IMG/VR virus record: IMGVR_UViG_3300018080_008375
Span: 1 to 64,000 of that record
Source of the DNA: a virus
Direction: 5' to 3' (one strand)
Length of the DNA: 64,000 nucleotides
In this document: positions 1-64,000 of the stretch, piece after piece
Layout of the letters: each line of letters opens with the position of its first letter
How positions within the stretch are numbered: position 1 is the first letter of the stretch
The notes under the pieces: model-generated
What the model saw: the letters and a program-made list of their open reading frames with translations, nothing else
What the model was told of the DNA's origin: nothing
Databases searched by the model: none
Position numbers and translations under genes: made by a program

Positions 1-86
1 CCGCCAGGACAGACATGCTGGCAGTTTGCGGTTTTCGTGCCGATACACCTTGGCAGGGTTAGGCGGATCAGATAGAAGGAGAGCGG

Positions 87-542
87 ATGTACCGGGATGA
101 TCTGGAAGCGGCGCATTGCCGGATAGAGAAGCTGGAAGAAGAAAAAGGTGTTTTGGAGGTGGAGGTTAAAAAGCTCAGGGGTGGAGCAAAGCCCAAAGGT
201 CCAGGCAAAACGGTTATGCTGCTTTTGCTGGGTTTTGCGCTTGGTTTGATTTCTTCGATGATTGTATGGCGCATAAACACCGAAAGGGTCGCAAGGATCA
301 AAAGAAGCGTTGCGGCAGCCAAGCTGTTCAGCAAAAAGAAAGACTGTAGGGCAAAGGTATGCCGAGAATTATGCGCCAGTACAAGAGTGTGGGACTATGG
401 GGCTTTTGGAGACATGTACGAATCCAAGGTCCAATACGAGAGCGATGTTGCCGTCGAATGCTTGTGTCGTGGCAGGGATGTTGAGAAAACTGTCAATGTG
501 TTTCCGAAAGACATGGAGCATTGCGAGTGGATAAGGAACTAA
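87..542 (+). CDS. hypothetical membrane protein (coiled coil, TM, Cys-rich C-terminus)
   Basis: 151-aa ORF with a GGAGAG RBS and one hydrophobic segment (VMLLLLGFALGLISSMIVW). Confidence 0.7.
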   Translation: MYRDDLEAAHCRIEKLEEEKGVLEVEVKKLRGGAKPKGPGKTVMLLLLGFALGLISSMIVWRINTERVARIKRSVAAAKLFSKKKDCRAKVCRELCASTRVWDYGAFGDMYESKVQYESDVAVECLCRGRDVEKTVNVFPKDMEHCEWIRN

Positions 543-550
543 TCTCAAAC

Positions 551-1372
551 ATGGGAAGGAAGATGAAGGTAGATTTTACAAAGCGCAGCCGGGAGGACAC
601 GGCGCGCCTGGCTGCGAGGTACTGGGGCGGGTTCATCCGGAAGCACGTGTCCGGATTCGAAGTGGTGGATGGGGCGAAGCTGGAAAACCCGATGGGCGAG
701 GCGTTCTGCGGGTTCGTGGTTGAAAGCATGATCCGGAGGATAGCCGACGATCTGACTCCGGAGTTCGCGGACAGGTTCGAGCATGAACTGGCATCTGTCA
801 TCCTGAACGGGGCGGACGTCGAAGCGCACGATGGCGGGACGTTCCATCTCTGCGGGATATCCTAGGACGAACGGGGCGATTCGTTCCACTTCCACACGCA
901 CGTTGACTACCACCCCGATCGGTACCTCTTGACGGCTGTCGAGCGCGCGTGGCGGGGCGATGAAAAGAAGTTCGGGCTGGTCGGGAATGCTTTTCCGTAC
1001 AAGACGAGCATGAACATAGAGGGGAGCGGGGATCTGACGCGCGTAATGATTCGAGAAGGGTACAGCGCCGGGTCAATGATCCTCCTGGAAGTTTGGGAGG
1101 ACGGCGTTCTCGATACGAAAGTGCCCGAGTTCTCAAAGAACTCTCAGTGGCTGTGGGACCGCGGATATACGTATGTCAGCCATTTCGAGTGCCCGGATTT
1201 GGGCAACAACGGCTATTACAGCGACGGCGTCACATGGATCAGGGCTGGCCACATAAGCCTGTTGCAGCACAACAGGGCACATGAGGATTTCGTGTTGGAA
1301 ATCGAAGACGCTGAGAGTTGGCAGGGAGTAAATTGGGAGCAGGTTCGCGAAGACATTCTTGGGGACCATTAG
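551..1372 (+). pseudogene. phage hypothetical gene interrupted by an in-frame TAG (863-865)
   Basis: ORFs 521-865 and 929-1372 share a frame with one TAG between them; the sequence reads on as DERGDSFHFHTHVDYHPDRYLL...FPYKTSMNI. Confidence 0.6.
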
Positions 1373-1377
1373 TTCAG

Positions 1378-2202
1378 ATGAAAGAGTTTACGGGTCATCC
1401 AAATGTGTCCAAAGATGAGGCGATTCGTCTTCGAATCGAAGAACGCAGACCTGTATCAGAGATAGTGAAAATTCTTGGAAAACCAAAGAGCACGGTTTAT
1501 CAGTGGCTCAAGGATTACCCCCTATCCGAAACTGAATTGCTTACACGGAAAATTGATGCCGCTAAAAAGCAAGTTCGCGGCCCTAGGAAACTGAAAGGTA
1601 ATCCTTCCAAGTTCTACGCAGCGGTGGAGTTTTCAGATTTAGGGCGCAATAGGAAGGCTAAAGTTGCTGAGGCAGCTGTTTTGTTTAGGCTAGTTCTTCA
1701 TGGTTTTGATGTGTATGGGCGCGTTTTTGACGGTCAGAAAGCGGATTGGGTGGTTGAAGGACAGAAAGTCCAAGTTCGGTTTGCGCGTTGGTGTAAGTAT
1801 GGAACTCCGATTGTTAGTTTGCGATGCGGCGGTGGTTCCAGAAATCATAGGGGAAAGCGGCGTTTTGAGGATGGGGAGTTCGATGTGTTGGTGGGTTATG
1901 ATCTATATACAGATACAGCTTTTGTGTGGAGATGGGATGAACTCACACATTTACAGACGGCTGTTTCAGCTTCAGAGGAAGCAGCTGAAGCATGGCATAA
2001 GTTGAGACCCATTAGCCTAGTGAAAGATGCCAATACCACATGTGGCTCGCAAGAAAGGAAAGGCAATGCCGCTATACAAGGTGAAGCTGAAACGGTGCGT
2101 GACGCAGTTTGCGCACGTGACGGTAAGGGCGCACGACAAAGGTCAGGCTATGCTGGTGAACCAGAAGCTCCTGTTTGCTGTACCAACAAAGTGGAGCCAT
2201 GA
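1378..2202 (+). CDS. PD-(D/E)XK homing endonuclease with N-terminal HTH (group I intron-associated PDDEXK_5-like)
   Basis: HTH (SEIVKILGKPKSTVYQWL), then KAKVAEAAV...ADWVV...KVQVR...FDVLVGY; lower GC than neighbours. The tail overlaps the next gene. Confidence 0.7.
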   Translation: MKEFTGHPNVSKDEAIRLRIEERRPVSEIVKILGKPKSTVYQWLKDYPLSETELLTRKIDAAKKQVRGPRKLKGNPSKFYAAVEFSDLGRNRKAKVAEAAVLFRLVLHGFDVYGRVFDGQKADWVVEGQKVQVRFARWCKYGTPIVSLRCGGGSRNHRGKRRFEDGEFDVLVGYDLYTDTAFVWRWDELTHLQTAVSASEEAAEAWHKLRPISLVKDANTTCGSQERKGNAAIQGEAETVRDAVCARDGKGARQRSGYAGEPEAPVCCTNKVEP

Positions 2203-2425
2203 GAAGGTTGACGAACCGTACGTGTCGGAAGTTTCAGATGCCGACGATACCGACGGCGTTGATGCGGACCTGGTGATGTGCGGGCCGATGAAGAAGTTTA
2301 AGATAGAATTCAGGCAGGGGCTCAGCGGCGGGCGCAAGGCCGCTATTGAGGTGGAGGCGGAAAGTCTACAGCACGCCCATGAAATTGCCAACAACATGAA
2401 CATAATCAGGGTGCGTGAAATATAA
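2066..2425 (+). CDS. hypothetical protein, paralog of 2604-3140
   Basis: AGGAAAGG RBS; N-terminus MPLYKVKLKR...VTVRAHDK resembles MPKFKVKLTR...VVVEAHDK. Confidence 0.7.
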   Translation: MPLYKVKLKRCVTQFAHVTVRAHDKGQAMLVNQKLLFAVPTKWSHEKVDEPYVSEVSDADDTDGVDADLVMCGPMKKFKIEFRQGLSGGRKAAIEVEAESLQHAHEIANNMNIIRVREI

Positions 2426-2434
2426 GGGGCGCGG

Positions 2435-2623
2435 ATGAACGATTTGAAGCCCGAGGAGCTGGTCGAGCTTTGTGACCACTTCTACAAGAGCGGGTCGAAG
2501 CCGGAAGCCCTGGGGGCGTTCCTGGGCAGGCTCATGAGCATTCCGGGCGGCTGGCAATGCATCGGCGGGGCTGCTGATTTTCTGAGGAAGAAAGGAAAGA
2601 AAGATGCCAAAGTTCAAGGTTAA
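2435..2623 (+). CDS. hypothetical protein
   Basis: Short ORF with RBS, packed in an operon. Confidence 0.55.
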   Translation: MNDLKPEELVELCDHFYKSGSKPEALGAFLGRLMSIPGGWQCIGGAADFLRKKGKKDAKVQG

Positions 2624-3140
2624 GCTGACCAGACCCCGGAAGGAAGAAGCCGAGGTGGTGGTGGAGGCCCATGACAAGAACATGGCGCGCCAGCACGCCC
2701 TCCGGCAGATGCGCGAAGACAAGGTTGAGCCGGAGTGGAAGCCGTGCGACGAGGCAGTCGGAGGGTGTGGTTCAGTGGTCAACATCTCGTCGGTGAGGAA
2801 GAGCGACGAGGCGGGGGAGCCGGACGTGAAGGTTCCGCACCTGCCGCCGAAGGAGTTCGTGATCAGGGTAGGGTACAAGGAATACTACGAGTGCGAGGCC
2901 AACATTCTGGTGAAAGCCGAGAACATCGAAGAGGCGTGGTTGATCGCCAACAGCCTGGAGTACGAGGATCTGGACCGGTACGATTATGATGAGGTCAGGA
3001 GCGAACCGAGCGACTGCGAAGTCTATAATGTCGATCCGCTGCACAAGGACGAGGAAGACGACAAGCTGCAGCCGCTGAAGCCTGGGAAGTGGCAGAAGAC
3101 TTTTGAAAAACTAAGGAAGCGACTGGGAAAGAGGAAGTAA
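2604..3140 (+). CDS. hypothetical protein with repeated 'V.VEA...EA' domains
   Basis: 178-aa ORF with two similar beta-alpha modules. Confidence 0.7.
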   Translation: MPKFKVKLTRPRKEEAEVVVEAHDKNMARQHALRQMREDKVEPEWKPCDEAVGGCGSVVNISSVRKSDEAGEPDVKVPHLPPKEFVIRVGYKEYYECEANILVKAENIEEAWLIANSLEYEDLDRYDYDEVRSEPSDCEVYNVDPLHKDEEDDKLQPLKPGKWQKTFEKLRKRLGKRK

Positions 3141-3181
3141 TGACAAAATGATTTTTTGTTTTTTGGAGCGGGAGTGAAAAA

Positions 3182-3253
3182 GGTCCTGTCGTCTAGCGGC
3201 TAGGATACAAGGTCCTCAACCTTGAGACGGGAGTTCGATTCTCCCCAGGGTCA
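3182..3253 (+). tRNA. tRNA-Glu(CTC), C at position 33
   Basis: Acceptor GGTCCTG/CAGGGTC; anticodon arm CAAGG-TCCTCAA-CCTTG; T loop TTCGATT. Confidence 0.9.
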
Positions 3254-3330
3254 CAATAAAAACGGCTATCTATCAGTATTCTACCATTATGTTGCGTCAC
3301 ATTAAACGGTGGTTCGACGGAGGTAGAATA

Positions 3331-3996
3331 ATGAGAAAAAAGTGGACCGATAATCAGCTGGTCAAAGCAGTAGCTTCTGGATGCTGTATGGCCGACGTAC
3401 TTAGGGCTCTTAATATAGTACGGTCCGGAAATACAATGCGTCTTGTACGCAAGCACATTGACAGGCTTGGTTTAAAAACATGTCATTGGGTTCGACCAAG
3501 AAGAAAGGCTGTAAGAATATCCGACGTTCCCATAGCCGATATGTTTGTGATAAACAGCGAGTTTTCCAAGGAATCGATACGCAGGCGGGTTAAAAAGGAA
3601 AATTTGCTCCCATACGAATGCTTTGAATGCGAGTTAATAGAATGGCGCGGAAGCAAAATATCGCTCCAGTTGGATCATATTAATGGCAACAGGCGCGACA
3701 ACAGGCTGCAGAACCTTAGATGGTTATGTCCGAATTGTCATAGTCTGACGCCGACATGGGGAACTAAGTCAAGAAAGAAGGAAGATAAATATTGTGTCGA
3801 CTGCGGTTGTAAAATATCGCATAGGTCGACACGATGTCGCATTTGCGCCAATAGGTGTTTTCCAAATCAGACGAAGATAGAGTGGCCTCCTACTAGTGAG
3901 CTCGTCAGGATGGTCAAGGAAACATCATTTGTTGCCGTCGCACGCAAGCTGGGCGTATCAGATAACGCTGTTAGGAAGAGAATAAAGAATCACTAG
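3331..3996 (+). CDS. HNH homing endonuclease
   Basis: LQLDHINGNRRDNRLQNLRWLCPNCHS motif, Zn ribbon and C-terminal HTH; AT-rich; its stop overlaps the next tRNA. Confidence 0.9.
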   Translation: MRKKWTDNQLVKAVASGCCMADVLRALNIVRSGNTMRLVRKHIDRLGLKTCHWVRPRRKAVRISDVPIADMFVINSEFSKESIRRRVKKENLLPYECFECELIEWRGSKISLQLDHINGNRRDNRLQNLRWLCPNCHSLTPTWGTKSRKKEDKYCVDCGCKISHRSTRCRICANRCFPNQTKIEWPPTSELVRMVKETSFVAVARKLGVSDNAVRKRIKNH

Positions 3997-4067
3997 GGTC
4001 CGTAGTGTCAATGTAGCATCCCGGCCTCTTAAGCCGGTGGGTGGAAGTTCAAGTCTTCCCGGGCCCA
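3996..4067 (+). tRNA. tRNA-Lys(CTT)
   Basis: Acceptor GGGTCCG/CGGGCCC; anticodon arm CCGGC-CTCTTAA-GCCGG. Confidence 0.9.
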
Positions 4068-4068
4068 C

Positions 4069-4314
4069 ATGGAAAGACGATTCGTATGCCCGAACTGCAA
4101 GTGCGTCGTCCAGCCTCCCGTGGCGGAGTTCTCGGGGTGGGTGGCGAGAAGGGGCGGAATGAACTCCAAGCATGTTTTCGAGGTGTATCCGGACCCGTCA
4201 GGTCAGTTCTTTTCCATATGCTGGGATTATGGAGAAGACAGGCGCGGGTGGGGCGACACGCCGGAAGCCGCAGCCATGAGCCTCAAGCTCGGTCTGGAAG
4301 AAGGGCGGTTTTGA
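4069..4314 (+). CDS. hypothetical Zn-ribbon protein
   Basis: CPNC motif; starts right after the tRNA. Confidence 0.6.
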   Translation: MERRFVCPNCKCVVQPPVAEFSGWVARRGGMNSKHVFEVYPDPSGQFFSICWDYGEDRRGWGDTPEAAAMSLKLGLEEGRF

Positions 4315-4315
4315 C

Positions 4316-4522
4316 ATGATGGCAAAAAAGAGCAAGGACTTTCTGAAGCACTGGTTCAATGTCGGGAAGGACAGCGGAAAGAGCACGATGTTCCTGGTGC
4401 GGTCCACCCTGACCGGGAACGTCATGGCCTTCTACGACGACGAGCCGGGCGGGAGCTTTGAGACAATCGGCAGGTACGACCTGTCCAAGCCGTTCGGAAA
4501 GCAAGATGGGAAGGCGATCTGA
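4316..4522 (+). CDS. hypothetical protein, paralog of 5745-5987
   Basis: Shared pattern WFN.G...G...M.LVR ... YDL...F..Q. Confidence 0.65.
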   Translation: MMAKKSKDFLKHWFNVGKDSGKSTMFLVRSTLTGNVMAFYDDEPGGSFETIGRYDLSKPFGKQDGKAI

Positions 4523-5027
4523 CCGCGACAGGCGCGCCATGAGGGATGCCATGGGGCACTCTTTCAGGCGCAAGAGGCACGCATCCAAAAGGCTGAAGGA
4601 GAGGGCGGGTCCGTCCGTGGACTTCGACGCCTTCCGCAAGATGGTGCTGGACGACCGGGAGTTCGAGTTCGTGGTCAAGGCTGGCGGTGGATCCGATCTA
4701 TGCTACGCCGAATACGAGGGCAAGGACGTCTACTTCATCATGAAGCACGGGAGCGGCGGCAGGAGCAGGGAGATAGCGACCGTGCTGACAAAGGCGATGG
4801 CGACCGAAAGCTTCCCTAAGGCGTTTGTACACATAACGCATCCCCATCTTGAGATGCTGAAGCGCGCAAGGGAGACGGCGGGGAGAAACAGGCGGCTGGA
4901 GAGCCTGAACAGCAACCTTCTGGAAGAGAAAAAGGATCTGCAGCGCAAAATAAGCCAAATGGCAAACGAGCGCCACCGCCTGAAAGAGCTGATAGACGGC
5001 ATAAGGGTGTGGTTTAGTTTGAAATAG
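4506..5027 (+). CDS. hypothetical protein with C-terminal coiled coil
   Basis: ORF overlaps the previous stop; HA..RL.ER...IATVLT pattern is weakly RelE-like. Confidence 0.6.
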   Translation: MGRRSDRDRRAMRDAMGHSFRRKRHASKRLKERAGPSVDFDAFRKMVLDDREFEFVVKAGGGSDLCYAEYEGKDVYFIMKHGSGGRSREIATVLTKAMATESFPKAFVHITHPHLEMLKRARETAGRNRRLESLNSNLLEEKKDLQRKISQMANERHRLKELIDGIRVWFSLK

Positions 5028-5102
5028 TCGGGTGTAGCTCAATCGGAAGAGCGGCGGGCTCTGACCCCGCGTCTGTTGGAAGTTCGAACCCTCCCACCCG
5101 AG
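5028..5102 (+). tRNA. tRNA-Gln(CTG)
   Basis: Acceptor TCGGGTG/CACCCGA with G73; anticodon arm GCGGG-CTCTGAC-CCCGC. Confidence 0.88.
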
Positions 5103-5603
5103 CTTGTGATGCTGGTCATGCCATCGTGTATCTCGGCATGGCAGTTTGCGCATACTAGGGCGCATTTTTTGAGTTCTTTCTCAACTCTCGCCCATGATAG
5201 TGTTGATCCGCTACTGATGCGGAATTTTTTGGATGTCGGATCCAAGTGGTGAAAAACAAGTGCTTTTGCGCACCGTTTGTACCCGCATACTATACACTTG
5301 CCGCCTTTGTGTTTTATTGCCTTGAGTTTTTGACGGCGGCGGAACGAGGCAACTGCTTTTTTATTGCTGCTCGGTTTTTTTTTTGCTGTGCTTTCGTGCG
5401 CGCGACGATGTAAGACATGCTTTGGAGCAGTATGTTAAACTTGAGGAATATGGTTTTCCGCATAGTTTACAGGTGTTTTCCGGTTTTCGTTTGGGCGATT
5501 TTCTGTTATTGTATGATGCGGCGCATGACCTTGAGCAGAATTTCGGATTGTGCGTTTTTCGCCCGCAAGTAAGACATTTCGTCATAATAATCTCCTTTGT
5601 CAT
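5039..5603 (-). pseudogene. HNH endonuclease split by a frameshift in an A10 run
   Basis: The N-terminal Zn-finger ORF (5361-5603) joins KAVASFRRRQKLKAIKHKGGKCIVCGY...FHHLDP...CALVCANCHAEIH if the T10 run at 5375-5384 were T9. Confidence 0.8.
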
Positions 5604-5617
5604 AACATATCAGGAAT

Positions 5618-5740
5618 TCCAGGGTAGTTCAAGGGTAGAACGGGCGGCTGTGGGCATTTCTGCGGCTCAGATAATAGGGCAGGTCGGCACTGCCAATGCT
5701 ACTAACCGCCAAGTTGGGGGTTCGAGTCCTCCCCCTGGAG
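5618..5740 (+). tRNA. tRNA-Asn(GTT) with a 51-nt insertion in the anticodon
   Basis: Acceptor TCCAGGG/CCCTGGA with G73; GGCGG-CTGT[5652-5702]TAA-CCGCC; normal D and T arms. Confidence 0.85.
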
Positions 5741-5744
5741 CAAA

Positions 5745-5987
5745 ATGACGACGACAGAGCAGGCTCTCGAATGGTTCAATGAGGGCGAGGAAAAGGGCAT
5801 GGACTGGATGCTCCTGGTGCGCAACGCGCAGACATGCCATGTCATGCCGGTGTACGTGTCGCCTAACAGGAGCCTAGACAGGGAGCTGCCGAAATGGCGG
5901 AAGATCTACAGGGTGATTGCCGTGTATGATTTGAATCGAGGGTTCAGCAGGCAGTCCGATTCATGGAAGACGGACATTTGGCTGTAG
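5745..5987 (+). CDS. hypothetical protein, paralog of 4316-4522
   Basis: See paralog. Confidence 0.65.
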   Translation: MTTTEQALEWFNEGEEKGMDWMLLVRNAQTCHVMPVYVSPNRSLDRELPKWRKIYRVIAVYDLNRGFSRQSDSWKTDIWL

Positions 5988-6014
5988 AAACGAAAGTGAG
6001 AAAGAAGCAAAAGG

Positions 6015-6087
6015 CGGGGAGTAGGGCATTGGATGACCCGCTCGGTTCGGGACCGAGACCAAGCTGGTTCGATTCCAGTCTCCCCGA
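6015..6087 (+). tRNA. tRNA-Pro(CGG)
   Basis: Acceptor CGGGGAG/CTCCCCG; anticodon arm CTCGG-TTCGGGA-CCGAG. Confidence 0.9.
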
Positions 6088-6104
6088 CGGGAAAGGGAAG
6101 AAAG

Positions 6105-6437
6105 ATGGACATAGACAAGGATCTTGAAAACGCCTGTATCGTTGTTGCCGGCATCAACGAGCAAATGCGCGTTATCATGGAAGGCATTAGCAGCAAGGCT
6201 GAAGGCACGATTTTTGGCACGACGCTCCATATAGAGCATGTTCCTGGAAGCTACACGACCATCATGGCCGGCGACGAGGTAATGTGGGACTCCGAGGACG
6301 AGAACGACGAGGGCGACAGTTCGTACGAGGCGATGCGCACGCATATCGAAAAGCGGATGCGCGAGCTGCTGGCCGCCGTAAGGACCATGAATGCTGCGTT
6401 CAGGGGAAGGCAGAGAGAGCGGGCGGTGCTGCCATGA
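6105..6437 (+). CDS. hypothetical protein
   Basis: ATG after a purine-rich RBS. Confidence 0.65.
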   Translation: MDIDKDLENACIVVAGINEQMRVIMEGISSKAEGTIFGTTLHIEHVPGSYTTIMAGDEVMWDSEDENDEGDSSYEAMRTHIEKRMRELLAAVRTMNAAFRGRQRERAVLP

Positions 6438-6510
6438 GGCGTCTTCTGTGGATAGCCATGATTGGAATCGGCCTGTGGGCATCGATGCGGGCATGCGCGG
6501 AGATCGTGAT

Positions 6511-6768
6511 ATGAGTTCCACCGCTGGATTCCTGATGACGCCAAGGGACTTGGAGAACGAGTTCAACAAGGTCAAGGACCTTCTGCTTGCGCATTTGAAA
6601 GAAGAAGGATATGTTTCCGGCGAGGATGCGGAAGACCTCATGCTCACGAGGCAGGTTCTTCTGAAAAAGCCCAGTCTTATTTCGGGACTATACAACCACA
6701 TACTTGGAAAGACTGCGGATACTCGTAGGTTCATGATTGTCAAGGGGCGAGGGCAAGAAAGAGAATAA
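6511..6768 (+). CDS. hypothetical protein
   Basis: ORF in operon. Confidence 0.55.
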   Translation: MSSTAGFLMTPRDLENEFNKVKDLLLAHLKEEGYVSGEDAEDLMLTRQVLLKKPSLISGLYNHILGKTADTRRFMIVKGRGQERE

Positions 6769-6778
6769 AGAATAAGCC

Positions 6779-7387
6779 ATGCCCGTCACCGAGGAGTTTG
6801 TGAACAAGCATCGCGATGTTTTGGAGCGGCTCTCCGATCGCCAGATAGGTCGCCTGATCGGAAAGGGGTGCTGGGGGTCCGTGTTTGAGACGGATTCTCG
6901 CAGCCTGGTTGTGAAAATCACGAAGGACTGGGAAGAGGTTCGTGCGGCAAAAATTGTTGATGATCTGAGATCTTCAGGCATATTGCTCCCAGGTCTGGTC
7001 GATATCTGCGTTGCCCACAAGCTCGACGGCATAGACGACGACGGCGAGGACGTGTACGTGATCGTGCGCGAAAGGGTGAATATGCTGCCGCCGTTTGACG
7101 AGCGCCAGAAGCTGCCGCTCGAAGAGCGGCTGGTGTACGAGGACCTTGACGAGGATCTTTATGTCCTGGATGAGCGGCAGGCGTACTGCGGAGACGACGC
7201 ACTGAACGCCATGGCTTCCCTGTATTCCAGGGCTCCGCATCTGGCGGCGACCATCCTGGAGCTTGAGTCGCGCGGGCACAGGCTGGCGGACATGGACATC
7301 TCGAATGTTGGCATTGCGAGCAATAGCAGGTTCGGCGCGCCGGAGGGCAGCTTCGTAATGTTCGACATGTCGTTTTCATCCGGTTAA
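6779..7387 (+). CDS. protein kinase-like (Ser/Thr kinase or APH fold)
   Basis: Gly-rich loop IGKGCWGSVF, VVKIT Lys, catalytic LADMDISNVG and VMFD. Confidence 0.65.
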   Translation: MPVTEEFVNKHRDVLERLSDRQIGRLIGKGCWGSVFETDSRSLVVKITKDWEEVRAAKIVDDLRSSGILLPGLVDICVAHKLDGIDDDGEDVYVIVRERVNMLPPFDERQKLPLEERLVYEDLDEDLYVLDERQAYCGDDALNAMASLYSRAPHLAATILELESRGHRLADMDISNVGIASNSRFGAPEGSFVMFDMSFSSG

Positions 7388-7391
7388 TCAT

Positions 7392-7466
7392 GGCCTCGAA
7401 GGCGAAGTGGACGAGCCACCAGCCTTTCAAGCTGGCGAATAGCGGGTTCGAGTCCCGTCGAGGTCA
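7392..7466 (+). tRNA. tRNA-Glu(TTC)
   Basis: Acceptor GGCCTCG/CGAGGTC; anticodon arm CCAGC-CTTTCAA-GCTGG. Confidence 0.9.
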
Positions 7467-7479
7467 CAAAGGAAATTGC

Positions 7480-7554
7480 GGAGCCTTGGTGTAATCCGGT
7501 AGCATTTGGCGGACTGAAAATCCGCTGGTCCCGGTTCAAATCCGGGGGGCTCCA
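7480..7554 (+). tRNA. tRNA-Phe(GAA)
   Basis: Acceptor GGAGCCT/GGGCTCC; anticodon arm GCGGA-CTGAAAA-TCCGC. Confidence 0.88.
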
Positions 7555-7750
7555 CGAAAGGTGCGAAGCAAGAATGGAAAAAGAAGAGTCGGCGTATTTC
7601 GACGAACTTAAGCGACATATTCTGGATATTGAGTACAAGAAAGGCGATGTCTTGAGTTTCATGATGGGGCGTGCGCGTTTTTATTTCATGGCTCCAGGTT
7701 GTTTTTCGGCGATACGGATCATCCTGTCGCAGGGGTAGACTCGGTGTAAG

Positions 7751-7972
7751 ATGGACGAACAGGTTATCGAACTGATAGAGAAGATCGGTAGGCTGAAGCT
7801 GTTGGTGGAGAGGATCCCGGACCGAGGTCACTCCATGACCTGTCCGGCGGACGACGATACGGGACATCCGTGCCCGTGTAAGTGCGGCGCTGACAGGTTC
7901 AACAACGCCGTGGAGGATGTCAAGCTGGAGCTTGGCATAGACCGCATGTCGAAACTGTTCAAGAAGAAATAG
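7751..7972 (+). CDS. hypothetical protein (Cys/His motif)
   Basis: H...CP...C.CGAD pattern. Confidence 0.6.
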   Translation: MDEQVIELIEKIGRLKLLVERIPDRGHSMTCPADDDTGHPCPCKCGADRFNNAVEDVKLELGIDRMSKLFKKK

Positions 7973-8043
7973 GGCGGTTAACTCAGTGGAAGAGTTGTGC
8001 CTTTACACGGCATTGGTCGGGGGTTCAAATCCCTCACCGCCCA
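7972..8043 (+). tRNA. tRNA-Val(TAC)
   Basis: Acceptor GGGCGGT/ACCGCCC; anticodon arm GTGCC-TTTACAC-GGCAT. Confidence 0.9.
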
Positions 8044-8050
8044 CGGGGTA

Positions 8051-8190
8051 GCCCGGTCTGTGCACAGCCGGGTCCAAGACGGTTGCCAGAGTAATTACAT
8101 ACCTCTGCTGCCTGGTAGGTGGTCCGTAAGCGGGCTGGGGCGACAAGCTGTTTTGATCAGCAGCCCGTAGCCGAAGTCAGGTCGGTCGTC
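8051..8190 (+). ncRNA. candidate structured ncRNA after tRNA-Val(TAC)
   Basis: Nested stems GCCCGG/CCGGGT, GACGGTTG/CGGTCGTC, CAGAG/CTCTG and CGGGCTG/CAGCCCG in a gap with no plausible gene. Confidence 0.45.
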
Positions 8191-8216
8191 GCTTTTTAGA
8201 AAGAAAGGAAGCCTGG

Positions 8217-9326
8217 ATGTGCGAAGAATCTCTGGAGTTTCTCAGGGCGCTGATCAACACGCCGAGCCCTTCGGGGTTTGAGCAGAAGACCGCCGGAGTA
8301 TGGAGAAAGTACACCAAGGAGTATGCCCATGGCGTCAATGGCGATCCGCTCGGCAACTCCATAGCCGTTCTGGCGGGCACGCAGAAGAGGCAGACCAGCG
8401 AGCCGGACGCGCTGGTCAAGTTCGCATCCAACGGACCGGACATCATGCTGTGCGCCCATTTGGACGAAGTCGGCCTGATGATCCACCATGTTGATGAGGA
8501 CGGGTTTCTGTATGTGTCCCAGATTGGCGGTCTGGACCCGGCGGTTCTGCCTGGGCAGCGCATTTCTGTCCAGAACAGGCGCGGTCCGGTGCCGGGAGTC
8601 GTCAGCCGCCCGGCTACGCATCTGATGAAGGACGAGGACCAGGACGAGACGACCAAGATCCACAACCTGATAGTGGACATCGGAGCCGTCGATAAGGACG
8701 ACGCGCTGCAGCTGGTCGATATCGGCGATCCGATCGTGCTTGACCTCCGGTACGCGGAGATGGGGGGCGGGCTGATCGTAGGGCGCGGGCTGGACGACAG
8801 GGTCGGCGCATGGTGCGTCGCAGAAGCTTTGAGGGTCCTGGCCAACAGCAAGATGTTTTCGGCAAGGCTGTTCGCCGTGGCCAGTACCGGCGAGGAGAAC
8901 GGCGCCTATGGCGCCACGGCAGTGACCGACCGGATAAAGCCGCAGGCAGCATTGGCCATTGATCTGACGCACGCTACGGACACTCCTGAGGTCTCCAAGG
9001 AAAAGCACGGGGACATCAAGCTGGGCGAAGGCCCGGTGATGGCGATCGGCTCGATCACGAACCCGATCGTGAACGATCTGCTGGTCAAGGCCGCCGAGGA
9101 CAACCGCATTCCGCTACAACGCGAGGCGGCTCCGAGGTGGACCGGGACTGACGGCGATGCGATCAATATGGGCGGCGGCGGAGTCGCCACCGGGCTCGTG
9201 TCGATTCCGGCGCGCTACATGCATACGCCGGTCGAAGTCGTCAGCAAGGACGATCTTGAAAACACGGTGAAGCTGCTAGTCGCATGGTGCGAGCTTGTCA
9301 GCCCCGGCATGAGCTTTGACGTATGA
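8217..9326 (+). CDS. M42 family metallopeptidase (TET aminopeptidase-like)
   Basis: Motifs SPSGFE, AHLDEVG, GLDDRVG, GEENG, GTDGD and RYMHTPVE. Confidence 0.92.
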   Translation: MCEESLEFLRALINTPSPSGFEQKTAGVWRKYTKEYAHGVNGDPLGNSIAVLAGTQKRQTSEPDALVKFASNGPDIMLCAHLDEVGLMIHHVDEDGFLYVSQIGGLDPAVLPGQRISVQNRRGPVPGVVSRPATHLMKDEDQDETTKIHNLIVDIGAVDKDDALQLVDIGDPIVLDLRYAEMGGGLIVGRGLDDRVGAWCVAEALRVLANSKMFSARLFAVASTGEENGAYGATAVTDRIKPQAALAIDLTHATDTPEVSKEKHGDIKLGEGPVMAIGSITNPIVNDLLVKAAEDNRIPLQREAAPRWTGTDGDAINMGGGGVATGLVSIPARYMHTPVEVVSKDDLENTVKLLVAWCELVSPGMSFDV

Positions 9327-9517
9327 CGCCGGTCAAGTGTAGCCGCTGTGGCAAGGAGATGTCAAAGCCACTGTACCGGAAGATCTACTACCGCACGCGC
9401 GAATGGAGGCGCGGAAGGTTCGGCCGGCAGGAGTACAAGGCCGTTGTCAAAGAGCGCAGGATGGCGTTCTGTAGCAAGGAATGCTCAAGTGACGAACAAA
9501 TGAGCAGGGAAGGATAA
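9323..9517 (+). CDS. small Zn-binding protein
   Basis: CSRC...FCSKEC. Confidence 0.55.
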   Translation: MTPVKCSRCGKEMSKPLYRKIYYRTREWRRGRFGRQEYKAVVKERRMAFCSKECSSDEQMSREG

Positions 9518-9519
9518 AG

Positions 9520-9834
9520 ATGGCCAAGCCTGGAGACCGCATCGGTGCCATATCCCACTCGGATGGCGACACGCTTCACCTGTACGGATACGGGGAGTAT
9601 CTGGGCGAGTTCTTCCCGCCAAAGGGAACGCAGGGTCCGTTCGGCATCGACGCCTCGGAGGTCGGCTGCGAGAATCCGTGCATGCGCCTAGACAGCGGAA
9701 GGATCATCTGGGGATGCCAGTGCTGGTGGGGCTCCGAGGACAGCGTCAGAGAGAGGGCGGCGAAGTTCGACAAGGTTGTCGAGGATGAGCCGCCCGACAA
9801 CCCGGCGGTTCTTGAGTGCGACAGTTGCGGGTAG
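9520..9834 (+). CDS. hypothetical phage protein
   Basis: NPCMRLDSGRIIWGCQCWWG motif; RBS present. Confidence 0.7.
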   Translation: MAKPGDRIGAISHSDGDTLHLYGYGEYLGEFFPPKGTQGPFGIDASEVGCENPCMRLDSGRIIWGCQCWWGSEDSVRERAAKFDKVVEDEPPDNPAVLECDSCG

Positions 9835-10156
9835 AGACCTGTACAATGGAACATGCTGAAGCCGGAGAACAAGGCTGGCGACCAGTGTCCATTCTGTTTT
9901 CTCGCTGACTACGATTGCGACGGTATTCTGCGCGACGTGGCACAGGGCGACAAAGGTTGATCCCGTCGATTCCGCTGATGGGTCGGTCGGAGCTGCGCAG
10001 CCTGATTGAAGCCGGCGACGTCTCTGCGCTGATGGTCTACATCGACTATCTTGAGGGGGTTGTCAGGGATTTCAACAAGTGCGCAAGGCAGATAGCCGGC
10101 GATGTGGAGCACTACGAGCGGTATGGTCTGCCCGCAGAACTGAAAGGGGAACGGGA

Positions 10157-10657
10157 ATGAACTGCCAGAGATGCGACTCGTCCAGGATCGCCGACATGTC
10201 GGCAAAATGCTCCGACCTGTGCTTTGTGCGGGTGGGCGACTGCGACAAGGACGGATATGTCCCGGACGACATGGGCGTTGGCGGCAGCGACTACGTTGAG
10301 ATGAAGTGGTGCCTTGAATGCGGCCAGATCCAGGGCAAGTGGCCTCTGGACAAGTGCTCTATCGAGCTGCTGGAAGGAGTCAAAATGCGAAAAATGACGA
10401 AGCCGCAGAGAGAGACCCTAGTGGCGCTGGCTGACCTGAGCCCTGGTAGAACCAGACCTTGGTTAAATACGGTTGCCGTTGTATCCCAGAGGTGTAAGGA
10501 TAAGGATTATATCGGTAACAGGGGCCTTGGTCAGATGATGTGTTGGTTAGGGGTACATATTGAGACTCTTGTAGTCGATGGGTTTGTCGAAAAAAAGGGT
10601 TTCAGTCTGTTCAGAATCACCAACAGCGGCAAGAAGGCGGCGAAGAATGAAGGGTAA
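10157..10657 (+). CDS. hypothetical protein (Zn finger plus winged-helix-like C-terminus)
   Basis: CQRC...CLECGQ; C-terminus LVVDGFVEK...FRITNSG. Confidence 0.6.
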   Translation: MNCQRCDSSRIADMSAKCSDLCFVRVGDCDKDGYVPDDMGVGGSDYVEMKWCLECGQIQGKWPLDKCSIELLEGVKMRKMTKPQRETLVALADLSPGRTRPWLNTVAVVSQRCKDKDYIGNRGLGQMMCWLGVHIETLVVDGFVEKKGFSLFRITNSGKKAAKNEG

Positions 10658-10964
10658 TCCCGTATTCCGGCTGCCGGAGGGCATGCCGCGGCACAGCGTG
10701 GTCCACAACATTCTCGACCTCACAGATGACGGAAGGCGCGTGGGTCTCCACGAGCTGACGGACGGCATGAGGCTGCTGATTCTGGGAGTTATGGGCTGGG
10801 TTGATGCGCGGGTCATACCACATGAGAAGGACGGCTGTGCCGCTGCGGATGATGGCGGAAGCATTTGGTTTTTAGACTATTGCCAAGAGCGCTGCTGCTG
10901 GATATGTTACGGTGGCATCAACAAGAAAGCGCTTGGAAGGATGTCTGATGAGCAGCGGGATTGA
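10647..10964 (+). CDS. hypothetical protein
   Basis: Overlapping ORF in operon. Confidence 0.55.
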   Translation: MKGNPVFRLPEGMPRHSVVHNILDLTDDGRRVGLHELTDGMRLLILGVMGWVDARVIPHEKDGCAAADDGGSIWFLDYCQERCCWICYGGINKKALGRMSDEQRD

Positions 10965-11121
10965 CGACAGGCAGGCGACGTTCGCGGATCAAAAGCTGCT
11001 ACCCGATTTTGAGGTCGAATGATATCTGGACGGCAGGCGCGCAAGGTGGATGGTTGACCAGACCTGGTCAAAGTTTTTTGGAATCTCCATAGGTTTGAAA
11101 AAGACTTTTAGCAATACTTCT

Positions 11122-11196
11122 GGCCCTGTAGCTCAGCCCGAACAGAGCAGACGGTTCCTACCCGTCAGGTCGTAGGTTTAAATCCTACCAGGGTCA
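11122..11196 (+). tRNA. tRNA-Arg(CCT)
   Basis: Acceptor GGCCCTG/CAGGGTC; anticodon arm GACGG-TTCCTAC-CCGTC. Confidence 0.87.
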
Positions 11197-11231
11197 CTTC
11201 AGGCGGATTTTTTATACGGCGCTGTTGATTG

Positions 11232-11305
11232 AGGGGCGAGGCCATGGCGGCCGGCGTGGCTCCAAACTACGCGATTCGAAGCGGGTTCGATTCCTGCCGC
11301 CCCTG
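11232..11305 (+). tRNA. tRNA-Trp(CCA), reduced D arm
   Basis: Acceptor AGGGGCG/CGCCCCT with G73; anticodon arm CGTGG-CTCCAAA-CTACG. Confidence 0.8.
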
Positions 11306-11308
11306 CCG

Positions 11309-11400
11309 CTTCCGCCGCCGGATGCCTTCCACGAGGTCCTGGCAAGCGCGCATGTGGTTATCCGCCGGTAGCGGTTCGAATCCGCCCCTGGCGGCGGAAG
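11309..11400 (+). ncRNA. tRNA-like RNA with a T-arm and 13-bp closing stem, no standard anticodon loop
   Basis: CTTCCGCCGCCGG/CTGGCGGCGGAAG encloses GCGG-TTCGAAT-CCGC. Confidence 0.55.
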
Positions 11401-11415
11401 CATTTAGGAGGACAT

Positions 11416-11622
11416 GTGGAATTTTTATTGCTGAAGTTCGCAGATGTTACAATACACACACAAACAGGAAAAGTGGATCCTAAAGATATGTGCGCTTATC
11501 ATAAGGCAGATGTGGTAATGTTTGTGGATGATACGAATGGTCATGAAACTTATGTGCTGAAAAATAAACATGGCCAATGTGGCAAAGTTGTCCCTGTTGC
11601 TGGGCGATATAAATCGTGGTGA
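11416..11622 (+). CDS. small protein resembling the DnaB C-terminal segment
   Basis: ADVVMFV...YVLKNKHGQCGKV; AGGAGG RBS; AT-rich. Confidence 0.5.
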   Translation: MEFLLLKFADVTIHTQTGKVDPKDMCAYHKADVVMFVDDTNGHETYVLKNKHGQCGKVVPVAGRYKSW

Positions 11623-11733
11623 AAATATGATAGTTGAAATGCCGGGCGGTATGGTTATGCTGGTAATTATGGGCGTTGTGCTCATGGTTGCCATGCTGGT
11701 GTTCGACAATCTCGGAAGGAAGTAGGTTTTGTT

Positions 11734-12294
11734 ATGACTTATGCTGCTGGATGTCCGAGCTGCGGCTGTGAAGTGGACCAGGTGACTATGAGCTGTACAG
11801 GTTGTTGCTGGAAGGAGTCTTTCATAGCCTCGGCGGCCGGCGGTCTTTCCGCGGTGCCACCCGAAGAGAAAAGGCAAGTCAGGGTGGGCGCATCTGTCAT
11901 CGTGTGGGGGATGAGCGATTACGGGGTGACGGGCAAGATCCTGATTGGCAAGCGAAAGGGGTCTCATGGTGCCGGTCTATGGTCTTTGCCTGGCGGGAAG
12001 ATGGAGCACGGCGAGGAGCCGGCAAAAGCAGCCGCCAGGGAGCTGCTCGAGGAGACGGGTCTCCAGACCGAGACGAGAAGGTTTCTTCCGCATCCGTTCA
12101 ACTCGTTTGTGGATGAGCGCGGTCAGCACTGGATTACCCTGATGTTTCAGTGCTGGCTACCGGATGGTGTTGAACCAATGTTAATGGAACCCGAGAAGTG
12201 CGGGGGCTGGCAATGGGTTCACACGTCGCACTTGAGGGATTTCCCTCTTTTCCAGCCGCTAGAGATGCTGGCGCGCGCAAGAGCGTGGATATAG
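11734..12294 (+). CDS. NUDIX hydrolase (NUDT15/MutT-like)
   Basis: KRKGSHGAGLWSLPGG...AARELLEETGL and EPEKCGGWQW. Confidence 0.9.
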   Translation: MTYAAGCPSCGCEVDQVTMSCTGCCWKESFIASAAGGLSAVPPEEKRQVRVGASVIVWGMSDYGVTGKILIGKRKGSHGAGLWSLPGGKMEHGEEPAKAAARELLEETGLQTETRRFLPHPFNSFVDERGQHWITLMFQCWLPDGVEPMLMEPEKCGGWQWVHTSHLRDFPLFQPLEMLARARAWI

Positions 12295-12300
12295 ACATAG

Positions 12301-12380
12301 ACCCCCGTAGTCGGTCTCGGCTACGGACCGAGCAGCCGTAATAGGAGCTGAAAATGCAGGTTCGAGTCCTGCCGGGGGTG
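12301..12380 (+). tRNA. D-armless tRNA-Arg(ACG) with an extra arm 3' of the anticodon
   Basis: Acceptor ACCCCCG/CGGGGGT; only 8 nt (TAGTCGGT) before CTCGG-CTACGGA-CCGAG; then CAGC-CGTAATAGGA-GCTG; T arm GCAGG-TTCGAGT-CCTGC. Confidence 0.75.
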
Positions 12381-12393
12381 CTAAAGGTTGGGC

Positions 12394-12873
12394 ATGTTTC
12401 TGAATCAGAAAAGCATTCCGTACATGTGCTGCCAGATGATCACGGCGATCAACGCCAGGATTTTTCTGGGCGGGGAGCCTGAAATTGATCCGCGGTATGA
12501 CGAGGACGACCTTATTCGTCCGCCCGATTTCGGATCATGGATGTTCGAGAACCTGGTGGACATAACCAAGTGCCGGTACGGATCATGCCTGTGCGTTGAG
12601 AGGGCGTGGAGGCATCTGCGCCTGGCAGGTCAAGCCGGACCATGGTGGAGCCTTGAGTGGATCAGGCACAGGCTGGTGGAGGGTCGGCCGGTGGCGGTCA
12701 GCGGTCTGCATCCGAAAGTGGGGGGACACAGCGCTCTGGCCGTCGGCGCCGACTGGGACAGGCTGCTGCTGGTGAACTGGAACGAGGGCGAAGAGACGAC
12801 TTGGCTGCCTCACAAAAGCTTGAATGCCCGGTGGAATTACGGTCCATTTGCGGCGTTTTCGAGGCTGGATTGA
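12394..12873 (+). CDS. putative C39-like cysteine peptidase
   Basis: Q...C near the N-terminus; GRPVAV...GHSALAVG...LLLVN. Confidence 0.5.
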   Translation: MFLNQKSIPYMCCQMITAINARIFLGGEPEIDPRYDEDDLIRPPDFGSWMFENLVDITKCRYGSCLCVERAWRHLRLAGQAGPWWSLEWIRHRLVEGRPVAVSGLHPKVGGHSALAVGADWDRLLLVNWNEGEETTWLPHKSLNARWNYGPFAAFSRLD

Positions 12874-12893
12874 AACGGAAACGGAAGTGGAAG

Positions 12894-14054
12894 ATGGATG
12901 TTGAAAAGCTGAAGGAAGCGGGAATCGTATCGATACGCGACGAGCTGCTCAGGCAGCAGGCAGAGGGCAGGACGATAGCAAGGACGGAGTCTGGCGACCC
13001 CTCGTTTGATCCTCCGTTGGCGGTCAGCGCCGCGATAGCCAAGGCGCTATTCACCGGCAAGACGCACTATACGGCGGGAGCCGGCATACCGGAGCTGAGG
13101 CGCGCGGCTGCCATGAAGGTGGTCAATGAGAACTTCATCCACGGCATCAACATGGATAATGTCCTGGTAACTAATGGCGCGATGCACGGCTTGTACATAG
13201 CCTTTCAGGCCATGTTTATTTCTCCAAACAAAGGGGCGGTAGCTGTTCCGACGCCGACTTGGACGGAGACGGAAGACAATATTAGGCTTGCCGGCGGTCA
13301 GATTGCGCATTTTGATTTTCCGATCGACGACATGGAAAAGTTCGAGAGCGATGTGCGCAGGTGGAGGGGCGTTTCCAATCTGAAGGCTGTTGTGCTGAAC
13401 ACGCCTCACAACCCCACCGGGCACGTCATGTCGACGGAGCAGCTGATGCTCGTAGCCAGGCTGTGCGACGAGCTGGACCTGTGGCTCGTGAGCGACGAAG
13501 CATACGAGCACCTGACGTACAACAGGGAGCATGTGAGCCCCGCCAGGTTCATGCAGTCGGACAATCATGTCACGCTGTTTTCGTGTTCCAAGTCGTATGC
13601 CATGAGCGGGCTTCGCGTGGGTTATCTGGTTACCCCGCACAAGCCTCTCATGCGCAGGCTGCGCTATCTGACGCGCTGTACGATCAATGGCGTGAACTCA
13701 ATCGCCCAGTACGGTGCCGCGGAGGCGCTGCTGAGGACGGACCAGCAGTACAGAACCAAGATGGTCCTGGAATACAAGAAAAGGCGGAACATTTTGTATT
13801 CCGCGCTACAGAAGTGTAGTTTCCTGGAGCCGGCGGTCGAGCCCGAGGGCGCATTCTACATATGGGCTAGGATCAAGGACTTCGATCCGGACAAGGATTC
13901 CGGATGGGACACCACCGTCAGGCTTCTTGAGTCGGGCGTTGGCAGCGCGCCGGGCGAGGTGTTCGGTCCCGGCGGCAAGGGTTTCGTTAGGTTCGCATTC
14001 TCGTGCGCGACCGATCATGTGGAGAGAGCCGCCGAAAAACTGGCGGTCATGTAG
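12894..14054 (+). CDS. PLP-dependent aminotransferase class I/II (aspartate aminotransferase-like)
   Basis: Motifs LNTPHNPTG, SDEAYE, SCSKSYAMSGLRVGY, PEGAFY and VRFAF. Confidence 0.93.
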   Translation: MDVEKLKEAGIVSIRDELLRQQAEGRTIARTESGDPSFDPPLAVSAAIAKALFTGKTHYTAGAGIPELRRAAAMKVVNENFIHGINMDNVLVTNGAMHGLYIAFQAMFISPNKGAVAVPTPTWTETEDNIRLAGGQIAHFDFPIDDMEKFESDVRRWRGVSNLKAVVLNTPHNPTGHVMSTEQLMLVARLCDELDLWLVSDEAYEHLTYNREHVSPARFMQSDNHVTLFSCSKSYAMSGLRVGYLVTPHKPLMRRLRYLTRCTINGVNSIAQYGAAEALLRTDQQYRTKMVLEYKKRRNILYSALQKCSFLEPAVEPEGAFYIWARIKDFDPDKDSGWDTTVRLLESGVGSAPGEVFGPGGKGFVRFAFSCATDHVERAAEKLAVM

Positions 14055-14066
14055 GAGGAAAAGAAA

Positions 14067-14306
14067 ATGGAGAGGCGCGTCAGCTGGCTGTGGTGCGAGA
14101 TGTGCGGGCGCTACGCGATGCCCGGATGCGGAGATGATGGCAACTGCTGCCATTCTCGCATGTGGCTGCTATCAGGAACTTCAAAAGAGTTTTCGGAATG
14201 GATGAGCAGGAAAGTGGCAAAGGACAGGGCGCAGCTGGCCAGGTGTTGTGCTCATGGGCAGTTTGCCCATGGTGAGTGTCCTAAGTGTTTTGAATATCGA
14301 AAATAA
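14067..14306 (+). CDS. Cys-rich hypothetical protein
   Basis: AGGAGG RBS; multiple Cys pairs. Confidence 0.55.
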   Translation: MERRVSWLWCEMCGRYAMPGCGDDGNCCHSRMWLLSGTSKEFSEWMSRKVAKDRAQLARCCAHGQFAHGECPKCFEYRK

Positions 14307-14325
14307 AGTGCGAAGTTTCGCACAA

Positions 14326-14397
14326 TCCTCCGTGAGCTAATGGCTAGGCTGCCGGGCTTTGAACTCGGCTGTGTAGGTTCGAATCCTACCGGAGGAG
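14326..14397 (+). tRNA. tRNA-Gln(TTG)
   Basis: Acceptor TCCTCCG/CGGAGGA; anticodon arm CCGGG-CTTTGAA-CTCGG. Confidence 0.9.
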
Positions 14398-14399
14398 CT

Positions 14400-14573
14400 G
14401 GAACGCAGCGGCCGAAGGCCGCACTGCCGAGCAGCAGGGTGGGAAAATGCTCCATTGATTCTGCCCGAACGACGCCAAGGCGTGGAGCAACCGCGCATAT
14501 GCCAAGAGCGGGCGACGCTCCGTGCGGTCTGGCAAGCCGCAAGGAGCCCGTAGGCAGTTGCCAAATGCGTTCC
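14400..14573 (+). ncRNA. candidate multi-branched ncRNA between two tRNAs
   Basis: Closing stem GGAACGCA/TGCGTTCC; inner stems GCGGC/GCCGC, ACTGCC/GGCAGT and ACGC/GCGT. Confidence 0.6.
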
Positions 14574-14578
14574 TTTAT

Positions 14579-14650
14579 CTGGGTGTAGCTCAGGGGGAGA
14601 GCGCTGCGCTGGGGGCGCAGAGGCCGCAGGTTCAAAACCTGCCACCCAGA
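14579..14650 (+). tRNA. tRNA-Pro(GGG)
   Basis: Acceptor CTGGGTG/CACCCAG; anticodon arm CTGCG-CTGGGGG-CGCAG. Confidence 0.9.
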
Positions 14651-14651
14651 C

Positions 14652-14828
14652 ATGGACAGAAAGAGGCTGGAGAAGCACATCAGACTGTGCCGCAGGAACC
14701 TGCTCAGCGGGAAGGTCAAATGCTGCTTGACATGCCCGTTCGAAGAGGAAATCCTCTCGGTGTATCCGGAGCTGAAAGAGCTGTTTGACGAGAAGCGGAA
14801 GCAGCAGCGGAAGAAGGCGAAGAAATGA
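14652..14828 (+). CDS. small hypothetical protein (MDRKRLEKHIRLC...)
   Basis: 58-aa ORF below the track cutoff; ATGA overlap with the next gene. Confidence 0.55.
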   Translation: MDRKRLEKHIRLCRRNLLSGKVKCCLTCPFEEEILSVYPELKELFDEKRKQQRKKAKK

Positions 14829-15187
14829 GCGAAGAGGTTCCGAGGCAGTACACGGCGGAAGAGGTCAGGGAGCAGTTTTTTCAGTACCTGCATACCATGA
14901 TACGGTACTGGTCGAGCATAGGCGAAAGGAACGTCGAGGAGAAGATGAGCGGCTTCGTGCACAGCCTGCTGACGACATTCGACGGATGCTCCGGAGGAAT
15001 GCCGGGCTTCCTGGTCTGCCCGTCATGCCATCCGGACGACCCGGAATACCACAGGGAGAACGGCGAGAATTGGTATCCCGCCAACGAGAATGCCGAGATG
15101 GAGTGCGAGATCAGCGAAGGCCAGATGCTGCACGATGCCTGGGGAGCCTGGTGCAGAAGGCGGAACCTGTACGGCTACAAGGGGTGA
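14825..15187 (+). CDS. hypothetical phage protein
   Basis: ORF in operon. Confidence 0.7.
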   Translation: MSEEVPRQYTAEEVREQFFQYLHTMIRYWSSIGERNVEEKMSGFVHSLLTTFDGCSGGMPGFLVCPSCHPDDPEYHRENGENWYPANENAEMECEISEGQMLHDAWGAWCRRRNLYGYKG

Positions 15188-15190
15188 AGA

Positions 15191-15691
15191 ATGAAAAGAG
15201 CAAGCCACTATCCCGCCTGCTTCGACGAATACAGCACGCAGCGGCTCCCGCTTCTGGAGTTCATGGCCGCCCTGGACGGCGCATGGCGGTCGGCGCAGCT
15301 GAGGAAAGGTTTTGAGTACGAGGAGGTTGACCACCCCTCCAGAGACAGCCTTAGGGTCAAGCTGGTCAGGCACGACCGCGACCGCAGGTATTCGGAGAAG
15401 ATCACGTACGTGATTCCGGACAAGCAGGACGTGGATGCGGAAAGCGGCGACATGACCTGGTCGCTCAGGTCCCACCGGCATTACAAGGTTGTCGATGCGG
15501 CCGTGGACAGCCAGGATCTCCTGGCCATTCAGGTTGGGGAGGCGATCGAGACGAGGCTTCGCGCAGTGAAGGTCGAGGGATACGGCCAGCTGTGGACCGT
15601 TGACAAGAAGGCGCACGACGTTCTGGCAAAAGCTTCCGAATCCATAAGGCGGGGCAGAGAGGTGGTAGCCAGCATGCTTGAGGAGGAATGA
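15191..15691 (+). CDS. hypothetical protein
   Basis: ORF in operon. Confidence 0.65.
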   Translation: MKRASHYPACFDEYSTQRLPLLEFMAALDGAWRSAQLRKGFEYEEVDHPSRDSLRVKLVRHDRDRRYSEKITYVIPDKQDVDAESGDMTWSLRSHRHYKVVDAAVDSQDLLAIQVGEAIETRLRAVKVEGYGQLWTVDKKAHDVLAKASESIRRGREVVASMLEEE

Positions 15692-16215
15692 TGGGAGTTT
15701 CCATAACCGGCTACAGCCATCTTGAGCTTGCCATGGAAACCGGCGAGGAGCTGCCGGACGAAGAGCAGTTCCAGGAGGCGGACAGGAACGGGTGGCTGTT
15801 TGCAATGAACGACCAGTGCTTCGCCGCCCGGATGGACGGCTGGAAGAGCGGGTTCTACAGGACCACCAGGAAAACAAAGGAAGTCTGGGTCTGTTCAGTG
15901 TCGTACGGCACATACGGCGGATGGCGGGACGACCTGGGCAGAATGGTCGGAGCCTCTGCTTTCGGCTTTCATGGGGATTGCGAGGGCGGGCCGTTCGCAG
16001 AACTCATCTGCTTCTCCGACTGCGAGGGGGCGATAGGGCCGGATACGAGCAAGAAGCTGTACAAGGATTTCAAAAAGCACGCTGCGCAGGTCAGGAAGTT
16101 CGCCAAGATGCACCCGGACGACGAATGGTATGGCGGCTGGTATCTGAGCCTGTACAACGGCTTCAGGCGGGCATTCAAGGTCGCGTCAAAGAGCGGTCTT
16201 GTGCTGTTTCATTGA
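15688..16215 (+). CDS. hypothetical phage protein
   Basis: GPFAELICFSDCEGAIGP...KLYKDF motif. Confidence 0.75.
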   Translation: MMGVSITGYSHLELAMETGEELPDEEQFQEADRNGWLFAMNDQCFAARMDGWKSGFYRTTRKTKEVWVCSVSYGTYGGWRDDLGRMVGASAFGFHGDCEGGPFAELICFSDCEGAIGPDTSKKLYKDFKKHAAQVRKFAKMHPDDEWYGGWYLSLYNGFRRAFKVASKSGLVLFH

Positions 16216-16231
16216 CAAGAAAGTGTAGATA

Positions 16232-16546
16232 ATGCCGACCAAGAAATTTGGCGTTAATCACCCTGGGGCAGAAGCCGTTGGCGCGTTCCTTCTATTTATT
16301 GCCGCTTTGATGATCCTGACCCTGTTCGGTTTTTCCAGCAATGGGGGTGGGAATAAAGCGACCCGCATAGAGCTTCACAACCCGTACTACTTTGGTGTGC
16401 GCGCTGAGGTCAAGTGTGACTGGAATAAGAAAAGCAGGTATTACGGGTTTTATAAGAAGATCCTCGTGCCAGGCAGGGGAAAATATGTCTTGGAGGTTCC
16501 CAAGACATGCTCCAAGTGCGAGGTTTGGCCGAAAGTGGTGTGGTGA
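16232..16546 (+). CDS. hypothetical membrane-anchored protein
   Basis: N-terminal TM segment. Confidence 0.6.
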   Translation: MPTKKFGVNHPGAEAVGAFLLFIAALMILTLFGFSSNGGGNKATRIELHNPYYFGVRAEVKCDWNKKSRYYGFYKKILVPGRGKYVLEVPKTCSKCEVWPKVVW

Positions 16547-16992
16547 TGAGGCTGATCATAAGAAGATGTAACCATTGCGGAGCGAAATACACATATCAGG
16601 CGAGTGGTCGCCCAGCTGGCAAATACCGCGGAGATGGCGAGTACTGCGGAGACTGCAAGGATGTGATCGACATCACGCTGCGCAGCATCCCAAAGCGGGT
16701 CGAGAAGGTGTGGGTGGAGACCGACGAAGTTTCCGGCGCGGATCTTCTTGAGGAGCAGGAGCGCCAGGCGCGCAGATGCATGGCTGGCGGAAGGGTGTTC
16801 GGAACACCGGTCTTGGCCGGCACATACAGGCTGGAAGGCAACAAGGTTGTTGATTACCAAGACGGCACCATGGTGAAGCACAATGGCAAGGAATATGAGG
16901 TAAGATGGTGGGAGAGCCAGCCGGACGATTTCAAGGTGCGCGTGACCACGGCTAAAAATGTTAAGACGGGAGAAATTGAAGGATTGTGGTAG
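16546..16992 (+). CDS. hypothetical Zn-binding protein
   Basis: CNHC...YCGDC; TGATG overlap. Confidence 0.65.
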   Translation: MRLIIRRCNHCGAKYTYQASGRPAGKYRGDGEYCGDCKDVIDITLRSIPKRVEKVWVETDEVSGADLLEEQERQARRCMAGGRVFGTPVLAGTYRLEGNKVVDYQDGTMVKHNGKEYEVRWWESQPDDFKVRVTTAKNVKTGEIEGLW

Positions 16993-16993
16993 C

Positions 16994-17065
16994 GGGCTGG
17001 TAGTTTAACTGGGAAAATACGGCCCTTGCACGGCCGAGTCCGGGGTTCGACTCCCCGCCGGTCCA
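16994..17065 (+). tRNA. tRNA-Ala(TGC)
   Basis: Acceptor GGGCTGG/CCGGTCC with G3:U70; anticodon arm CGGCC-CTTGCAC-GGCCG. Confidence 0.9.
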
Positions 17066-17079
17066 AACAGAGGTGTAAA

Positions 17080-17388
17080 ATGAAGAAAATCAGACCGCCA
17101 GTCAGGCTGAAGAAATGGCGCACGGTGTACATAAAAGAGGAGGTTACCCCGTACATGGCGCCGGAGACGATTCCGATTAGGCTGAGCGGCGAGGCTTACG
17201 GGCATTACAGGTTCGAGGACGGGCATGTGATAACGACCTCCTCGGTCGTGGAGCTGGATCTTGACAGGCGGGTTGCCAGGACGCGGTCCGGCAGCACGTA
17301 CATCCTTGAAGATCCTGAGCCGGAATTTGTTGAATGGATGAGGAAGACTGGCCAGCAGACATCGTTCAACAAGCTGTTTCCGAACTGA
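17080..17388 (+). CDS. hypothetical phage protein
   Basis: L.G..YGH.RF.DG..I.TS...T.SGSTY.L motif. Confidence 0.7.
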   Translation: MKKIRPPVRLKKWRTVYIKEEVTPYMAPETIPIRLSGEAYGHYRFEDGHVITTSSVVELDLDRRVARTRSGSTYILEDPEPEFVEWMRKTGQQTSFNKLFPN

Positions 17389-17885
17389 TGAGTCTTGAGA
17401 TAATAGCCAACCCTATCACGGGCAAGATTCCGGTTGTAATGACGACAAGGCTGGATGCCGCGCAAGTGGTGAGGGACGGGATCATAATCGGATATGCGCG
17501 GTACATCCTTCTGGAGCGCCATCGCGGTGCTGAGGGCGTAAGCGGCGAGATGGCGCAGCTGGTTCTGCATGCCGAGGTCCTTGACGGCTGCGCAATGGAC
17601 ATACTGTACAATATGGGCGAGTTCGGCATCAGGGACCGCGAGAGCGGCAAGGAGTTCGAAAACCTGATGCTGATGCCGGCTCCGGGCATGCTGCTTTGCC
17701 ATGGGATCTGTATAATCGCGGAGCGGGTTAAATTCGTCACCCTGCTGGATGCGCGGCCCAAAAGGCCGCCGGACCCGTGGAGAATGGCGGAGTCCATCCA
17801 GGAGGCCGTCGAAACCCTAAAGACGAGTGCGGGCGATCCTGCTTCTGCAAAGGCGCTGAAAATTCTGGAGAACGTATTGAAATGA
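17388..17885 (+). CDS. hypothetical protein
   Basis: TGATG overlap. Confidence 0.6.
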   Translation: MSLEIIANPITGKIPVVMTTRLDAAQVVRDGIIIGYARYILLERHRGAEGVSGEMAQLVLHAEVLDGCAMDILYNMGEFGIRDRESGKEFENLMLMPAPGMLLCHGICIIAERVKFVTLLDARPKRPPDPWRMAESIQEAVETLKTSAGDPASAKALKILENVLK

Positions 17886-18145
17886 TAGACATAGCACAGG
17901 AAGATATCAAAGCGGTCACAGCGGCGGTGTTCAGGCATGTTCAGGGCTCGCTGAAGAGCCTGCCGGACAAGGTTGTTGGTCACAAGCTGTACGCCGAGGG
18001 GCTGATACAGGCTCTGGTCAACCTGGCGTGTCAGGTTGCGGTATCGGCGAATGTCAAGAAGCAGAACTTCTTCGACGGGGCGGCCGACATATGGAACGGC
18101 GTCGAGAAACAGAGGCGCAGCCCAAAAACAACCCTGCTGAATTGA
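17882..18145 (+). CDS. hypothetical protein
   Basis: ATGA overlap. Confidence 0.55.
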   Translation: MIDIAQEDIKAVTAAVFRHVQGSLKSLPDKVVGHKLYAEGLIQALVNLACQVAVSANVKKQNFFDGAADIWNGVEKQRRSPKTTLLN

Positions 18146-18153
18146 GGAAAATC

Positions 18154-18363
18154 ATGGGGCTGACCAGGAAAGAAGAGGCCGAAGAGGCAGCAAAGAACGC
18201 CAAGCAAGGCGAAGGATACCTTGAGGCCGCCAGGAAGGGGCTGGAGAAGGTGGGCGATCGAGAAGGGAAGAAGCTGGCGGACGACGCCGTGGACGCTGTC
18301 AGGAAGGTCCGCAGGCATATCAGGAAGAGGCAGGAGAGGGATGAAGAAGGCCGAAAAGCTTAA
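18154..18363 (+). CDS. hypothetical helical protein
   Basis: GAGG RBS. Confidence 0.55.
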   Translation: MGLTRKEEAEEAAKNAKQGEGYLEAARKGLEKVGDREGKKLADDAVDAVRKVRRHIRKRQERDEEGRKA

Positions 18364-18709
18364 GCTCAAGCGGGAATATCTGGCGGAGCAGAAGCGCAAG
18401 GAGACGGAGCCTCTGATAGATTGCCTGTCATGCAGGTGGCATAGCTGCGGCTGGCGCGAGATCCCAGGGGCGCCGTTGTGCCCGTACTACTACGACCACA
18501 CGTGCTCGAAGATGGGGCGCGTCATCTGCACTCAGACCGTCGGAGAAACCGGTCCGTCATGTATAAACGCCCCGGCGGACTGCCCGGTGCGGTTGGAAAG
18601 CAAGGAAGCTGAGGAGTTGAAGAAAAAGCGCATCAAGTTGGCAAAGAAGCAGCTGGAAAAGCTGAAGATGTACGAACCCGAGGTGAAAGACTGGAAGGAT
18701 GTGAAATGA
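18341..18709 (+). CDS. hypothetical Cys-rich protein
   Basis: GGAGAGG RBS. Confidence 0.6.
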   Translation: MKKAEKLKLKREYLAEQKRKETEPLIDCLSCRWHSCGWREIPGAPLCPYYYDHTCSKMGRVICTQTVGETGPSCINAPADCPVRLESKEAEELKKKRIKLAKKQLEKLKMYEPEVKDWKDVK

Positions 18710-18970
18710 CGACATGGCTGGAAAAGCGGACCAAGGAGGCCCTGGTCAAAAACCAGAAAGGCCTGCGCGAGCGATCCGGATCCTACATCACCGGCGACCG
18801 CCTCGTATCCTTCCTGTACCAGCTCATGCGCGACCACGTGCCGCCGGGGGGTTGTGGAAAAGTGCGTGAACGACAGCCTGACGGTGCCGGCGCACCTCAC
18901 GAACGGCTGGCTGGGGAAATACTCCGAGGACATGGCGAAGAGGCTATGCGTGGCTGAGGGAGAGAAATAA
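18706..18970 (+). pseudogene. hypothetical phage gene with an apparent extra G in a G6 run
   Basis: LVSFLYQLMRDHVPPG continues as VVEKCVND...TNGWLGKYSEDMAKRL, ending in a TAATG overlap, if G6 (18846-18851) were G5. Confidence 0.6.
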
Positions 18971-19506
18971 TGACGGAAGATGATCTTTTCCGACCGGTGC
19001 GCAACTTCCCCGAGGAAGAGGAAAGAGTCGGAACGGGACCCATATGTTTCGGAGACGACTGGCCTGGGACTTTCATACGCGGTGATGAAAGCCATTCCTT
19101 CGCAAAGGTTCTGAAAGAAGTGATCTCGGTGCTTGAGGAGCGCACGGATACATGGTCCAAAGGGTCTTCTTTCGGATACTATGTGTGGTATTTGAGGTGG
19201 GCGATGGAGCTGCTGCTTAGGAGTCATTCTCAAGATCGTCTGGACAGGGCGCGCCTGATTGCGCGCGAAATGCGTAATATCGGACTTCCCAAGGAGTTCA
19301 AAAAGTTATCAGAGGACCTGACATATTCCGTCATGGACAAGGGGGATATAACGAACTCGCTTGAGGCCAGGATCTTACGCCTGAGCGTCGTTAGGAATCC
19401 TCATGAGAATTTTCAGCTTGAGCGCGACGACGATCTTCGCCTGCTACAGAGAATATGGGGTGTTGAGCCGCGCGAGGAAGAGTGGTACCAAATAAGTTCC
19501 GGATAG
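18970..19506 (+). CDS. hypothetical phage protein
   Basis: TGPICFGDDWPGTFIRGD motif. Confidence 0.7.
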   Translation: MTEDDLFRPVRNFPEEEERVGTGPICFGDDWPGTFIRGDESHSFAKVLKEVISVLEERTDTWSKGSSFGYYVWYLRWAMELLLRSHSQDRLDRARLIAREMRNIGLPKEFKKLSEDLTYSVMDKGDITNSLEARILRLSVVRNPHENFQLERDDDLRLLQRIWGVEPREEEWYQISSG

Positions 19507-19709
19507 GAGGCGTGATGCCAAGGAGCATGATATGCGGCGTGCGCGTGGACCATGTAGAAGTGAAGCTGCCGTGCTATCTCGTAGTTGACGAACATGGCTT
19601 CACTTCCGTTTACGACACGGAAGATGCCGTCGACCGAGCCGTCCAAGGATGTAACGAGGCGGAAGAAACCGTCAATGTGCTGTATTTGAGCGAGGAAGAA
19701 TAGAAGAAC

Positions 19710-19781
19710 GGGCCGTTAGTTCAGAGGGAGAACACTACCTCGACGCGGTAGGGGTCGCAGGTTCAAATCCTGCACGGCCCA
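19710..19781 (+). tRNA. tRNA-Val(GAC), C at position 33
   Basis: Acceptor GGGCCGT/ACGGCCC; anticodon arm CTACC-TCGACGC-GGTAG. Confidence 0.88.
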
Positions 19782-19784
19782 CGA

Positions 19785-19949
19785 TGCGGGGCGCGCGTTT
19801 GCGCGCCGCCGCAGCCTTCGGGCAAAATGCCGCCCTCCCGGAGGGCTCGCGCGCTGCCAGTGAGGTCGAACCGTGGTTTTTGAGCATTCGCATACCATGG
19901 ATCGTCACGACGGCGCGCTAGCAGGACCAAGCGGATGCTCGGGCGGCAA
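19785..19949 (+). ncRNA. candidate multi-branched ncRNA between tRNA-Val and tRNA-Ala
   Basis: Stems GGCGCGC/GCGCGCC, GCC-TTCG-GGC, TGCCGCCC/GGGCGGCA, GCGCGCTG/CGGCGCGC and CCGTGGT/ACCATGG. Confidence 0.6.
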
Positions 19950-19956
19950 TGATAAT

Positions 19957-20027
19957 GGGGCCGTGGTGAAACGGGATCACACGACTTTCGCACGGTCGAA
20001 TTGCGAGTTCGATTCTCGCCGGCTCCA
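19957..20027 (+). tRNA. tRNA-Ala(CGC)
   Basis: Acceptor GGGGCCG/CGGCTCC; anticodon arm CGACT-TTCGCAC-GGTCG. Confidence 0.9.
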
Positions 20028-20029
20028 CC

Positions 20030-20176
20030 TGGACCGTAGCCTAATGACGACTGCCGAACGTCAGTCGGGGCATACACCGGCTGCCTAGTAGCTGAGCGTC
20101 ACCTCCGGGGCACCGGGGGCTTGAGAGGGCGACTTCTCTACGAAGGAAGATGCGGGTGCGAATCCCGCCGGTCCAG
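20030..20176 (+). ncRNA. tRNA-like RNA with an ~80-nt structured insertion in the D loop; best anticodon reading ACG
   Basis: Acceptor TGGACCG/CGGTCCA with G73; TAGCCTAA...GGGC D stem; CTTCT-CTACGAA-GGAAG; T arm GCGGG-TGCGAAT-CCCGC. Confidence 0.65.
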
Positions 20177-20178
20177 CA

Positions 20179-20240
20179 GGTTCTTGTGACCGGGTAGGTC
20201 TAGGGCAAGCCCAAGCGGTTCGACTCCGCAGATGGAACCA
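20179..20240 (+). ncRNA. miniature tRNA-like RNA lacking an anticodon loop
   Basis: GGTTC/GAACC-A ends; GACC-GGGTA-GGTC; GGG-CAAG-CCC; GCGG-TTCGACT-CCGC. Confidence 0.55.
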
Positions 20241-20338
20241 GGCTTCGGCAGGCAAAGTCGACTTGACTGCCGAAGCCGCCTAATCTGCTCCTACAGGGGC
20301 TTTGTCCGGTACCGGGCACCCTCTGGGGCGGATTTTTT

Positions 20339-20412
20339 GGGGACGTAGTTCAGCTGGGATGAACGTTGCGCTGGCAGCGCAAAGGTCGCGGGTTCGAACC
20401 CCGCCGTCTCCA
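20339..20412 (+). tRNA. tRNA-Ala(GGC)
   Basis: Acceptor GGGGACG/CGTCTCC; anticodon arm TTGCG-CTGGCAG-CGCAA. Confidence 0.92.
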
Positions 20413-20413
20413 C

Positions 20414-20487
20414 GGTATCCCTGGTGTAGTGGTTCTGCACGCTAGGTTGTGGCCCTGGAGGTCTCGGTTCGATCCCGTGGGGATACC
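20414..20487 (+). tRNA. tRNA-His(GTG) with encoded G-1
   Basis: G-GTATCCC/GGGATAC-C; anticodon arm CTAGG-TTGTGGC-CCTGG. Confidence 0.88.
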
Positions 20488-20489
20488 CT

Positions 20490-20621
20490 AGGGCGGCAGA
20501 TCACCGTCCCTTGATCGTCGCTGGCTCTAGGATCGGCTACGGAGATGGGTGGTATCATGCCGATGGGCTTAGCTATAACTACCCTGTAATGGCAGCGGCA
20601 ACGGCCGCGAGCGTCGGTCAT
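20490..20621 (+). ncRNA. candidate structured ncRNA between tRNA-His and tRNA-Ser
   Basis: Stems AGGGCGG/CCGTCCCT, TGATCG/CGGTCA, GTCGCTG/CAGCGGC and ATCGGC/GCCGAT; possible GGGTGGT/ACTACCC pseudoknot. Confidence 0.45.
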
Positions 20622-20625
20622 AAAT

Positions 20626-20710
20626 GGAAGGGCAACCCGATGGGTGACGGGGCTTGTTTCGAAAATAAGTGACCTTAACCGGCTTGGGGGTTCGACTCCC
20701 CCTCCTTCCG
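20626..20710 (+). tRNA. tRNA-Ser(CGA)
   Basis: Acceptor GGAAGGG/TCCTTCC with G73; anticodon arm CTTGT-TTCGAAA-ATAAG; variable arm present. Confidence 0.85.
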
Positions 20711-20840
20711 CGGGCGGCTACAGCGCTGGTGGGACAGCGTGATGGGCGGTCGCAAGCGAGTAGTTCCCACCTATCGTTTGCGGCTTGCCTCGACTGGATC
20801 ATACCCGCCGAGGCACGCTTTTAATTTTCTGGAGGGCAGA

Positions 20841-21428
20841 ATGAGAGAAACCTGTAATCACAGCTATGGTCATAGATGTACCGTGAGGGATTGCGATGGT
20901 TTAGGACATTGGGGTTTTCAGAATCATTATTTCTGCCGCAAACACTATCAGAGGCTGCTTGGGTGCGAACTTCCGGACTGCCCGAGATGCGGCAATGCCG
21001 ATGGCGTACATTGCCGATCGAAAAGCGACGGCAAGTGGGAGTGCAAGCGCTGCGGGTTTAAGTTTCAGAAGCCAGACCTAAGGAGCATGAAAGAGGAAGA
21101 TTTGGAAGAATTTGCCGACTGCGACGAGGTCAAGGAAGTCATCTGGGACATGAGGGAGAAACGCGAAGCCATGATGCGTCGCATAGACGAAAACGGGCTT
21201 CTCAGCCTTACCATGAAAGACATGAAGCGCGGCACGAAGTTTGAGAGCGCGACGCTTAATGATATAGGCTGTAGCCACAAGCCGGGCCATGCCGCAAAGC
21301 ATGTCGTCCTGTTCGATGGCAACAGGATGAAGATCCTGAAGTCATCGGGGCTTCACAAGGAAGAGGATAAGCACGGATGCAGGCGCTGCCAAAGCCAGGA
21401 CGACTGGAAGTTCGGTCCGGGAGACTGA
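20841..21428 (+). CDS. Zn-finger hypothetical protein
   Basis: GGAGG RBS; CTVRDC...CRKHYQR and CPRC...CKRC. Confidence 0.65.
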   Translation: MRETCNHSYGHRCTVRDCDGLGHWGFQNHYFCRKHYQRLLGCELPDCPRCGNADGVHCRSKSDGKWECKRCGFKFQKPDLRSMKEEDLEEFADCDEVKEVIWDMREKREAMMRRIDENGLLSLTMKDMKRGTKFESATLNDIGCSHKPGHAAKHVVLFDGNRMKILKSSGLHKEEDKHGCRRCQSQDDWKFGPGD

Positions 21429-21432
21429 TAAG

Positions 21433-21714
21433 ATGCAGATCAGGAAGACCATAGATGTTCCAGCCACGACGAGAGAGGTTGTTGAGTTTACTGTCTGCGA
21501 CCTGTGCGGTCGCAAGGAGCCTGGCGACGGCTGGAGCAAATGCTACGATGTGGAGGATGTTGAGGTTTCGTACGAGAGTGGGAGTAGATATCCCGACGGG
21601 AATTTTACGGAGACCATTTCCTACGACATCTGTCCCGACTGTTTCAAAAACAAGCTGATGCCGTGGCTGGAGAGCCAGGGGGCGAAGCACAGGAAGAAGG
21701 ATAATATTTGGTAG
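21433..21714 (+). CDS. Zn-binding hypothetical phage protein
   Basis: CDLCG...DICPDCF. Confidence 0.7.
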   Translation: MQIRKTIDVPATTREVVEFTVCDLCGRKEPGDGWSKCYDVEDVEVSYESGSRYPDGNFTETISYDICPDCFKNKLMPWLESQGAKHRKKDNIW

Positions 21715-21722
21715 AGTGTTCA

Positions 21723-21800
21723 GGGGGCGCGGTCCAGTCAGGAGTGGACGCTGGCCTGTCAAGCCAGAGACCGCGGGTTCAAATCCCGCCGTCCCCGCCA
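21723..21800 (+). tRNA. tRNA-Asp(GTC), CCA encoded
   Basis: Acceptor GGGGGCG/CGTCCCC-GCCA; anticodon arm CTGGC-CTGTCAA-GCCAG. Confidence 0.92.
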
Positions 21801-22045
21801 GGGTGTTTGGCTCAGGGATCCATGAGCCAGGCATAAAACATGCGGATGGATACAGCAAGCAACTCCGGCCAGGTCTTAGCCGGAACTCTGCCGACAGATG
21901 CCTGCGGATATCCGGGGACCTGAGGATTCCATGGGTCGCAACGATTCTGCATGCCCTGCTCTGCGCGCCTGGGTCTATGCAGCCTATGAGGGTCTTTGGG
22001 GAGCATTTGCGTTTCTCGAAGTGATTCCTATGGCGCGCAGTGTTT

Positions 22046-22129
22046 GGAGGGTGAACAGGAAATGGCTCCTGGCCCGGCTGCTAACCGGTGCGCACTTAAC
22101 GGTGTGGGATTCGAGTTCTCCGCCCTCCG
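22046..22129 (+). tRNA. tRNA-Ser(GCT)
   Basis: Acceptor GGAGGGT/GCCCTCC with G73; CCGG-CTGCTAA-CCGG; long variable arm. Confidence 0.82.
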
Positions 22130-22141
22130 CAAGGAGATGCC

Positions 22142-22324
22142 ATGTACGAACACAAAGTGATAGAAACGGTAGCCAAAGCGGATGATATAGAGGCTACAAT
22201 AAAGGAGCACAAGACGTCAGACGAGTGGCATGTTACAGGATTCCAGATCTATCAGGATACGGCAACCGCCATCATCATTCTTGAGCACATGTTTTCTCAT
22301 CGTGACGAAGAAGAATGGACATGA
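22142..22324 (+). CDS. small hypothetical protein
   Basis: AAGGAG RBS. Confidence 0.55.
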   Translation: MYEHKVIETVAKADDIEATIKEHKTSDEWHVTGFQIYQDTATAIIILEHMFSHRDEEEWT

Positions 22325-22533
22325 TAGTTGTTTCCTGGGTGCAATGGGAAAAGGAACTGAAAAGAATCCTGGTGGAGGAATACAGCTACGACAGGAGCGC
22401 AGTGTACAGGGCCGACTGGTCCTGTATGAGAATGTATTTTGATGCCGGCGACTCTCCGGCGGACGCCATATTCAACGACATAAATGGCGGCATGGAGATC
22501 AGGCATGAGAAAAATAAGCGTAATGGAGGGTAA
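22321..22533 (+). CDS. small hypothetical protein
   Basis: ATGA overlap. Confidence 0.5.
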   Translation: MIVVSWVQWEKELKRILVEEYSYDRSAVYRADWSCMRMYFDAGDSPADAIFNDINGGMEIRHEKNKRNGG

Positions 22534-22609
22534 ACAGGAATGGGTTTCCTGGCCCGGTTGGAAGCCGGTGCGTGCTTAGCGGCATGGGATTCGAGTTCTC
22601 TGCCCTCCG
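22525..22609 (+). tRNA. tRNA-Ser(GGA)
   Basis: Near copy of 22046-22129 with CCGG-TTGGAAG-CCGG. Confidence 0.82.
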
Positions 22610-22698
22610 CGCAAAACCGCGCAAACAGCGCGCAAAAGCGCGCCTATAACTACACAGAATCAGACATGTTCTTTTGCGCGCAGCAAAGAAAGGACCGC

Positions 22699-23403
22699 AT
22701 GGAAGAGACCAGGGATGTTCTGTCGCATCGGATTCCCGAACTGTCGGAGACAATGTCTCCAGACGAGGCGAAGATTCTCATAGAGTACAACGGCAGGGAC
22801 GCAGCGCGCGACACGACATGGGCGCGCATTGCGCAGAGGTTCATGGGCAGGCGCCCGAAGCGCGTTCTGGACATAGGGGGAGGTCCGGCGTCGGTGGGGG
22901 TGCAGTTTGCGCTGACGTTCCCGGAGACCGAGGTCGTGTCCGTGGACGCATGCCCGATGATGACCGGCGCCGCCAGGTCGCTCGTAAGCGCGATGGGCGT
23001 CTCCGACAGGGTCCGCCCGGTCCTGGCAAAGCTGCCGCGCGAAAAGTTCGGCAGCAGGTTCAACAGCTTCGACCTAGTGTTTTCCCGCTCCGTGCTGCAT
23101 CATTTCAGAAGCGCCCCGGGCTTCTGGAGGACCGTAAGGAAATACCTCATGCCGGGCGGGAAATTCCTGGTGTACGACATGGCAAGACCGGCTACGAGGG
23201 CGGCGGCGTGGCAGCTTGTCGGCGCAAACTTCGCCGGAGACGACTGTCCGGAATCATTCAGGAATTCCTACTTCCGCTCGTTCCTGGCCGCATACAGGAC
23301 ATACGAGGTGTCGGACCAGCTCGAAAGATGCGGGCTGGACAGCGGAACAAGGATCATGAAAACAGGGACTTCGCACATGCTGATAGCTGGCGGGGTCGGC
23401 TAA
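22699..23403 (+). CDS. class I SAM-dependent methyltransferase
   Basis: Motifs RVLDIGGGPA, FDLVFSRSVLHH and LMPGGKFLVYDMARP. Confidence 0.88.
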   Translation: MEETRDVLSHRIPELSETMSPDEAKILIEYNGRDAARDTTWARIAQRFMGRRPKRVLDIGGGPASVGVQFALTFPETEVVSVDACPMMTGAARSLVSAMGVSDRVRPVLAKLPREKFGSRFNSFDLVFSRSVLHHFRSAPGFWRTVRKYLMPGGKFLVYDMARPATRAAAWQLVGANFAGDDCPESFRNSYFRSFLAAYRTYEVSDQLERCGLDSGTRIMKTGTSHMLIAGGVG

Positions 23404-23442
23404 GCGTCTAAAATCTATCAATTTTAGCATATCCATATGTGT

Positions 23443-23513
23443 GCGTGCGTCGTATAATGGTAGTATGCGACCTTGCCATGGTCGAGATACGGGTTCAATT
23501 CCCGTCGCACGCT
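23443..23513 (+). tRNA. tRNA-Gly(GCC)
   Basis: Acceptor GCGTGCG/CGCACGC with U73; anticodon arm CGACC-TTGCCAT-GGTCG. Confidence 0.93.
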
Positions 23514-23517
23514 CTCT

Positions 23518-23590
23518 GCGCCTATGGTGTTTAACGGCAGCATACCAGACTTCCAATCTGGTGGTGAGGGTTCGAATCCCTCTGGGCGCT
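23518..23590 (+). tRNA. tRNA-Gly(TCC)
   Basis: Acceptor GCGCCTA/TGGGCGC; anticodon arm CCAGA-CTTCCAA-TCTGG. Confidence 0.93.
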
Positions 23591-23625
23591 CCTGTGGACC
23601 TGTCCGGTCCGAAGGAGGTGTTCCG

Positions 23626-24168
23626 ATGTCATACAAAGGTGTAATCATAGAATGTGTCAGGGAAGTGTTTCATGGTCTCAAGGCCGACAAGCAGTCCGTA
23701 AGCCATAACGACATGTACCGTGGTCTGTGCAGTATGATCGAGTGGACCAGGCAGTTCAAAAGGCAGCCCGGTGCGATACAGCTTTCCAAAGTGATGAGCG
23801 ACATGGAGTGGGCCAAAGAATACTCCACCGTGAAGTTCGGTTTGCCGAGGCAGAGCGGTCATACGGGCATGATCAGCAGGCTGCTGGATCTGGGCCGCAT
23901 GAACGGCGGGGGAGAAAATCCGTTTCTCGAACGCGCAGTGGTGATGTTTCCGAACGTAGACATGGCCATCGCCGCCGAGTTCTCGCCCGGATGGAGCTGG
24001 GTCGGGACGGCCAACATGAAGAGCCGCGACAAGTTCCGCGGTCAGGTTGTCAAGGCCGTGGTTGTCGACGCTGCTCCAGTGTTGTCGAAGAAGGAGACCA
24101 ACAAGATATATCGGATGTTTGCTGAAATGTCCAAGGATCCTGAGTTTGTGTTTGTGTTTCTCGGATAG
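23626..24168 (+). CDS. degenerate P-loop protein (terminase/helicase ATPase-like)
   Basis: LPRQSGHT (Walker A with K->H) and RGQ...AVVVDAA; AAGGAGG RBS. Confidence 0.5.
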   Translation: MSYKGVIIECVREVFHGLKADKQSVSHNDMYRGLCSMIEWTRQFKRQPGAIQLSKVMSDMEWAKEYSTVKFGLPRQSGHTGMISRLLDLGRMNGGGENPFLERAVVMFPNVDMAIAAEFSPGWSWVGTANMKSRDKFRGQVVKAVVVDAAPVLSKKETNKIYRMFAEMSKDPEFVFVFLG

Positions 24169-24194
24169 GAATTTTTCTCTGGAGGTGTCCCGCC

Positions 24195-24719
24195 ATGACT
24201 GGATGGGAGACCGCGCTGCTGCTGTTGGTGGTCGCGCTCGTTGCCGGGGCAGGCGTTTTCCTGCTCGTCAGGCACCTGAAGCGAAAGAAGGAAGAGAAAG
24301 AGAAATACGACCTTGTCACCAAGCACGGCATAAAGGTGATGAGGAGCCCTATGATGTCGGGTCTTGCCTCCGCCGAAATCGAAGAGTGGACGGAAGATGC
24401 CATGTCCTTCTGGGTCGAGAAAAAGGGCTGGAGCCGCGAGAAGATGCTCAAGGCAATTGCCAAGGTGCGCGTCGAGATGTTTGACGAGAAGTATATCGAG
24501 CATGATGGCATCAAGTACAACGGCACGTTTTGGCCGACATCGTTCCTGATGGAGATCACGACGAAGCCGAAGTTCGAGGGCAAGCGCACGCCGATACAGC
24601 GGGTGTGGTCGCTGTTCAGGCACGAGCTCAGCCATGTCATCGTCGGCCAGGTCGGCGGAATAAAGTACGACAATGACACGCACCATGCCCTGTTCAGGGA
24701 GATGGGTCTGGGGGCGTAG
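24195..24719 (+). CDS. membrane-anchored zincin-like metalloprotease
   Basis: N-terminal TM; LFRHELSHVI and a downstream H. Confidence 0.6.
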   Translation: MTGWETALLLLVVALVAGAGVFLLVRHLKRKKEEKEKYDLVTKHGIKVMRSPMMSGLASAEIEEWTEDAMSFWVEKKGWSREKMLKAIAKVRVEMFDEKYIEHDGIKYNGTFWPTSFLMEITTKPKFEGKRTPIQRVWSLFRHELSHVIVGQVGGIKYDNDTHHALFREMGLGA

Positions 24720-24767
24720 TTGGTCAGGCTTCTATGGATGTAGAATAACAAGCGGAGGAGAAAGGGG

Positions 24768-26411
24768 ATGAGCATCTCCGATACAATACGCAGCAAGATG
24801 AAAGCCAAGGCCGAACGCGCTCTGGGAAACCTCCCGTACAGGATCCATGAGGAGCGGCGCGGCATTTCAATTCAAGGTCGCCTAGCCAGCGAGTTTGTGG
24901 GCGTGACCGATTGCAAAGAACTCGGAAAAACAGTCAATGAGATTTTGCAGAAAGAGCGTTTGCTTGAAGAAATTGTCAGATCCGCAGAGAAGAATGACGA
25001 TTTTCGCATATCCCTGTCCCCGACCGAAGCCCGCGTCATATCCGTGCATGGAGGGGCTGAAATAGTATTTTCCCGCGGCTTTGTGTGGTTTCCAGACAAT
25101 CGGTCCCAGGAAGTGACGCCGAGCTGGATGGCGGACATGGCGGATGCGATAAAGGGCGGGGGGCATGAACCGGAACCGGAACCTGAACCGGAGCGCGGCA
25201 GCTTTTCTGCAGAGGAACTGCATGAGGCTGCCAGGTTTCTGTGCGACCATGGCAGTGCGTCTTTGCCGGACAGCGTTCGCCAGGAGGACATCCGGCCTTT
25301 CCTGGATCATCTCCTTCCGGAAGACAAGGTTGTTAGGGAAGTTCAACATCAAGGCGGAAGGGTGTTTTTGGAAGTTGTCCCAAGGTTTCCTCCAGATACA
25401 GCATATGATAAGGAGGTTGATGGGACATGGGTGCATGTGAACAACAGGCTGACGATTGGATGGCTGAAAAAACACGGATTGAAAGAATACATTAGGCAGT
25501 TTTATGGTTTTCGCGATGTATGCGTGACCCAGCCTGTTGATGCCCAGGTAACGACAGCCAGGGTTCCCATAGCTTTTTTGCTTAGGGGCAAGGTTGAATA
25601 CCTGTTCGATTATGATGTCCATTCTTCCCGCGATCCTTGGACTGGCAGGAATTTCATGCCTCCCGGCGCTCCTTTGTCTGAAGGAAAATCGGAAGGATGG
25701 CTGAACCCCTCCATGTCCAAAATCATTGCCGTTATAACGCCCCACGACTGGGTTGCCGAGCAGGCGGAAAGCTTGGGATTCAAAGTGTACAGGAATCTGG
25801 AGTCTTTTGACTCTCATTGGAAGACAAGGGCTTCTTTGGTGCTTGAAACCTTGGGAACGGACAGGCCGGACTTTGGCGAAAGTTTTGAAACTTTCAGGGT
25901 GGAACCGCGGCGCCCATTGTTTGGAAGAGACAGGAGAAGGAGGGGGAGTTTTCTGCGCCACCTCCCAAGGCTGACTGAATGGATGGAGGAGCATGGAATA
26001 CAGCTTCCGGCTCTTGACATGCTCAATCCAGACTACGGCATCATCATGGCTGTTCCTGACAGCGCGCCCGACCCGCTTGGCGATCCCGCTCTTAAAGAGG
26101 ATAGGAAAAAGGTTCGCATTGTTCCTGCTCGTTTGCCAACCATTAACGAATATTTTCTCAAGGGTCAGCTTTCTTCCAAAGATGTTGCAATGGTGCGGGC
26201 GAAAGGGGAGCCCATCAGGAATGATGGCAGAAAGGTACTGACGACGCCCAAGGGATACAAAATACTCTGTAGCTTGCGACCGTCATGGTGCGGGCGCTCG
26301 CCTGTTGAGAGAGTGGCATCTTTGGCACAGTTCATGGACAATGCGGGAATGTACGAGATTGCGAATGCGATCGATAGGCTTGTTGATGCCATGGCAGAAG
26401 CCCAGGCATAG
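24768..26411 (+). CDS. large hypothetical protein with a C-terminal 'LA..LD..G....A..ID' motif
   Basis: 547-aa ORF with an EPEPEPEPE linker. Confidence 0.75.
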   Translation: MSISDTIRSKMKAKAERALGNLPYRIHEERRGISIQGRLASEFVGVTDCKELGKTVNEILQKERLLEEIVRSAEKNDDFRISLSPTEARVISVHGGAEIVFSRGFVWFPDNRSQEVTPSWMADMADAIKGGGHEPEPEPEPERGSFSAEELHEAARFLCDHGSASLPDSVRQEDIRPFLDHLLPEDKVVREVQHQGGRVFLEVVPRFPPDTAYDKEVDGTWVHVNNRLTIGWLKKHGLKEYIRQFYGFRDVCVTQPVDAQVTTARVPIAFLLRGKVEYLFDYDVHSSRDPWTGRNFMPPGAPLSEGKSEGWLNPSMSKIIAVITPHDWVAEQAESLGFKVYRNLESFDSHWKTRASLVLETLGTDRPDFGESFETFRVEPRRPLFGRDRRRRGSFLRHLPRLTEWMEEHGIQLPALDMLNPDYGIIMAVPDSAPDPLGDPALKEDRKKVRIVPARLPTINEYFLKGQLSSKDVAMVRAKGEPIRNDGRKVLTTPKGYKILCSLRPSWCGRSPVERVASLAQFMDNAGMYEIANAIDRLVDAMAEAQA

Positions 26412-26503
26412 CCTCGGCGATGCGATAGCCAGGCGGTCTCTCGTGCCCGGCGAGGGGTACATCCACGGCAAGAAGTCCCGAAGCGGAGAAAGGATGCGCA
26501 GAC

Positions 26504-26797
26504 ATGAATGTGTTTCGATGGCTGGTTGAGAGAATCAGGGGCGGCAGAGTCGAAAGCGACGAGCAGGACAAGCTCGAGCAAGTCTTTTCCGACGCGATGA
26601 AATATAGGCTGGCGAACAGAAAAGTGGCATCGAACAAAGCTCTCGTCAGGTTCCTTGAAAGCGAGTTTGTGTCGCCGTCTTTCGTCCCGGAGCTTGTCAG
26701 AATGATAGGCGAGGATGGTTTGACATTCTCTGAGCGCGAGCTTATAACGCGCGTGACGGACCGTATCGCCCGCGCTTGGAAAACTGAGCCACGGTAG
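26504..26797 (+). CDS. hypothetical protein
   Basis: ORF whose stop lies inside the tRNA 5' end. Confidence 0.55.
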   Translation: MNVFRWLVERIRGGRVESDEQDKLEQVFSDAMKYRLANRKVASNKALVRFLESEFVSPSFVPELVRMIGEDGLTFSERELITRVTDRIARAWKTEPR

Positions 26798-26862
26798 CCC
26801 AATCGGCAGGAGGCACGGGTCTTAGGCACCTGACAGTGTGAGTTCGAATCTCACCCGTGGTA
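26788..26862 (+). tRNA. tRNA-Leu(TAG), short variable loop
   Basis: Acceptor GCCACGG/CCGTGGT; anticodon arm CGGGT-CTTAGGC-ACCTG. Confidence 0.88.
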
Positions 26863-26865
26863 TAC

Positions 26866-26942
26866 GCCGCCGTAGCCCAATTTGGTAGAGGCGCTAGTTT
26901 CAAAAACTAGGACTGATGAAGGTTCGAATCCTTCCGGCGGCA
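26866..26942 (+). tRNA. tRNA-Leu(CAA), short variable loop
   Basis: Acceptor GCCGCCG/CGGCGGC; anticodon arm CTAGT-TTCAAAA-ACTAG. Confidence 0.9.
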
Positions 26943-26952
26943 TAGGAGCAAC

Positions 26953-27387
26953 ATGTCTGAAATTCGCAAGTTCCCTTTGCTTTCAGAAAGAGGCTGGCGC
27001 GGCTATCCCCATCGGACCGTCCCTTGGGCTCCCAGATGGATTCCGTGGCCCATTGTCGAGGCGGCGTGGAGGGAATATGACAGGTGCGGTCATGGCAGCC
27101 AGAGCCTTGAGAGGGTTGCCGAGCGCGGCGGCTTCAGCATTGGCGAAATAGACGCGCTGCTTGCCGGCGGCGGGCGGTACAAGCTGCTGGGTCGGCCGGG
27201 ACAGATGGAGCAGTTCGCGGACGAGGAGCACGAGGCGGTTCGGACAGGAGGAGAGGAGCCCTGCCCGGTGTGCGGCCTGGAGTTTTGGCGGCATCCGCCA
27301 TGTCCGTTGTATCTGAGCTATATCGGCGAGCCGAACGGTCTGCCGTATTTGCGTCGCTGCTGCGACGGAAGGTTGCTGAAGCTATGA
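26953..27387 (+). CDS. hypothetical phage protein
   Basis: HGSQSLERVAERGG motif plus C-terminal CPVC...HP...CDGRLLKL. Confidence 0.7.
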   Translation: MSEIRKFPLLSERGWRGYPHRTVPWAPRWIPWPIVEAAWREYDRCGHGSQSLERVAERGGFSIGEIDALLAGGGRYKLLGRPGQMEQFADEEHEAVRTGGEEPCPVCGLEFWRHPPCPLYLSYIGEPNGLPYLRRCCDGRLLKL

Positions 27388-27440
27388 GAGATGGAGATTA
27401 TGGAGGGCTTTGCAACGAAAATGTGAACATGTCGATTTGG

Positions 27441-27512
27441 GGCGGTAGGGGGGACTGGTGTCCCCGAGCGGCTCATATCCGCTTTAAACCAGTTCAATTC
27501 TGGATACCGCCA
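27441..27512 (+). tRNA. tRNA-Met(CAT) (Met or Ile2 uncertain)
   Basis: Acceptor GGCGGTA/TACCGCC; anticodon arm AGCGG-CTCATAT-CCGCT. Confidence 0.8.
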
Positions 27513-27528
27513 CGAAAGGAAGTTTACC

Positions 27529-27837
27529 ATGCTGAATGAGAAAGTGACGATTGACGACGCAATCGGGTTCCTGAACTCGCTCGTCGAAGTGGATGCGGAT
27601 GCTGTCACGAGGCTTGTAGATGCTCGCGTACAGTGTAACCAGGAAATGGCCGACCACGAGTCTGTCCAGGTCCAGGCATACGACGGAGACGAAAATTACA
27701 GCGTTGGCATACTTGGTGTGCTTAACGGTCTTTTTGGAACATTTGATTGTGGACCCGCGGAAGGATGGGGTCCGATAACCGCCCTTTTCAACGAGGACGG
27801 ATCCGTAAAGGAGTTCGTCCTGACAGAAAACGGGTAG
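27529..27837 (+). CDS. hypothetical phage protein
   Basis: RVQCN..MADH..VQV...VGILGVLNGLFG motif. Confidence 0.7.
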   Translation: MLNEKVTIDDAIGFLNSLVEVDADAVTRLVDARVQCNQEMADHESVQVQAYDGDENYSVGILGVLNGLFGTFDCGPAEGWGPITALFNEDGSVKEFVLTENG

Positions 27838-27853
27838 ACGAAAGGAGCATGGT

Positions 27854-28318
27854 TTGAAGTCAGTATATCTTTGCGGACCTATCACGGGGCTTTCCTACAA
27901 GGGAACGACGGACTGGCGGAAGTATGTGGCCAGGCATCTTGCGGCGGACATCGTTCCACTGTCGCCCATGCGCGGCAAGGCGTACCTGAAGAAGGAAAAG
28001 GACATAGCGCATTCGTACGACAAGTCGCCGCTGAGCACCGCCAAGGCAATCACTACGCGCGACAGAAACGACGTCATGAACTGCGATGTCATGCTTGTCA
28101 ATTTCCTTGGCGCGAAAGTCGTCTCCGTGGGATCAGTGGTGGAGTTCGGATGGGCTGACGCTTTCCGCAAGCCCGTTGTGCTGGTTTCGGAGAAGGACAA
28201 TATTCACAGGCACCCCATCACGGACGAGATTGTCGGATTCCATGTGGACAATCTCGATGAGGGTATCAAGATCGTCAACTGCATTATGAGCGACGAGTTC
28301 GCCAAGAAGAGCCAATAA
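27854..28318 (+). CDS. nucleoside 2-deoxyribosyltransferase-like
   Basis: Motifs VYLCGPI, RD..DV..CD and GSVVEFGWA...KPV. Confidence 0.85.
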   Translation: MKSVYLCGPITGLSYKGTTDWRKYVARHLAADIVPLSPMRGKAYLKKEKDIAHSYDKSPLSTAKAITTRDRNDVMNCDVMLVNFLGAKVVSVGSVVEFGWADAFRKPVVLVSEKDNIHRHPITDEIVGFHVDNLDEGIKIVNCIMSDEFAKKSQ

Positions 28319-28357
28319 GGGAAGAATCCGGAACGGTCCGGAAGAAAGAGGAAGAAA

Positions 28358-28807
28358 ATGGAAATTGTGAAAGACGCAAGCAACAAGGAGAGGCAGCCCA
28401 TTTTTGCGCACTTCGTCATTCGCAAGCAGCCTGATCTGGCGCTTCCGAACGATCGCGACAGATCTGTGGTTGGAAATGCGACGGTGGCTATGGTGGACGA
28501 CGGCATCGGCACGCACTACGGCGTGTCATTCTGCTCGCCGTCCGACCAGTTTTGCAGGAAGGTCGGGAGAAGCCAGGCTGTGAAGCGGCTCAGGGTCCAC
28601 ATGCTGCGCCTGGCGAACGGGCTGGATAAGTCGAAGTTTGCCGGAACCTTTGACAACAGGCTGGAGGCCGACGATGTAAAATCCAGACTTTCTGGATGCA
28701 ACTCAGCCCTTGCTTCAATTCTTAACAGGGACGAGCGCCCGAGCTGGTTGCCTGAGAGGTTTACATGCGATTTCCGCGGAAGAAATCGTGGCGGAAAGGC
28801 GAAATGA
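28358..28807 (+). CDS. hypothetical phage protein
   Basis: GVSFCSPSDQFCRKVGRSQA motif. Confidence 0.7.
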   Translation: MEIVKDASNKERQPIFAHFVIRKQPDLALPNDRDRSVVGNATVAMVDDGIGTHYGVSFCSPSDQFCRKVGRSQAVKRLRVHMLRLANGLDKSKFAGTFDNRLEADDVKSRLSGCNSALASILNRDERPSWLPERFTCDFRGRNRGGKAK

Positions 28808-29040
28808 GCCTGTCCGAAAAGCTGGGCCTGGACCCCGCCGTATACGGTCATTTGCCATATTTCCGGAAGAAAGATCAGGCTAAGCGGAATAAGATGGGCG
28901 GTCAGGTATGCGGTGACTGCTACGAGGCGTTAGTCATGGACAGTGACGAAGCCGCAGGGCTTGAGCCGGTTCCGACTGGCGATCCGGACTTGAGGTTTCC
29001 CGGCTGCGAGTGCGAAGTGCCGTGGCCAGACGATTGCTAG
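28804..29040 (+). CDS. small hypothetical protein
   Basis: ATGA overlap. Confidence 0.5.
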   Translation: MSLSEKLGLDPAVYGHLPYFRKKDQAKRNKMGGQVCGDCYEALVMDSDEAAGLEPVPTGDPDLRFPGCECEVPWPDDC

Positions 29041-29273
29041 AATAGCGCAGCAAACGTGGCGGGATCCATTCCGCCGTCGAGAGAGCGAAATAACGCCAGT
29101 TCGTGGAGCACAGGCGAACTTGCCTATGCCGCCAAAAGGAGATTTGACTGCCTCCCTAGCACGAAGGTTAGGCGGCATTGGATCAAGTCCATACCCTTCG
29201 AGGACAGCCGATGGCTGTGAAGCGGGCACCGAATAGCGTTGTCGGGGGTAGAGTCCCGATGCTGCGCACATTC
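29040..29273 (+). ncRNA. candidate ~230-nt multi-branched ncRNA upstream of tRNA-Leu
   Basis: Closing GCGCAGCA/TGCTGCGC; hairpins GGCGGGAT/ATTCCGCC, GTTCG/CGAAC, ATGCCGCC/GGCGGCAT, ACAGCC/GGCTGT and TCGGG/CCCGA. Confidence 0.6.
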
Positions 29274-29293
29274 ACAGCATGGAAGACAGAGCT

Positions 29294-29367
29294 GCTGCGG
29301 TAGCCCAACCGGCAGAGGCACTAGCCCGAGGCGCTAGCCAGTGAGGGTTCGAATCCCTCCCGCAGCA
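29294..29367 (+). tRNA. tRNA-Leu(GAG), C33, short variable loop
   Basis: Acceptor GCTGCGG/CCGCAGC; anticodon arm CTAGC-CCGAGGC-GCTAG. Confidence 0.87.
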
Positions 29368-29396
29368 CACCAGATCAAAGTAAGGCTGTGTACAAG

Positions 29397-29978
29397 ATGA
29401 GCAAGAAGAAGGCAAGCAGCAAGAGGGAGAGGTTTCGGAATATATATGCGCTGATGCTGAAAACCGGATACATCGAGAGTGCAAGCAACCATATGTTTGT
29501 CGCGTTCAATCCGAAAGGTTTCAAGTCCGTCAATGATGCGCTGGCAGACTTGGCGGAGATGTTCCAAAGGGCGATCCTGGCGGAGTGGCAGTATATCAAG
29601 AGGATATGCTGCGAAAAGGCTCCAGAAGGGTCTTCATACTGCCCGACATGCGGCAGGAGGATCTGGGAGGGCCTGATGCAAGTTGATGAGGAGACTTTTA
29701 CGAGCAAGGTATTGAACTTTGTAGGCGGCGTCATAGACGGTACGCACGATACATGGCAGGAACTTCACGACGGCGGATGGGAAATCGGCTGGAACGCGCT
29801 TAAGAGAATCGGGAAGAAGTCCGTGGTGGCAATTGGTGAAAATTCCGAAAAGTACATGTATCATGCCATGACCGGCGATTTCTCCAAGAACAAACCTGAA
29901 GGCATATGCTACAATCCGTATAGACCGTCCTCCAAAATGTGGTGCGAGATACACGGCAGGAAGGTTAGGCTGTACTGA
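29397..29978 (+). CDS. hypothetical protein with Zn ribbon
   Basis: CC...YCPTCG. Confidence 0.65.
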   Translation: MSKKKASSKRERFRNIYALMLKTGYIESASNHMFVAFNPKGFKSVNDALADLAEMFQRAILAEWQYIKRICCEKAPEGSSYCPTCGRRIWEGLMQVDEETFTSKVLNFVGGVIDGTHDTWQELHDGGWEIGWNALKRIGKKSVVAIGENSEKYMYHAMTGDFSKNKPEGICYNPYRPSSKMWCEIHGRKVRLY

Positions 29979-29997
29979 GGGGCTACAGAATATGAGA

Positions 29998-30118
29998 AAA
30001 TATTTTGTAATAACCTTATGACGGCGCCTTGTAATTTCGGATGTTTGCCGCGGATATTTCGGAATATTGCGAATAATCTGGTAAAATGCGGTCGTTTACG
30101 AGCAAATATTTTGTAATA
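29998..30118. repeat. 15-bp direct repeat AAATATTTTGTAATA x2 in an AT-rich intergenic region
   Basis: Copies at 29998-30012 and 30104-30118. Confidence 0.75.
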
Positions 30119-30129
30119 CGGGTGCGTTG

Positions 30130-30200
30130 GCCCCTGTAGTTCAACGGCAGAATATCTCACTTGTAATGAGAAGATCTCGGTTCAAATCCGAGCGGGGGCT
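30130..30200 (+). tRNA. tRNA-Thr(TGT)
   Basis: Acceptor GCCCCTG/CGGGGGC; anticodon arm TCTCA-CTTGTAA-TGAGA. Confidence 0.92.
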
Positions 30201-30205
30201 TGGCT

Positions 30206-30277
30206 GCCGGCTGAGGCGGGGTGGTCCCGCACTCCCTTCGTACGGGGGCTCTTGAGGTTCGATTCCTCCTGCCGGCT
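30206..30277 (+). tRNA. tRNA-Thr(CGT), atypical
   Basis: Acceptor GCCGGC/GCCGGC; anticodon arm CTCCC-TTCGTAC-GGGGG. Confidence 0.78.
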
Positions 30278-30278
30278 T

Positions 30279-31124
30279 TTATGCGCGTGTGAATCTCGGG
30301 CAATTGAGACACATTTGTGGAAATTGTTTGGTTTGAAACAATCTTTTTCTAAAGTCCACATATGGCTCTGAATTCCAGATGTCCAGCGTTTTCGAATCGA
30401 AGATGTTTCCGAAAGACTGCTTTGCGTTGTAGTCGAAGCAGCATGGCAGCACATCGCCATTGATGAAGATGATCATTCTAAGCCTTGCTTCGCAGGTTCT
30501 TACCGCTTCGTAGATTTGGTCGGCGTTGCGGCAGACGGGTCTTTGGTATTCCGGAAGCGTCGTTTGCTGTAGGTTGTTTGCGAAGAACAGGGCTTTCGTA
30601 ATTTTGGGCATAATGCCTAGCTCCCGGCAGAGCGATGCGAAGTCCGCAAGCTGGTGCTCGTTGTGTTTGAACACTGTGAACTGCCCGTAGATTTTTGTGG
30701 AGACATTGTACTTCTGTAGCAGTTCGATGTTGGACAGGACTTTATTGTAGTCTCCGGACCGCCTGGCAACTTGGTACATTTCGGGCGTTGTGGCATCAAG
30801 CGGAACCGCCAAGGAATCTAGTTTGGTTTCCATAAGGGCTTTGGGGTCGGGGATCCTGTTGGCATTTGTCGACAGGTGGACTTTTGAGAACTGCTTGGTG
30901 TAGGCAATGATGTCTATGATGTCCGGATTCAGGAGCGGTTCGCCCCATACGAACGGCGCGACAAGCCTGGCGTATGGTCGTATTTTTTCCGCTACTGCAA
31001 CATACCGGTCGAACGGCATGAATGCGTTTTTCCTGGTTATGAGATTTGCGCCCACCGGGCATTCGGGGCAGGACAGGTTACAGACCGACGATGTTTCCAC
31101 ATAGAAGATGAACGGGTTAGCCAT
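30279..31124 (-). CDS. radical SAM protein with SPASM/twitch domain
   Basis: CNLSCPEC, WGEPLLNP and C...NGDVLPCCFD...GNI...C..C. Confidence 0.9.
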   Translation of the reverse strand: MANPFIFYVETSSVCNLSCPECPVGANLITRKNAFMPFDRYVAVAEKIRPYARLVAPFVWGEPLLNPDIIDIIAYTKQFSKVHLSTNANRIPDPKALMETKLDSLAVPLDATTPEMYQVARRSGDYNKVLSNIELLQKYNVSTKIYGQFTVFKHNEHQLADFASLCRELGIMPKITKALFFANNLQQTTLPEYQRPVCRNADQIYEAVRTCEARLRMIIFINGDVLPCCFDYNAKQSFGNIFDSKTLDIWNSEPYVDFRKRLFQTKQFPQMCLNCPRFTRA

Positions 31125-31938
31125 ATTTTAGGCGCCTCCTTGTTGGCCATGTGATTGTGAGAATCAGATTTTTCTTCTGTTTGCTTAGCCTTTCCCAAGG
31201 CGGAATGGGTCTTTTCACTCGAACGGGTGTTTTGTTGTGTTTTATGTTTACGAGCTTTATTACATCTTCGAATGAAGGAAGTTCCAGGTCCAGGAATTTG
31301 AACAGTTCTTCAAGTCTTGCCCCGCGGATCATTTCTTCGAACTTGTAGATAAATACTTTTTCTTTGGGGATTGAGTCGAGCTGGCGGAGTGCTTCGTCGT
31401 TTACCAGCTTCCAGGACCATGCGCATTTTTGAAGCTTAGTCATTTTGCCCCACTGTTGCTCCGTCGGTTCATTTTCCAGTCGTTCGCAAATGTTTGTTTC
31501 AGCATCTTTTGTTATGACGCTTTTAGGCAGCATCCAGAACGGCACTTTTTTGATGCGCAAGAATATTTGTTCGTCGTATGTTCCGGAATTGAACATGGAC
31601 ACAATTTGTCTCATAGGATTTCTGGTCAGGTAGACAAACTTGGCGTCTGGATAGTGCTTGTGGAGAGCTGAGGCAAAAAATGTAAGGATTCCGTTAATTT
31701 CCCCAAATCTATATCCGTCGTTCAAGGTTTTGCTGATCATATGGCGTCTCTCTTCATACGCCACATTGTCGGATTCCAGACCAGCGTAGACGGAGCGGTA
31801 CTTGTCGAACAGGGAAAACCTGGAATATCCGTCGCGCCGCTCGTGTTGACAGTCTACATCATTTGGAAGGTTCAGGAGTTTTGCTAGAAGATGCGTGCCT
31901 CCATAACCATGTCCGATGCCAAAAAAGATGTTGCTCAT
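31117..31938 (-). CDS. sulfotransferase-family P-loop protein
   Basis: GHGYGGTHLLAKLLN, HE, YPDAKFVYLTRNP...SM and YKFEE. Confidence 0.75.
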   Translation of the reverse strand: MSNIFFGIGHGYGGTHLLAKLLNLPNDVDCQHERRDGYSRFSLFDKYRSVYAGLESDNVAYEERRHMISKTLNDGYRFGEINGILTFFASALHKHYPDAKFVYLTRNPMRQIVSMFNSGTYDEQIFLRIKKVPFWMLPKSVITKDAETNICERLENEPTEQQWGKMTKLQKCAWSWKLVNDEALRQLDSIPKEKVFIYKFEEMIRGARLEELFKFLDLELPSFEDVIKLVNIKHNKTPVRVKRPIPPWERLSKQKKNLILTITWPTRRRLKYG

Positions 31939-32035
31939 ATACAGACACCATCCGAGAGCTTGTTGTGGACCACTGATTTTTCCTCCTATAAAGATGCGTG
32001 ATTATTAGTATAACGATTTTTCAAAGGAGGCTGTT

Positions 32036-32314
32036 ATGAAGCGTGGTGAAATCAGATATCTTGAATGCGCATGCACATCGTCCGAGCATGTGGTTAGGGT
32101 TTGTATAGAGGACGACGAGTTTTATCCTATGTTTATCAGTGTTCAGCTTTCCGGAGGGTCGTTTTTCAGGCGCTTATGGGAGGCCGTAAGGCATTTGTTA
32201 GGATATGATTGCAAATACGGTCACTGGGATGAAGTGCTGCTGAACAGGGACGGCATTCGCCGCCTACAGCTTCTGTGCCGGAAAGCCCTTGAAAATGAGC
32301 ATATAGGCTCTTGA
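32036..32314 (+). CDS. hypothetical phage protein
   Basis: C.C...EH...FFRRLW...GHWDE; AAGGAGG RBS. Confidence 0.7.
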   Translation: MKRGEIRYLECACTSSEHVVRVCIEDDEFYPMFISVQLSGGSFFRRLWEAVRHLLGYDCKYGHWDEVLLNRDGIRRLQLLCRKALENEHIGS

Positions 32315-32362
32315 CAGGGCTTGCTTTCTGGGATAATTTGTTTCAAAGGAAATTTGAAAGAC

Positions 32363-33013
32363 ATGAAACCAGACATTTCTACAATCAAGAAACTTCGCGC
32401 CCAGACGGGCGCCGGATATGCCGACTGTAGGGCGGCGCTGAGGGATTCCGGCGGCAACATAGAAGCCGCGGAGAAGGCGCTTGAGGCGGTCGGACTGTTG
32501 AAGGTGAAAGAAAAATTCGGACGGGAGGCAAGCGCGGGCGCTGTTCATGCGTATGTACACGCCGGTGACCGGATCGCGGCAATGGTCGAACTGCGGTGCG
32601 AAACCGATTTTGCCGCCAGGACCGAGGAGTTCAAGGTTGCCGCACATGACATCGCCATGCAGGTTGCGGCGATGAAGCACAAATGGGTGACCGAAGGCGA
32701 CATTCCGCTTGAAGCGCTTGTATACGACGAGAAGGACCCTGTTGGAAAGTGCCTTCTGACGCAGCCGTTTATCAAGGACCAGAGCAGGCTGGTCGGCGAC
32801 ATGCTGGCGGACCTGTCCGCGAAGCTGGGAGAGAACTGTCGCATTGAGCGGGCATGCCGATGGGAAGTGGGAGAAGATCCGGATGAGGGGGAGGCTGATC
32901 AGAACGACGGTCCGCAGGGGGACCTGCGCGCCAGAATGAAGGTCTGGGCGATGTTGTTTATAGCTGTTTCACTGTTTGTTTTGGGAGTTGCCGTCGGAGG
33001 TGCGCTATGCTGA
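32363..33013 (+). CDS. tsf: elongation factor Ts (short form) with a C-terminal TM segment
   Basis: IKKLRAQTGAGYADCRAAL, MVELRCETDFAAR, DIAMQVAA, LLTQPFIKD and LGENCRIER. Confidence 0.9.
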   Translation: MKPDISTIKKLRAQTGAGYADCRAALRDSGGNIEAAEKALEAVGLLKVKEKFGREASAGAVHAYVHAGDRIAAMVELRCETDFAARTEEFKVAAHDIAMQVAAMKHKWVTEGDIPLEALVYDEKDPVGKCLLTQPFIKDQSRLVGDMLADLSAKLGENCRIERACRWEVGEDPDEGEADQNDGPQGDLRARMKVWAMLFIAVSLFVLGVAVGGALC

Positions 33014-33402
33014 AGTTTTTCGGAAACATTGTGCTGGCAGCCGTAATAGCGATTGCCGCTTTTGTTGTGTGTGCCGGCTTCCTGGTGGCGTCAGGTATTG
33101 TTTCAGACTGGCTCGATGCCACTCAATCCAGCGCTGCTTTGGCGGACAGGCTTTCCAAAACCGATGCGTCCAGATGGACCAGAGTAAAGAACGGAAAGGG
33201 CTTCTTGCTGCGCAGGCACCACATCATGCTGTGGTGCTCGTTTCCGTATTTCGGGTCGTTGACACCGGAAGATATCGGCATGGCTCCAGCGGAGCGGTGG
33301 AAGCTGTACAAGCTGTGCGGGAGGCTCGACAGGCAGCTCGCGCCCCTGCCCAAGTTCGATCCTGCTGCTAACATGCTTAAAAATATAGACCGAGGCCCCT
33401 GA
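33007..33402 (+). CDS. hypothetical membrane protein
   Basis: N-terminal TM. Confidence 0.55.
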   Translation: MLKFFGNIVLAAVIAIAAFVVCAGFLVASGIVSDWLDATQSSAALADRLSKTDASRWTRVKNGKGFLLRRHHIMLWCSFPYFGSLTPEDIGMAPAERWKLYKLCGRLDRQLAPLPKFDPAANMLKNIDRGP

Positions 33403-33467
33403 GGTCCACATGGCTGGGATGCTGCCTTGGTACGGCAGAGGGACAGATTCGATTCCTGTCGGGGGCT
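33395..33467 (+). tRNA. tRNA-Thr(GGT), atypical
   Basis: Acceptor GCCCCTG/CGGGGGC; anticodon arm CTGCC-TTGGTAC-GGCAG. Confidence 0.8.
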
Positions 33468-33471
33468 CGTG

Positions 33472-33732
33472 ATGGCTAGGAACAAATTTTACACGCAATG
33501 TCGCCTTCGGCGACCGGTGAAGGGCAGATCAGGGCATTTTCAGGAGATGGTATCGTGGATTCCGTCCGACAAGGCCCAGGTCGGCAAAACGGTGAGACTG
33601 AAGGAGTGGCCGGGCGATACCGAATGGTCCGAAGGGTGGGAAGTTCTTGAATCCTGGAGCAAGCTCGCAGGGGACAGGGCTGAGGCAGCTGCTGTGGATT
33701 ATCTTCACCAGAGGGAGCAGAGTGACGCATGA
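33472..33732 (+). CDS. hypothetical phage protein
   Basis: YTQCRL...SWIP...A.VGK.V.LK...W.V motif. Confidence 0.65.
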   Translation: MARNKFYTQCRLRRPVKGRSGHFQEMVSWIPSDKAQVGKTVRLKEWPGDTEWSEGWEVLESWSKLAGDRAEAAAVDYLHQREQSDA

Positions 33733-34211
33733 ATACGGTGTTCTATCCGGAAAATCCGGTCGACGGAGAACTCAAGTCGCTGTTTCTCGCCGGACCCACC
33801 GAGAGGGGAAATGCCGGGTCGAAAATTACGGCGTGGAGAAAGTCGGCAATCAGCTATTTGCAGGTTAGCGGCTTTGCCGGAAATGTGTTCGTTCCCGAAT
33901 TCCGACCCGGAGCAAACATGAGAGGGATGTGCCCGGGATCCGCTGACCAGAGGGACTGGGAAGGGGATTTTCTGGAGGCGGCGGACTGTATAGTCTTCTG
34001 GGTGCCTCGTAACCTTGGCAACATGCCAGGCTTCACCACAAATATTGAATGGGGAATGTGGTGCGATTCCGGCAAGGCGGTGTTGGGATATCCGCCGTAC
34101 GCTCCGAAAATGAGCCATATGAGGCATTATGCCGATCAGCTTGGCGTTCCCGTGGCGCATACGCTTGGCGAGACCCTTGATTGTGCTATGCTTGTGATCA
34201 GCGGTCTGTAG
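33729..34211 (+). CDS. nucleoside 2-deoxyribosyltransferase-like (type 2)
   Basis: SLFLAGPT, WE...L..AD.I.FW.PR and GFTTNIEWG. Confidence 0.85.
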   Translation: MNTVFYPENPVDGELKSLFLAGPTERGNAGSKITAWRKSAISYLQVSGFAGNVFVPEFRPGANMRGMCPGSADQRDWEGDFLEAADCIVFWVPRNLGNMPGFTTNIEWGMWCDSGKAVLGYPPYAPKMSHMRHYADQLGVPVAHTLGETLDCAMLVISGL

Positions 34212-34233
34212 AAACAGGAAGGAAGGAAAAAGA

Positions 34234-34605
34234 ATGAATAAAGAATTCGTGATCATGACCGTATTGTCATTTGTGGCGCTGGCTGCATGCGTTACATCTG
34301 CTGTGATCGGTTTTATACAGCCTAGCTATTTGATGGCTGGGCTGGGATGGTGTGTTTCTGCCATGTGGGTTCTGCTGTCTTGGACCGGAGGTCCGCTGCT
34401 GAATCACCTGGTTGAAAGGCAGGAGAGGGTTCTGGCCGAAAGGCTGCGGGAACTATTCACTGACGGAAATCCCGTTTCAATGGACAACGATCCTGTGGAG
34501 ATGGGCGATGTCAATGCGCCTGTCAGAAGGATCGGCATGACGGTCGACGAGGCGGTGGAGAATGCGCACAAGTTGATCAAAAAGAACGGCAAGGACAAGA
34601 ATTAG
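34234..34605 (+). CDS. hypothetical two-TM membrane protein
   Basis: Two hydrophobic helices. Confidence 0.6.
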   Translation: MNKEFVIMTVLSFVALAACVTSAVIGFIQPSYLMAGLGWCVSAMWVLLSWTGGPLLNHLVERQERVLAERLRELFTDGNPVSMDNDPVEMGDVNAPVRRIGMTVDEAVENAHKLIKKNGKDKN

Positions 34606-34614
34606 CATATTTTT

Positions 34615-34960
34615 GGGGGTGAATTTGGTTTCGACGTGTACGATTGCGGCATAGGCTGCAGGCAGGAGGGTCGCTGGGACCTCCCTAATCCAACAGCGAA
34701 AAGCAAACGCGAACGAACAGTTTGCAATGGCCGCATAGGCCCGCCGGAGATGCTGCCCAGCCTGTCGGCGGCTTCTCCGGTGCGATGATGGCGGGCTAGC
34801 TGACGGAGGATCGTAGCCTCTCCAGAAGCGAAGCAACAGGCTGCGGACATCCCGGACAGAACCTGCCGGTGGGTGCTGCCTGGATGTATAAAACATCGGA
34901 CAAGCCTGTAGACGCCATGCCAAGGCGTGTGCGGACGGGGTTTCGATACCCCCACCTCCA
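34615..34960 (+). ncRNA. ssrA: tmRNA
   Basis: 5' GGGGGTGAATTTGGTTTCGAC; 3' GACGGGGTTTCGATACCCCCACCTCCA; tag ORF (AN)ANEQFAMAA-TAG. Confidence 0.93.
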
Positions 34961-34972
34961 CAAGTGATTGAT

Positions 34973-35863
34973 ATGACAGAAAAAACAAAAATAGTCTGGG
35001 ACATGGAAACCGGCGATCCGGACGACTATCTGACCCTGCTGCTCCTGTGCGGGCATCCGCGCGTGGACCTGAGGGCAGTCACCATCACGCCCGGAACGCC
35101 GCAGCAGGTCGGGCTCGTTAGGCATGCCCTGAAAGAGTTCAGCCTGGACATTCCTGTCGGGGCATACAACATCGGGCACGAGAAGCAGTGCGTGTCCAAA
35201 TGGCACTACAGGGCGTACGGGAACATTTCGGAATCTCTCGATGCCGAAGAGGGGTGGGTAGTTCTGACGCAGGCGCTGGGTCCGGATGTGACGCTGCTGA
35301 CCGGAGCTCCCCTGAAGAACCTTGGAAAGGCGCTATGGAATGATGCGCTGCCGGTCACCGGCAGGTGGGTAGCCCAGGGCGGCTTTGCCGGCGATGGCGT
35401 GGTTCCTGGCGAGTGGCAGCTGGAGAAGTTCAGGGGCATGGACGCCTGTCCGACCTACAACTTCAACGGCGATCCGAGAAGCGCCTCGGCGGCACTGACA
35501 TGCCAGAACATTAAACAGATTCGCTTGGTGTCGAAGAATGTGTGCCATGGCGTGGCGTACGACCGCAAAGTACACGAGCGTGTGGCGGCGGTCAAGAACA
35601 GGAGCCTGTCCATGAGCCTGATTCACAGGGGCATGGACCTGTATCTAAAGAAGCGCCCGCAGGGCAAGCTGTTCCACGATCCGCTCGCCGCGTGCTGCGC
35701 CATAGACCCGGAGATAGGCAGGTGGTCCGAGCCGGTAGCCATGTTCAGGCGCAAGGGCAAGTGGGGTGCCAGGCTCGTATCCAAAGACAACCCGTATCAG
35801 AAATGCAGGATAATCATGCGTTATGACCATGAGCGGTTTCTGGGCGTTCTGACGGAAGTGTAG
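34973..35863 (+). CDS. inosine/uridine-preferring nucleoside hydrolase family protein
   Basis: WDMETGDPDD, TGAPLKNL, TYNFNGD and FHDPLAA. Confidence 0.85.
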   Translation: MTEKTKIVWDMETGDPDDYLTLLLLCGHPRVDLRAVTITPGTPQQVGLVRHALKEFSLDIPVGAYNIGHEKQCVSKWHYRAYGNISESLDAEEGWVVLTQALGPDVTLLTGAPLKNLGKALWNDALPVTGRWVAQGGFAGDGVVPGEWQLEKFRGMDACPTYNFNGDPRSASAALTCQNIKQIRLVSKNVCHGVAYDRKVHERVAAVKNRSLSMSLIHRGMDLYLKKRPQGKLFHDPLAACCAIDPEIGRWSEPVAMFRRKGKWGARLVSKDNPYQKCRIIMRYDHERFLGVLTEV

Positions 35864-35875
35864 AAAGGAAAGCGA

Positions 35876-36439
35876 ATGAAGTATATGCTTGCAGTGGACC
35901 TGGAGACTACCGGGCTGAATCCGAGGCATCATGAGATCACGCAGATAGGCGCGATCCTGCTGGACAGGGAGTTGAAGGAACTCGGCGAGTTCGAGACGCT
36001 TGTTAAGATCGACTATCCGGAGCGCGGGCTTGAGGGCGGCTTTGATGTGTTCAAATACACCGGTATTACGCAGGACAGTCTCAAAGACGCTCCGACGCTG
36101 AAGAAGTCCCTGCGCGCCATGGAGGTGTTCGTTAGGTCCAAGATCGGCGGGTTTAGCCTGGAAAGCGTGGCGGTGTTCGGCCAGAACCCGCGCTTCGATG
36201 TCGGCTTCCTGGAGGAGGCGTACAGGAGCCTCGGATGGAAGTTTCCGTTCGATTTCCATGTCATCGGCCTTGAGAGTGCGTATGTGTTCTATAGCCTCAA
36301 GAAGAACGGAACGCTGCCGGTCGGTCTCCGCCTGAAGGACATCTGTAAGAAGGCGGGAATCAAGAATGCGCAGGAGCACAATGCCATAGCAGACATTCGT
36401 GCTACAGTCGATTCGCTCAGGGCGCTTTTGGAAAAGTAG
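35876..36439 (+). CDS. DEDDh 3'-5' exonuclease
   Basis: VDLETTGL, GQNPRFD and HNAIAD. Confidence 0.9.
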   Translation: MKYMLAVDLETTGLNPRHHEITQIGAILLDRELKELGEFETLVKIDYPERGLEGGFDVFKYTGITQDSLKDAPTLKKSLRAMEVFVRSKIGGFSLESVAVFGQNPRFDVGFLEEAYRSLGWKFPFDFHVIGLESAYVFYSLKKNGTLPVGLRLKDICKKAGIKNAQEHNAIADIRATVDSLRALLEK

Positions 36440-36474
36440 GGTGCTGAAATTGGGGTGATGAAAGGAGTTGTTCC

Positions 36475-36900
36475 ATGGAAGTTTTTTTGCTTATCGTTGT
36501 CGTAGCGATTGCTTTGCTGCTGATGTTTCTGCCGCATTCCGGCAAGAAGAAGTGGGCCGAGTCGCATAGGAGGGGGTTGGAGGAACAATATGCTCCCTGG
36601 TCGGCACCACAGGAAGAAAAGGAGCCGGAGGACCTACGGGCAGACTCCGATTTGGAGCCGTCAGAAGGTTTCTGTAACGGTACGCGCGTCGTCGCGCAGG
36701 CAGTGTTTCGAGTTGCCAAGACGACCCGTGGATGGGCTTTGTTCGACGGAAAGAAGACTATCCTCACGCGCAAGAAGAAGCGTGATGCCGTGGCTGAGGC
36801 AAGAAGCGTTGCCAATGCGCGTCAACCGTCACGGCTGGAGATCTACAAGGCGGACGGAGAGTGCCAGGTGTCGCACGAATACGGAAAGAGCAAGGGGTAG
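36475..36900 (+). CDS. membrane-anchored DUF2188-like protein
   Basis: N-terminal TM; KRDAVAEAR..A....SRLEIYKADG...HEYG. Confidence 0.6.
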   Translation: MEVFLLIVVVAIALLLMFLPHSGKKKWAESHRRGLEEQYAPWSAPQEEKEPEDLRADSDLEPSEGFCNGTRVVAQAVFRVAKTTRGWALFDGKKTILTRKKKRDAVAEARSVANARQPSRLEIYKADGECQVSHEYGKSKG

Positions 36901-37004
36901 CGCAAGTGCTGGGGCTGGCAGGTGCGCAATGCTAATGGTTTTGTGTTTTTGTGCGCGTGGTTTTGAGTTTCTCGACCACGGCTTTTATCTAGGAGGTTGT
37001 TTCA

Positions 37005-37244
37005 ATGTCACAGAGCATTACATGGGACGACACGGCTGTCGGATGGGTTTACAACACCGGCATGTGGGGCGATTTGCTGAACGAAATGCTCGATGACGAA
37101 GACGAGGAGAGCGGGAAACCTTCTGAAGAAGCCGAGCCTGAAAACAACGGCAACCGCGAACTGTGCTGGTGGTGCGGAAGGCGCACTGAAGTGCGCGCTT
37201 TGTTCACCGGAACATGCCGCATTTGCTCGTCGTGTAACAAATAA
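37005..37244 (+). CDS. small Zn-ribbon protein
   Basis: CWWCG...CSSC; AGGAGG RBS. Confidence 0.6.
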   Translation: MSQSITWDDTAVGWVYNTGMWGDLLNEMLDDEDEESGKPSEEAEPENNGNRELCWWCGRRTEVRALFTGTCRICSSCNK

Positions 37245-37318
37245 GGCTCCGTGTGCTAACTGGCATAGCATCTCGATTTAAAATCGAGCGTTTGGGGGTT
37301 CGAATCCCTCCGGGGCCA
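37245..37318 (+). tRNA. tRNA-Leu(TAA), short variable loop
   Basis: Acceptor GGCTCCG/CGGGGCC; anticodon arm CTCGA-TTTAAAA-TCGAG. Confidence 0.85.
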
Positions 37319-37329
37319 TCGGAGGAAAG

Positions 37330-37587
37330 ATGGACGAAAACAGAATGGGAAATTACAACCGGGAGAAGAGTAGCCCGAGCGCCAAACAGTTGCTGCGGCA
37401 GCTGAGAGAGATGAAAACGCTGTTCAGGCGCGAGAGGGACACGGTGCGCAAGAACATCGCCCTGCTGACGGCGAACATGGGAGAGTTCGCCGTCGCCATT
37501 GACGCCGCCCTGGAAAAGACCAAAGGCAGCCTGGAAGAGCTGCGGGCGTACAGGAAGGCGATGGAGCGGAGGTCGGACAGGAAATGA
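37330..37587 (+). CDS. coiled-coil hypothetical protein
   Basis: GGAGG RBS. Confidence 0.6.
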   Translation: MDENRMGNYNREKSSPSAKQLLRQLREMKTLFRRERDTVRKNIALLTANMGEFAVAIDAALEKTKGSLEELRAYRKAMERRSDRK

Positions 37588-37624
37588 CTTGGGACTACCA
37601 GCACTGGAACTAGGGAGATGCGAT

Positions 37625-38128
37625 ATGGAGCGGACACTGCTCTTGAGCCAATCGTACGAGCCGATTGCGACCATATCCTGGCAGAGGGCCATATGCCTGC
37701 TGATGCTGGGCAAGGTGGAGATAGTCGAGGAGTACGACCGCAGCGTGCGCTCCGTGTCGGTGGTTTTCAAGATGCCGGCCGTCGTGCGCCTGGTGAATGC
37801 TTTCAGGCGCCACAAGAAGGGCGTCAAGTTCAGCAAGCAGAATGTTTTTGCGCGGGACAGGTGGAAATGCCAGTATTGCGGCATCAAGAAACCAGCAACT
37901 GAACTCACATATGACCATGTTGTTCCAAGGTCTCGAGGTGGCAAGACATGCTGGGAGAACATTGTCACGTCGTGCTCGGAATGTAATTCCAAGAAGGGCA
38001 ACAGGACTCCGCAGCAGGCCGGAATGAGGCTGAAGAGGGTTCCGGTCAGGCCTGACTGGGTGCCCGTGTTCGCCGTGCAGGTGAGCCGCGACATGCCCGA
38101 TGCGTGGCGCAACTACTGCTGGAGTTAG
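37625..38128 (+). CDS. HNH endonuclease (McrA-like HNH_5 type)
   Basis: TLLLSQSYEP...FARDRWKCQYCG...TYDHVVPRSRGG..WENIVTSCSECN. Confidence 0.9.
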   Translation: MERTLLLSQSYEPIATISWQRAICLLMLGKVEIVEEYDRSVRSVSVVFKMPAVVRLVNAFRRHKKGVKFSKQNVFARDRWKCQYCGIKKPATELTYDHVVPRSRGGKTCWENIVTSCSECNSKKGNRTPQQAGMRLKRVPVRPDWVPVFAVQVSRDMPDAWRNYCWS

Positions 38129-38196
38129 TTTTTTACTAGCATTTTCTACCAATATTCCTGTATGTACACACATATGGAATATTGGAGGTTCGAATC

Positions 38197-38931
38197 GTGA
38201 AGGGTCAAACCAAGTATGAAAAGGAAATTGTAGAAAATGCTGTTCAAAACGCGCGATCTTTAAGAGAAGCCATTGAGAATCTTGGTCTAAAACCCAACAA
38301 TGGCAACTACAGGTTTATTTCTGCAAAAGTAAGGCTGTACGGCATATCCATAGAGCATTTTGTAAGACACGCAACGCGTGGGTGTACGGCACACAATAGC
38401 CAAGCAATAAGGAATGTTCGAAACCAGTTGCGATGGACGGATGATGAGTTGTTCAGAAAATCGTCTGTATATGTTTCTGGTTCGAGACTGAGAAAACGTT
38501 TGTTGGAAAAGGGGTGGGAATACAAGTGTGCCATATGCGGGCATGATCCCATATGGAACGGGAAAAAGCTTACTTTACAAGTAGATCATATCAACGGAGA
38601 TAGCATTGATAACAGGTTGGAAAATCTGAGGTTTTTGTGTCCGAACTGCCATTCCCAAACGGCAACTTTCGGGAACAACAAAAATCGTGCTACAAAGCCT
38701 GAGAAAACCTGTAACATATGTGGTCGACCTGTCCATTACAAAAACAAAAGCGGACGGTGTCGAGGCTGTAGCAACAGACTTAGTGGTTGTCAGCGGCGTG
38801 GGCAAAACACAAAAATAAAATGGCCGCCGCACGCACGGCTTTTGAAAATGGTCGAAAAAACTTCATTTTCGGCTGTCGGAAGAAAGCTTGGTGTTTCTGA
38901 TAATGCAGTTCGCAAGCATCTTAAAATATGA
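38197..38931 (+). CDS. HNH homing endonuclease, paralog of 3331-3996
   Basis: LQVDHINGDSIDNRLENLRFLCPNCHSQT; shared tail RKLGVSDNAVRK. Confidence 0.9.
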   Translation: MKGQTKYEKEIVENAVQNARSLREAIENLGLKPNNGNYRFISAKVRLYGISIEHFVRHATRGCTAHNSQAIRNVRNQLRWTDDELFRKSSVYVSGSRLRKRLLEKGWEYKCAICGHDPIWNGKKLTLQVDHINGDSIDNRLENLRFLCPNCHSQTATFGNNKNRATKPEKTCNICGRPVHYKNKSGRCRGCSNRLSGCQRRGQNTKIKWPPHARLLKMVEKTSFSAVGRKLGVSDNAVRKHLKI

Positions 38932-38933
38932 GA

Positions 38934-39007
<74 letters not shown>

Positions 39008-39124
39008 CAGATAGGGTCCTGGCGCGGACCCTGGCGCAGTTTGCGTACATGGCTTTTTGCGGAGCTAGCCTGCCGGGGCGTTGTACCGGATCGTTTCATC
39101 CGCCCATGCTTTCATACGCGCCAT

Positions 39125-39205
39125 GGAGGGTGCCGCCAAGGTGGCAACGCCGGCTTGAACCCGGTGGGGGCTTGGTCGCTCGGGGTTCGATTCCTCCACC
39201 CTCCG
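39125..39205 (+). tRNA. tRNA-Ser(TGA)
   Basis: Acceptor GGAGGGT/ACCCTCC with G73; anticodon arm GCCGG-CTTGAAC-CCGGT; variable arm present. Confidence 0.83.
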
Positions 39206-39393
39206 CCCGAGGAGAAAGACATGAAGGAAGCCAGATGCCCCGTGTGCGGGAGAACATGGGAGCTGTCCGTCCGCTCCAAAGACGACAAGCTCCCCCAATG
39301 CGGGTGTTTTGACCTGATGTCGGGCGTATGCTGGACATGCTGTCTCCTACACAGCATGTCATGTCCCGCAGAGGCATCCGAAAGGGAAGAACA

Positions 39394-39939
39394 ATGAGTT
39401 CCGTAGTTCGCCTGGTTCTTGACGGACCGGCAAAGCCGGACAGCGGTGTTGATATTCTTCTGGAGGCTTTCAGGCGCTGGCCGAGGGACCTGGAATCCGA
39501 CTACATGCTAGTCTACATGATCACTCCCGGCGGCTTTATGGAGTTTCCCCTGCCAGACTCGTGGAGCGGTTGCTGCGGCTGCCACGACCTGAACATCTTC
39601 AGTCCGAGAGCGAAGGCGAACAGGAAGCCTGGGTCGCCCAGAAGCAGGCGGGCGATAGAGATGAAGTCCAAGGTGTCATGGAAGGAGCCGGACGTTGTGC
39701 TGCACCACCCCCACGCCACGGACACGCCCATGGCATGGCAGCTCGGATGGTCGGGGCTGGTGAAAGAATTCGAGCCCGTTGTGTGCGCTTCTGCCATAGG
39801 ATACTACTCGTACGAGCATTCGACTCCCAGGTGCACGCTCAAGAGCGTGCTCGACGGAACGCATCCGGGGACCGAGGTGTGCGACATCGTGATCGACACG
39901 TCTCCATACCGGTCCAGACCCGGAATGTACATGAGATAG
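39394..39939 (+). CDS. hypothetical protein, possibly a shortened carbon-nitrogen hydrolase fold
   Basis: TPGGF...CHDLNIFSPR...VLHHPH; short for the fold. Confidence 0.5.
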   Translation: MSSVVRLVLDGPAKPDSGVDILLEAFRRWPRDLESDYMLVYMITPGGFMEFPLPDSWSGCCGCHDLNIFSPRAKANRKPGSPRSRRAIEMKSKVSWKEPDVVLHHPHATDTPMAWQLGWSGLVKEFEPVVCASAIGYYSYEHSTPRCTLKSVLDGTHPGTEVCDIVIDTSPYRSRPGMYMR

Positions 39940-39949
39940 CGGAGCCCAG

Positions 39950-40609
39950 ATGAGAGATCCGGAGAGAATACCAGTAATATTGAGCAGGATCGAGGAGATC
40001 TGGAAGAAGAATCCGGACATGCGCCTCGGACAGCTGCTTTCAAACCCGTTTGTAGATCTAACGCCGCTGTTCTATTCGGAGGACGATGCCTTGGTGGGAC
40101 GGCTTGAGGACCTGTATGTCCGCGGAAAGCAGCTGGAGAAAAGCCACAGGTGGTGGATGGAAAGGATTCGCACTCCGAAGATAGGGGCGGCCGGCATTGT
40201 CGAAAGCAACCGCGGAAACCTGCTTGTGATAGAGCGCGGAAATCCCCCGCTCGGTTTCGCATTTCCAGGAGGATTCGTGGATATGGGCGAGACGGTTGCC
40301 GAGGCAGCCAGGCGCGAGGTTTTGGAGGAAACCGGCATCAGGACACTTCCTGCCTGCGCCGGCCTGTTGCGCTTGTCATCAAGGCCTTCCGACCATCCCG
40401 CGGATCATTTTGTTACTGTGTTCATGGTGATGTATGCTTTGGGCGAAAGCGATCCGCAAGCTGGAGACGATGCCTTGGACGCATGGTGGATGAGCCCTGA
40501 CAACTGCATGTCGTCGATAGGGGAGTTTGCGCCTGTGTACGGAGATGCTCTGAGGATGTATATGGGCTGGACTAAAAGCGGTCGTCCGAGGCTTCCAGAG
40601 GCGGCATAG
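39950..40609 (+). CDS. NUDIX hydrolase with N-terminal MRDPERI domain
   Basis: FPGGFVDMGETVAEAARREVLEETG and AGDDA. Confidence 0.88.
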   Translation: MRDPERIPVILSRIEEIWKKNPDMRLGQLLSNPFVDLTPLFYSEDDALVGRLEDLYVRGKQLEKSHRWWMERIRTPKIGAAGIVESNRGNLLVIERGNPPLGFAFPGGFVDMGETVAEAARREVLEETGIRTLPACAGLLRLSSRPSDHPADHFVTVFMVMYALGESDPQAGDDALDAWWMSPDNCMSSIGEFAPVYGDALRMYMGWTKSGRPRLPEAA

Positions 40610-40617
40610 GAGGATAC

Positions 40618-41076
40618 ATGGGAAACAAGCCGTGGTACGGAGACTGGCACCTGCTGTACGAGCTTAGCAACAGCGGGGGACCGTATCCCTCCCCGCCCGC
40701 GCCGGGCGCCAAGGCGGTCCCGTTCGGATTCGAGGTTCCGAAGCATCCGTGGCCCGAGTGGCTGGACGGCAACTACAAGGTCCTGTCCAACCCGGCGTAC
40801 AGGTCGTCGTACGACAGCAGCTCAGCGAGCGGCTCGATCGGAATATACAGCTTCGAGATCCGGGTGGTCCTCAAGGACGGCGTGAGCGAGGAAGCGGCCG
40901 TCGAGCGCCTGTACGCGTCGGGATGCGACGACGCACTGTTTGCCGTGTGCGACGGGGGCGTCAGGCTCGATTTCGACAGGGAAGCCGATTCTTTAAGCGA
41001 GGCGCTGGATTCGGCCTGCGCCGATATCATGAAATCCGGCGTTGCGCTGATGTGCGGCAGCAAAAAGATACGATAG
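40618..41076 (+). CDS. hypothetical protein
   Basis: LYASGCDDAL...LDFDREA.S...A motif. Confidence 0.65.
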   Translation: MGNKPWYGDWHLLYELSNSGGPYPSPPAPGAKAVPFGFEVPKHPWPEWLDGNYKVLSNPAYRSSYDSSSASGSIGIYSFEIRVVLKDGVSEEAAVERLYASGCDDALFAVCDGGVRLDFDREADSLSEALDSACADIMKSGVALMCGSKKIR

Positions 41077-41087
41077 GAGGTTTCAAA

Positions 41088-41811
41088 ATGACAAACACAA
41101 GGAGGTCTCTTTGACAAGGCTCTTGTCGAGATAAGGGCCGCAGAAGGTGGAGACGACGCGAAGCTGCTTGTCTCGGACCTGTTCCAAGTCTACATGAAGT
41201 GGTGCCGCCGCCGCGGCTTCGAGGCTGACATGTCGTTCAGCGCCGAGGCTGGAGGCGGTTTTTCTTTGGTTGAATTCGTGGTGTCCGGAGACGGCGCGCG
41301 CGATGCGTTCATGAACGAAGCCGGAGGCCACAGGTTCCAGAGGGTGCCGCCAACAGAAAAGCGAGGAAGGAGACAGACATCCACGGTGACGGTGGCAGTC
41401 CTGCCGATAGCGTCCGAGACAGAAATGAGAATAGACCAGTCAGAGTTGTCATGGGAGGTGAAGCGCGGGAATGGAGCCGGAGGCCAGCATCGCAATGTTA
41501 CCGAAAGCGCCGTTAGGGTGACGCATGTTTCTACAGGCATTTCAGCCACATGCCAAGACGAGCGGTCCCAGCACCGCAACAAGAAGAGGGCGCTTGAGAT
41601 ACTGCGCGCCAGGCTTTTTGACAAGGTGGAATCGGAATCCGCAGCTGAGGAAAATGCCAGGAGAAAGAAGCAGGTTGGGTCAGGAATGCGCGGGGACAAG
41701 ATCAGGACCTACCGCTACCAGGACGGAAGGGCGGTGGATCACAGGACTGGCAGGAAGGTGAGGCTGGAAGATGTTTTGTCTGGAAACCTGGATGTTTTTC
41801 GAAAGGGCTAG
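41088..41811 (+). CDS. class I peptide chain release factor (PxT type, no domain 1), expressed via a +1 frameshift at 41109-41115
   Basis: MTNTRRSL-TGA, then +1 frame DKALVEIRAAEGGDDAK...HRFQRVPPTEKRGRRQTS...GAGGQHRNVTESAVR...KIRTY. Confidence 0.9.
41100..41115 (+). promoter_or_regulatory. prfB-type programmed +1 frameshift signal
   Basis: AGGAGG-TCT-CTT-TGA-C matches the internal SD, 3-nt spacer and CTT TGA C cassette of bacterial prfB. Confidence 0.88.
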
Positions 41812-42971
41812 TTGTCCACTTTTTTGCCGGATCTCCACTGATAGCATGACCAGTACTTCGCCTTTGTCTTGTCTTTGGCGGATTCGCTGTCGCATTTGTG
41901 CCGAGAACGGAAATTTCTCCTGCGTTCCGGGTCGTCGCGCCTGATTTCCATTTCCGGGTCGCCAAACTGTATTTTGCGCACCTTCTTGGTTTTCGGGTCC
42001 TTTACAAAGACATGAAACTTTTTCTTGTTTCCTGGCGGGTTGCGAACCGGGTCGTTCAGCTTGATCTTTTTTCCTTGGTATTCGGCAGCCGACACATGTA
42101 GGCTGCTCTTTTTGGGTTTGGAGAATTCCTGGATCTTCCTGAACGATGCCTCGAATTCTTTTTCCATATCGATGATGGCTTGTTTTTTGTCGGTAATTTC
42201 TTGTTCAAGTTCTTCCCATCTGGGAGAGAGCCTGGAGCGTATCTCCTGGATCTCTTTGGCGCGCGGGTTTTTTCTCTCTATGCGCAGCATGCGCGCGTAT
42301 TCGGGACGCATTTTTTCCCTTTCGATGTTGAGCGTTTTCAGCTCCTGCCTGGCTCTTGGAATCATCTCCTCGCTAAGCTGGCGGGCGGCGTCTATTTCGC
42401 GCTCGAGCCTTGACCCCTTGGCCATTTTGGCGATGTCGGATATTTTCCAGGCGGCGTAGTGAAGCTCGTTGTCGAATGCGTGGAACGGCTTGAGGCCTTT
42501 TGACATGACATAGTTTATGAACGACTCCTTGTCCGTGAAGCCTAGGAGGCGCGTGGCGGCATAGGTGGTCGTGTATATCTTTTCTCCATTTCGGGTGTTG
42601 CGCTGGACAAAATCGCGCAGGCGCCCTGACACAGAGCGCGGAAGCTCTGAGAGGGGCATCTTGTACAGCTCCTCTTCCACGAGTTTGACCTCGTGAGGGG
42701 ACAGCGGTTCGCCTCGGTTCATTTTCTCTTTTAATTCCGCAGCTCTCCTGGCACATTTTGGACATTGCGACATATTGGGCGGAATTTCTTTTCCGCATAT
42801 GCGGCATGATGGTCTTTTTTCAGGTTTTTTTTCTTTGCGTTTTGTTTTGTGTGCGGACATCGGTCTGTCCGGGCAGTTTGGGCAGGTTGAAAGGTTTGCG
42901 GAAAACTTTCCGCCGCATTTCGGGCAGATGCGCCATCTGCCGGCTCGTTTGAACATGGGGCGTGTTGTCAT
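41808..42971 (-). CDS. hypothetical protein (Zn ribbons plus C-terminal phage domain)
   Basis: CPKC/CRIC motifs; C-terminus KKFHVFVKDP...FGDP...RRNFRSRHKC...YWSC. Confidence 0.75.
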   Translation of the reverse strand: MTTRPMFKRAGRWRICPKCGGKFSANLSTCPNCPDRPMSAHKTKRKEKKPEKRPSCRICGKEIPPNMSQCPKCARRAAELKEKMNRGEPLSPHEVKLVEEELYKMPLSELPRSVSGRLRDFVQRNTRNGEKIYTTTYAATRLLGFTDKESFINYVMSKGLKPFHAFDNELHYAAWKISDIAKMAKGSRLEREIDAARQLSEEMIPRARQELKTLNIEREKMRPEYARMLRIERKNPRAKEIQEIRSRLSPRWEELEQEITDKKQAIIDMEKEFEASFRKIQEFSKPKKSSLHVSAAEYQGKKIKLNDPVRNPPGNKKKFHVFVKDPKTKKVRKIQFGDPEMEIRRDDPERRRNFRSRHKCDSESAKDKTKAKYWSCYQWRSGKKVDN

Positions 42972-43045
42972 GTCGCACTCCTACTGATGGTCAGTTATAT
43001 CTATTCGTGATTATTGATAGAATTTTGCCTAACAAGGATGGGACA

Positions 43046-43813
43046 ATGCTGTTCAAAGAGTTTGATGCGCGGATGCGCGTATACGAGACGGCGCACGACC
43101 AATGTGTTCTTCCTGGGGTATACATGGTTGCACGCCTTGATGGAAGGTGTTTTACGCGCCTTACAAAGGTACAAAGGTTTGAGAGGCCGTTTGACGTCGA
43201 TTTTCGCGACCATATGGTCGCCGTTGCGTGCCACTTGATGCGCTGTGGATTCAACGCAACATACGCTTACATACAGAGCGACGAAATTTCGCTGCTATTT
43301 GATTTGGCAGAAAACACTTTCGGTCGCAAGCTGCGCAAGTTAAATTCCGTGCTGGCAGGGGAGGCAAGCGCTAAGTTCACAAAATGCCTCGGCGGAGGGG
43401 ACATGGGAGTGTTCGATTGCCGCATTTCCCAGCTGCCGCGCACAGGCGATGTGGTTGATTACTTTCGCTGGAGGCAGGAGGACGCTTATCGCAATGCGCT
43501 ACATGGTCACTGCTATTGGATGCTTCGCGGCGATGGCAGGAGTGCTTCCGAAGCTACGAGCTTGTTAAGCGGCAGTTCGTCCTCCGACAAGCAAGAGCTG
43601 CTGTTTTCCAATGGGACGAACTTCAACGGCATTCCATTGTGGCATAAGCGCGGAACTGGGATATATTGGGAAACATACAAGAAGAAAGCTGCCAATCCAG
43701 TTACCGGCGACAAAGTGGATGTCGAGCGCAGGCGCATTAGAGTTGATTTTGAGTTGCCGATACATGATGAATATGCGTTGTTCGTGCGCCGTCTGATCGG
43801 CGTTTTGACATGA
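43046..43813 (+). CDS. Thg1-like protein (tRNA-His guanylyltransferase / 3'-5' polymerase)
   Basis: ARLDGRCFTRLT, YIQSDEISL, FDCR, DYFRWRQEDAYRN and KRG. Confidence 0.93.
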   Translation: MLFKEFDARMRVYETAHDQCVLPGVYMVARLDGRCFTRLTKVQRFERPFDVDFRDHMVAVACHLMRCGFNATYAYIQSDEISLLFDLAENTFGRKLRKLNSVLAGEASAKFTKCLGGGDMGVFDCRISQLPRTGDVVDYFRWRQEDAYRNALHGHCYWMLRGDGRSASEATSLLSGSSSSDKQELLFSNGTNFNGIPLWHKRGTGIYWETYKKKAANPVTGDKVDVERRRIRVDFELPIHDEYALFVRRLIGVLT

Positions 43814-43831
43814 AGGAGGGTTAGGGGATTG

Positions 43832-44365
43832 ATGGAAGTTCACTGGATAGCCGCTATTTCCGCCATCTTGCCCATGGCGTTTCTGCAGAGCGTCATACAC
43901 CAGCTGTCGCACGGACTGGCAATGCGGATTGGATGGAAGTGGGGGTTTAAAATACATCCGCTCCCATCCAAGGGGGCGTCTGGCGTTGTATGGCCGCATG
44001 TGACATACAGGATGTGTAGTAAATCGTGCGATCTGGACATGTTCGGAAAGGCTATCGCATCTATTGCGCCAAAAATAGCGAATGTCGTCTTGGTCATGGC
44101 ATCTGGCATTGCCATAACTCAGTTGCTTAATCCAACGCTTCTGACCCTTCTGCTCATGTTCGCCTTGGCGAACACAGTCGACTTCATGTCTGCGTTGTCA
44201 ATATTTCGCAAAAGCGGCACTTCGGACATATGGAGGTTTTCCAACTACACCGGAATCGAAACCAGTCATGTAAGATGGTTCGTGGCTGCAATTTCATTTT
44301 TGCTGCTGCTGCTAGTTGTCGTGTCTTTTTTCGGTCGGGTGCTTCCACAGACGGGAATATTATGA
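43832..44365 (+). CDS. multi-TM protein, degenerate M50-like (HQLSH)
   Basis: Hydrophobic helices; HExxH with E->Q. Confidence 0.55.
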   Translation: MEVHWIAAISAILPMAFLQSVIHQLSHGLAMRIGWKWGFKIHPLPSKGASGVVWPHVTYRMCSKSCDLDMFGKAIASIAPKIANVVLVMASGIAITQLLNPTLLTLLLMFALANTVDFMSALSIFRKSGTSDIWRFSNYTGIETSHVRWFVAAISFLLLLLVVVSFFGRVLPQTGIL

Positions 44366-45471
44366 ATCGCATCATTAGGTCGAGAGTGCGCGGCGCCATT
44401 GTCGGAACGGCGATAGGCGATGCGCTCGGGATGCCCGCGGAGGGCATGACGCCACAAGCCATAGCCCAGATGTACGGTCGCCTTCGTTCTTTTGCGAATC
44501 CTAAAGGGGGGACCTGGGCGCATACACATCATCAGCTTGGGCGAGGGCAGTGGACGGACGACACGCAGCTTATGCTCGCCATTGGCGAATCGCTTTTGGC
44601 AAAGAAGCATGTCGATTTCCGGGACATCGCGGACAGGCATATATCCGCGATGGCGGAAAAGCGCGGATGGGGCGGATCGACGGTCACCGGCGTTTCCAAG
44701 ATACGCGCCGGAGTGAATTGGTGGAACTCCGCCAAGCCGGAAGGCGCAGGCAACGGAACGCCCATGAAGATTGCGGCTGTCGGAGCGGTTGCCGGATTAG
44801 GTTTCCTCAAGCCGTTTGACATGGCGTCGACGGTGATCAACATTTCTCGCATGACGCACGGCGACCCGCGGTCTGCGATAGCCGGCATCATCCAGGCTGA
44901 AGCCATCGCCATTGCAATCAAGGGAGGACCAGCGGCCCTCCGCTTGTATCTTGCCCAAGCCGATCAGAGAGCCGAAAGCTGGGAGCGCTGCGTCGGCTCG
45001 CAGGCTCCGCTTCTCAGCGCCAATATGTCTGCCGGTCAGAGTATCATCATGCGCGGCGGCGATCTTGAAAACCTTAGGTCCGCGCTGCGAGCCGGATGCT
45101 TCGTGGTGCAGTCGTTCCCATTCACAATTTCGGCCGTTCTCCTGATGTTCGACCTGCCGCCCGACGAATGCCTGTCCAGGATCGTCGAGCAGGGGGGCGA
45201 TACCGACACTACCGGCGCCATGGCTGGCGCGGTGCTTGGGGCGGCGCATGGCATGGCGTCGTTCCCGGCGCGGCTCAGGCGCGGACTTGAGGGCTATAAA
45301 AGGCTTATTGCTCTTGCTGACGGACTGTGCGCGATGACGGACATGTCGGAGCGTCCATGCGTAAGCGGGAAGTCGTTTTCCAGACCAAAGATTTCCTTTT
45401 CGCGCGGCAACGAAAAGCCAAAGACCTGCCAGCCTTTGGCTGACCTGGCGTTGTCAGCGGAGGGGATGTGA
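44362..45471 (+). CDS. ADP-ribosylglycohydrolase
   Basis: GTAIGDALG, WTDDTQ, GNGTPM, THGDP and GGDTDTTGAMAG. Confidence 0.92.
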   Translation: MNRIIRSRVRGAIVGTAIGDALGMPAEGMTPQAIAQMYGRLRSFANPKGGTWAHTHHQLGRGQWTDDTQLMLAIGESLLAKKHVDFRDIADRHISAMAEKRGWGGSTVTGVSKIRAGVNWWNSAKPEGAGNGTPMKIAAVGAVAGLGFLKPFDMASTVINISRMTHGDPRSAIAGIIQAEAIAIAIKGGPAALRLYLAQADQRAESWERCVGSQAPLLSANMSAGQSIIMRGGDLENLRSALRAGCFVVQSFPFTISAVLLMFDLPPDECLSRIVEQGGDTDTTGAMAGAVLGAAHGMASFPARLRRGLEGYKRLIALADGLCAMTDMSERPCVSGKSFSRPKISFSRGNEKPKTCQPLADLALSAEGM

Positions 45472-46274
45472 TGTACCATTACGATCTTCAGCTCAAGCGC
45501 GGCGGCAATCTCGTATGTATGGAATGGTCGCGCGAAAATGAAAGGTACGAAGAGCGCATCCTGGATAGCGAGGAGATTCCGTTTCACCTCACGAGCACAT
45601 TGTGCACCGAGCGTGGGGCGACATTGCGCGACATCCTGCGCGTGACCGGAAGGCACCCTGAAATTTTTGCCGCAGTGACCGACTGTCCGGCGTTACAGAT
45701 GTTCGTGGACGAGGCTTTCGAGGACAGGGGCGAGGACGAGTGCTGCTGCGGCAGCCTGATGGCGCTGGAGCTGGGATGGGTTGCGTTGGCGGACGCTGAG
45801 AACGGGGAGATCGTGCTTTACGAGCATATGAATTTTCAAGGAAGGGCGCACGACGGAGACGCCATAGGTTTGGAATTTTCGCATGTCGGCGACCTGGCCG
45901 ATGTGCCGATAGAGATAGACGACACCATGATGGTTCGGGAGGGCAGCAATGCCGAAAACATACTGTTTTCGGCAAGAAGGCCAATGACGCTCGAAGAGGT
46001 TGCCAGAGGCATCGTGGGCGAGCTGGCGTTTTTCGGAACGCCGGAAAACAGGGCGAAAGAGGCGGAAGGCTTGAAAAGAGCGGTTGAGGAGGTTGACTCG
46101 GGCTCCGCCAAGCTATATAGTTTGGAAGAGGTAATGAGCAGGATTGAGGCAAGGGCTGATGGGGAAAAGCGTAAGTTTCCGTGCCGCAAGTGCGGGAAAG
46201 ATTCGCGCTGCGCTTGCTTCGGCAAGCCTGCCGACATTTGCCACGAATGCTTTACAAAAATGGAGGAAGACTGA
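45468..46274 (+). CDS. hypothetical protein
   Basis: 268-aa ORF with a C-terminal Zn finger. Confidence 0.7.
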   Translation: MMYHYDLQLKRGGNLVCMEWSRENERYEERILDSEEIPFHLTSTLCTERGATLRDILRVTGRHPEIFAAVTDCPALQMFVDEAFEDRGEDECCCGSLMALELGWVALADAENGEIVLYEHMNFQGRAHDGDAIGLEFSHVGDLADVPIEIDDTMMVREGSNAENILFSARRPMTLEEVARGIVGELAFFGTPENRAKEAEGLKRAVEEVDSGSAKLYSLEEVMSRIEARADGEKRKFPCRKCGKDSRCACFGKPADICHECFTKMEED

Positions 46275-46756
46275 TGAGCAACAAGGAAAAGACAGAAGGG
46301 TTGGGAATCAAAGAAACTTTCGATGTACTGCTGGTGGACGCCATCAAAGCGAACGACACGAAGACAAAAAATTTTATTAGGCAGATGCGCGCCAAGGTGT
46401 CCGAGCACTGCCTGGCAAACAACCTTCCGCGAGACTCGGCTGACCAGGATATCTGGCTCAAGGTCATGAGCGTTTACAAAAAGTCTATCGCAAAGGCGTT
46501 GGAACTGATGGAACGCCGCGGGGCGGGAGACAGCGAACTGGCTGAAGAGTACAAGTTCGAGGTGGATTTCTGTAACAAGTACCTGCCCAGGCCGCTCGGC
46601 TATGACGAAGTGCTTGGGCTTGTCAAGCAGGCTGTGTCAGATATCGGTCCAAACGCAAAGGTTGGTCAGGTTGTGGGCGTTGTGGTGAATGGTTCCGTAC
46701 CTGGCACCGTAGATGCTGTTCTGGCAAAAAGGGCGGCAACGGAAATTCTAGGCTGA
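46274..46756 (+). CDS. GatB/YqeY-domain protein
   Basis: DAIKAND...EYKFEVDFCNKYLPRPL...GQVVG pattern. Confidence 0.7.
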   Translation: MSNKEKTEGLGIKETFDVLLVDAIKANDTKTKNFIRQMRAKVSEHCLANNLPRDSADQDIWLKVMSVYKKSIAKALELMERRGAGDSELAEEYKFEVDFCNKYLPRPLGYDEVLGLVKQAVSDIGPNAKVGQVVGVVVNGSVPGTVDAVLAKRAATEILG

Positions 46757-47226
46757 TGGGCGACGAGCTTACTCGTAAAGAAGCGAAGAGGGTAAGGGCT
46801 TTCCGCAAGGAGCTTGAGCACTGGAAAGAGATCCTTATGATGGATCCTCTTTGGGACATACGCTTATCGGTCGTCAGCGACGACAGTAAAGCGTTCAGCA
46901 AGTCGGCCGTCGAGCGAAGTGGCAAAAAATTCATTAAGAGATCGTTCTGCGATTTATCCAAGACGGAATACTATTCCGGCGACATAGGGCTAGCCAGAAG
47001 TGCGCTGTCCGTTCCGGAATCCGAAGCCGAGCATATGAGGCGTGACACGATGTCGCACGAGATGATCCACTTCCTGACCGCAGACTATCATCGGGCAGCC
47101 CTGGCGGCCGCTGGAGGCGACCAGAGGGTGATAAACGAGCTGGCATACAGGTACGAACAGCTGGTTGTGCGCATTGCCGCGATAGTCTGTGCCTTGGATG
47201 CCGAAATACGCGACGAGGGCAAGTAA
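46756..47226 (+). CDS. HExxH metallopeptidase-like protein
   Basis: TMSHEMIH...E. Confidence 0.55.
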   Translation: MGDELTRKEAKRVRAFRKELEHWKEILMMDPLWDIRLSVVSDDSKAFSKSAVERSGKKFIKRSFCDLSKTEYYSGDIGLARSALSVPESEAEHMRRDTMSHEMIHFLTADYHRAALAAAGGDQRVINELAYRYEQLVVRIAAIVCALDAEIRDEGK

Positions 47227-47900
47227 TGGACGACCATCCGATATATAGTTTGCGCCAGGCGTGCTATGACTGTCGCGACTGTCCGCTGGGAAACCGTCTT
47301 GTGAATGGCTTGGATCCGCATGTGTTCGCGGGCGGAAACATACATGCCAGCATAATGTTCGTGGGCGAGGCTCCGGGAGCGGAGGAGGTCAGGCAGAAAA
47401 GACCTTTGGTGGGGCGGTCCGGATGGTTTTATGAGAACCACATACTTGCCGGAGCAGGTTTGTTCAGACGCAGTGTATATACCACCAATGCTGTGTTATG
47501 TCGACCCGACGAGAAAAACCGCACGCCGAATTCGTCGGAAATAGACGCATGCCGCAGGCATTTGGACGCCCAGGTGCTATTTGTGAGACCCAAGCTGATT
47601 GTGACTCTCGGTAACGCGCCGCTGTACGCCCTGTGCGGAATAGGCGGCATAACCAAGTATCGCGGAAAGCTCCGCAACTCGAACCCATGGTCTGACGGAA
47701 GCATTACCAAGGTGTTTCCGATGTTCCATCCGGCATACTGCCTGAGGGGGAGCGGTCTGAAGGAGACCAAGGAGGACTACGAGGCGCTGGGCAGGATGGC
47801 GCTGGAGTTCGAGCAAAGCATAGCCGGCAAAGAGGACGTCAGGTGCGTGCAGGAGTTGTACCGGGTCGCAGAGGAAGGCAAAGGCAATGGGAGAGCATGA
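47226..47900 (+). CDS. uracil-DNA glycosylase family 4
   Basis: C..C.L, FVGEAPG.EE, TNAVLCRP and MFHPAY. Confidence 0.92.
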   Translation: MDDHPIYSLRQACYDCRDCPLGNRLVNGLDPHVFAGGNIHASIMFVGEAPGAEEVRQKRPLVGRSGWFYENHILAGAGLFRRSVYTTNAVLCRPDEKNRTPNSSEIDACRRHLDAQVLFVRPKLIVTLGNAPLYALCGIGGITKYRGKLRNSNPWSDGSITKVFPMFHPAYCLRGSGLKETKEDYEALGRMALEFEQSIAGKEDVRCVQELYRVAEEGKGNGRA

Positions 47901-48303
47901 TCAAAAAAGCGGAAAATTTGTTGTAAAGGTTTCTGGTGACAAACAAAAGTTTGCTACAGGGGCGCAGCGCGACCGGCAAGAAGGCAAGGGAAGGTATGAC
48001 TTGGTGAGCATATTTGCTTTGAGAGAAATTGCGCATGTTTATGAAGCCGGAAGCCTTGCGTATGGCGAGCGCAATTGGGAAAAGGGCATGAATCTCAGCA
48101 GATTTTTGGACAGCGCACTTCGTCACACTTTTCAGGTGATAGAGGGCAAGCGGGATGAAAATCATGCTGCGCAAGCCGCCTGGAATCTCATGGCTTTTAT
48201 TCATACGCGCGAAATGATAAGCCGCGGCATTCTTCCAAAGAGCTTGGACGACCTTCCGGACTATATGCCAAAATCTGTAGACGAGGATGAAGGGTGCGGA
48301 TGA
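47887..48303 (+). CDS. dATP/dGTP diphosphohydrolase domain protein (DUF5664-like)
   Basis: GAQRD...GKGRYDL...YGERNWEKG...SALRH...HAAQAAWN. Confidence 0.85.
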   Translation: MGEHDQKSGKFVVKVSGDKQKFATGAQRDRQEGKGRYDLVSIFALREIAHVYEAGSLAYGERNWEKGMNLSRFLDSALRHTFQVIEGKRDENHAAQAAWNLMAFIHTREMISRGILPKSLDDLPDYMPKSVDEDEGCG

Positions 48304-48512
48304 TGTATGTTTTCTTTATACTTGTGGTGGCCTATGTATACGCATGTGCTCTTGCTACAATGTGGTTTTATGACAAGCGGTGGTGGGGAAAAAGTAAAAG
48401 GGGTAGAGCCAGGCTTAGGCTTTGTGTCCATTTGTTTTCGCCATCTCTTCCATGATTTTTCTATTTTGCTGGCTCAAAAGGAATATTTCCGACGCTTTCG
48501 GTAAAGAATGAC

Positions 48513-48902
48513 ATGGGATATGTTCAGTACATCATAGTCCGCAAGGACCTGGTTACGGAGATGGGAATTGGAAAGACGGCCGCCCAGGTAGCCCATGCGT
48601 CGTTGGGCGCGATCCTGGACAAGGGGAAGCTGGTTGACGACCCCGCAGTGCGCGGGTGGCTGACCGGAGCTTTCACCAAACTGGTGGTGTACGCCAAGAC
48701 CAGGCAGAAGCTCTTGAATCTTATAGGGAAATGCCGTGAAGCAGAACTCCGTGTTAAGCCGATTTACGATGCGTGCCGCACCAAGTTGGAACCGGAGGAG
48801 CCTGACGGCACCACGCTGACTTGCGTGGGGCTGTCTCCAGTGCGCGCCGATGAGGTGCCAAAGTTTCTCAAAAAGCTCAGGTTACTGGATGGTGAAAAAT
48901 GA
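48513..48902 (+). CDS. peptidyl-tRNA hydrolase Pth2 (archaeal/eukaryotic type)
   Basis: QYIIVRKDL..MGIGKTAAQVAHAS, KLVV, DACRT and T.TCVG. Confidence 0.88.
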   Translation: MGYVQYIIVRKDLVTEMGIGKTAAQVAHASLGAILDKGKLVDDPAVRGWLTGAFTKLVVYAKTRQKLLNLIGKCREAELRVKPIYDACRTKLEPEEPDGTTLTCVGLSPVRADEVPKFLKKLRLLDGEK

Positions 48903-49564
48903 ATGACAGCGAAAGACCAAGGTGGGACGACACATTTTTGAACATTGCGAGGGAGATTGCCAGGAGGTCCAAGGACCCGTCCACCAAAGTTGGATGCGTC
49001 ATTGTCGGTCCGGACAATGAGGTCCGCTCAGTCGGGTACAACTGTTTTCCCAGAGGCATTCGCGACAGTGAGTCAAGGCTTAACGACAGAAGGGAAAAGC
49101 TCCTCTTTGTTGAGCATTCCGAAAGAAACGCCGTGTACAATGCTGCTAGGGCGGGCATTTCTCTAAAGGGCTGTAGGATATACCTTCCTTGGCTTCCGTG
49201 TTCCGACTGTGCCAGGGCTATAATACAGTCCGGAATAGTAGAGGTTGTTACTGACAATCCCAATGTGCCAGCCAGGTGGCGCAGGGATTTTGCCGTATCG
49301 CTGACGATGTTACATGAGGCTGGCGTGCTGATCAGACGGCCCGGAGGCCGGCCTGTAAATATCTGCGCAGTTATGGGGCGAGCATGGGTAGGCAAAACTA
49401 TAAAAACGCGCGATGGAGAAAAGCGTACGATCAAGTATGTTTATTTTAACGCTAGTGGCGAGATTATTGTGTCGTTCAAAGAAGTTGCCCTGCTTGAAAC
49501 AGCCAGGTCTTTCGCCGACGTCGAGCGGCGCATTGTCGAACCGGAGGCGGCTATTGTCCCTTGA
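48899..49564 (+). CDS. dCMP deaminase with C-terminal extension
   Basis: RSKDPSTKVG, HSERNA and PCSDCARAIIQSGI. Confidence 0.9.
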   Translation: MNDSERPRWDDTFLNIAREIARRSKDPSTKVGCVIVGPDNEVRSVGYNCFPRGIRDSESRLNDRREKLLFVEHSERNAVYNAARAGISLKGCRIYLPWLPCSDCARAIIQSGIVEVVTDNPNVPARWRRDFAVSLTMLHEAGVLIRRPGGRPVNICAVMGRAWVGKTIKTRDGEKRTIKYVYFNASGEIIVSFKEVALLETARSFADVERRIVEPEAAIVP

Positions 49565-49580
49565 AAAGGGTGTGAGATGA

Positions 49581-49931
49581 ATGCGCGTTGTTTTGTGTCT
49601 CGGATGCTGGGGAGCTGTTCATGGCGACGGATTCGTCATGTGCCCCGGCGTTTCCAATGAAATATTGGATATAACTGGCGGAACAAAGAGGAATGCGGAT
49701 ATAGTTGACCATCTGGACTCGCATTACGGTTTGTTCGACAAGCCGCTGCTCAACAATGTGCACACTGCTCTGTTCGGGCTGAAGGAGAAGTTCAGCACGG
49801 CGTCCAGCCCGCTGTTCGGAGAAAAAGAGTTCCGAAGGCTGGAGCGGTTCTGCGTGGCGCATGCAAAATGCGGCCTGTTCCTGCGGCTTGAGATGAAAGG
49901 AAACGGGGATGAAGAAGGTCCTGGTGGTTGA
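49581..49931 (+). CDS. hypothetical protein
   Basis: ORF in operon. Confidence 0.55.
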   Translation: MRVVLCLGCWGAVHGDGFVMCPGVSNEILDITGGTKRNADIVDHLDSHYGLFDKPLLNNVHTALFGLKEKFSTASSPLFGEKEFRRLERFCVAHAKCGLFLRLEMKGNGDEEGPGG

Positions 49932-50403
49932 TATTGACGGAACCATGGTTGACAACGATCACAAGGTCAGGGAGTTGTCGGACAGGTTCGGAAAAGGTCC
50001 GAACCATTGGGATGAGAAAATGTGCGACGAGTTCTTCTCCGAGTGGTTCTATCCGTTTGCCGGCGCTTTGCTTCTGCCACAGACGGCGAAGCGGATGGGG
50101 GCGGAGTTTGTCTTTCTGACAGGAAGGTCCGAATGCTACAGGGGGCAGACGGAGCAGATGCTCGACAACGATTTTAAACTCGACTGCGACCGGACCCCCC
50201 TGTTCATGAGGTCCGACGGAGACCGGCGGCCGAGCCATGTCGCCAAGACGGAGCTTGCCGAGCGGACCGTGGTGCCGATATACAGGGACAGCGTGCTCGT
50301 GTTCCTGGACGACGACGAAGCGTGCCTTGGGGAGTACAACAAATACGGGGTCGCCCTGAAGGCACCAAGATGCTGGGACGCCTTGGCATTCTGGACGGAC
50401 TGA
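49909..50403 (+). CDS. HAD phosphatase (PNKP phosphatase-like)
   Basis: VDIDGT, LTGRSE, LFMR..GD.R...K and FLDD. Confidence 0.85.
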   Translation: MKKVLVVDIDGTMVDNDHKVRELSDRFGKGPNHWDEKMCDEFFSEWFYPFAGALLLPQTAKRMGAEFVFLTGRSECYRGQTEQMLDNDFKLDCDRTPLFMRSDGDRRPSHVAKTELAERTVVPIYRDSVLVFLDDDEACLGEYNKYGVALKAPRCWDALAFWTD

Positions 50404-50413
50404 GAGGGAGCAG

Positions 50414-50767
50414 ATGCAGTCAAAGCTGACAGACAGAAACATAGATGTCAAAAACATCACAAAAGCCGTTGTAAAGGAGCTGGGACTGCTTGCCGCCCAG
50501 CAGGACGGCAGCCTTACGCTGATCAACAAGCTGCAAGCCATGTCCTCGGATGGTCTTGAGCATCTGGACAGCCGCGAAGCTGTCATGCAGCTGACGCATG
50601 CTGTCGGCAACCTGTCGTTTGACACCCTTGGCAACAGGGTTAGCGAGCGAATGATCGCTCCGGTGGCCATATGGCTGCTAAGGCTGTGCTCGGCCAACAG
50701 CATCAGGTTCGAGAATGTCCTGAAGGTTACGAGGGATTGCCTGGGGAGCAAAAAAGTGTCGACCTGA
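50414..50767 (+). CDS. hypothetical protein
   Basis: GGGAG RBS. Confidence 0.6.
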   Translation: MQSKLTDRNIDVKNITKAVVKELGLLAAQQDGSLTLINKLQAMSSDGLEHLDSREAVMQLTHAVGNLSFDTLGNRVSERMIAPVAIWLLRLCSANSIRFENVLKVTRDCLGSKKVST

Positions 50768-50871
50768 GCGTCCCGGCACAATGGTAATGGGTACGGCCTC
50801 CTGGAGCCGGACCAGGGAATAACCCGGATTTGTGGTTGACGCGTAGCTGTCCGGGAGGCCCATCCAAAAAC

Positions 50872-51105
50872 ATGAACAAACACGCCGACTTCCTGATTGC
50901 CTTGGCGGACGCCCTCGACGAGGAGGGCGAATTCGAAAAGGCCGACATAATCGACAAGGATTTCGAGGAGTTTTTGAAGCTTCTCGAAAGCGGCGAGCTT
51001 GTGTTCGACGAGCAGTTCTCCGGAGGCGCAAGGGACCCGAGGGGTCCCTATAGTTCCTGGGGGCGTACCGACACGCCAGTCTTCGGAATATCCGGACCGC
51101 AGTAG
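50872..51105 (+). CDS. small protein with LIALADALDEEGEFEKADIID motif
   Basis: Motif shared with the C-terminus of 24768-26411. Confidence 0.6.
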   Translation: MNKHADFLIALADALDEEGEFEKADIIDKDFEEFLKLLESGELVFDEQFSGGARDPRGPYSSWGRTDTPVFGISGPQ

Positions 51106-51147
51106 AAAGACCATCCCGCCTTCATGGCGGTCCGTGAAAGACAACCA

Positions 51148-51918
51148 ATGAAAATTTGTGCAATAGACGAAGTGGGCTGTGCTTCCCTATCTGGGCCGGT
51201 ATTCGTCTGCGCTGTCATAGTAGACAGTTGCGTGAAGCCCGTCCCTGGTATCGCTGATTCCAAGCAGCTTACAAAGAAGAAGCGTGAAGTCCTATTCCCA
51301 GCTATTGAAGAAGCTGTGGACGACTTCGCGTACGGAGCGGCAGGTCCGAGAAAGATTGAGGAGCTGAACATCCACCACGCCAAGCTCCTGGCCATGAGGC
51401 AGGCCGTCGAGAAGCTTCTTGCGCGCGGTCACCATCCGAAGCGCACCATAGTCGATGGCGGCTTCACGGTGCCGGGACTGCCCCTCTACATCAACCAGGA
51501 AGCCGTACCGAAAGCCGACAGGGACTTTTGGGAGGTTTCTGCCGCATCAATATTGGCCAAGGTCACGCGCGACCGCCTGATGGCCAACCTCGCTTCCCGC
51601 CCTGGTCTGGGGCATTACGATTGGGAGAACAACGCCGGATACTACACCGCCAAGCACCGGGACGGCATCGTTCTTCACGGACTCACCGCATACCACAGAA
51701 AAACATTCGACATGGTGAAATACTGCGCGTTTCTGCGCGCGGAATACAAGGAATGCCTTGAAAAAGGCGACCCCGAGGAATACTTTGAGGAGGAGTCCCG
51801 CAGGATCGAGCGTTTCGGAAGCGGTCCGTACTGCGGCTACAGGGCCTGGAAGCGCGGGGAGTTCAACACCTGGAAGCCGGTAATGGCAGGGAGCGAAGAC
51901 AATGAAGAAGAAATCTAG
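51148..51918 (+). CDS. rnhB: ribonuclease HII
   Basis: IDEVGCASLSGP, DSKQL, VDG, KAD, SAASILAKVTRD and GY.T..H. Confidence 0.92.
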   Translation: MKICAIDEVGCASLSGPVFVCAVIVDSCVKPVPGIADSKQLTKKKREVLFPAIEEAVDDFAYGAAGPRKIEELNIHHAKLLAMRQAVEKLLARGHHPKRTIVDGGFTVPGLPLYINQEAVPKADRDFWEVSAASILAKVTRDRLMANLASRPGLGHYDWENNAGYYTAKHRDGIVLHGLTAYHRKTFDMVKYCAFLRAEYKECLEKGDPEEYFEEESRRIERFGSGPYCGYRAWKRGEFNTWKPVMAGSEDNEEEI

Positions 51919-53032
51919 TATTGTTGCGGCTCTTTTGGTCGCGCTTTTTCTGGCGTCTTGCGCCGTCGTTGTCCGCATGGGCGTCTGGGACGAGTACGAG
52001 CGACAGGCAGCCGCCAACCCCGAGATGACATGTACGCCCAGCATGTTTGGCGAGGCGTGGCACAGGCTGAAATCAGACCACCTGACCAAGATGACGGACG
52101 CTCAGCTCATGAGGGGTGCCATGGGCGGTCTTGAGAGGGCGGCGGAGAAGTCGGTGGAGATGACTGACCGAGCCCTGTACAATCCGTCCGCCAACGCGTT
52201 TCTCGATATTCTGCGTGTCATCAGCTTTGAGGCGTCGACATACGAGGCGCTGTGCTATTCTTCGATCAGGGGGATGCTGAAAGCCGCCCAGGACAGGTAC
52301 TCTTATCTGGTGGAGGCCAGGCTGGGCAGGCAGTGGCTTGAAGACTCGCTCGGTGGCAAATGGATCGCCGGCAAGACCGAGCGGTCCATTCCATCCTGTA
52401 GCATGAAGCATGGCGTGCCGTACTGCTGGATACCCGCTTTCGGCGCAGGAATGGCGGACATGCTGGCAGACAGAATGCGCAGCACTTTCGGCGTGTGGCC
52501 GGGAGCCATCATAATCGACCTGCGGTCCAACGGCGGCGGCTTCATAGAGTCGGCGGCGGCGGTGGCGAGCAGGTTCTGGCTAGGCAGGAAAACCTCCGCG
52601 TACCTTGTCGGTCGCAAGGTGACAAGGGCTACGAACGGCGGGGTCATCGCGGTGAGCGGAAAGTATCGCAGGCCGCTCCTCAGAAGTTCGCGCACGGTCG
52701 TGCTGGTGGACGGGAACACCATGTCAGCAGCCGAGATGCTTGCTGCCGCGCTCAGGGCGTACGGCATGGCGACTCTGGTTGGGCGGACCACCGGCGGCAA
52801 GGGGGAAATCCAGACCCCCGAGTTTATCGAGGGGGCCGTGATGGTACATACGACGATGCGCTTTCTGGACCCCCTCTACAACGAGGTTGGGGGCACGGGC
52901 GTCCGGCCGCACGTGCGGTCCGTTCTGAGGCTGGGCGACCTTCAGTTCTACGGGCATGACAGTCAGTTGGCTGAGGCAGCCAAGATACTCAGTGATGGAC
53001 ATCAAGATAATCTCGAACGGCAAGGAGCATGA
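51902..53032 (+). CDS. S41 C-terminal processing protease (no PDZ), lipoprotein signal
   Basis: IIDLRSNGGG, TMSAAE and TGGKG.IQ; LFLASC lipobox-like. Confidence 0.85.
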   Translation: MKKKSSIVAALLVALFLASCAVVVRMGVWDEYERQAAANPEMTCTPSMFGEAWHRLKSDHLTKMTDAQLMRGAMGGLERAAEKSVEMTDRALYNPSANAFLDILRVISFEASTYEALCYSSIRGMLKAAQDRYSYLVEARLGRQWLEDSLGGKWIAGKTERSIPSCSMKHGVPYCWIPAFGAGMADMLADRMRSTFGVWPGAIIIDLRSNGGGFIESAAAVASRFWLGRKTSAYLVGRKVTRATNGGVIAVSGKYRRPLLRSSRTVVLVDGNTMSAAEMLAAALRAYGMATLVGRTTGGKGEIQTPEFIEGAVMVHTTMRFLDPLYNEVGGTGVRPHVRSVLRLGDLQFYGHDSQLAEAAKILSDGHQDNLERQGA

Positions 53033-53288
53033 GGCAAAAGCCGTTCCGGTGTCTGACCTGGAAAATCAGATGGTGGTGATCAGAGCCAGGTCGGCGGAGG
53101 ACGCAGAAAAGATACAGGAGGCGCTGGAAGACATTGAGGTGCTGAACAGCTGCAACAATGTCAGTTTTCTGATCCTGGATGGAAAAATCGAGATCGAAAC
53201 CGTCCGTCCGACGGACTTCAGGTCAATCCCGAAGCCGGTCTTGCGCAAAAGGCTGTCCAGGGCATGGCAGGTGTTGAAAGGATATTGA
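52995..53288 (+). CDS. hypothetical protein
   Basis: ORF in operon. Confidence 0.5.
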   Translation: MDIKIISNGKEHEAKAVPVSDLENQMVVIRARSAEDAEKIQEALEDIEVLNSCNNVSFLILDGKIEIETVRPTDFRSIPKPVLRKRLSRAWQVLKGY

Positions 53289-53289
53289 A

Positions 53290-54240
53290 ATGGTCGGAAT
53301 CAAGATAGTCGAGCCGCACGCTGAAATCATCACCCCGCGTTTTTGGCCCGATTGGAAGCAGGGAAGCCTGCGCATGATCGAGGAGTGCGGAAGGGTCAGC
53401 CACAAATCCGAGGGGCGCATCAAGGCAGACTCGGCAGAGCCGTTCATCGACAAGGTGGCGCTAGGCATGGGGCACGAATCAATTATTGAGCATGCGAACT
53501 TCACCGTGTGCTTTGTAGGTTCGAGATCCATGAGCCACCAGCTTGTTAGGCACAGGCTGGCCGCTTATACCCAGGCCTCACAAAGGTATTGCGATTATTC
53601 GTCCGAAAAGAAGTTTAATGATATCCTCCAAGTAATCATGCCGCCCACCATCCTTGGATCGAAGATCCTGTGGGGCAAAACCGTGACGGTAAATGGCGAT
53701 AACCTGGTCATCTCTGGGAATGATGGCAAGGACGCTCCTCTTCTTTCCTATTTGTCCGAAAGGTTTTCGGATGAGTGGGCGCGCGGTGGGTATGACTGGT
53801 GCCACGATCAGATTAGATCATACCAGTCGTACAGGCGCGAGCGCGTTCGTGGAGTTCCGTCCGAAGATGCCCGGTCGCACCTGACGAACGCCTGCAAAAC
53901 CGAGGTATACACGACCTACAACCTGCGCACCTGGAGGCATGTTCTGGAGATTCGCACGGACAGCCACGCCCAGTGGGAGATTCGCATGATCATGAACCAG
54001 GCGCTTGATTTCTTCATGGAGCATGTTCCGTTCATGTTCGACGACATCGGCAAGCGCGTAACCTTCAGGCCCAAGGAGTTGAGGGTGCTACAGGATCTTT
54101 TCAACTCGTGCTATATCCAGCTGTCCGGCAAAAGCCACAAGGATCTGGGGCTTTCCAAGACGGAATTCAAAACTTTGGAAAAGAAGATCTCCAAGGCGGT
54201 TGTGGCAGCCGGAGAATGTCGCTGGCCGGGACCGTTTTAG
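53290..54240 (+). CDS. thyX: flavin-dependent thymidylate synthase
   Basis: GHESIIEH, SHQLVRHR...QASQRY, EDAR and AQWEIR. Confidence 0.93.
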   Translation: MVGIKIVEPHAEIITPRFWPDWKQGSLRMIEECGRVSHKSEGRIKADSAEPFIDKVALGMGHESIIEHANFTVCFVGSRSMSHQLVRHRLAAYTQASQRYCDYSSEKKFNDILQVIMPPTILGSKILWGKTVTVNGDNLVISGNDGKDAPLLSYLSERFSDEWARGGYDWCHDQIRSYQSYRRERVRGVPSEDARSHLTNACKTEVYTTYNLRTWRHVLEIRTDSHAQWEIRMIMNQALDFFMEHVPFMFDDIGKRVTFRPKELRVLQDLFNSCYIQLSGKSHKDLGLSKTEFKTLEKKISKAVVAAGECRWPGPF

Positions 54241-54250
54241 GAAGCGCTGG

Positions 54251-54859
54251 ATGATTAAGATCTACACCTTGGATGGTCCTCTGAATGTTGACAGGACCGA
54301 CGAGCTCATAAAGATGCTTGAGAGCGTGCGTTTCCATCCTGAGATGGGAAAGTCACTGGACCATGCCCTCTCCGTACAGAGGGTGGTGTTCTACCTGAAG
54401 AATCCGGCCATGTGGTGGCGCGACCAAGGGGTCGGAATACTGGAGCGCAGGCTTGCCGGCGCAAGGAACCATGTGGGCGATCTTCTTGAGCACGAGGACA
54501 TGAGGGACAGCATATTCTACGGGCGGCTCCGGAATGCGCTAAAAGCGACCGCCGACCTGCTGCGGAATCCCGCCCCCAGGGCATGGGACACGTCCTCGGA
54601 CAGCGATGTGCTGAGATGCCCGCTATGCCTCGCGAGAGTGCCGGGCTGTAACCCTTGGAGGACGGACAAGGACACCGTCGAACCCATGAACGCCTTCGCC
54701 GTTCATGCGGACAGCATCTACAGCTGCGGCGTCGCTTACCAGTGTCCCGGATGCCATGCCATGCATTCGGCGGTCAACATGGATGGCAAGCCGCCGGCAA
54801 AGACCTACAAGCCGGGCGAGAAGCGCGACGAGGTTGTGCTGATGCCAGTGGAAGGGTGA
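54251..54859 (+). CDS. hypothetical Zn-binding protein
   Basis: CPLC...CPGC. Confidence 0.6.
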   Translation: MIKIYTLDGPLNVDRTDELIKMLESVRFHPEMGKSLDHALSVQRVVFYLKNPAMWWRDQGVGILERRLAGARNHVGDLLEHEDMRDSIFYGRLRNALKATADLLRNPAPRAWDTSSDSDVLRCPLCLARVPGCNPWRTDKDTVEPMNAFAVHADSIYSCGVAYQCPGCHAMHSAVNMDGKPPAKTYKPGEKRDEVVLMPVEG

Positions 54860-54862
54860 ATT

Positions 54863-55471
54863 ATGGCACGCGAAAAACACACGAAATGCGACAGGTGCGA
54901 CAGGTGCGGGTTCGGCCTGGAGGACGGTCGGTCCGTACAGTGGTTCAGTAAGGACGGCTCGCTGATAGAGACGGTGTGCGAGGAGTGCGATTCGGACGAG
55001 AGGAAGCTGGAGTACCGCAAGACCGGTCGCATCACCAGCAGGCTGCATTTGGACGCCGTCGTAAGGCGCGGCATAACCAGGGAAAACTGCCGCATCGACA
55101 GGACTTACCAGGCTGTGCTGGACGACATGGAGAAGGTTGGGGAGGTCGCCAAAGGCTTCAACAAGAATGTGTGGCTGTCCGGCCTGCGGAAAAGGTACAT
55201 GGATGCCAAGGAGAACGGGCACAGCGCCAAGGCGGGCACCACGAAGTTCATGGTGTTCTGTATGGCTGGCAGGATACTGCTGACATTCGAGCGCGAGGGA
55301 GGGGACTACCTGACGCTCATAACGTCCGACGAGGAGCCGCCGCGCGGTCTGGGGGTGCAGGGCATCGGATGCCGCGAGTATGTTGCCAGGGACATGATTT
55401 GTGATGTGTCCGTGGCATGGGAGGTTGGAAAGTTGGATTTTAAGCCTGATTCTGAGGTCAGTCTTATCTGA
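54863..55471 (+). CDS. hypothetical protein
   Basis: CDRC...VCEEC. Confidence 0.6.
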   Translation: MAREKHTKCDRCDRCGFGLEDGRSVQWFSKDGSLIETVCEECDSDERKLEYRKTGRITSRLHLDAVVRRGITRENCRIDRTYQAVLDDMEKVGEVAKGFNKNVWLSGLRKRYMDAKENGHSAKAGTTKFMVFCMAGRILLTFEREGGDYLTLITSDEEPPRGLGVQGIGCREYVARDMICDVSVAWEVGKLDFKPDSEVSLI

Positions 55472-55785
55472 TGGGCAAATCCTGGGCGGATGCCGCCATT
55501 GATAAACTGGCTGGCGGCGAATCGGCGGATATCAGGCCGCATGGTAATTCCATGAAGGGAAAGGTCGAGAGCGGGCAGCAGGTAACGGTATCCCCGTGCG
55601 ACGAGAGCGGGCTGGCTGCCGGCGACATGGTGCTCGTGCGCGTGAAGGGGCGCGTGTACCTTCATCTTGTCAAAGCCGTTCGCGAAGGCAAGGACGGAAA
55701 AAGGAGGTTTCAGATAGGCAACAATTGCGGTGGTATAAACGGCTGGGTTGGAGCCAAGGCGATCTACGGAAAAATGGAGGGATGA
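55471..55785 (+). CDS. S24/S26 peptidase-like protein
   Basis: GNSM...GD.VL...YLHLV...GNN.G.INGW...IYGK. Confidence 0.7.
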   Translation: MGKSWADAAIDKLAGGESADIRPHGNSMKGKVESGQQVTVSPCDESGLAAGDMVLVRVKGRVYLHLVKAVREGKDGKRRFQIGNNCGGINGWVGAKAIYGKMEG

Positions 55786-55862
55786 TCCATAGGGGTTGGT
55801 GCCGGATACGGTCCGGGAGCCGCTGCGGCGGTTCAGGGGTTCGATTCCCCTTCCCTCCGCCA
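55776..55862 (+). tRNA. Ser-type tRNA body carrying an ACG anticodon, CCA encoded
   Basis: Acceptor GGAGGGA/TCCCTCC-GCCA; CCGGA-TACGG-TCCGG; long arm GAGCCGC/GCGGTTC; T arm AGGGG-TTCGATT-CCCCT. Confidence 0.75.
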
Positions 55863-55871
55863 ATCGGGTCA

Positions 55872-56221
55872 TGATGGTCCGAAAAATGGCCCAAAAGGAA
55901 ACAATAATGCCGTACACGGAAAGGATCAAGAAGATAGCTCGGGCGGCGTACCACGGTCTTATTGACAAGGAGTGCGGTCCCGAATGGCTCATCGAATGCA
56001 TGACCGATCGTTATTGGGACGACATGGTACTTTGGAAAGAGAATGGCGTGGATCCCCCGCCTGACAGGCATGAGGCAATGGTGGCGATAGGATGCATGCT
56101 GCGCGACGGAAGGCTTGTCGCGGACGAGGAAGGAATGCTGTGGGCTCCGGCCTACTATCCCAACACTGTGGCGGATATCCGCAAGCGCAAGAGGCGCCCG
56201 AGGCGCAAATTTGAATGGTGA
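55872..56221 (+). CDS. hypothetical protein
   Basis: ORF following the tRNA; start uncertain. Confidence 0.5.
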
Positions 56222-56224
56222 TTC

Positions 56225-56755
56225 ATGGAATGGTTTACTTCTGATACGCATTTCGGTGCTCAGCGTACGCTGGAGCTGAGCAGGCGACCCTTCGATTCCG
56301 TGGCGTGCATGGACTGGACCATCGTGCGGAACTGGAACAGTATTGTGGGGCGCTCGGATACGGTCTATCATCTCGGAGATTTTGGCAACTGGTCCATGCT
56401 GGGCTATCTCAACGGCAACATTATCCTTCTTCCAGGAAATTATGACGAGCCGATAGACGTATACCGGTCCGGAGTCAGGACGATCAAGAGCGGTCATGTC
56501 CAGTGGTTCAACGACGTGCGGCTCAAGATGGTGCATGATCCGCTGTCGGCCAAAAAGAGTCTGCCGGAGCAGTCGACGATGGATGAGGACCCGTTCTATC
56601 TGTTCGGTCACATACACAAGCTGCAAATGGTGAAGGAGAACGGTCTCAACGTGGGCGTGGACTGTCACAACTTCTGCCCCATAGACTTGGATACGGTACT
56701 GTTTTATCGCAATGCCATCATCAATCATTACGACGAGAACGTGTTTTGCCCATGA
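56225..56755 (+). CDS. calcineurin-like metallophosphoesterase
   Basis: FTSDTHFG, HLGDF, GNYD, GHIH and NVGVD. Confidence 0.9.
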   Translation: MEWFTSDTHFGAQRTLELSRRPFDSVACMDWTIVRNWNSIVGRSDTVYHLGDFGNWSMLGYLNGNIILLPGNYDEPIDVYRSGVRTIKSGHVQWFNDVRLKMVHDPLSAKKSLPEQSTMDEDPFYLFGHIHKLQMVKENGLNVGVDCHNFCPIDLDTVLFYRNAIINHYDENVFCP

Positions 56756-57615
56756 GAAATGCGACAGTGAAGATCATGAAGTTTCTGGTTGTCCTGGCTG
56801 TGCTCCTGTATTCCGTGAGCGCATCGGCGGAATTCACGCCGTTCTTTTTCATACAGCTGTCGGATCCGCAGTTTGGATGCCACGGCAAATCCCTGGAGAA
56901 GGAGACGAGAAACGCCGAGCTGGTCGTCAAGGTCATGAACAAGCTCGGACCTAGGTTTGTCGTTATCACCGGCGACCTCGTCCACGCTTTTCCTGGCCAC
57001 AAAGGGAGGAAGGAGCAGGTCAGGCGCTTCTGGAAGGTGTTCTCCAAGCTTGAGCGCCCGCTGTACCTGGTGCCCGGCAACCACGATGTCGGAAACTATC
57101 CCACGGCGCGGAGCATAGCGCAGTACAAGCGCGAGTTCAGGACCAAGGACAGGTACGTTTTCACGGAGAGCGGCGTGAAGTTCATGGCGCTCAACTCAAG
57201 CCTCATATGGATGAACAGGGGCGCTGAGTCCAAGAGGCACGAGAGGTGGATGAAGAAGAACATCGACGATGTGCGGCTGGTATTCCAGCACCACCAATGG
57301 TTCATCTATAGTCCGCACGAAAAGAATGGGTATTTCAATCTGCCCAAAAGAAAGAGGTGTTGGCTGCGGGTTTTCGGCAATGCCGGCGTTGATGCCGTTC
57401 TGGCAGGTCATTTTCATCACAACATAGCACAGACCATTGACCATACATGGGTGATATCAACATCGTCTTTGTCGTGCCCTCTGAAGCGGCGCGGTCTGGA
57501 CAGCAAGAGGAGAGTGTACAAGCCCGGTTTCAGGGTTGTGACTGTGCGCCGTGACGGCATGGAGCACATGTTCTACGATCTGTGGAACTATCCGGAGGAA
57601 AGTGATTTCATATGA
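56752..57615 (+). CDS. secreted metallophosphoesterase (CPPED1-like)
   Basis: Signal peptide; SDPQFG, TGDLV, PGNHD and AGHFH. Confidence 0.88.
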   Translation: MRNATVKIMKFLVVLAVLLYSVSASAEFTPFFFIQLSDPQFGCHGKSLEKETRNAELVVKVMNKLGPRFVVITGDLVHAFPGHKGRKEQVRRFWKVFSKLERPLYLVPGNHDVGNYPTARSIAQYKREFRTKDRYVFTESGVKFMALNSSLIWMNRGAESKRHERWMKKNIDDVRLVFQHHQWFIYSPHEKNGYFNLPKRKRCWLRVFGNAGVDAVLAGHFHHNIAQTIDHTWVISTSSLSCPLKRRGLDSKRRVYKPGFRVVTVRRDGMEHMFYDLWNYPEESDFI

Positions 57616-58070
57616 GTGATATCAAGAGAATGTGCGTCGGATTTGCGTTTGACAAGGAAACGCACGATCGAGTCCTAATGATTAGGAAAAACAGACCAGA
57701 ATGGCAGAAGGGCAAGCTCAATGGAGTGGGCGGGCATATAGAGGATGGGGAGAAGGAGCATGATGCTATGGCGCGCGAGTTTATGGAGGAGACCGGCTTG
57801 TCCGTGCCCGCTGAAAATTGGCAGCTTTTTGTCACCATGGCGGGAAAAGGGTGGGTCCTGTACACCTTCTGTGCTGAAATCAGCTATAAGAATATGCTGG
57901 GTGCTAGGACGACGACAGACGAGGGGGTTGATGTGTGGCTTCTGGAAAGCCTTTTGTTGGGTGGAACAGCTCGGGAGTGTGTACCGAACTCGGCATGGTT
58001 ATTGCCTATGGCGCGCGACTTCCTGACTAACAAATACGGTCCCATGTATGCCAGGGTGTATTATGGATGA
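57612..58070 (+). CDS. NUDIX hydrolase
   Basis: KNRPEWQKGKLNGVGGHIE...AMAREFMEETG. Confidence 0.88.
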   Translation: MSDIKRMCVGFAFDKETHDRVLMIRKNRPEWQKGKLNGVGGHIEDGEKEHDAMAREFMEETGLSVPAENWQLFVTMAGKGWVLYTFCAEISYKNMLGARTTTDEGVDVWLLESLLLGGTARECVPNSAWLLPMARDFLTNKYGPMYARVYYG

Positions 58071-58341
58071 AAAAAAGATGCGAAAATGGAGCGAAATCAG
58101 GAAGTCGATAGCTGAGGCGGAACGGCAGGGGTTGTACGAGCTTTCTGAGCACGCCACATGTGACTTGGATATATGGGACCGGGAGTTCGTATGCTCCATA
58201 TGCGGAAAGCCCTTGGTTTCAGATAAGCACAATCCGTTCTGCTCCGAGAGATGCCGGATGGTGGACCTTTACAACTGGCTCAACGACGAATACTCCTTGC
58301 CTGTCGCAGAGCACAAGGAATGGAGCGGAGAGGATGTCTGA
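58063..58341 (+). CDS. yacG: YacG-like DNA gyrase inhibitor (N-terminally extended)
   Basis: CSICGKP...PFCSERCRMVDLYNWLNDEYSLP matches the YacG signature CxxC..PFCSxRCxxxDLxxW..EY. Confidence 0.8.
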   Translation: MDEKKMRKWSEIRKSIAEAERQGLYELSEHATCDLDIWDREFVCSICGKPLVSDKHNPFCSERCRMVDLYNWLNDEYSLPVAEHKEWSGEDV

Positions 58342-58699
58342 CGCCAAATGTCCGGATTGCTGGAAAAGCGCGGTCGTCACCAGCACGGTTGACCGCCTGC
58401 AGAAGCAGCTCAAGCTTCTGGCGGACAGGGGATACGGCGACCGCGACCGCCTGTTCCGCAAAATGGTCGAGGAGTTCGGAGAATACGCGGAGGCAATAGA
58501 GTACTACAACGGATCCACCAGGAAAAAGAAGAAGCTAGGGGGCCTGGATCCGGTGGCGAAGCTGCGCGAGGAGGTGGCGGACATGCTGATGATCACCTTG
58601 GCGCTCGCCAAGGTTGAGGGCATGGACATCGTCAGGGCGTGCGACATGGCGGCGTCAAAGCTGGAGCAGCGGACGAAGGAGCACAATGAGCGCAAGTAG
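58334..58699 (+). CDS. MazG-like NTP pyrophosphohydrolase
   Basis: KMVEEFGEYAEAI...LREEVADML. Confidence 0.85.
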   Translation: MSDAKCPDCWKSAVVTSTVDRLQKQLKLLADRGYGDRDRLFRKMVEEFGEYAEAIEYYNGSTRKKKKLGGLDPVAKLREEVADMLMITLALAKVEGMDIVRACDMAASKLEQRTKEHNERK

Positions 58700-59918
58700 C
58701 AAGAGGTTCGTCAGCCTGTTTTCGGGAGCCGGAGGCCTGGACCTGGGCTTCATGGCCGAGGGGTGGTCCCCGGTGATGATGGTTGACAACTGGGATCCTG
58801 CGGTGCGGACGCTGGAGGCCAACCATTCGAAGGCGCTCGTGGTGAACTGGGACCTGGCGACTGTGTCTGGGAGCCTGATCAAGGACGCCGCGGAGAGCCA
58901 GGGGGTCGGGTTTTACGAGGTCGATTGCGTAATGGGCGGGCCGCCGTGCCAGCCATTCTCCCGCCTCAACCAGAACCAGCTGTTCGATGGCGGGGAAAAC
59001 ACGGAAACGAACATGAACGATCCGAGGCGCAGCCTGTTCATGTCTTTCATCAGGATTGTCAGGCTGATCAAGCCGAAGTTCGTCGTGATGGAGAATGTGT
59101 TTGACCTCGCCAACCGAAGGCTGGGAGGAAGCGGGCCGGAGAAGGACCGCATGATCGTCGGAGTGATAGCCGAGCAGTTCGAAAACGCCGGATACAATGT
59201 CTCGTTCGGGGTTCTCATAGCCGCGCAGTACGACGTTCCCCAAATGCGCAAGAGGCTGGTTTTCATCGGTGCGCGCAAGAACCTTGGAGTGACGCCGTCA
59301 ATGCCGGAACCTGTGACGCTAAGGACATCGGTGGCGACGGAGTTTTCCAGAATACAGCCACATCACCCGAATCAGGACAGAAAAAAGCATACGAAAACAT
59401 GGGTTGAGCGGGCGCGGCATGTTCCGAAAGGCGGGTACTACAATGATCTGCCGCTTGAGCACAAGGTACTGAAGCCGGTCGACCTGGATTTTGTCGGCTC
59501 CTATGACGGTCAGGCGCGGCACTACGCTATCAGTCGCAAAGACGGGTCATGGGACGAGTTCAAGTGGGACCTCCGCAGGGAGATTGCCGTGTTCTCCGGC
59601 AGGTACGAGGGGTGGGAGCTGGGCATGGCGCAGCTTGAGTGCGACACGGATGGATGCCAGATATACCGGGTGATGCCGCGCATGGGGACGTACCTGCGGC
59701 GCATCAGGTGGGGTATTTCCCATACGGTCACGCGCAATCCCCTGATCCACCCCGACGAGCATCGGGAGATCACCGTGCGGGAGAAGGCAGCCATACAGAC
59801 GTTTCCACCTGAATACGAGTTCGTTGGCAAGCTCCAGGACCAGCATGTCCTGGTGGGAAATGCGGTTCCAGTCAACCTCGGGCGTTCGATTGCCAGGCAC
59901 GTGGGAGGGATGCTCTGA
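58686..59918 (+). CDS. C5 DNA cytosine methyltransferase
   Basis: SLFSGAGG, GGPPCQPFS, MENV, Q.RKR and VGNAVP. Confidence 0.93.
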   Translation: MSASSKRFVSLFSGAGGLDLGFMAEGWSPVMMVDNWDPAVRTLEANHSKALVVNWDLATVSGSLIKDAAESQGVGFYEVDCVMGGPPCQPFSRLNQNQLFDGGENTETNMNDPRRSLFMSFIRIVRLIKPKFVVMENVFDLANRRLGGSGPEKDRMIVGVIAEQFENAGYNVSFGVLIAAQYDVPQMRKRLVFIGARKNLGVTPSMPEPVTLRTSVATEFSRIQPHHPNQDRKKHTKTWVERARHVPKGGYYNDLPLEHKVLKPVDLDFVGSYDGQARHYAISRKDGSWDEFKWDLRREIAVFSGRYEGWELGMAQLECDTDGCQIYRVMPRMGTYLRRIRWGISHTVTRNPLIHPDEHREITVREKAAIQTFPPEYEFVGKLQDQHVLVGNAVPVNLGRSIARHVGGML

Positions 59919-60814
59919 TGTATGAAACGACAAACCTTCTTGTGCGGCTGTGTAACATAGCGGATGAGGGTCGCAGGATGCCGTCGGCCAACATGTCACT
60001 TCCCCTATTCAGAAGGGGAGAGAGTCTTGAAAAAGAACTGGGGAGATTGTCCGTCCGCCCGGAGCGTCCGGACTACGATCCGGTTGCCTACATATCCGAA
60101 AACTCCAGTCCAATAGACCTGATATGCTCCGGATCAGACGCGGAGGAGATGAAGGCTCTGCGTGGCAGCCCGAGAATGATAGCGTGGAACAGCAGCCATA
60201 TCGTCCCGATGGTTGGTCTGGACTACCCAAGCCTTACGAAGCGTGCGGCGGAGTCGTGCTCGGAATGGCCAAAGCCGTTTCTGATAAACTCTTTGGAAGG
60301 CGGGGTTCTGTGGTCCGTGTACGGGGAGACGTTTCTGGCCGCCTCCAGGTCGGACGCAGTGCCGGTGTCGATGGTGAAGAGGGCGCTGGAGAAGCTCATC
60401 AGGCAGCATGGACTGGAGGCTATCAGGCGCGAGATTGTTTCGAAATGCGGTGCTGGCGCATGGGAGTCCTACAGGAAAGACATTTTCCTGCTGCCGAAAA
60501 AGAATACCCTCGGGGAGCTTGCGCGCTTTTCCGCGGGCGGCAGCACCAGGGTGAGGATGCGCGCCATGACCGAGGAAGAGTCCATGTCCAGCAGGTTTGC
60601 CGGCAAGTTTAAAAAGATGTTCGGCATGAAGGGCGGATGGCTGGCATGCGCAATGGTTCCGGAAAGGATATATTCCATGTATCCGCAGAAGGACAAGGAG
60701 CGCCTAGTTTCCTATATCGACCGCAGGGGTGTGCGATTCAGGTGGTGTCGCATCAGGGGAAAGATACATGCGGCCATCGCCGTTTTGGGGAGTTGTAAAG
60801 GAGAGTGCGCATGA
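59918..60814 (+). CDS. hypothetical protein
   Basis: 298-aa ORF between the two methyltransferases; TGATG overlap. Confidence 0.65.
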   Translation: MYETTNLLVRLCNIADEGRRMPSANMSLPLFRRGESLEKELGRLSVRPERPDYDPVAYISENSSPIDLICSGSDAEEMKALRGSPRMIAWNSSHIVPMVGLDYPSLTKRAAESCSEWPKPFLINSLEGGVLWSVYGETFLAASRSDAVPVSMVKRALEKLIRQHGLEAIRREIVSKCGAGAWESYRKDIFLLPKKNTLGELARFSAGGSTRVRMRAMTEEESMSSRFAGKFKKMFGMKGGWLACAMVPERIYSMYPQKDKERLVSYIDRRGVRFRWCRIRGKIHAAIAVLGSCKGECA

Positions 60815-61796
60815 GGATAGTTTCCTTGTTTTCCGGATGCGGCGGTCTGGATTTGGGATTCAAGCGCGCCGGCTTCAAGATCGTCTGGGCAAACGAGTTC
60901 GACAGGTCGATCATACCCACCTTCAGGAAGCAGTTTTCGAAAACGGAACTCGATTCCAGGAGCATATCGGATATAGATATTTCCGACATTCCCGATGCTG
61001 ACGGGATAGTCGGAGGTCCTCCATGCCAGTCCTGGAGCGAGTTCGGGTCAAAGCGCGGCATCGACGACGATAGGGGAAAGCTGTTCCTGAGGTATGTAGA
61101 TATCATAGAAGAGAAGAGACCGAAATTTTTCCTGGCGGAGAACGTTTCCGGAATACTTGCCAAGAGGCATTACGATGCGCTGGACAGGATACTCGCCAGC
61201 CTGTCCTCGGAATACGAGGTTCGGATGGAACTTCTGAACGCCGCGGATTTCGGCGTGCCGCAGGACAGGGAGCGCGTCATTTTCATCGGATACAGGCGCG
61301 ACCTGAAAAGGGCGTTCGACTTCTCCGGAGTCAGGAGGACCAAGAGGACGACCCTGCGCGACGCCATCTGGGACCTGCGCAAGTCGGCTGTGCCGGCTGC
61401 CGTTGTCGGCGGGCGGAGGAATCGCGCAAACGCGTCGTTGGCGGTTCCCAATCACGAATACTTCAAGGGCACGTACTCGCCGCACTACATGTCGCGCAAC
61501 CGTGTGCGCGGATGGGACGAGCGCTCCTTCACGATCCAAGCGGGGGCGCGCCACGCCCCTATGCATCCGCAGGCCCCAAAGATGGTCAGCGTCGGAAAGG
61601 ACAAGTTTGCGTTCGACGGCGACGAATCGCTGTACCGCAGGCTTTCCGTGAGGGAATGCGCCAGGGTGCAGACGTTTCCGGACAGTTTTGTGTTTGTTTA
61701 CGATGATGTCGCATGCGGGTACAAGATGGTTGGGAATGCCGTCCCAGTTAGGATGGCCAAGGCTCTTGCGGGGGCGATAAAGAGGGATTTTTCCTG

Positions 61797-61797
<1 letters not shown>
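60811..61797 (+). CDS. C5 DNA cytosine methyltransferase, M.HaeIII-like
   Basis: GGPPCQSWSE.GS.RGIDD.RGKLF, MSRNRVR.W.E..FTIQA and HPQAPKM recall the HaeIII-type (GGCC) family. Confidence 0.9.

Positions 61798-64000
<2,203 letters not shown>

Follow-up and report, generated by a model that had tools for sequence, protein, structure and literature searches.

A predicted prfB-like +1 frameshift cassette at the start of an RF1-type release factor gene in a huge phage

The window, the whole 64,000-nucleotide stretch of DNA analysed here, is taken from an IMG/VR virus record of 99.8 kb whose rated completeness is 25%; it is thus part of the genome of a huge (jumbo) phage. On its plus strand, a short leader open reading frame (41088..41114) comprises eight sense codons, MTNTRRSL, and a TGA stop codon, referred to below as the gate; the same eight-codon layout is present in two relatives, L002 and L082. 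The SD of the leader, AGGAGG (41075..41080), lies 7 nt 5’ of the ATG at 41088 and overlaps the TAG stop of the upstream gene (41074-41076). The leader reads ATG ACA AAC ACA AGG AGG TCT CTT TGA, followed by C at 41115, and contains four elements in succession: an internal SD-like AGGAGG (41100..41105), a putative frameshift stimulator placed 3 nt 5’ of the slip codon as in prfB; a spacer (E-site) codon, TCT (41106..41108); the slip codon CTT (41109..41111); and the gate with its following base, TGA-C (41112..41115), which is the weak termination context of prfB. The ribosome binding site, ATG, leader peptide and AGGAGG-TCT-CTT-TGA-C string reported in an earlier note on this DNA can all be read directly in the sequence.

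The likeness to prfB that was proposed from these elements holds point by point. A purine-rich SD-like element lies exactly 3 nt from the slip codon, the slip codon is CUU, the next codon is an in-frame UGA followed by C, and a conserved protein goes on in the +1 frame without a start codon of its own. In the 64-kb window, a search for the 16-nt pattern RGGRGG-N3-CTTTGAC gives one match where 0.02 would be expected by chance, and this sole match is located exactly at the 5’ end of the release factor body; the cassette is non-random. The pattern GG.GG...CTTTGA has a second match at 4448, which does not fall in the local coding frame and is attributed to chance. The leader frame also stays open for 113 codons 5’ of the ATG, as far as a GTG at 40749 (a 121-codon opening, 40749-41114); this opening overlaps a PHROG-supported upstream gene in another frame and was judged incidental in GC-rich DNA. 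An Rfam search gave no matches and the local RNA fold is no better than that of shuffled sequences (z = -1.4); thus, no additional structural stimulator is proposed.

The body in the +1 frame (41113..41811, plus strand) encodes 232 residues (P0001) that begin DKALVEIRAAEGGDDAK and end at a TAG codon, 41809-41811, with no internal stop. The predicted product is therefore 8 + 232 = 240 residues long, with ...SL of the leader joined to DKALVEIR at the junction. Upstream, the +1 frame is closed by a TGA at 41089-41091, and no ATG, GTG or TTG occurs within 41092-41193. The first canonical start in this frame is the ATG at 41194..41196, from which the open reading frame list calls a 205-residue product; a start there would lose the conserved EIRAAEGG strand and helix tip. 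From this arrangement, the gene requires a +1 shift to make its full body, and the earlier suspicion that the listed open reading frame misses the true 5’ end (205 residues from 41194 compared with 240 through the shift) is borne out. Gene callers shorten or skip such genes, as with the 205-residue call from an internal ATG here.

Profile searches and a structural model place the encoded protein among class I release factors. Pfam identifies the second half of PCRF (PF03462, 3.5e-27) and the RF-1 domain (PF00472, 1.9e-31). Comparison with RF1, RF2 and PrfH, which the earlier note had proposed, ranks them in that order, the NCBIfam bit scores of P0001 being 268.6 and 264.2 for the RF1 models TIGR00019 and NF001859 (under their equivalog cut-offs of 400 and 423), 189.9 for RF2, 98.4 for PrfH and 31.8 for ArfB. 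The RF1 profile match spans only 106-333 of 347 and 114-341 of 361 positions; because the match is confined to RF1 positions of about 106-333, domain 1 is absent. The best-scoring relatives of known structure are the RF1 proteins of T. thermophilus and E. coli (E = 3e-58), with the alignment starting at residue 107, and P0001 is 48% identical to T. thermophilus RF1 and 42-48% identical to solved RF1 structures. An AlphaFold model (pLDDT 83) matches free RF1 (1rq0) with a TM score of 0.82-0.85 and free RF2 (2ihr) with 0.88, both of which represent the compact form of class I factors.

The motifs of the protein agree with this placement. The GGQ catalytic motif is encoded at 41479..41487 (residues 123-125), in keeping with the earlier description of a product of about 240 residues that has GGQ and lacks domain 1. 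The RF1-type PxT stop codon recognition motif, also noticed earlier, is present as PPT (41347..41355, residues 79-81). Other stop-reading residues of RF1 are retained as well: the Gly at the alpha-5 tip, the Thr of PPT, Gln181 and Thr194 (T. thermophilus numbering). Several decoding-pocket changes are fixed in the phage clade: at the alpha-5 tip, Glu replaces Thr and Asp replaces Glu, and the central residue of PxT is Pro. In the subclade of the window, Gln replaces His193. By these criteria, the protein is an RF1-type class I release factor made up of domains 2-4 and lacking domain 1. The decoding loop is RF1-type, having PPT as well as Gln and Thr where the third base is read, and from this the product is expected to recognize UAA and UAG and not UGA. 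It does not have the character of RF2, as PPT stands in place of SPF and the RF2 model (TIGR00020) scores only ~190 bits, below the 268 of RF1. PrfH, the partner of RtcB2, is a class I release factor homologue that likewise lacks domain 1, and it is without a PxT loop. Identity with PrfH is rejected at 98.4 bits against the TIGR03072 cut-off of 166.65; RtcB was not found in the 99.8-kb record, which is itself rated 25% complete. The suggestion that the protein acts as a rescue factor gains no support, all elements for reading stop codons having been kept.

Two independent sets of sequence data bear on whether the reading frames are genuine. First, an independently built Logan contig (depth 27), from a run that is probably the source sample, is identical over 40700-41900. 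Second, contigs of another sediment study span 41064-41412 at ~95% identity with no gaps, and leave the cassette unchanged. Eight of the nine substitutions listed downstream of the shift in this variant are at third positions of the +1 frame. The sequencing error that had been considered, an extra T, is excluded by the identical assembly together with a 95% variant of the same frame structure. The third-position substitutions at 41127, 41130 and 41142 precede the ATG at 41194, and thus the stretch from the cassette to 41194 is under protein-coding selection in the +1 frame.

The window contains 31 tRNA genes and a tmRNA. The tRNA genes lie on the plus strand at 3182-39208 and 55776-55862, among small open reading frames and two HNH endonuclease genes (37499-38128 and 38182-38931); they include no suppressors, and a tRNA-Leu(GAG) at 29294-29368 is a reader of the CUU slip codon. 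The phage tmRNA (34615-34961) encodes the tag ANEQFAMAA, and a peptidase of the S41 (tail-specific protease) family is encoded at 51902-53032, 17 kb away. These findings suggest that, with the tmRNA, the S41 peptidase and the release factor, the phage brings its own equipment for termination, rescue and tag degradation. A convergent gene of 387 codons (41808-42971, minus strand), whose stop overlaps that of the release factor gene by 3 nt, has a weak zinc-ribbon match and a match to a PHROG without known function, and nothing else. A Thg1-like tRNA-His guanylyltransferase with Thg1 and Thg1C domains (42962-43813) lies 1.1 kb downstream of the release factor gene, followed by an ADP-ribosylglycohydrolase (44230-45471) and a YqeY/GatB-like protein (46181-46756). 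Further genes encode a NUDIX hydrolase, RNase T, UDG, a deaminase, RNase HII and ThyX.

The phage uses the standard genetic code. Pfam-complete genes for HNH, Thg1, ADP-ribosylglycohydrolase and YqeY end in TGA, and the stops of 123 crudely called open reading frames are TGA in 68, TAG in 31 and TAA in 24. Because TGA ends Pfam-complete genes and no suppressor tRNA is found in the window, the UGA at 41112 is a real stop for this phage. Genome-wide recoding of TGA or TAG in the phage and its sampled relatives is rejected on coding densities of 0.86-0.91 under the standard code (from a crude open reading frame method), and is also contradicted by the TGA-ended Pfam-complete genes and the absence of UGA-suppressor tRNAs.

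About 8,000 database proteins match the release factor, of which the nearest ~60 are 205-250 residues long and are encoded on large contigs. One contig of 254.8 kb encodes a protein that is 99% identical to the release factor. A search of viral contigs with P0001 alone as the query returned no related loci, and the matches listed in a metagenome search are mostly full-length bacterial RF1. A cassette-plus-core pattern applied to bacterial genomes gave at least 120 matches, which is chance level, with no release factor gene among the matches listed, and is uninformative on bacteria. In a quick maximum-likelihood tree, 74 phage proteins separate from eight bacterial RF1 cores, a small outgroup, with an SH-aLRT of 100, and the window groups with L002 and L003 with a support of 84. 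All representatives tested score higher against RF1 than against RF2.

The N-termini of the relatives are of two kinds. Some are clean (MSRTLVEIR, MDTVVVEIR), and others begin with GG[LV]FD or G[IC]FS, the residues expected when the cassette is translated in the +1 frame. The N-termini of the close metagenomic relatives P0004, P0007, P0009, P0010, P0014, P0017 and P0033 fit a +1-read cassette at the protein level; among metagenomic relatives, confirmation at the DNA level is confined to L082 (like P0027). L002, with 65% amino acid identity and from a 442-kb phage rated 100% complete, begins ATG AAT ATG ACT AGG GGG TGT CTT TGA C, which gives an eight-codon leader (MNMTRGCL) and the cassette AGGGGG-TGT-CTT-TGA-C. 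L082, with 60% identity, begins ATG AAT AAG TTT GGG AGG TAT CTT TAG T (L082:1358-1385), an eight-codon leader (MNKFGRYL) with an amber gate, GGGAGG-TAT-CTT-TAG-T, and encodes the same PPT...RRQTST loop as the window. In a second clade, seven leader-type genes (L162 to L176) have leaders of ~20 codons that end in CAGGAG-N3-CTT-TGA-C. The SD-CTT-TGA leader, whose conservation the earlier note regarded as informative, is thus kept in L002, in L082 (with TAG) and in these seven genes. The converse observation, a homologue that is in frame without the cassette, applies to L003, a close relative with 63% identity that has a plain in-frame ATG and no gate.

Cassettes are also found within the gene body. 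A large clade contains 25 internal cassettes at codon ~35, within the codons for ‘RRGL’, with TGA as the gate in 19 genes and TAG in six. Among 35 distinct cassettes of the family, the slip codon is CTT in every one, the gate is TGA in 27, TAG in seven and TAA in one, the base after the gate is C in 28 (TGA-C in 21), and about 29 have an SD-like hexamer separated from the slip codon by one codon. In the maximum-likelihood tree of the phage factors, TGA-gated and TAG-gated genes are interspersed, including within the internal-cassette clade. The recognition tripeptide varies among relatives (PPN, PPS, SPT, SPL), and in the internal-cassette clade it does not sort with the gate codon (PPT, PPN, SPT, SPL). 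TAG usage is slightly higher in phages with TAG gates, with too few phages and too crude a method to establish a link between gate and stop codon usage.

Two further arrangements were observed in the family. L164:9560-9700 (minus strand), in phage record G015, carries two +1 cassettes in tandem, TAA and then TGA: a 13-codon leader ends in GGGAGG-TGT-CTT-TAA-C and, 14 codons on, CGGAGG-TTT-CTT-TGA-C follows, so that two successive shifts would be needed. G015 also has a tRNA with the anticodon CUA. In another clade of ~30 loci (L006, L010, L013, L021, L025, L029, L030 and L037-L081), a TGA occurs in frame at codon 30-45, often at the site of a Trp in bacterial RF1, and reading goes on in the same frame past it; L005 has an in-frame TAG at this site. 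The genomes sampled from this clade, G006-G010, look standard-coded and have no UGA-suppressor tRNA, and the arrangement suggests gene-specific readthrough.

The +1 frameshift of prfB at CUU-UGA-C is the classic example of a protein that gauges its own activity, and to our knowledge a +1 shift at this site has been documented only for RF2. The window gene shares with prfB the AGGAGG, the one-codon spacer, CUU in the P site, UGA-C and a short open reading frame ahead of a release factor body in the +1 frame. It differs from prfB in several respects. Its product is RF1-type, so that the gate codon does not close a feedback loop; its leader has eight codons rather than about 25 and joins domain 2 directly, whereas that of prfB lies within domain 1; its relatives also use UAG; and it is phage-borne. 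The gene is therefore best described, from its sequence, as a probable variant of the prfB device that serves a phage factor of the RF1 type, with the cassette in an eight-codon leader. Huge phages also have short RF1-type genes with an internal CUU-UGA or CUU-UAG cassette, which belong to the same clade and share the cassette grammar and the mix of gate codons; they differ in that their cassette occupies the ‘RRGL’ codons of the body, whereas the window, L002 and L082 have a separate eight-codon leader before the first conserved residue.

Bacterial RF1 (prfA) has the same PCRF and RF-1 domains, PxT and GGQ motifs and domain 2-4 fold. The window factor differs from it in lacking domain 1 (about 105 residues), in scoring below the equivalog cut-offs and in its clade-specific changes at the alpha-5 tip and beside the PxT loop. 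A survey of more than 12,000 bacterial genomes (Prince et al. 2025, PMC12421855) found no compelling programmed frameshifting in prfA, and UAG was absent from its 8,164 prfB motifs. RF1 and RF2 are listed without detail among the translation genes of huge phages (Al-Shayeb et al. 2020, PMC7162821), and in that paper and a 2021 preprint by Borges, RF1 is either merely listed or tied to TGA-recoded phages, with no frameshift or stop codon gate described. Like those genes, the window gene is phage-borne and lies among tRNAs, a tmRNA and translation genes; unlike the recoded phages, its phage is standard-coded. No paper was found on such frameshifting in RF1-type genes or in phage release factors.

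These features may be brought together in a model of how the cassette operates. A ribosome would initiate at the ATG at 41088, read eight codons and arrive at CUU-UGA-C, with AGGAGG of the mRNA, 3 nt before the slip codon, paired to the anti-SD. Two outcomes are then envisaged. In the first, host RF2 would terminate at the UGA and an eight-residue peptide would be released. In the second, the peptidyl-tRNA-Leu would let go of CUU and pair with the +1 codon UUU, after which the ribosome would make the factor. Slow termination at UGA would thus yield more factor. The leakiest specific stop, UGA-C, would be used to report on termination in the infected cell, and slow termination would turn on an extra factor for UAA and UAG.

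Our preferred reading, to which we assign a probability of about 0.6, is that the gate is a cross-wired sensor of host RF2 or of general termination capacity rather than a self-regulatory device of the prfB kind; we infer the shift itself, the control of its rate by RF2 and the codon specificity of the factor from sequence. Two lines of evidence point this way. First, the genomes of three relatives, G001, G004 and G005, which are rated 100% complete and carry a frameshift cassette, each contain one gene with an RF-1 domain, and therefore no phage RF2. With the standard code and no phage RF2, termination at a UGA gate would fall to host RF2 if the phage factor cannot read UGA; since TGA is an ordinary stop and there is a single release factor gene, the gate most likely reports host (RF2) termination capacity. 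Second, the PPT...RRQTST loop is found behind UGA gates (the window, L002) and behind a UAG gate (L082). Because the same loop follows both gates and the tripeptide is unsorted by gate, the gate codon does not appear to be tied to the decoding loop of the product.

The earlier note had left a choice between a cross-wired sensor and a loop of changed specificity; the uncoupling of gate and loop fits the sensor and disfavours a specificity switch as a general explanation. Several points count against the sensor reading. L003 is free of a gate, the record covers only 25% of the genome so that a second factor could lie elsewhere, and the benefit to a phage of having more RF1-type factor when RF2 is short is not evident.

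The strongest alternative, which we nevertheless regard as unlikely, is true autoregulation, in which the short phage factor has broadened its specificity to include UGA, or all three stops, so that the UGA gate is its own codon. One omnipotent factor would be the simplest account of TGA and TAG gates that swap among close relatives with the same loop. The decoding-pocket substitutions throughout the clade and the variant tripeptides PPN, PPS, SPT and SPL make UGA reading possible, and a single release factor gene in complete relatives is also in accord with it. However, the Thr of PxT, Gln181 and Thr194, which exclude G at position 2 in RF1, are retained in the window protein, and the HMMs favour RF1 by about 80 bits; by profile and PPT loop alike, the product looks like an RF1-type factor and not like a reader of its own gate codon.

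Less probable still is that the cassette serves as a fixed throttle, keeping a potentially toxic factor low or late at a roughly constant efficiency without sensing anything. Over-expressed release factors lower fitness (PMC12421855), the gate codon seems interchangeable and L003 does without a gate, all of which would suit a throttle. Against this, 35 cassettes at three gene positions agree precisely in slip codon, spacer and weak stop context, and TAA is nearly absent from the gates. Such precise conservation and the rarity of TAA point to selection for a termination-sensitive site and not merely for a weak start.

It is very improbable that no frameshift occurs and that the cassette is incidental, with initiation at the ATG at 41194 (205 residues) or at a non-canonical codon. 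That ATG is the earliest canonical start in the +1 frame, and gene callers picked equivalent internal starts in the relatives P0012, P0018 and P0022-25. However, initiation at this ATG would cost the protein its strand and helix tip, EIRAAEGGDDAK, an element that is unchanged throughout the family and is aligned with the U1-reading residues of RF1; in addition, the variation confined to third positions reaches 5’ of 41194, and no SD precedes this ATG. A pseudogene or an assembly or sequencing error (the extra T) can give rise to a single-base frame break, but the identical independent assembly, a variant from another study that keeps the frame structure, a cassette retained in diverged relatives and a body under purifying selection leave this explanation almost no likelihood, and it is rejected as far as sequence data permit.

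The known system is defined by a link between gate codon and product, and this link is broken in RF1-type phage genes with the same device, with UGA in the window gene and with UAG in a 60%-identical relative. Such genes provide a natural test of what the cassette senses, and compact 240-residue release factors without domain 1 may find use in genetic code engineering. Their existence also suggests that huge phages have a circuit for controlling termination. As a tentative and rather doubtful generalization, huge phages may possess a release factor without domain 1 that is switched on by termination failure, through a generic gate that occurs at three or more gene positions (behind an eight-codon leader, behind a 20-codon leader and at codon ~35), with UGA, UAG or UAA and even in tandem (L164). 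The factor would perhaps be omnipotent and independent of RF3, and the circuit, so far undescribed and with the window gene as one example, would take over termination when host factors run short.

Follow-up and report, generated by a model that had tools for sequence, protein, structure and literature searches.

A probable serine-lineage tRNA gene with an ACG anticodon in a huge-phage genome fragment

Introduction

Natural tRNAs whose identity contradicts their anticodon are rare, and they matter for the evolution of the genetic code, for deliberate mistranslation and for code-engineering chassis. In nematode nev-tRNAs and in the Streptomyces tRNA-ProX/ProRSx system, the charging identity disagrees with the anticodon, and the outcome is regulated or low-level mistranslation. 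Allo-tRNAs, which combine serine identity with arginine (GCG) or other non-serine anticodons and have been described from Clostridia, Proteobacteria and Acidobacteria, insert serine in E. coli (PMC5389517). GCG is among the commonest allo-tRNA anticodons, and some allo-tRNAs are inactive (Mukai et al. 2017, NAR 45:2776, PMC5389517; review PMC7609411). SerRS recognizes its substrates by G73, by acceptor pairs and by the long variable arm, whatever the anticodon (PMC7609411, PMC5389517). Among phages, (8/4) tRNA-Ser have been reported in tRNA clusters (PMC5389517), and it has been proposed that phage tRNAs escape host anticodon nucleases, among them colicin D, which cleaves Arg-tRNA (van den Berg et al. 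2023, PMC10264068).

Here we analyze a tRNA gene with an ACG anticodon (hereafter the ACG gene) in a huge-phage genome fragment, namely positions 1 to 64,000 of IMG/VR record IMGVR_UViG_3300018080_008375 (the window, 64,000 nt). Like allo-tRNAs, it joins a long variable arm and G73 (both SerRS marks; allo-tRNAs carry G73 or U73) to a non-serine anticodon.

Results

A class II tRNA gene outside the tRNA array

The preliminary description, made from the sequence alone, had placed a tRNA at 55776-55862, and ARAGORN calls one at exactly those coordinates with an ACG anticodon (Table 1). Direct reading confirmed the acceptor, G73, the paired long variable arm and the encoded CCA that it had reported, as well as its distance of 16 kb from the tRNA array, whose last member ends at 39208. 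General tRNA features are present throughout (U8, A14, G18G19, the TTCGATT T loop and all four arms). The minimum free energy (MFE) structure is a five-helix cloverleaf of -46.8 kcal/mol (z = -2.45; 3 of 200 shuffles fold equally well).

Table 1. Features of the ACG gene, with the overlapping upstream ORF and the serine paralogue
Feature	Position	Strand	Description	Basis
tRNA gene, whole	55776..55862	+	87 nt, class II, ACG, encoded CCA	ARAGORN
Acceptor 5' strand GGAGGGA	55776..55782	+	7 Watson-Crick pairs with TCCCTCC 55852-55858	
D arm	55785..55800	+	3-bp stem A10-U25, U11.G24, C12-G23; 13.22 mismatch; loop with A14, G18G19	
Anticodon arm CCGG-ATACGGT-CCGG	55802..55816	+	stem same as in tRNA-Ser(UGA)	sequence
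Anticodon ACG	55808..55810	+	U33 before, G37 after; ARAGORN anticodon position 33; unchanged in L143	
Variable arm	55817..55834	+	18 nt, 5 to 7 pairs, C(UGCG)G tetraloop of UNCG type	sequence and MFE
T arm AGGGG-TTCGATT-CCCCT	55835..55851	+	5 Watson-Crick pairs, canonical loop	sequence and ARAGORN drawing
Discriminator G73 and genome-encoded CCA	55859..55862	+		sequence
Upstream 104-aa ORF	55471..55785	+	weak S24-peptidase-like Pfam match; TGA stop 55783-55785 inside the tRNA	
tRNA-Ser(UGA), context paralogue	39125..39208	+	drawable as 8/4: 8-bp acceptor GGAGGGUG and 4-bp T stem; RF01852 39 bits	

Covariance models gave a similar picture. RF01852 (tRNA-Sec, a class-II-capable model) scores the gene at 33.4 bits (E = 3e-6); the two Ser tRNAs of the phage reach 39.0 and 35.9. 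RF00005 (gathering threshold 29 bits) gave no match to the gene in the own-genome search at E ≤ 10, and it is a weak test for class II tRNAs here, since the phage's two accepted Ser tRNAs were missed as well. Given the ARAGORN call, the intact helices, the cloverleaf MFE fold and the Ser-tRNA-like RF01852 score, 55776-55862 is a real tRNA gene, equal in quality to the phage's accepted class II tRNAs.

Other RNA classes were rejected. For tmRNA, which joins a tRNA-like domain to a tag reading frame and pseudoknots, the best cmscan match within Rfam clan CL00001 reaches 19.9 bits (gathering 47) and covers no more than the acceptor and T arm, with 265 model positions skipped. A tRNA-Sec would have an 8/5 branch (13 bp) where this gene has 7/5, a 6-bp D stem, which is absent, and UCA in place of ACG, and the 33.4 bits lie below the gathering threshold of 47. 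A pseudo-anticodon in the variable arm was also discarded, as the loop there is a UGCG tetraloop and not 7 nt.

Well-formed helices around an abnormal anticodon arm

Pairing is complete in the acceptor (7/7), T (5/5) and anticodon (4/4) stems and reaches up to 7/7 in the variable arm. The acceptor branch is 7/5 and not 8/4, because an eighth pair would be U8.U65 and A49:U65 completes the T stem. Genome-encoded CCA occurs in only 2 of 31 phage tRNAs. In the D arm, the loop has 8 nt with no 20a/20b insertion. Position 20 is G in the window and C in L143, a metagenome contig that carries the only relative of the gene found, so that neither copy has A20. In the canonical register, the L143 substitution (55795) lies within the D loop; the 5-bp D stem that the MFE fold draws as an alternative would be disrupted by it.

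The anticodon arm can be drawn with 5 bp and a 5-nt loop, or with 4 bp and the 7-nt loop ATACGGT (U33, ACG, G37), and direct reading agrees with the arm first proposed, CCGGA-TACGG-TCCGG, whose 5-nt loop becomes 7-nt if the A:T pair opens. Homology to the corresponding arm of the phage's Ser(UGA) sets G 55801 opposite G 55817, a 27:43 mismatch. The A32/U38 combination, whose pairing can shrink the loop to 5 nt, has a frequency of 1 in 661 phage tRNAs. The MFE fold zips the loop to 3 nt. All 15 phage Arg(ACG) loops read YUACGRA, against AUACGGU here. As read from its sequence, this abnormal arm argues against efficient decoding; a poor decoder is to be expected from the weakened anticodon stem together with the pairable A32:U38.

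A serine-type body that disagrees with the anticodon

Among all tRNAs of the phage, the closest paralogue of the ACG gene is tRNA-Ser(UGA), with 61 of 87 positions identical in pairwise alignment. The two share the same anticodon stem, pair 7:66 is swapped in a compensatory manner (A:U vs U:A), and the D loop of Ser(UGA) is also very short. The pairs G1:C72, G2:C71 and A3:U70 match those of the Ser tRNAs gathered from phages and bacteria, many of which have an identical or near-identical acceptor.

The preliminary description had called the body one of serine identity and had suggested comparing isotype model with anticodon. Isotype HMMs with the anticodon masked (held-out accuracy 99/127) place Ser first at 15.3 bits and Asp next at 11.4, a lead of only about 4 bits, with Arg outside the top five. 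This ranking conflicts with the ACG anticodon, which is not among the six Ser anticodons (NGA or GCU) in either the window or L143. The same HMMs assign the phage's Arg(CCU) to Arg (28.1 bits), and likewise the odd ACG tRNA at 12301-12380 (15.8 bits). Nearest neighbours of the ACG gene, drawn from a Ser-enriched set of distinct tRNAs from 1351 ARAGORN calls, are Ser in 27 of 30 cases. An A after the D-loop GG run, found in 41 of 42 phage Arg tRNAs, is absent from the gene. The Ser-typical C11:G24 and the 20a/20b D-loop insertions, which orient the variable arm, are missing too, with U11.G24 in place of the former. On the paralogy with Ser(UGA), the masked profiles, the neighbours and the lack of A20, the body is best placed in the serine-tRNA lineage and not with Arg, as first described. 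Standard annotation would label the gene tRNA-Arg, and this label is probably wrong.

Neighbourhood and translation-related genes

The ACG gene lies among genes for ThyX, phosphoesterases, a NUDIX protein and a C5 methylase, and no nuclease, transferase or partner gene adjoins it. An identical copy of the neighbouring phosphoesterase is encoded on a 254.8-kb contig. Searches for signals of its own found no sigma-70-like promoter in 54800-56300, no terminator adjoining the gene and no antisense partner RNA. No SerRS-type or ArgRS-type synthetase is encoded on the 64,000-nt fragment (25%). The sole deaminase (48899-49564) is of the dCMP/ComEB type and was rejected as a phage TadA.

The phage also carries a tmRNA (34615-34961, ARAGORN) and other translation-rescue or tRNA-related genes, namely Pth2 and an ADP-ribosylglycohydrolase. 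Two further malformed tRNA-like genes display ACG loops (12301-12380 and 20030-20176); the former combines an Arg-like body with a CUACGGA loop.

Conservation in a close relative

Pattern scans of IMG/VR and GTDB genomes, both exact and degenerate, turned up no relative of the gene, and the metagenome scan returned only L143. In this 94%-identical contig, the gene is kept at 86 of 87 positions, with one D-loop change. Mismatches are fewer in the tRNA (1/87) than in the flanks (71/1191; binomial p = 0.03) or the adjacent spacer (4/44; Fisher p = 0.04). An ordinary Ser anticodon in relatives had been proposed as the mark of a decayed copy; L143 keeps ACG unchanged. To judge by this second copy, the ACG loop is no private accident of the window contig, and selection on the anticodon is weakly supported, because the relative is single and very close.

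The check on conservation found the gene retained at close range, in L143, and no deeper relative. Relatives identified through the downstream phosphoesterase (L003-L011, aa identity no higher than 47%) lack a tRNA at the equivalent site, and the upstream 202-aa ORF has no relative in IMG/VR. DNA-polymerase relatives (L014-L018, 54-57% aa identity) are fragments without any tRNA gene and are uninformative on conservation.

In L143, the same upstream ORF that overlaps the tRNA in the window ends 155 nt before it, and a 49-aa CxxC ORF lies between the two. The overlap seems to have arisen through a recent deletion of ~160 nt between ATGGA repeats; the small neighbouring ORF is gone up to the 5' end of the tRNA, and the tRNA itself is untouched.

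CGN codons in the phage genes

We compared CGN codons with alignment columns in two genes. In the DNA polymerase, at the columns on which four relatives (54-55% identity) are unanimous, CGC corresponds to R in 10 of 11 cases (K once) and CGA in 1 of 1, with none at S; the relatives often carry AGA or AGG at those Arg columns. Of 119 homologues of the adjoining phosphoesterase, 118 have Arg opposite CGT-14 and all 119 have it opposite CGA-21. CGC, CGA and CGT are not depleted at conserved Arg (13/28 vs 16/43 at other sites, p = 0.47). AGG and AGA make up 42% of the phage's Arg codons, and the phage carries its own tRNA-Arg(CCU).

These alignments show that CGN is still Arg in the phage genes tested. 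Any Arg-to-Ser misreading would have to be slight, or else harmful to the phage, because CGN encodes invariant Arg and is not avoided at conserved sites. A sense-codon reassignment, with CGU, CGC and CGA meaning Ser in the phage and the ACG tRNA as recoder, has the Ser-type body and the ACG anticodon in its favour and nothing else. The polymerase CGC and CGA codons at Arg columns, with none at Ser, and the phosphoesterase codons CGT-14 and CGA-21 at invariant Arg speak against it, and we consider its probability negligible. For the polymerase and phosphoesterase it is refuted; late genes are absent from the fragment.

Discussion

We tentatively favour, at a probability of about 0.4, a serylatable chimeric tRNA that is akin to allo-tRNAs and a poor decoder. 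The anticodon loop of a Ser-lineage class II tRNA would have been replaced by the arginine-type AUACGGU. RNase P and 3' processing would release the tRNA from a polycistronic plus-strand transcript, and host SerRS would then serylate it through G73, the acceptor pairs and the long variable arm. At the ribosome, CGU would be read as Ser, and CGC and CGA too if host TadA turns A34 into inosine. The most likely activity would be low-level Arg-to-Ser missense in the manner of allo-tRNAs, with no recoding of phage genes; the molecule may be at most a weak Ser-for-Arg mistranslator, or a non-decoding tRNA look-alike. The earlier interpretation holds in part. Its Ser-type body stands, and the ACG is kept in the relative. 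The Ser insertion at CGU/CGN that it proposed is weakened by the phage's own reading of CGC, CGA and CGT as Arg without avoidance, and efficient insertion or decoding is further disfavoured by the G.G 27:43 and A32:U38.

A functionless leftover is one alternative. A duplicated or imported Ser-type gene would have lost its Ser loop, possibly in an exchange with an ACG tRNA of the phage, and would now be drifting, neither usefully charged nor used. This would account for the abnormal anticodon arm with its very rare A32:U38, for the poor scores with general tRNA models and for phage codons that show no adaptation to the tRNA. The malformed ACG-loop genes at 12301-12380 and 20030-20176 would fit as well, as signs that products of tRNA rearrangement accumulate in this phage, and conservation is seen only in a 94%-identical relative. 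We nevertheless consider a leftover somewhat unlikely. The helices keep perfect pairing although only 61/87 positions match the paralogue, with the compensatory 7:66 swap, and neither the CCA nor the UNCG-capped variable arm is damaged. In L143 the gene has also changed less than its flanks (p about 0.03-0.04), and it survived the apparent deletion that took the adjoining gene. Dead DNA is usually lost fast from phage genomes, which counts against a leftover.

That a molecule so well kept should have an anticodon arm seemingly unfit for decoding could instead point to a role off the ribosome, as a tRNA-shaped decoy or competitor whose UACGG loop, on a stable scaffold, is offered to a host anticodon nuclease or another tRNA-Arg-binding enzyme, or as a non-ribosomal Ser donor. 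Three different odd phage genes display the ACG loop, the phage carries tmRNA, Pth2 and ADP-ribosylglycohydrolase, and phage tRNAs have been proposed to counter tRNA nucleases through changes in the anticodon loop (PMC10264068). Such a role is unlikely, given that no nuclease, transferase or partner gene adjoins the tRNA and no antisense partner RNA was found, and that a decoy would need neither G73, CCA nor a Ser-type acceptor. A true tRNA-Arg, charged by ArgRS via C35 and G36 and wearing its long variable arm as a phage-style ornament, matches the ARAGORN label Arg(ACG), the presence of U33, C35, G36 and purine 37, and the fact that CGN keeps its normal Arg meaning in the phage. Many phage Arg tRNAs have G73, small variable-arm hairpins occur in many phage class I isotypes, and the phage L024 has 89-nt Arg(ACG) and Arg(UCG) tRNAs with extended variable regions. 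These Arg tRNAs and class I hairpins show that Ser identity does not follow from the length of a phage tRNA's variable region alone. The body, however, is unlike that of Arg tRNAs in the masked profiles, and A20, present in L024 as in nearly all phage Arg tRNAs, is replaced by G or C in the two known copies. In addition, the acceptor, anticodon stem and T arm match the phage's own tRNA-Ser(UGA), and an Arg-like body with an ACG loop already exists at 12301-12380, so we regard a true tRNA-Arg as quite unlikely. More doubtful still is a purposeful use of the mismatch, either as a Ser-charged tRNA(ICG) that would degrade a CGN-rich host proteome through Ser insertion at CGU/CGC/CGA or as a serylated decoy for a host nuclease that targets tRNA-Arg(ICG). 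As a weapon, it would leave the phage partly shielded by the AGG/AGA share of its Arg codons and its own tRNA-Arg(CCU). If true, either form would be the first virus-encoded tRNA with a deliberately mismatched identity.

Comparison with known systems

The ACG gene shares with ordinary bacterial and phage class II tRNA-Ser the GGAG acceptor start, G73, the 3-bp D stem, the non-Watson-Crick 13:22, the long paired variable arm and the canonical T loop, and departs from it in U11.G24, the short D loop, the 27:43 G.G, A32:U38 and the non-Ser anticodon. A tRNA-Ser body with a CUACGAA loop is also present in an acidobacterial MAG (L350). With tRNA-Arg(ACG/ICG) the gene has in common the UACG in the loop, purine 37, C35/G36 and an allowed G73, whereas it differs in lacking A20, in its AUACGGU loop, in its long variable arm and in its un-Arg body. 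The Arg tRNAs of L024 (IMGVR_UViG_3300045996_000470) resemble it in having an Arg anticodon (ACG, UCG) and ~17 extra variable-region nucleotides. Theirs, however, is an Arg body (GGA D loop, CUACGAA) with a weakly paired extra region, against a Ser body and an arm of up to 7 bp here.

The nev-tRNAs and tRNA-ProX, as other cases of disagreement between identity and anticodon, belong to other organisms and involve other amino acids, and Streptomyces has a dedicated synthetase, of which none was found on the phage fragment. The phage tRNAs proposed to evade anticodon nucleases (PMC10264068) resemble the ACG gene in their unusual loop flanks (32, 37 and 38) and in belonging to an isoacceptor targeted by known nucleases such as colicin D; they keep a body that matches the anticodon, whereas the body here is of another isotype.

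The window phage's own Ser(UGA), drawable as 8/4, recalls the (8/4) tRNA-Ser of other phages. The ACG gene itself departs from allo-tRNAs in its branch (7/5, against their 12-bp 8/4 or 9/3 acceptor branch), in its anticodon stem (shortened to 4 bp with a G.G, against their lengthened 6-bp stem), in its anticodon (ACG, not GCG) and in its location on a huge phage. If unused in decoding, it would be one more phage tRNA look-alike in a growing set without assigned jobs; if charged and used, it would represent a virus tampering with decoding fidelity. The described cases of Ser identity with a non-Ser anticodon, the allo-tRNAs, are bacterial and 8/4 or 9/3, whereas the present candidate is 7/5 and belongs to a huge phage with a large translation toolkit.

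Structure and isotype of the ACG tRNA

Every structural element attributed to the 87-nt candidate gene in the preliminary description is present on direct reading of the sequence. The acceptor (GGAGGGA/TCCCTCC) is a perfect 7 bp with G73 and an encoded CCA, the T arm is canonical, and the long variable arm forms up to 7 pairs capped by a C(UGCG)G tetraloop. The anticodon arm allows two registers: a 5-bp stem closing a 5-nt loop, or a 4-bp stem closing the 7-nt loop AUACGGU, and the latter provides U33, ACG, and G37. The 19 nt from acceptor to anticodon stem give, in the canonical register, U8, A14, G18G19, and G26, with a 3-bp D stem and a 13.22 mismatch, as is usual in class II tRNAs. The minimum free energy (MFE) structure is a five-helix cloverleaf (−46.8 kcal/mol, z = −2.45).

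The Rfam general tRNA model did not report the candidate and equally missed the phage's two Ser tRNAs. With the tRNA-Sec model, in which a long variable arm fits, the Ser tRNAs scored 39.0 and 35.9 bits and the candidate 33.4 bits. Given this shared omission and the similar scores, the candidate matches in class II tRNA quality those that the phage certainly uses. A tmRNA reading was rejected, the 19.9-bit match being confined to the acceptor and T arm and having no significance.

Four lines of evidence (paralogy, isotype profiles, nearest neighbours, and an absent Arg hallmark) agree with the Ser-type body proposed earlier. When the candidate is aligned with every other tRNA of this phage, tRNA-Ser(UGA) comes first (61/87 identical) and Ser(CGA) second; the candidate and Ser(UGA) have in common the anticodon stem (GCCGG...CCGG), T loop, and acceptor, with a compensatory swap at 7:66 (A:U vs U:A). 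Anticodon-masked profile HMMs for each isotype, trained on 661 distinct phage tRNAs gathered in pattern scans (held-out accuracy 99/127), scored it 15.3 bits for Ser, 11.4 for Asp, and 11.3 for Ala, with Arg outside the top five. As controls, the phage Leu, Thr, Val, and Gln tRNAs were assigned correctly, Arg(CCU) was called Arg at 28.1 bits, and the odd 80-nt ACG tRNA of the same phage was called Arg at 15.8 bits. Ser accounts for 27 of the 30 nearest neighbours among distinct tRNAs from 1351 ARAGORN calls, a set Ser-enriched by its collection. Phage Arg tRNAs have A directly after the D-loop GG run in 41 of 42 cases; the candidate has U there, and L143, the metagenome contig that carries its one close relative, has C; position 20 of the candidate is G. 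Because the Ser margin in the profile test is small (∼4 bits) and the D arm has neither the C11:G24 pair nor the 20a/20b insertions of textbook tRNA-Ser, we describe the body as Ser-type and clearly not Arg-type, and the tRNA as a putative SerRS substrate.

Coordinates of the candidate and of the genes compared with it
Feature	Sequence	Position	Strand	Remarks
Candidate tRNA, ACG	window	55776-55862	+	87 nt
tRNA-Ser(UGA)	window	39125-39208	+	
tRNA-Arg(CCU)	window	11122-11197		
tRNA-like gene, CUACGGA loop	window	12301-12380	+	80 nt; RF00005 30.9 bits, above cut-off
tRNA-like gene, CUACGAA loop	window	20030-20176	+	∼75 extra nt in D region
Asn-type tRNA	window	5618-5740	+	∼51 nt inserted in anticodon loop; RF00005 47.3 bits
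Leu tRNAs (four)	window	26788-26942, 29294-29368, 37245-37318	+	74-77 nt
tmRNA	window	34615-34961	+	ARAGORN; tag ANEQFAMAA
ADP-ribosylglycohydrolase	window	44230-45471	+	
Pth2-type peptidyl-tRNA hydrolase	window	48513-48902	+	
dCMP/ComEB-type deaminase	window	48899-49564	+	not TadA
104-aa ORF upstream of candidate	window	55471-55785		
49-aa ORF, CxxC...CxxC	L143	127-276		
tRNA-Arg pair, UCG and ACG	L024 (IMGVR_UViG_3300045996_000470)	1451-1539, 1732-1820		89 nt each
tRNA, ACG	L350 (JBAPPL010000047.1, Candidatus Sulfotelmatobacter MAG)	2974-3063	-	90 nt

Genomic setting and conservation

The source record is 99.8 kb, the window being its first 64 kb, and its CheckV completeness of ∼25% puts the whole phage at probably ∼400 kb; G+C content is 55%. 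ARAGORN placed 31 tRNA genes and one tmRNA in the window, every one on the + strand, with 30 of the tRNAs within 3.2–39.2 kb and the candidate as the last. The peptidyl-tRNA hydrolase, deaminase, and ADP-ribosylglycohydrolase are, with the tmRNA, part of the phage translation toolkit; the fragment carries no synthetase gene and no TadA-type deaminase, its sole deaminase being the dCMP type. Genes near the candidate are densely packed and on the + strand throughout, encoding an S41 peptidase, ThyX, two uncharacterised proteins, a small protein weakly matching S24 peptidases, an uncharacterised 104-aa protein, two metallophosphoesterases, a NUDIX protein, and a C5 DNA methylase. Neither a sigma-70-like promoter nor a terminator flanks the candidate, whose RNA would presumably be released from a polycistronic transcript by processing. 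A search for an antisense RNA that could partner the candidate gave no match.

Pattern scans of IMG/VR and GTDB genomes returned no homologues of the candidate, and phage fragments related through DNA polymerase carry no tRNAs. L143 (1563 bp) is 94.4% identical to the window over 1278 bp, and here the conservation check suggested at the outset came out in favour of the gene: the tRNA is kept at 86/87 positions, and the lone substitution, from G to C at position 20, falls within the canonical-register D loop. The tRNA is more conserved than its flanks, which differ at 71/1191 positions (binomial p = 0.03), and than the 44-nt spacer just downstream, with 4 differences (Fisher p = 0.04). In the compared part of L143 (1-284), the upstream ORF ends earlier than that of the window, and the extra 49-aa ORF separates it from the tRNA; the window looks like the product of a ∼160-nt deletion, bounded by two ATGGA repeats, in which the 49-aa ORF was lost exactly as far as the tRNA's first bases. 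The 104-aa ORF now terminates inside the tRNA, with U8-G9-A10 as its stop codon, so a cut by RNase P at the 5′ end of the tRNA would leave that mRNA stopless, in a phage carrying a tmRNA. Taken as a sequence comparison of shallow evolutionary depth, L143 favours a maintained gene.

Arg codons and decoding

Reassignment of CGN to Ser is excluded, as CGN aligns to conserved Arg in two phage proteins. In the phosphoesterase 360 nt downstream of the candidate, CGT-14 and CGA-21 correspond to Arg in 118/119 and 119/119 homologues. In the DNA polymerase (1128 aa), at columns where four relatives (54–55% identity) agree, CGC falls on Arg in 10 of 11 cases and on Lys once, CGA and CGG fall on Arg, and no CGN falls on Ser; AGA or AGG is frequent in the relatives at those columns. 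CGC is among the two commonest Arg codons (748 of ∼29 000 codons, crude ORF set), and the codons readable if A34 becomes inosine (CGU, CGC, and CGA) are not avoided at conserved Arg sites (13/28 vs 16/43 at other sites, p = 0.47). Since these codons stand for conserved Arg and are not avoided, their efficient decoding by a Ser-charged candidate would damage the phage's own enzymes, and codons at conserved Arg sites give no sign of genome adaptation to such a decoder. AGG and AGA make up 42% of Arg codons (751 + 288 of 2464, crude ORF set), unusual for this G+C content.

By homology with Ser(UGA), the anticodon arm is 17 nt, with G27 opposite G43, not U43. A32 and U38 are able to pair, leaving the 5-nt loop, and the MFE structure adds a U33.G37 pair. 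The A32/U38 combination occurs in 1 of 661 phage tRNAs, position 32 is a pyrimidine in all 30 other tRNAs of this phage, and Arg(ACG) loops in sampled phages read YUACGRA in 15/15 cases. In E. coli, tRNA-Ala(GGC) functions while carrying an A32:U38 pair, a pairing that weakens ribosome binding; the candidate's arm is thus not disqualifying and points to weak decoding at best.

Other odd tRNAs and interpretation

An ACG loop is shown by three different odd genes of this phage, including the candidate. In the 80-nt gene, the acceptor, T arm, and CUACGGA anticodon arm are perfect, the D arm is absent, and a 20-nt hairpin with a D-loop-like GGA occupies the variable position; this gene is possibly the actual tRNA-Arg(ACG) of the phage, with a very unusual architecture. 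The gene with the CUACGAA loop matches RF00005 at 15.4 bits only, through its 3′ part alone. All four Leu tRNAs are short, without a long variable arm, and are still assigned to Leu at 30–41 bits; such short forms are ∼20 of 55 distinct Leu tRNAs in sampled phage loci.

We favour, at a probability of about 0.4, a chimeric gene in which a Ser-lineage body carries an Arg-type loop on a maintained fold, the tRNA probably being serylated by the host SerRS and acting at most as a weak Arg-to-Ser missense decoder. Somewhat unlikely, and made plausible by the two other malformed ACG-loop genes, is a leftover of tRNA gene shuffling that has not yet decayed. The candidate would with still lower probability be a tRNA look-alike that takes no part in decoding, for example a nuclease decoy (compare PMC10264068). 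That it is a true tRNA-Arg appears improbable, A20 being missing and the body Ser-type.

Comparison with known tRNAs

A long variable region alone is no proof of Ser identity in phages. The first 734 tRNAs that ARAGORN called in phage loci include 28 of ≥ 80 nt with class I anticodons (Lys, Asn, Cys, Trp, Thr, Met, Glu, Pro, Ile-UAU, and Arg; loci L019-L137 and L163-L231 from IMG/VR pattern scans, e.g. L031, L041, L047, and L104). In many of them, a short hairpin with a GNRA or UNCG cap occupies the variable region, and the discriminators agree with the anticodons; such hairpins seem a recurring phage tRNA design, for which we found no published description. On the 121-kb phage contig L024, Arg(UCG) and Arg(ACG) genes 190 nt apart have Arg-type bodies with ∼17 extra nt in each variable region, and the ACG member has an Arg-type D loop (GGA). 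The bacterial L350 tRNA joins a CUACGAA loop to a textbook tRNA-Ser body (GCC...GGC D stem, long variable arm, G73, CCA) and has its first two acceptor pairs broken, making it either a counterpart of the candidate or a pseudogene.

The phage's Ser(UGA) fits an 8/4 cloverleaf better than 7/5, with an 8-bp acceptor (GGAGGGUG/CACCCUCC) and a T stem of 4 bp, its ARAGORN start being displaced by one base; it resembles the phage (8/4) tRNA-Ser of Mukai et al. 2017 (PMC5389517). Ser-identity tRNAs that carry an anticodon other than Ser are an already known kind of object: allo-tRNAs include many with the Arg anticodon GCG, both toxic ones that insert Ser in E. coli and inactive ones (PMC5389517, PMC7609411). 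The candidate falls outside the structural definition of allo-tRNAs, having a 7/5 branch and a shortened anticodon stem where allo-tRNAs have a lengthened one, and differs from the published examples with an Arg anticodon in its huge-phage location and its ACG in place of GCG.
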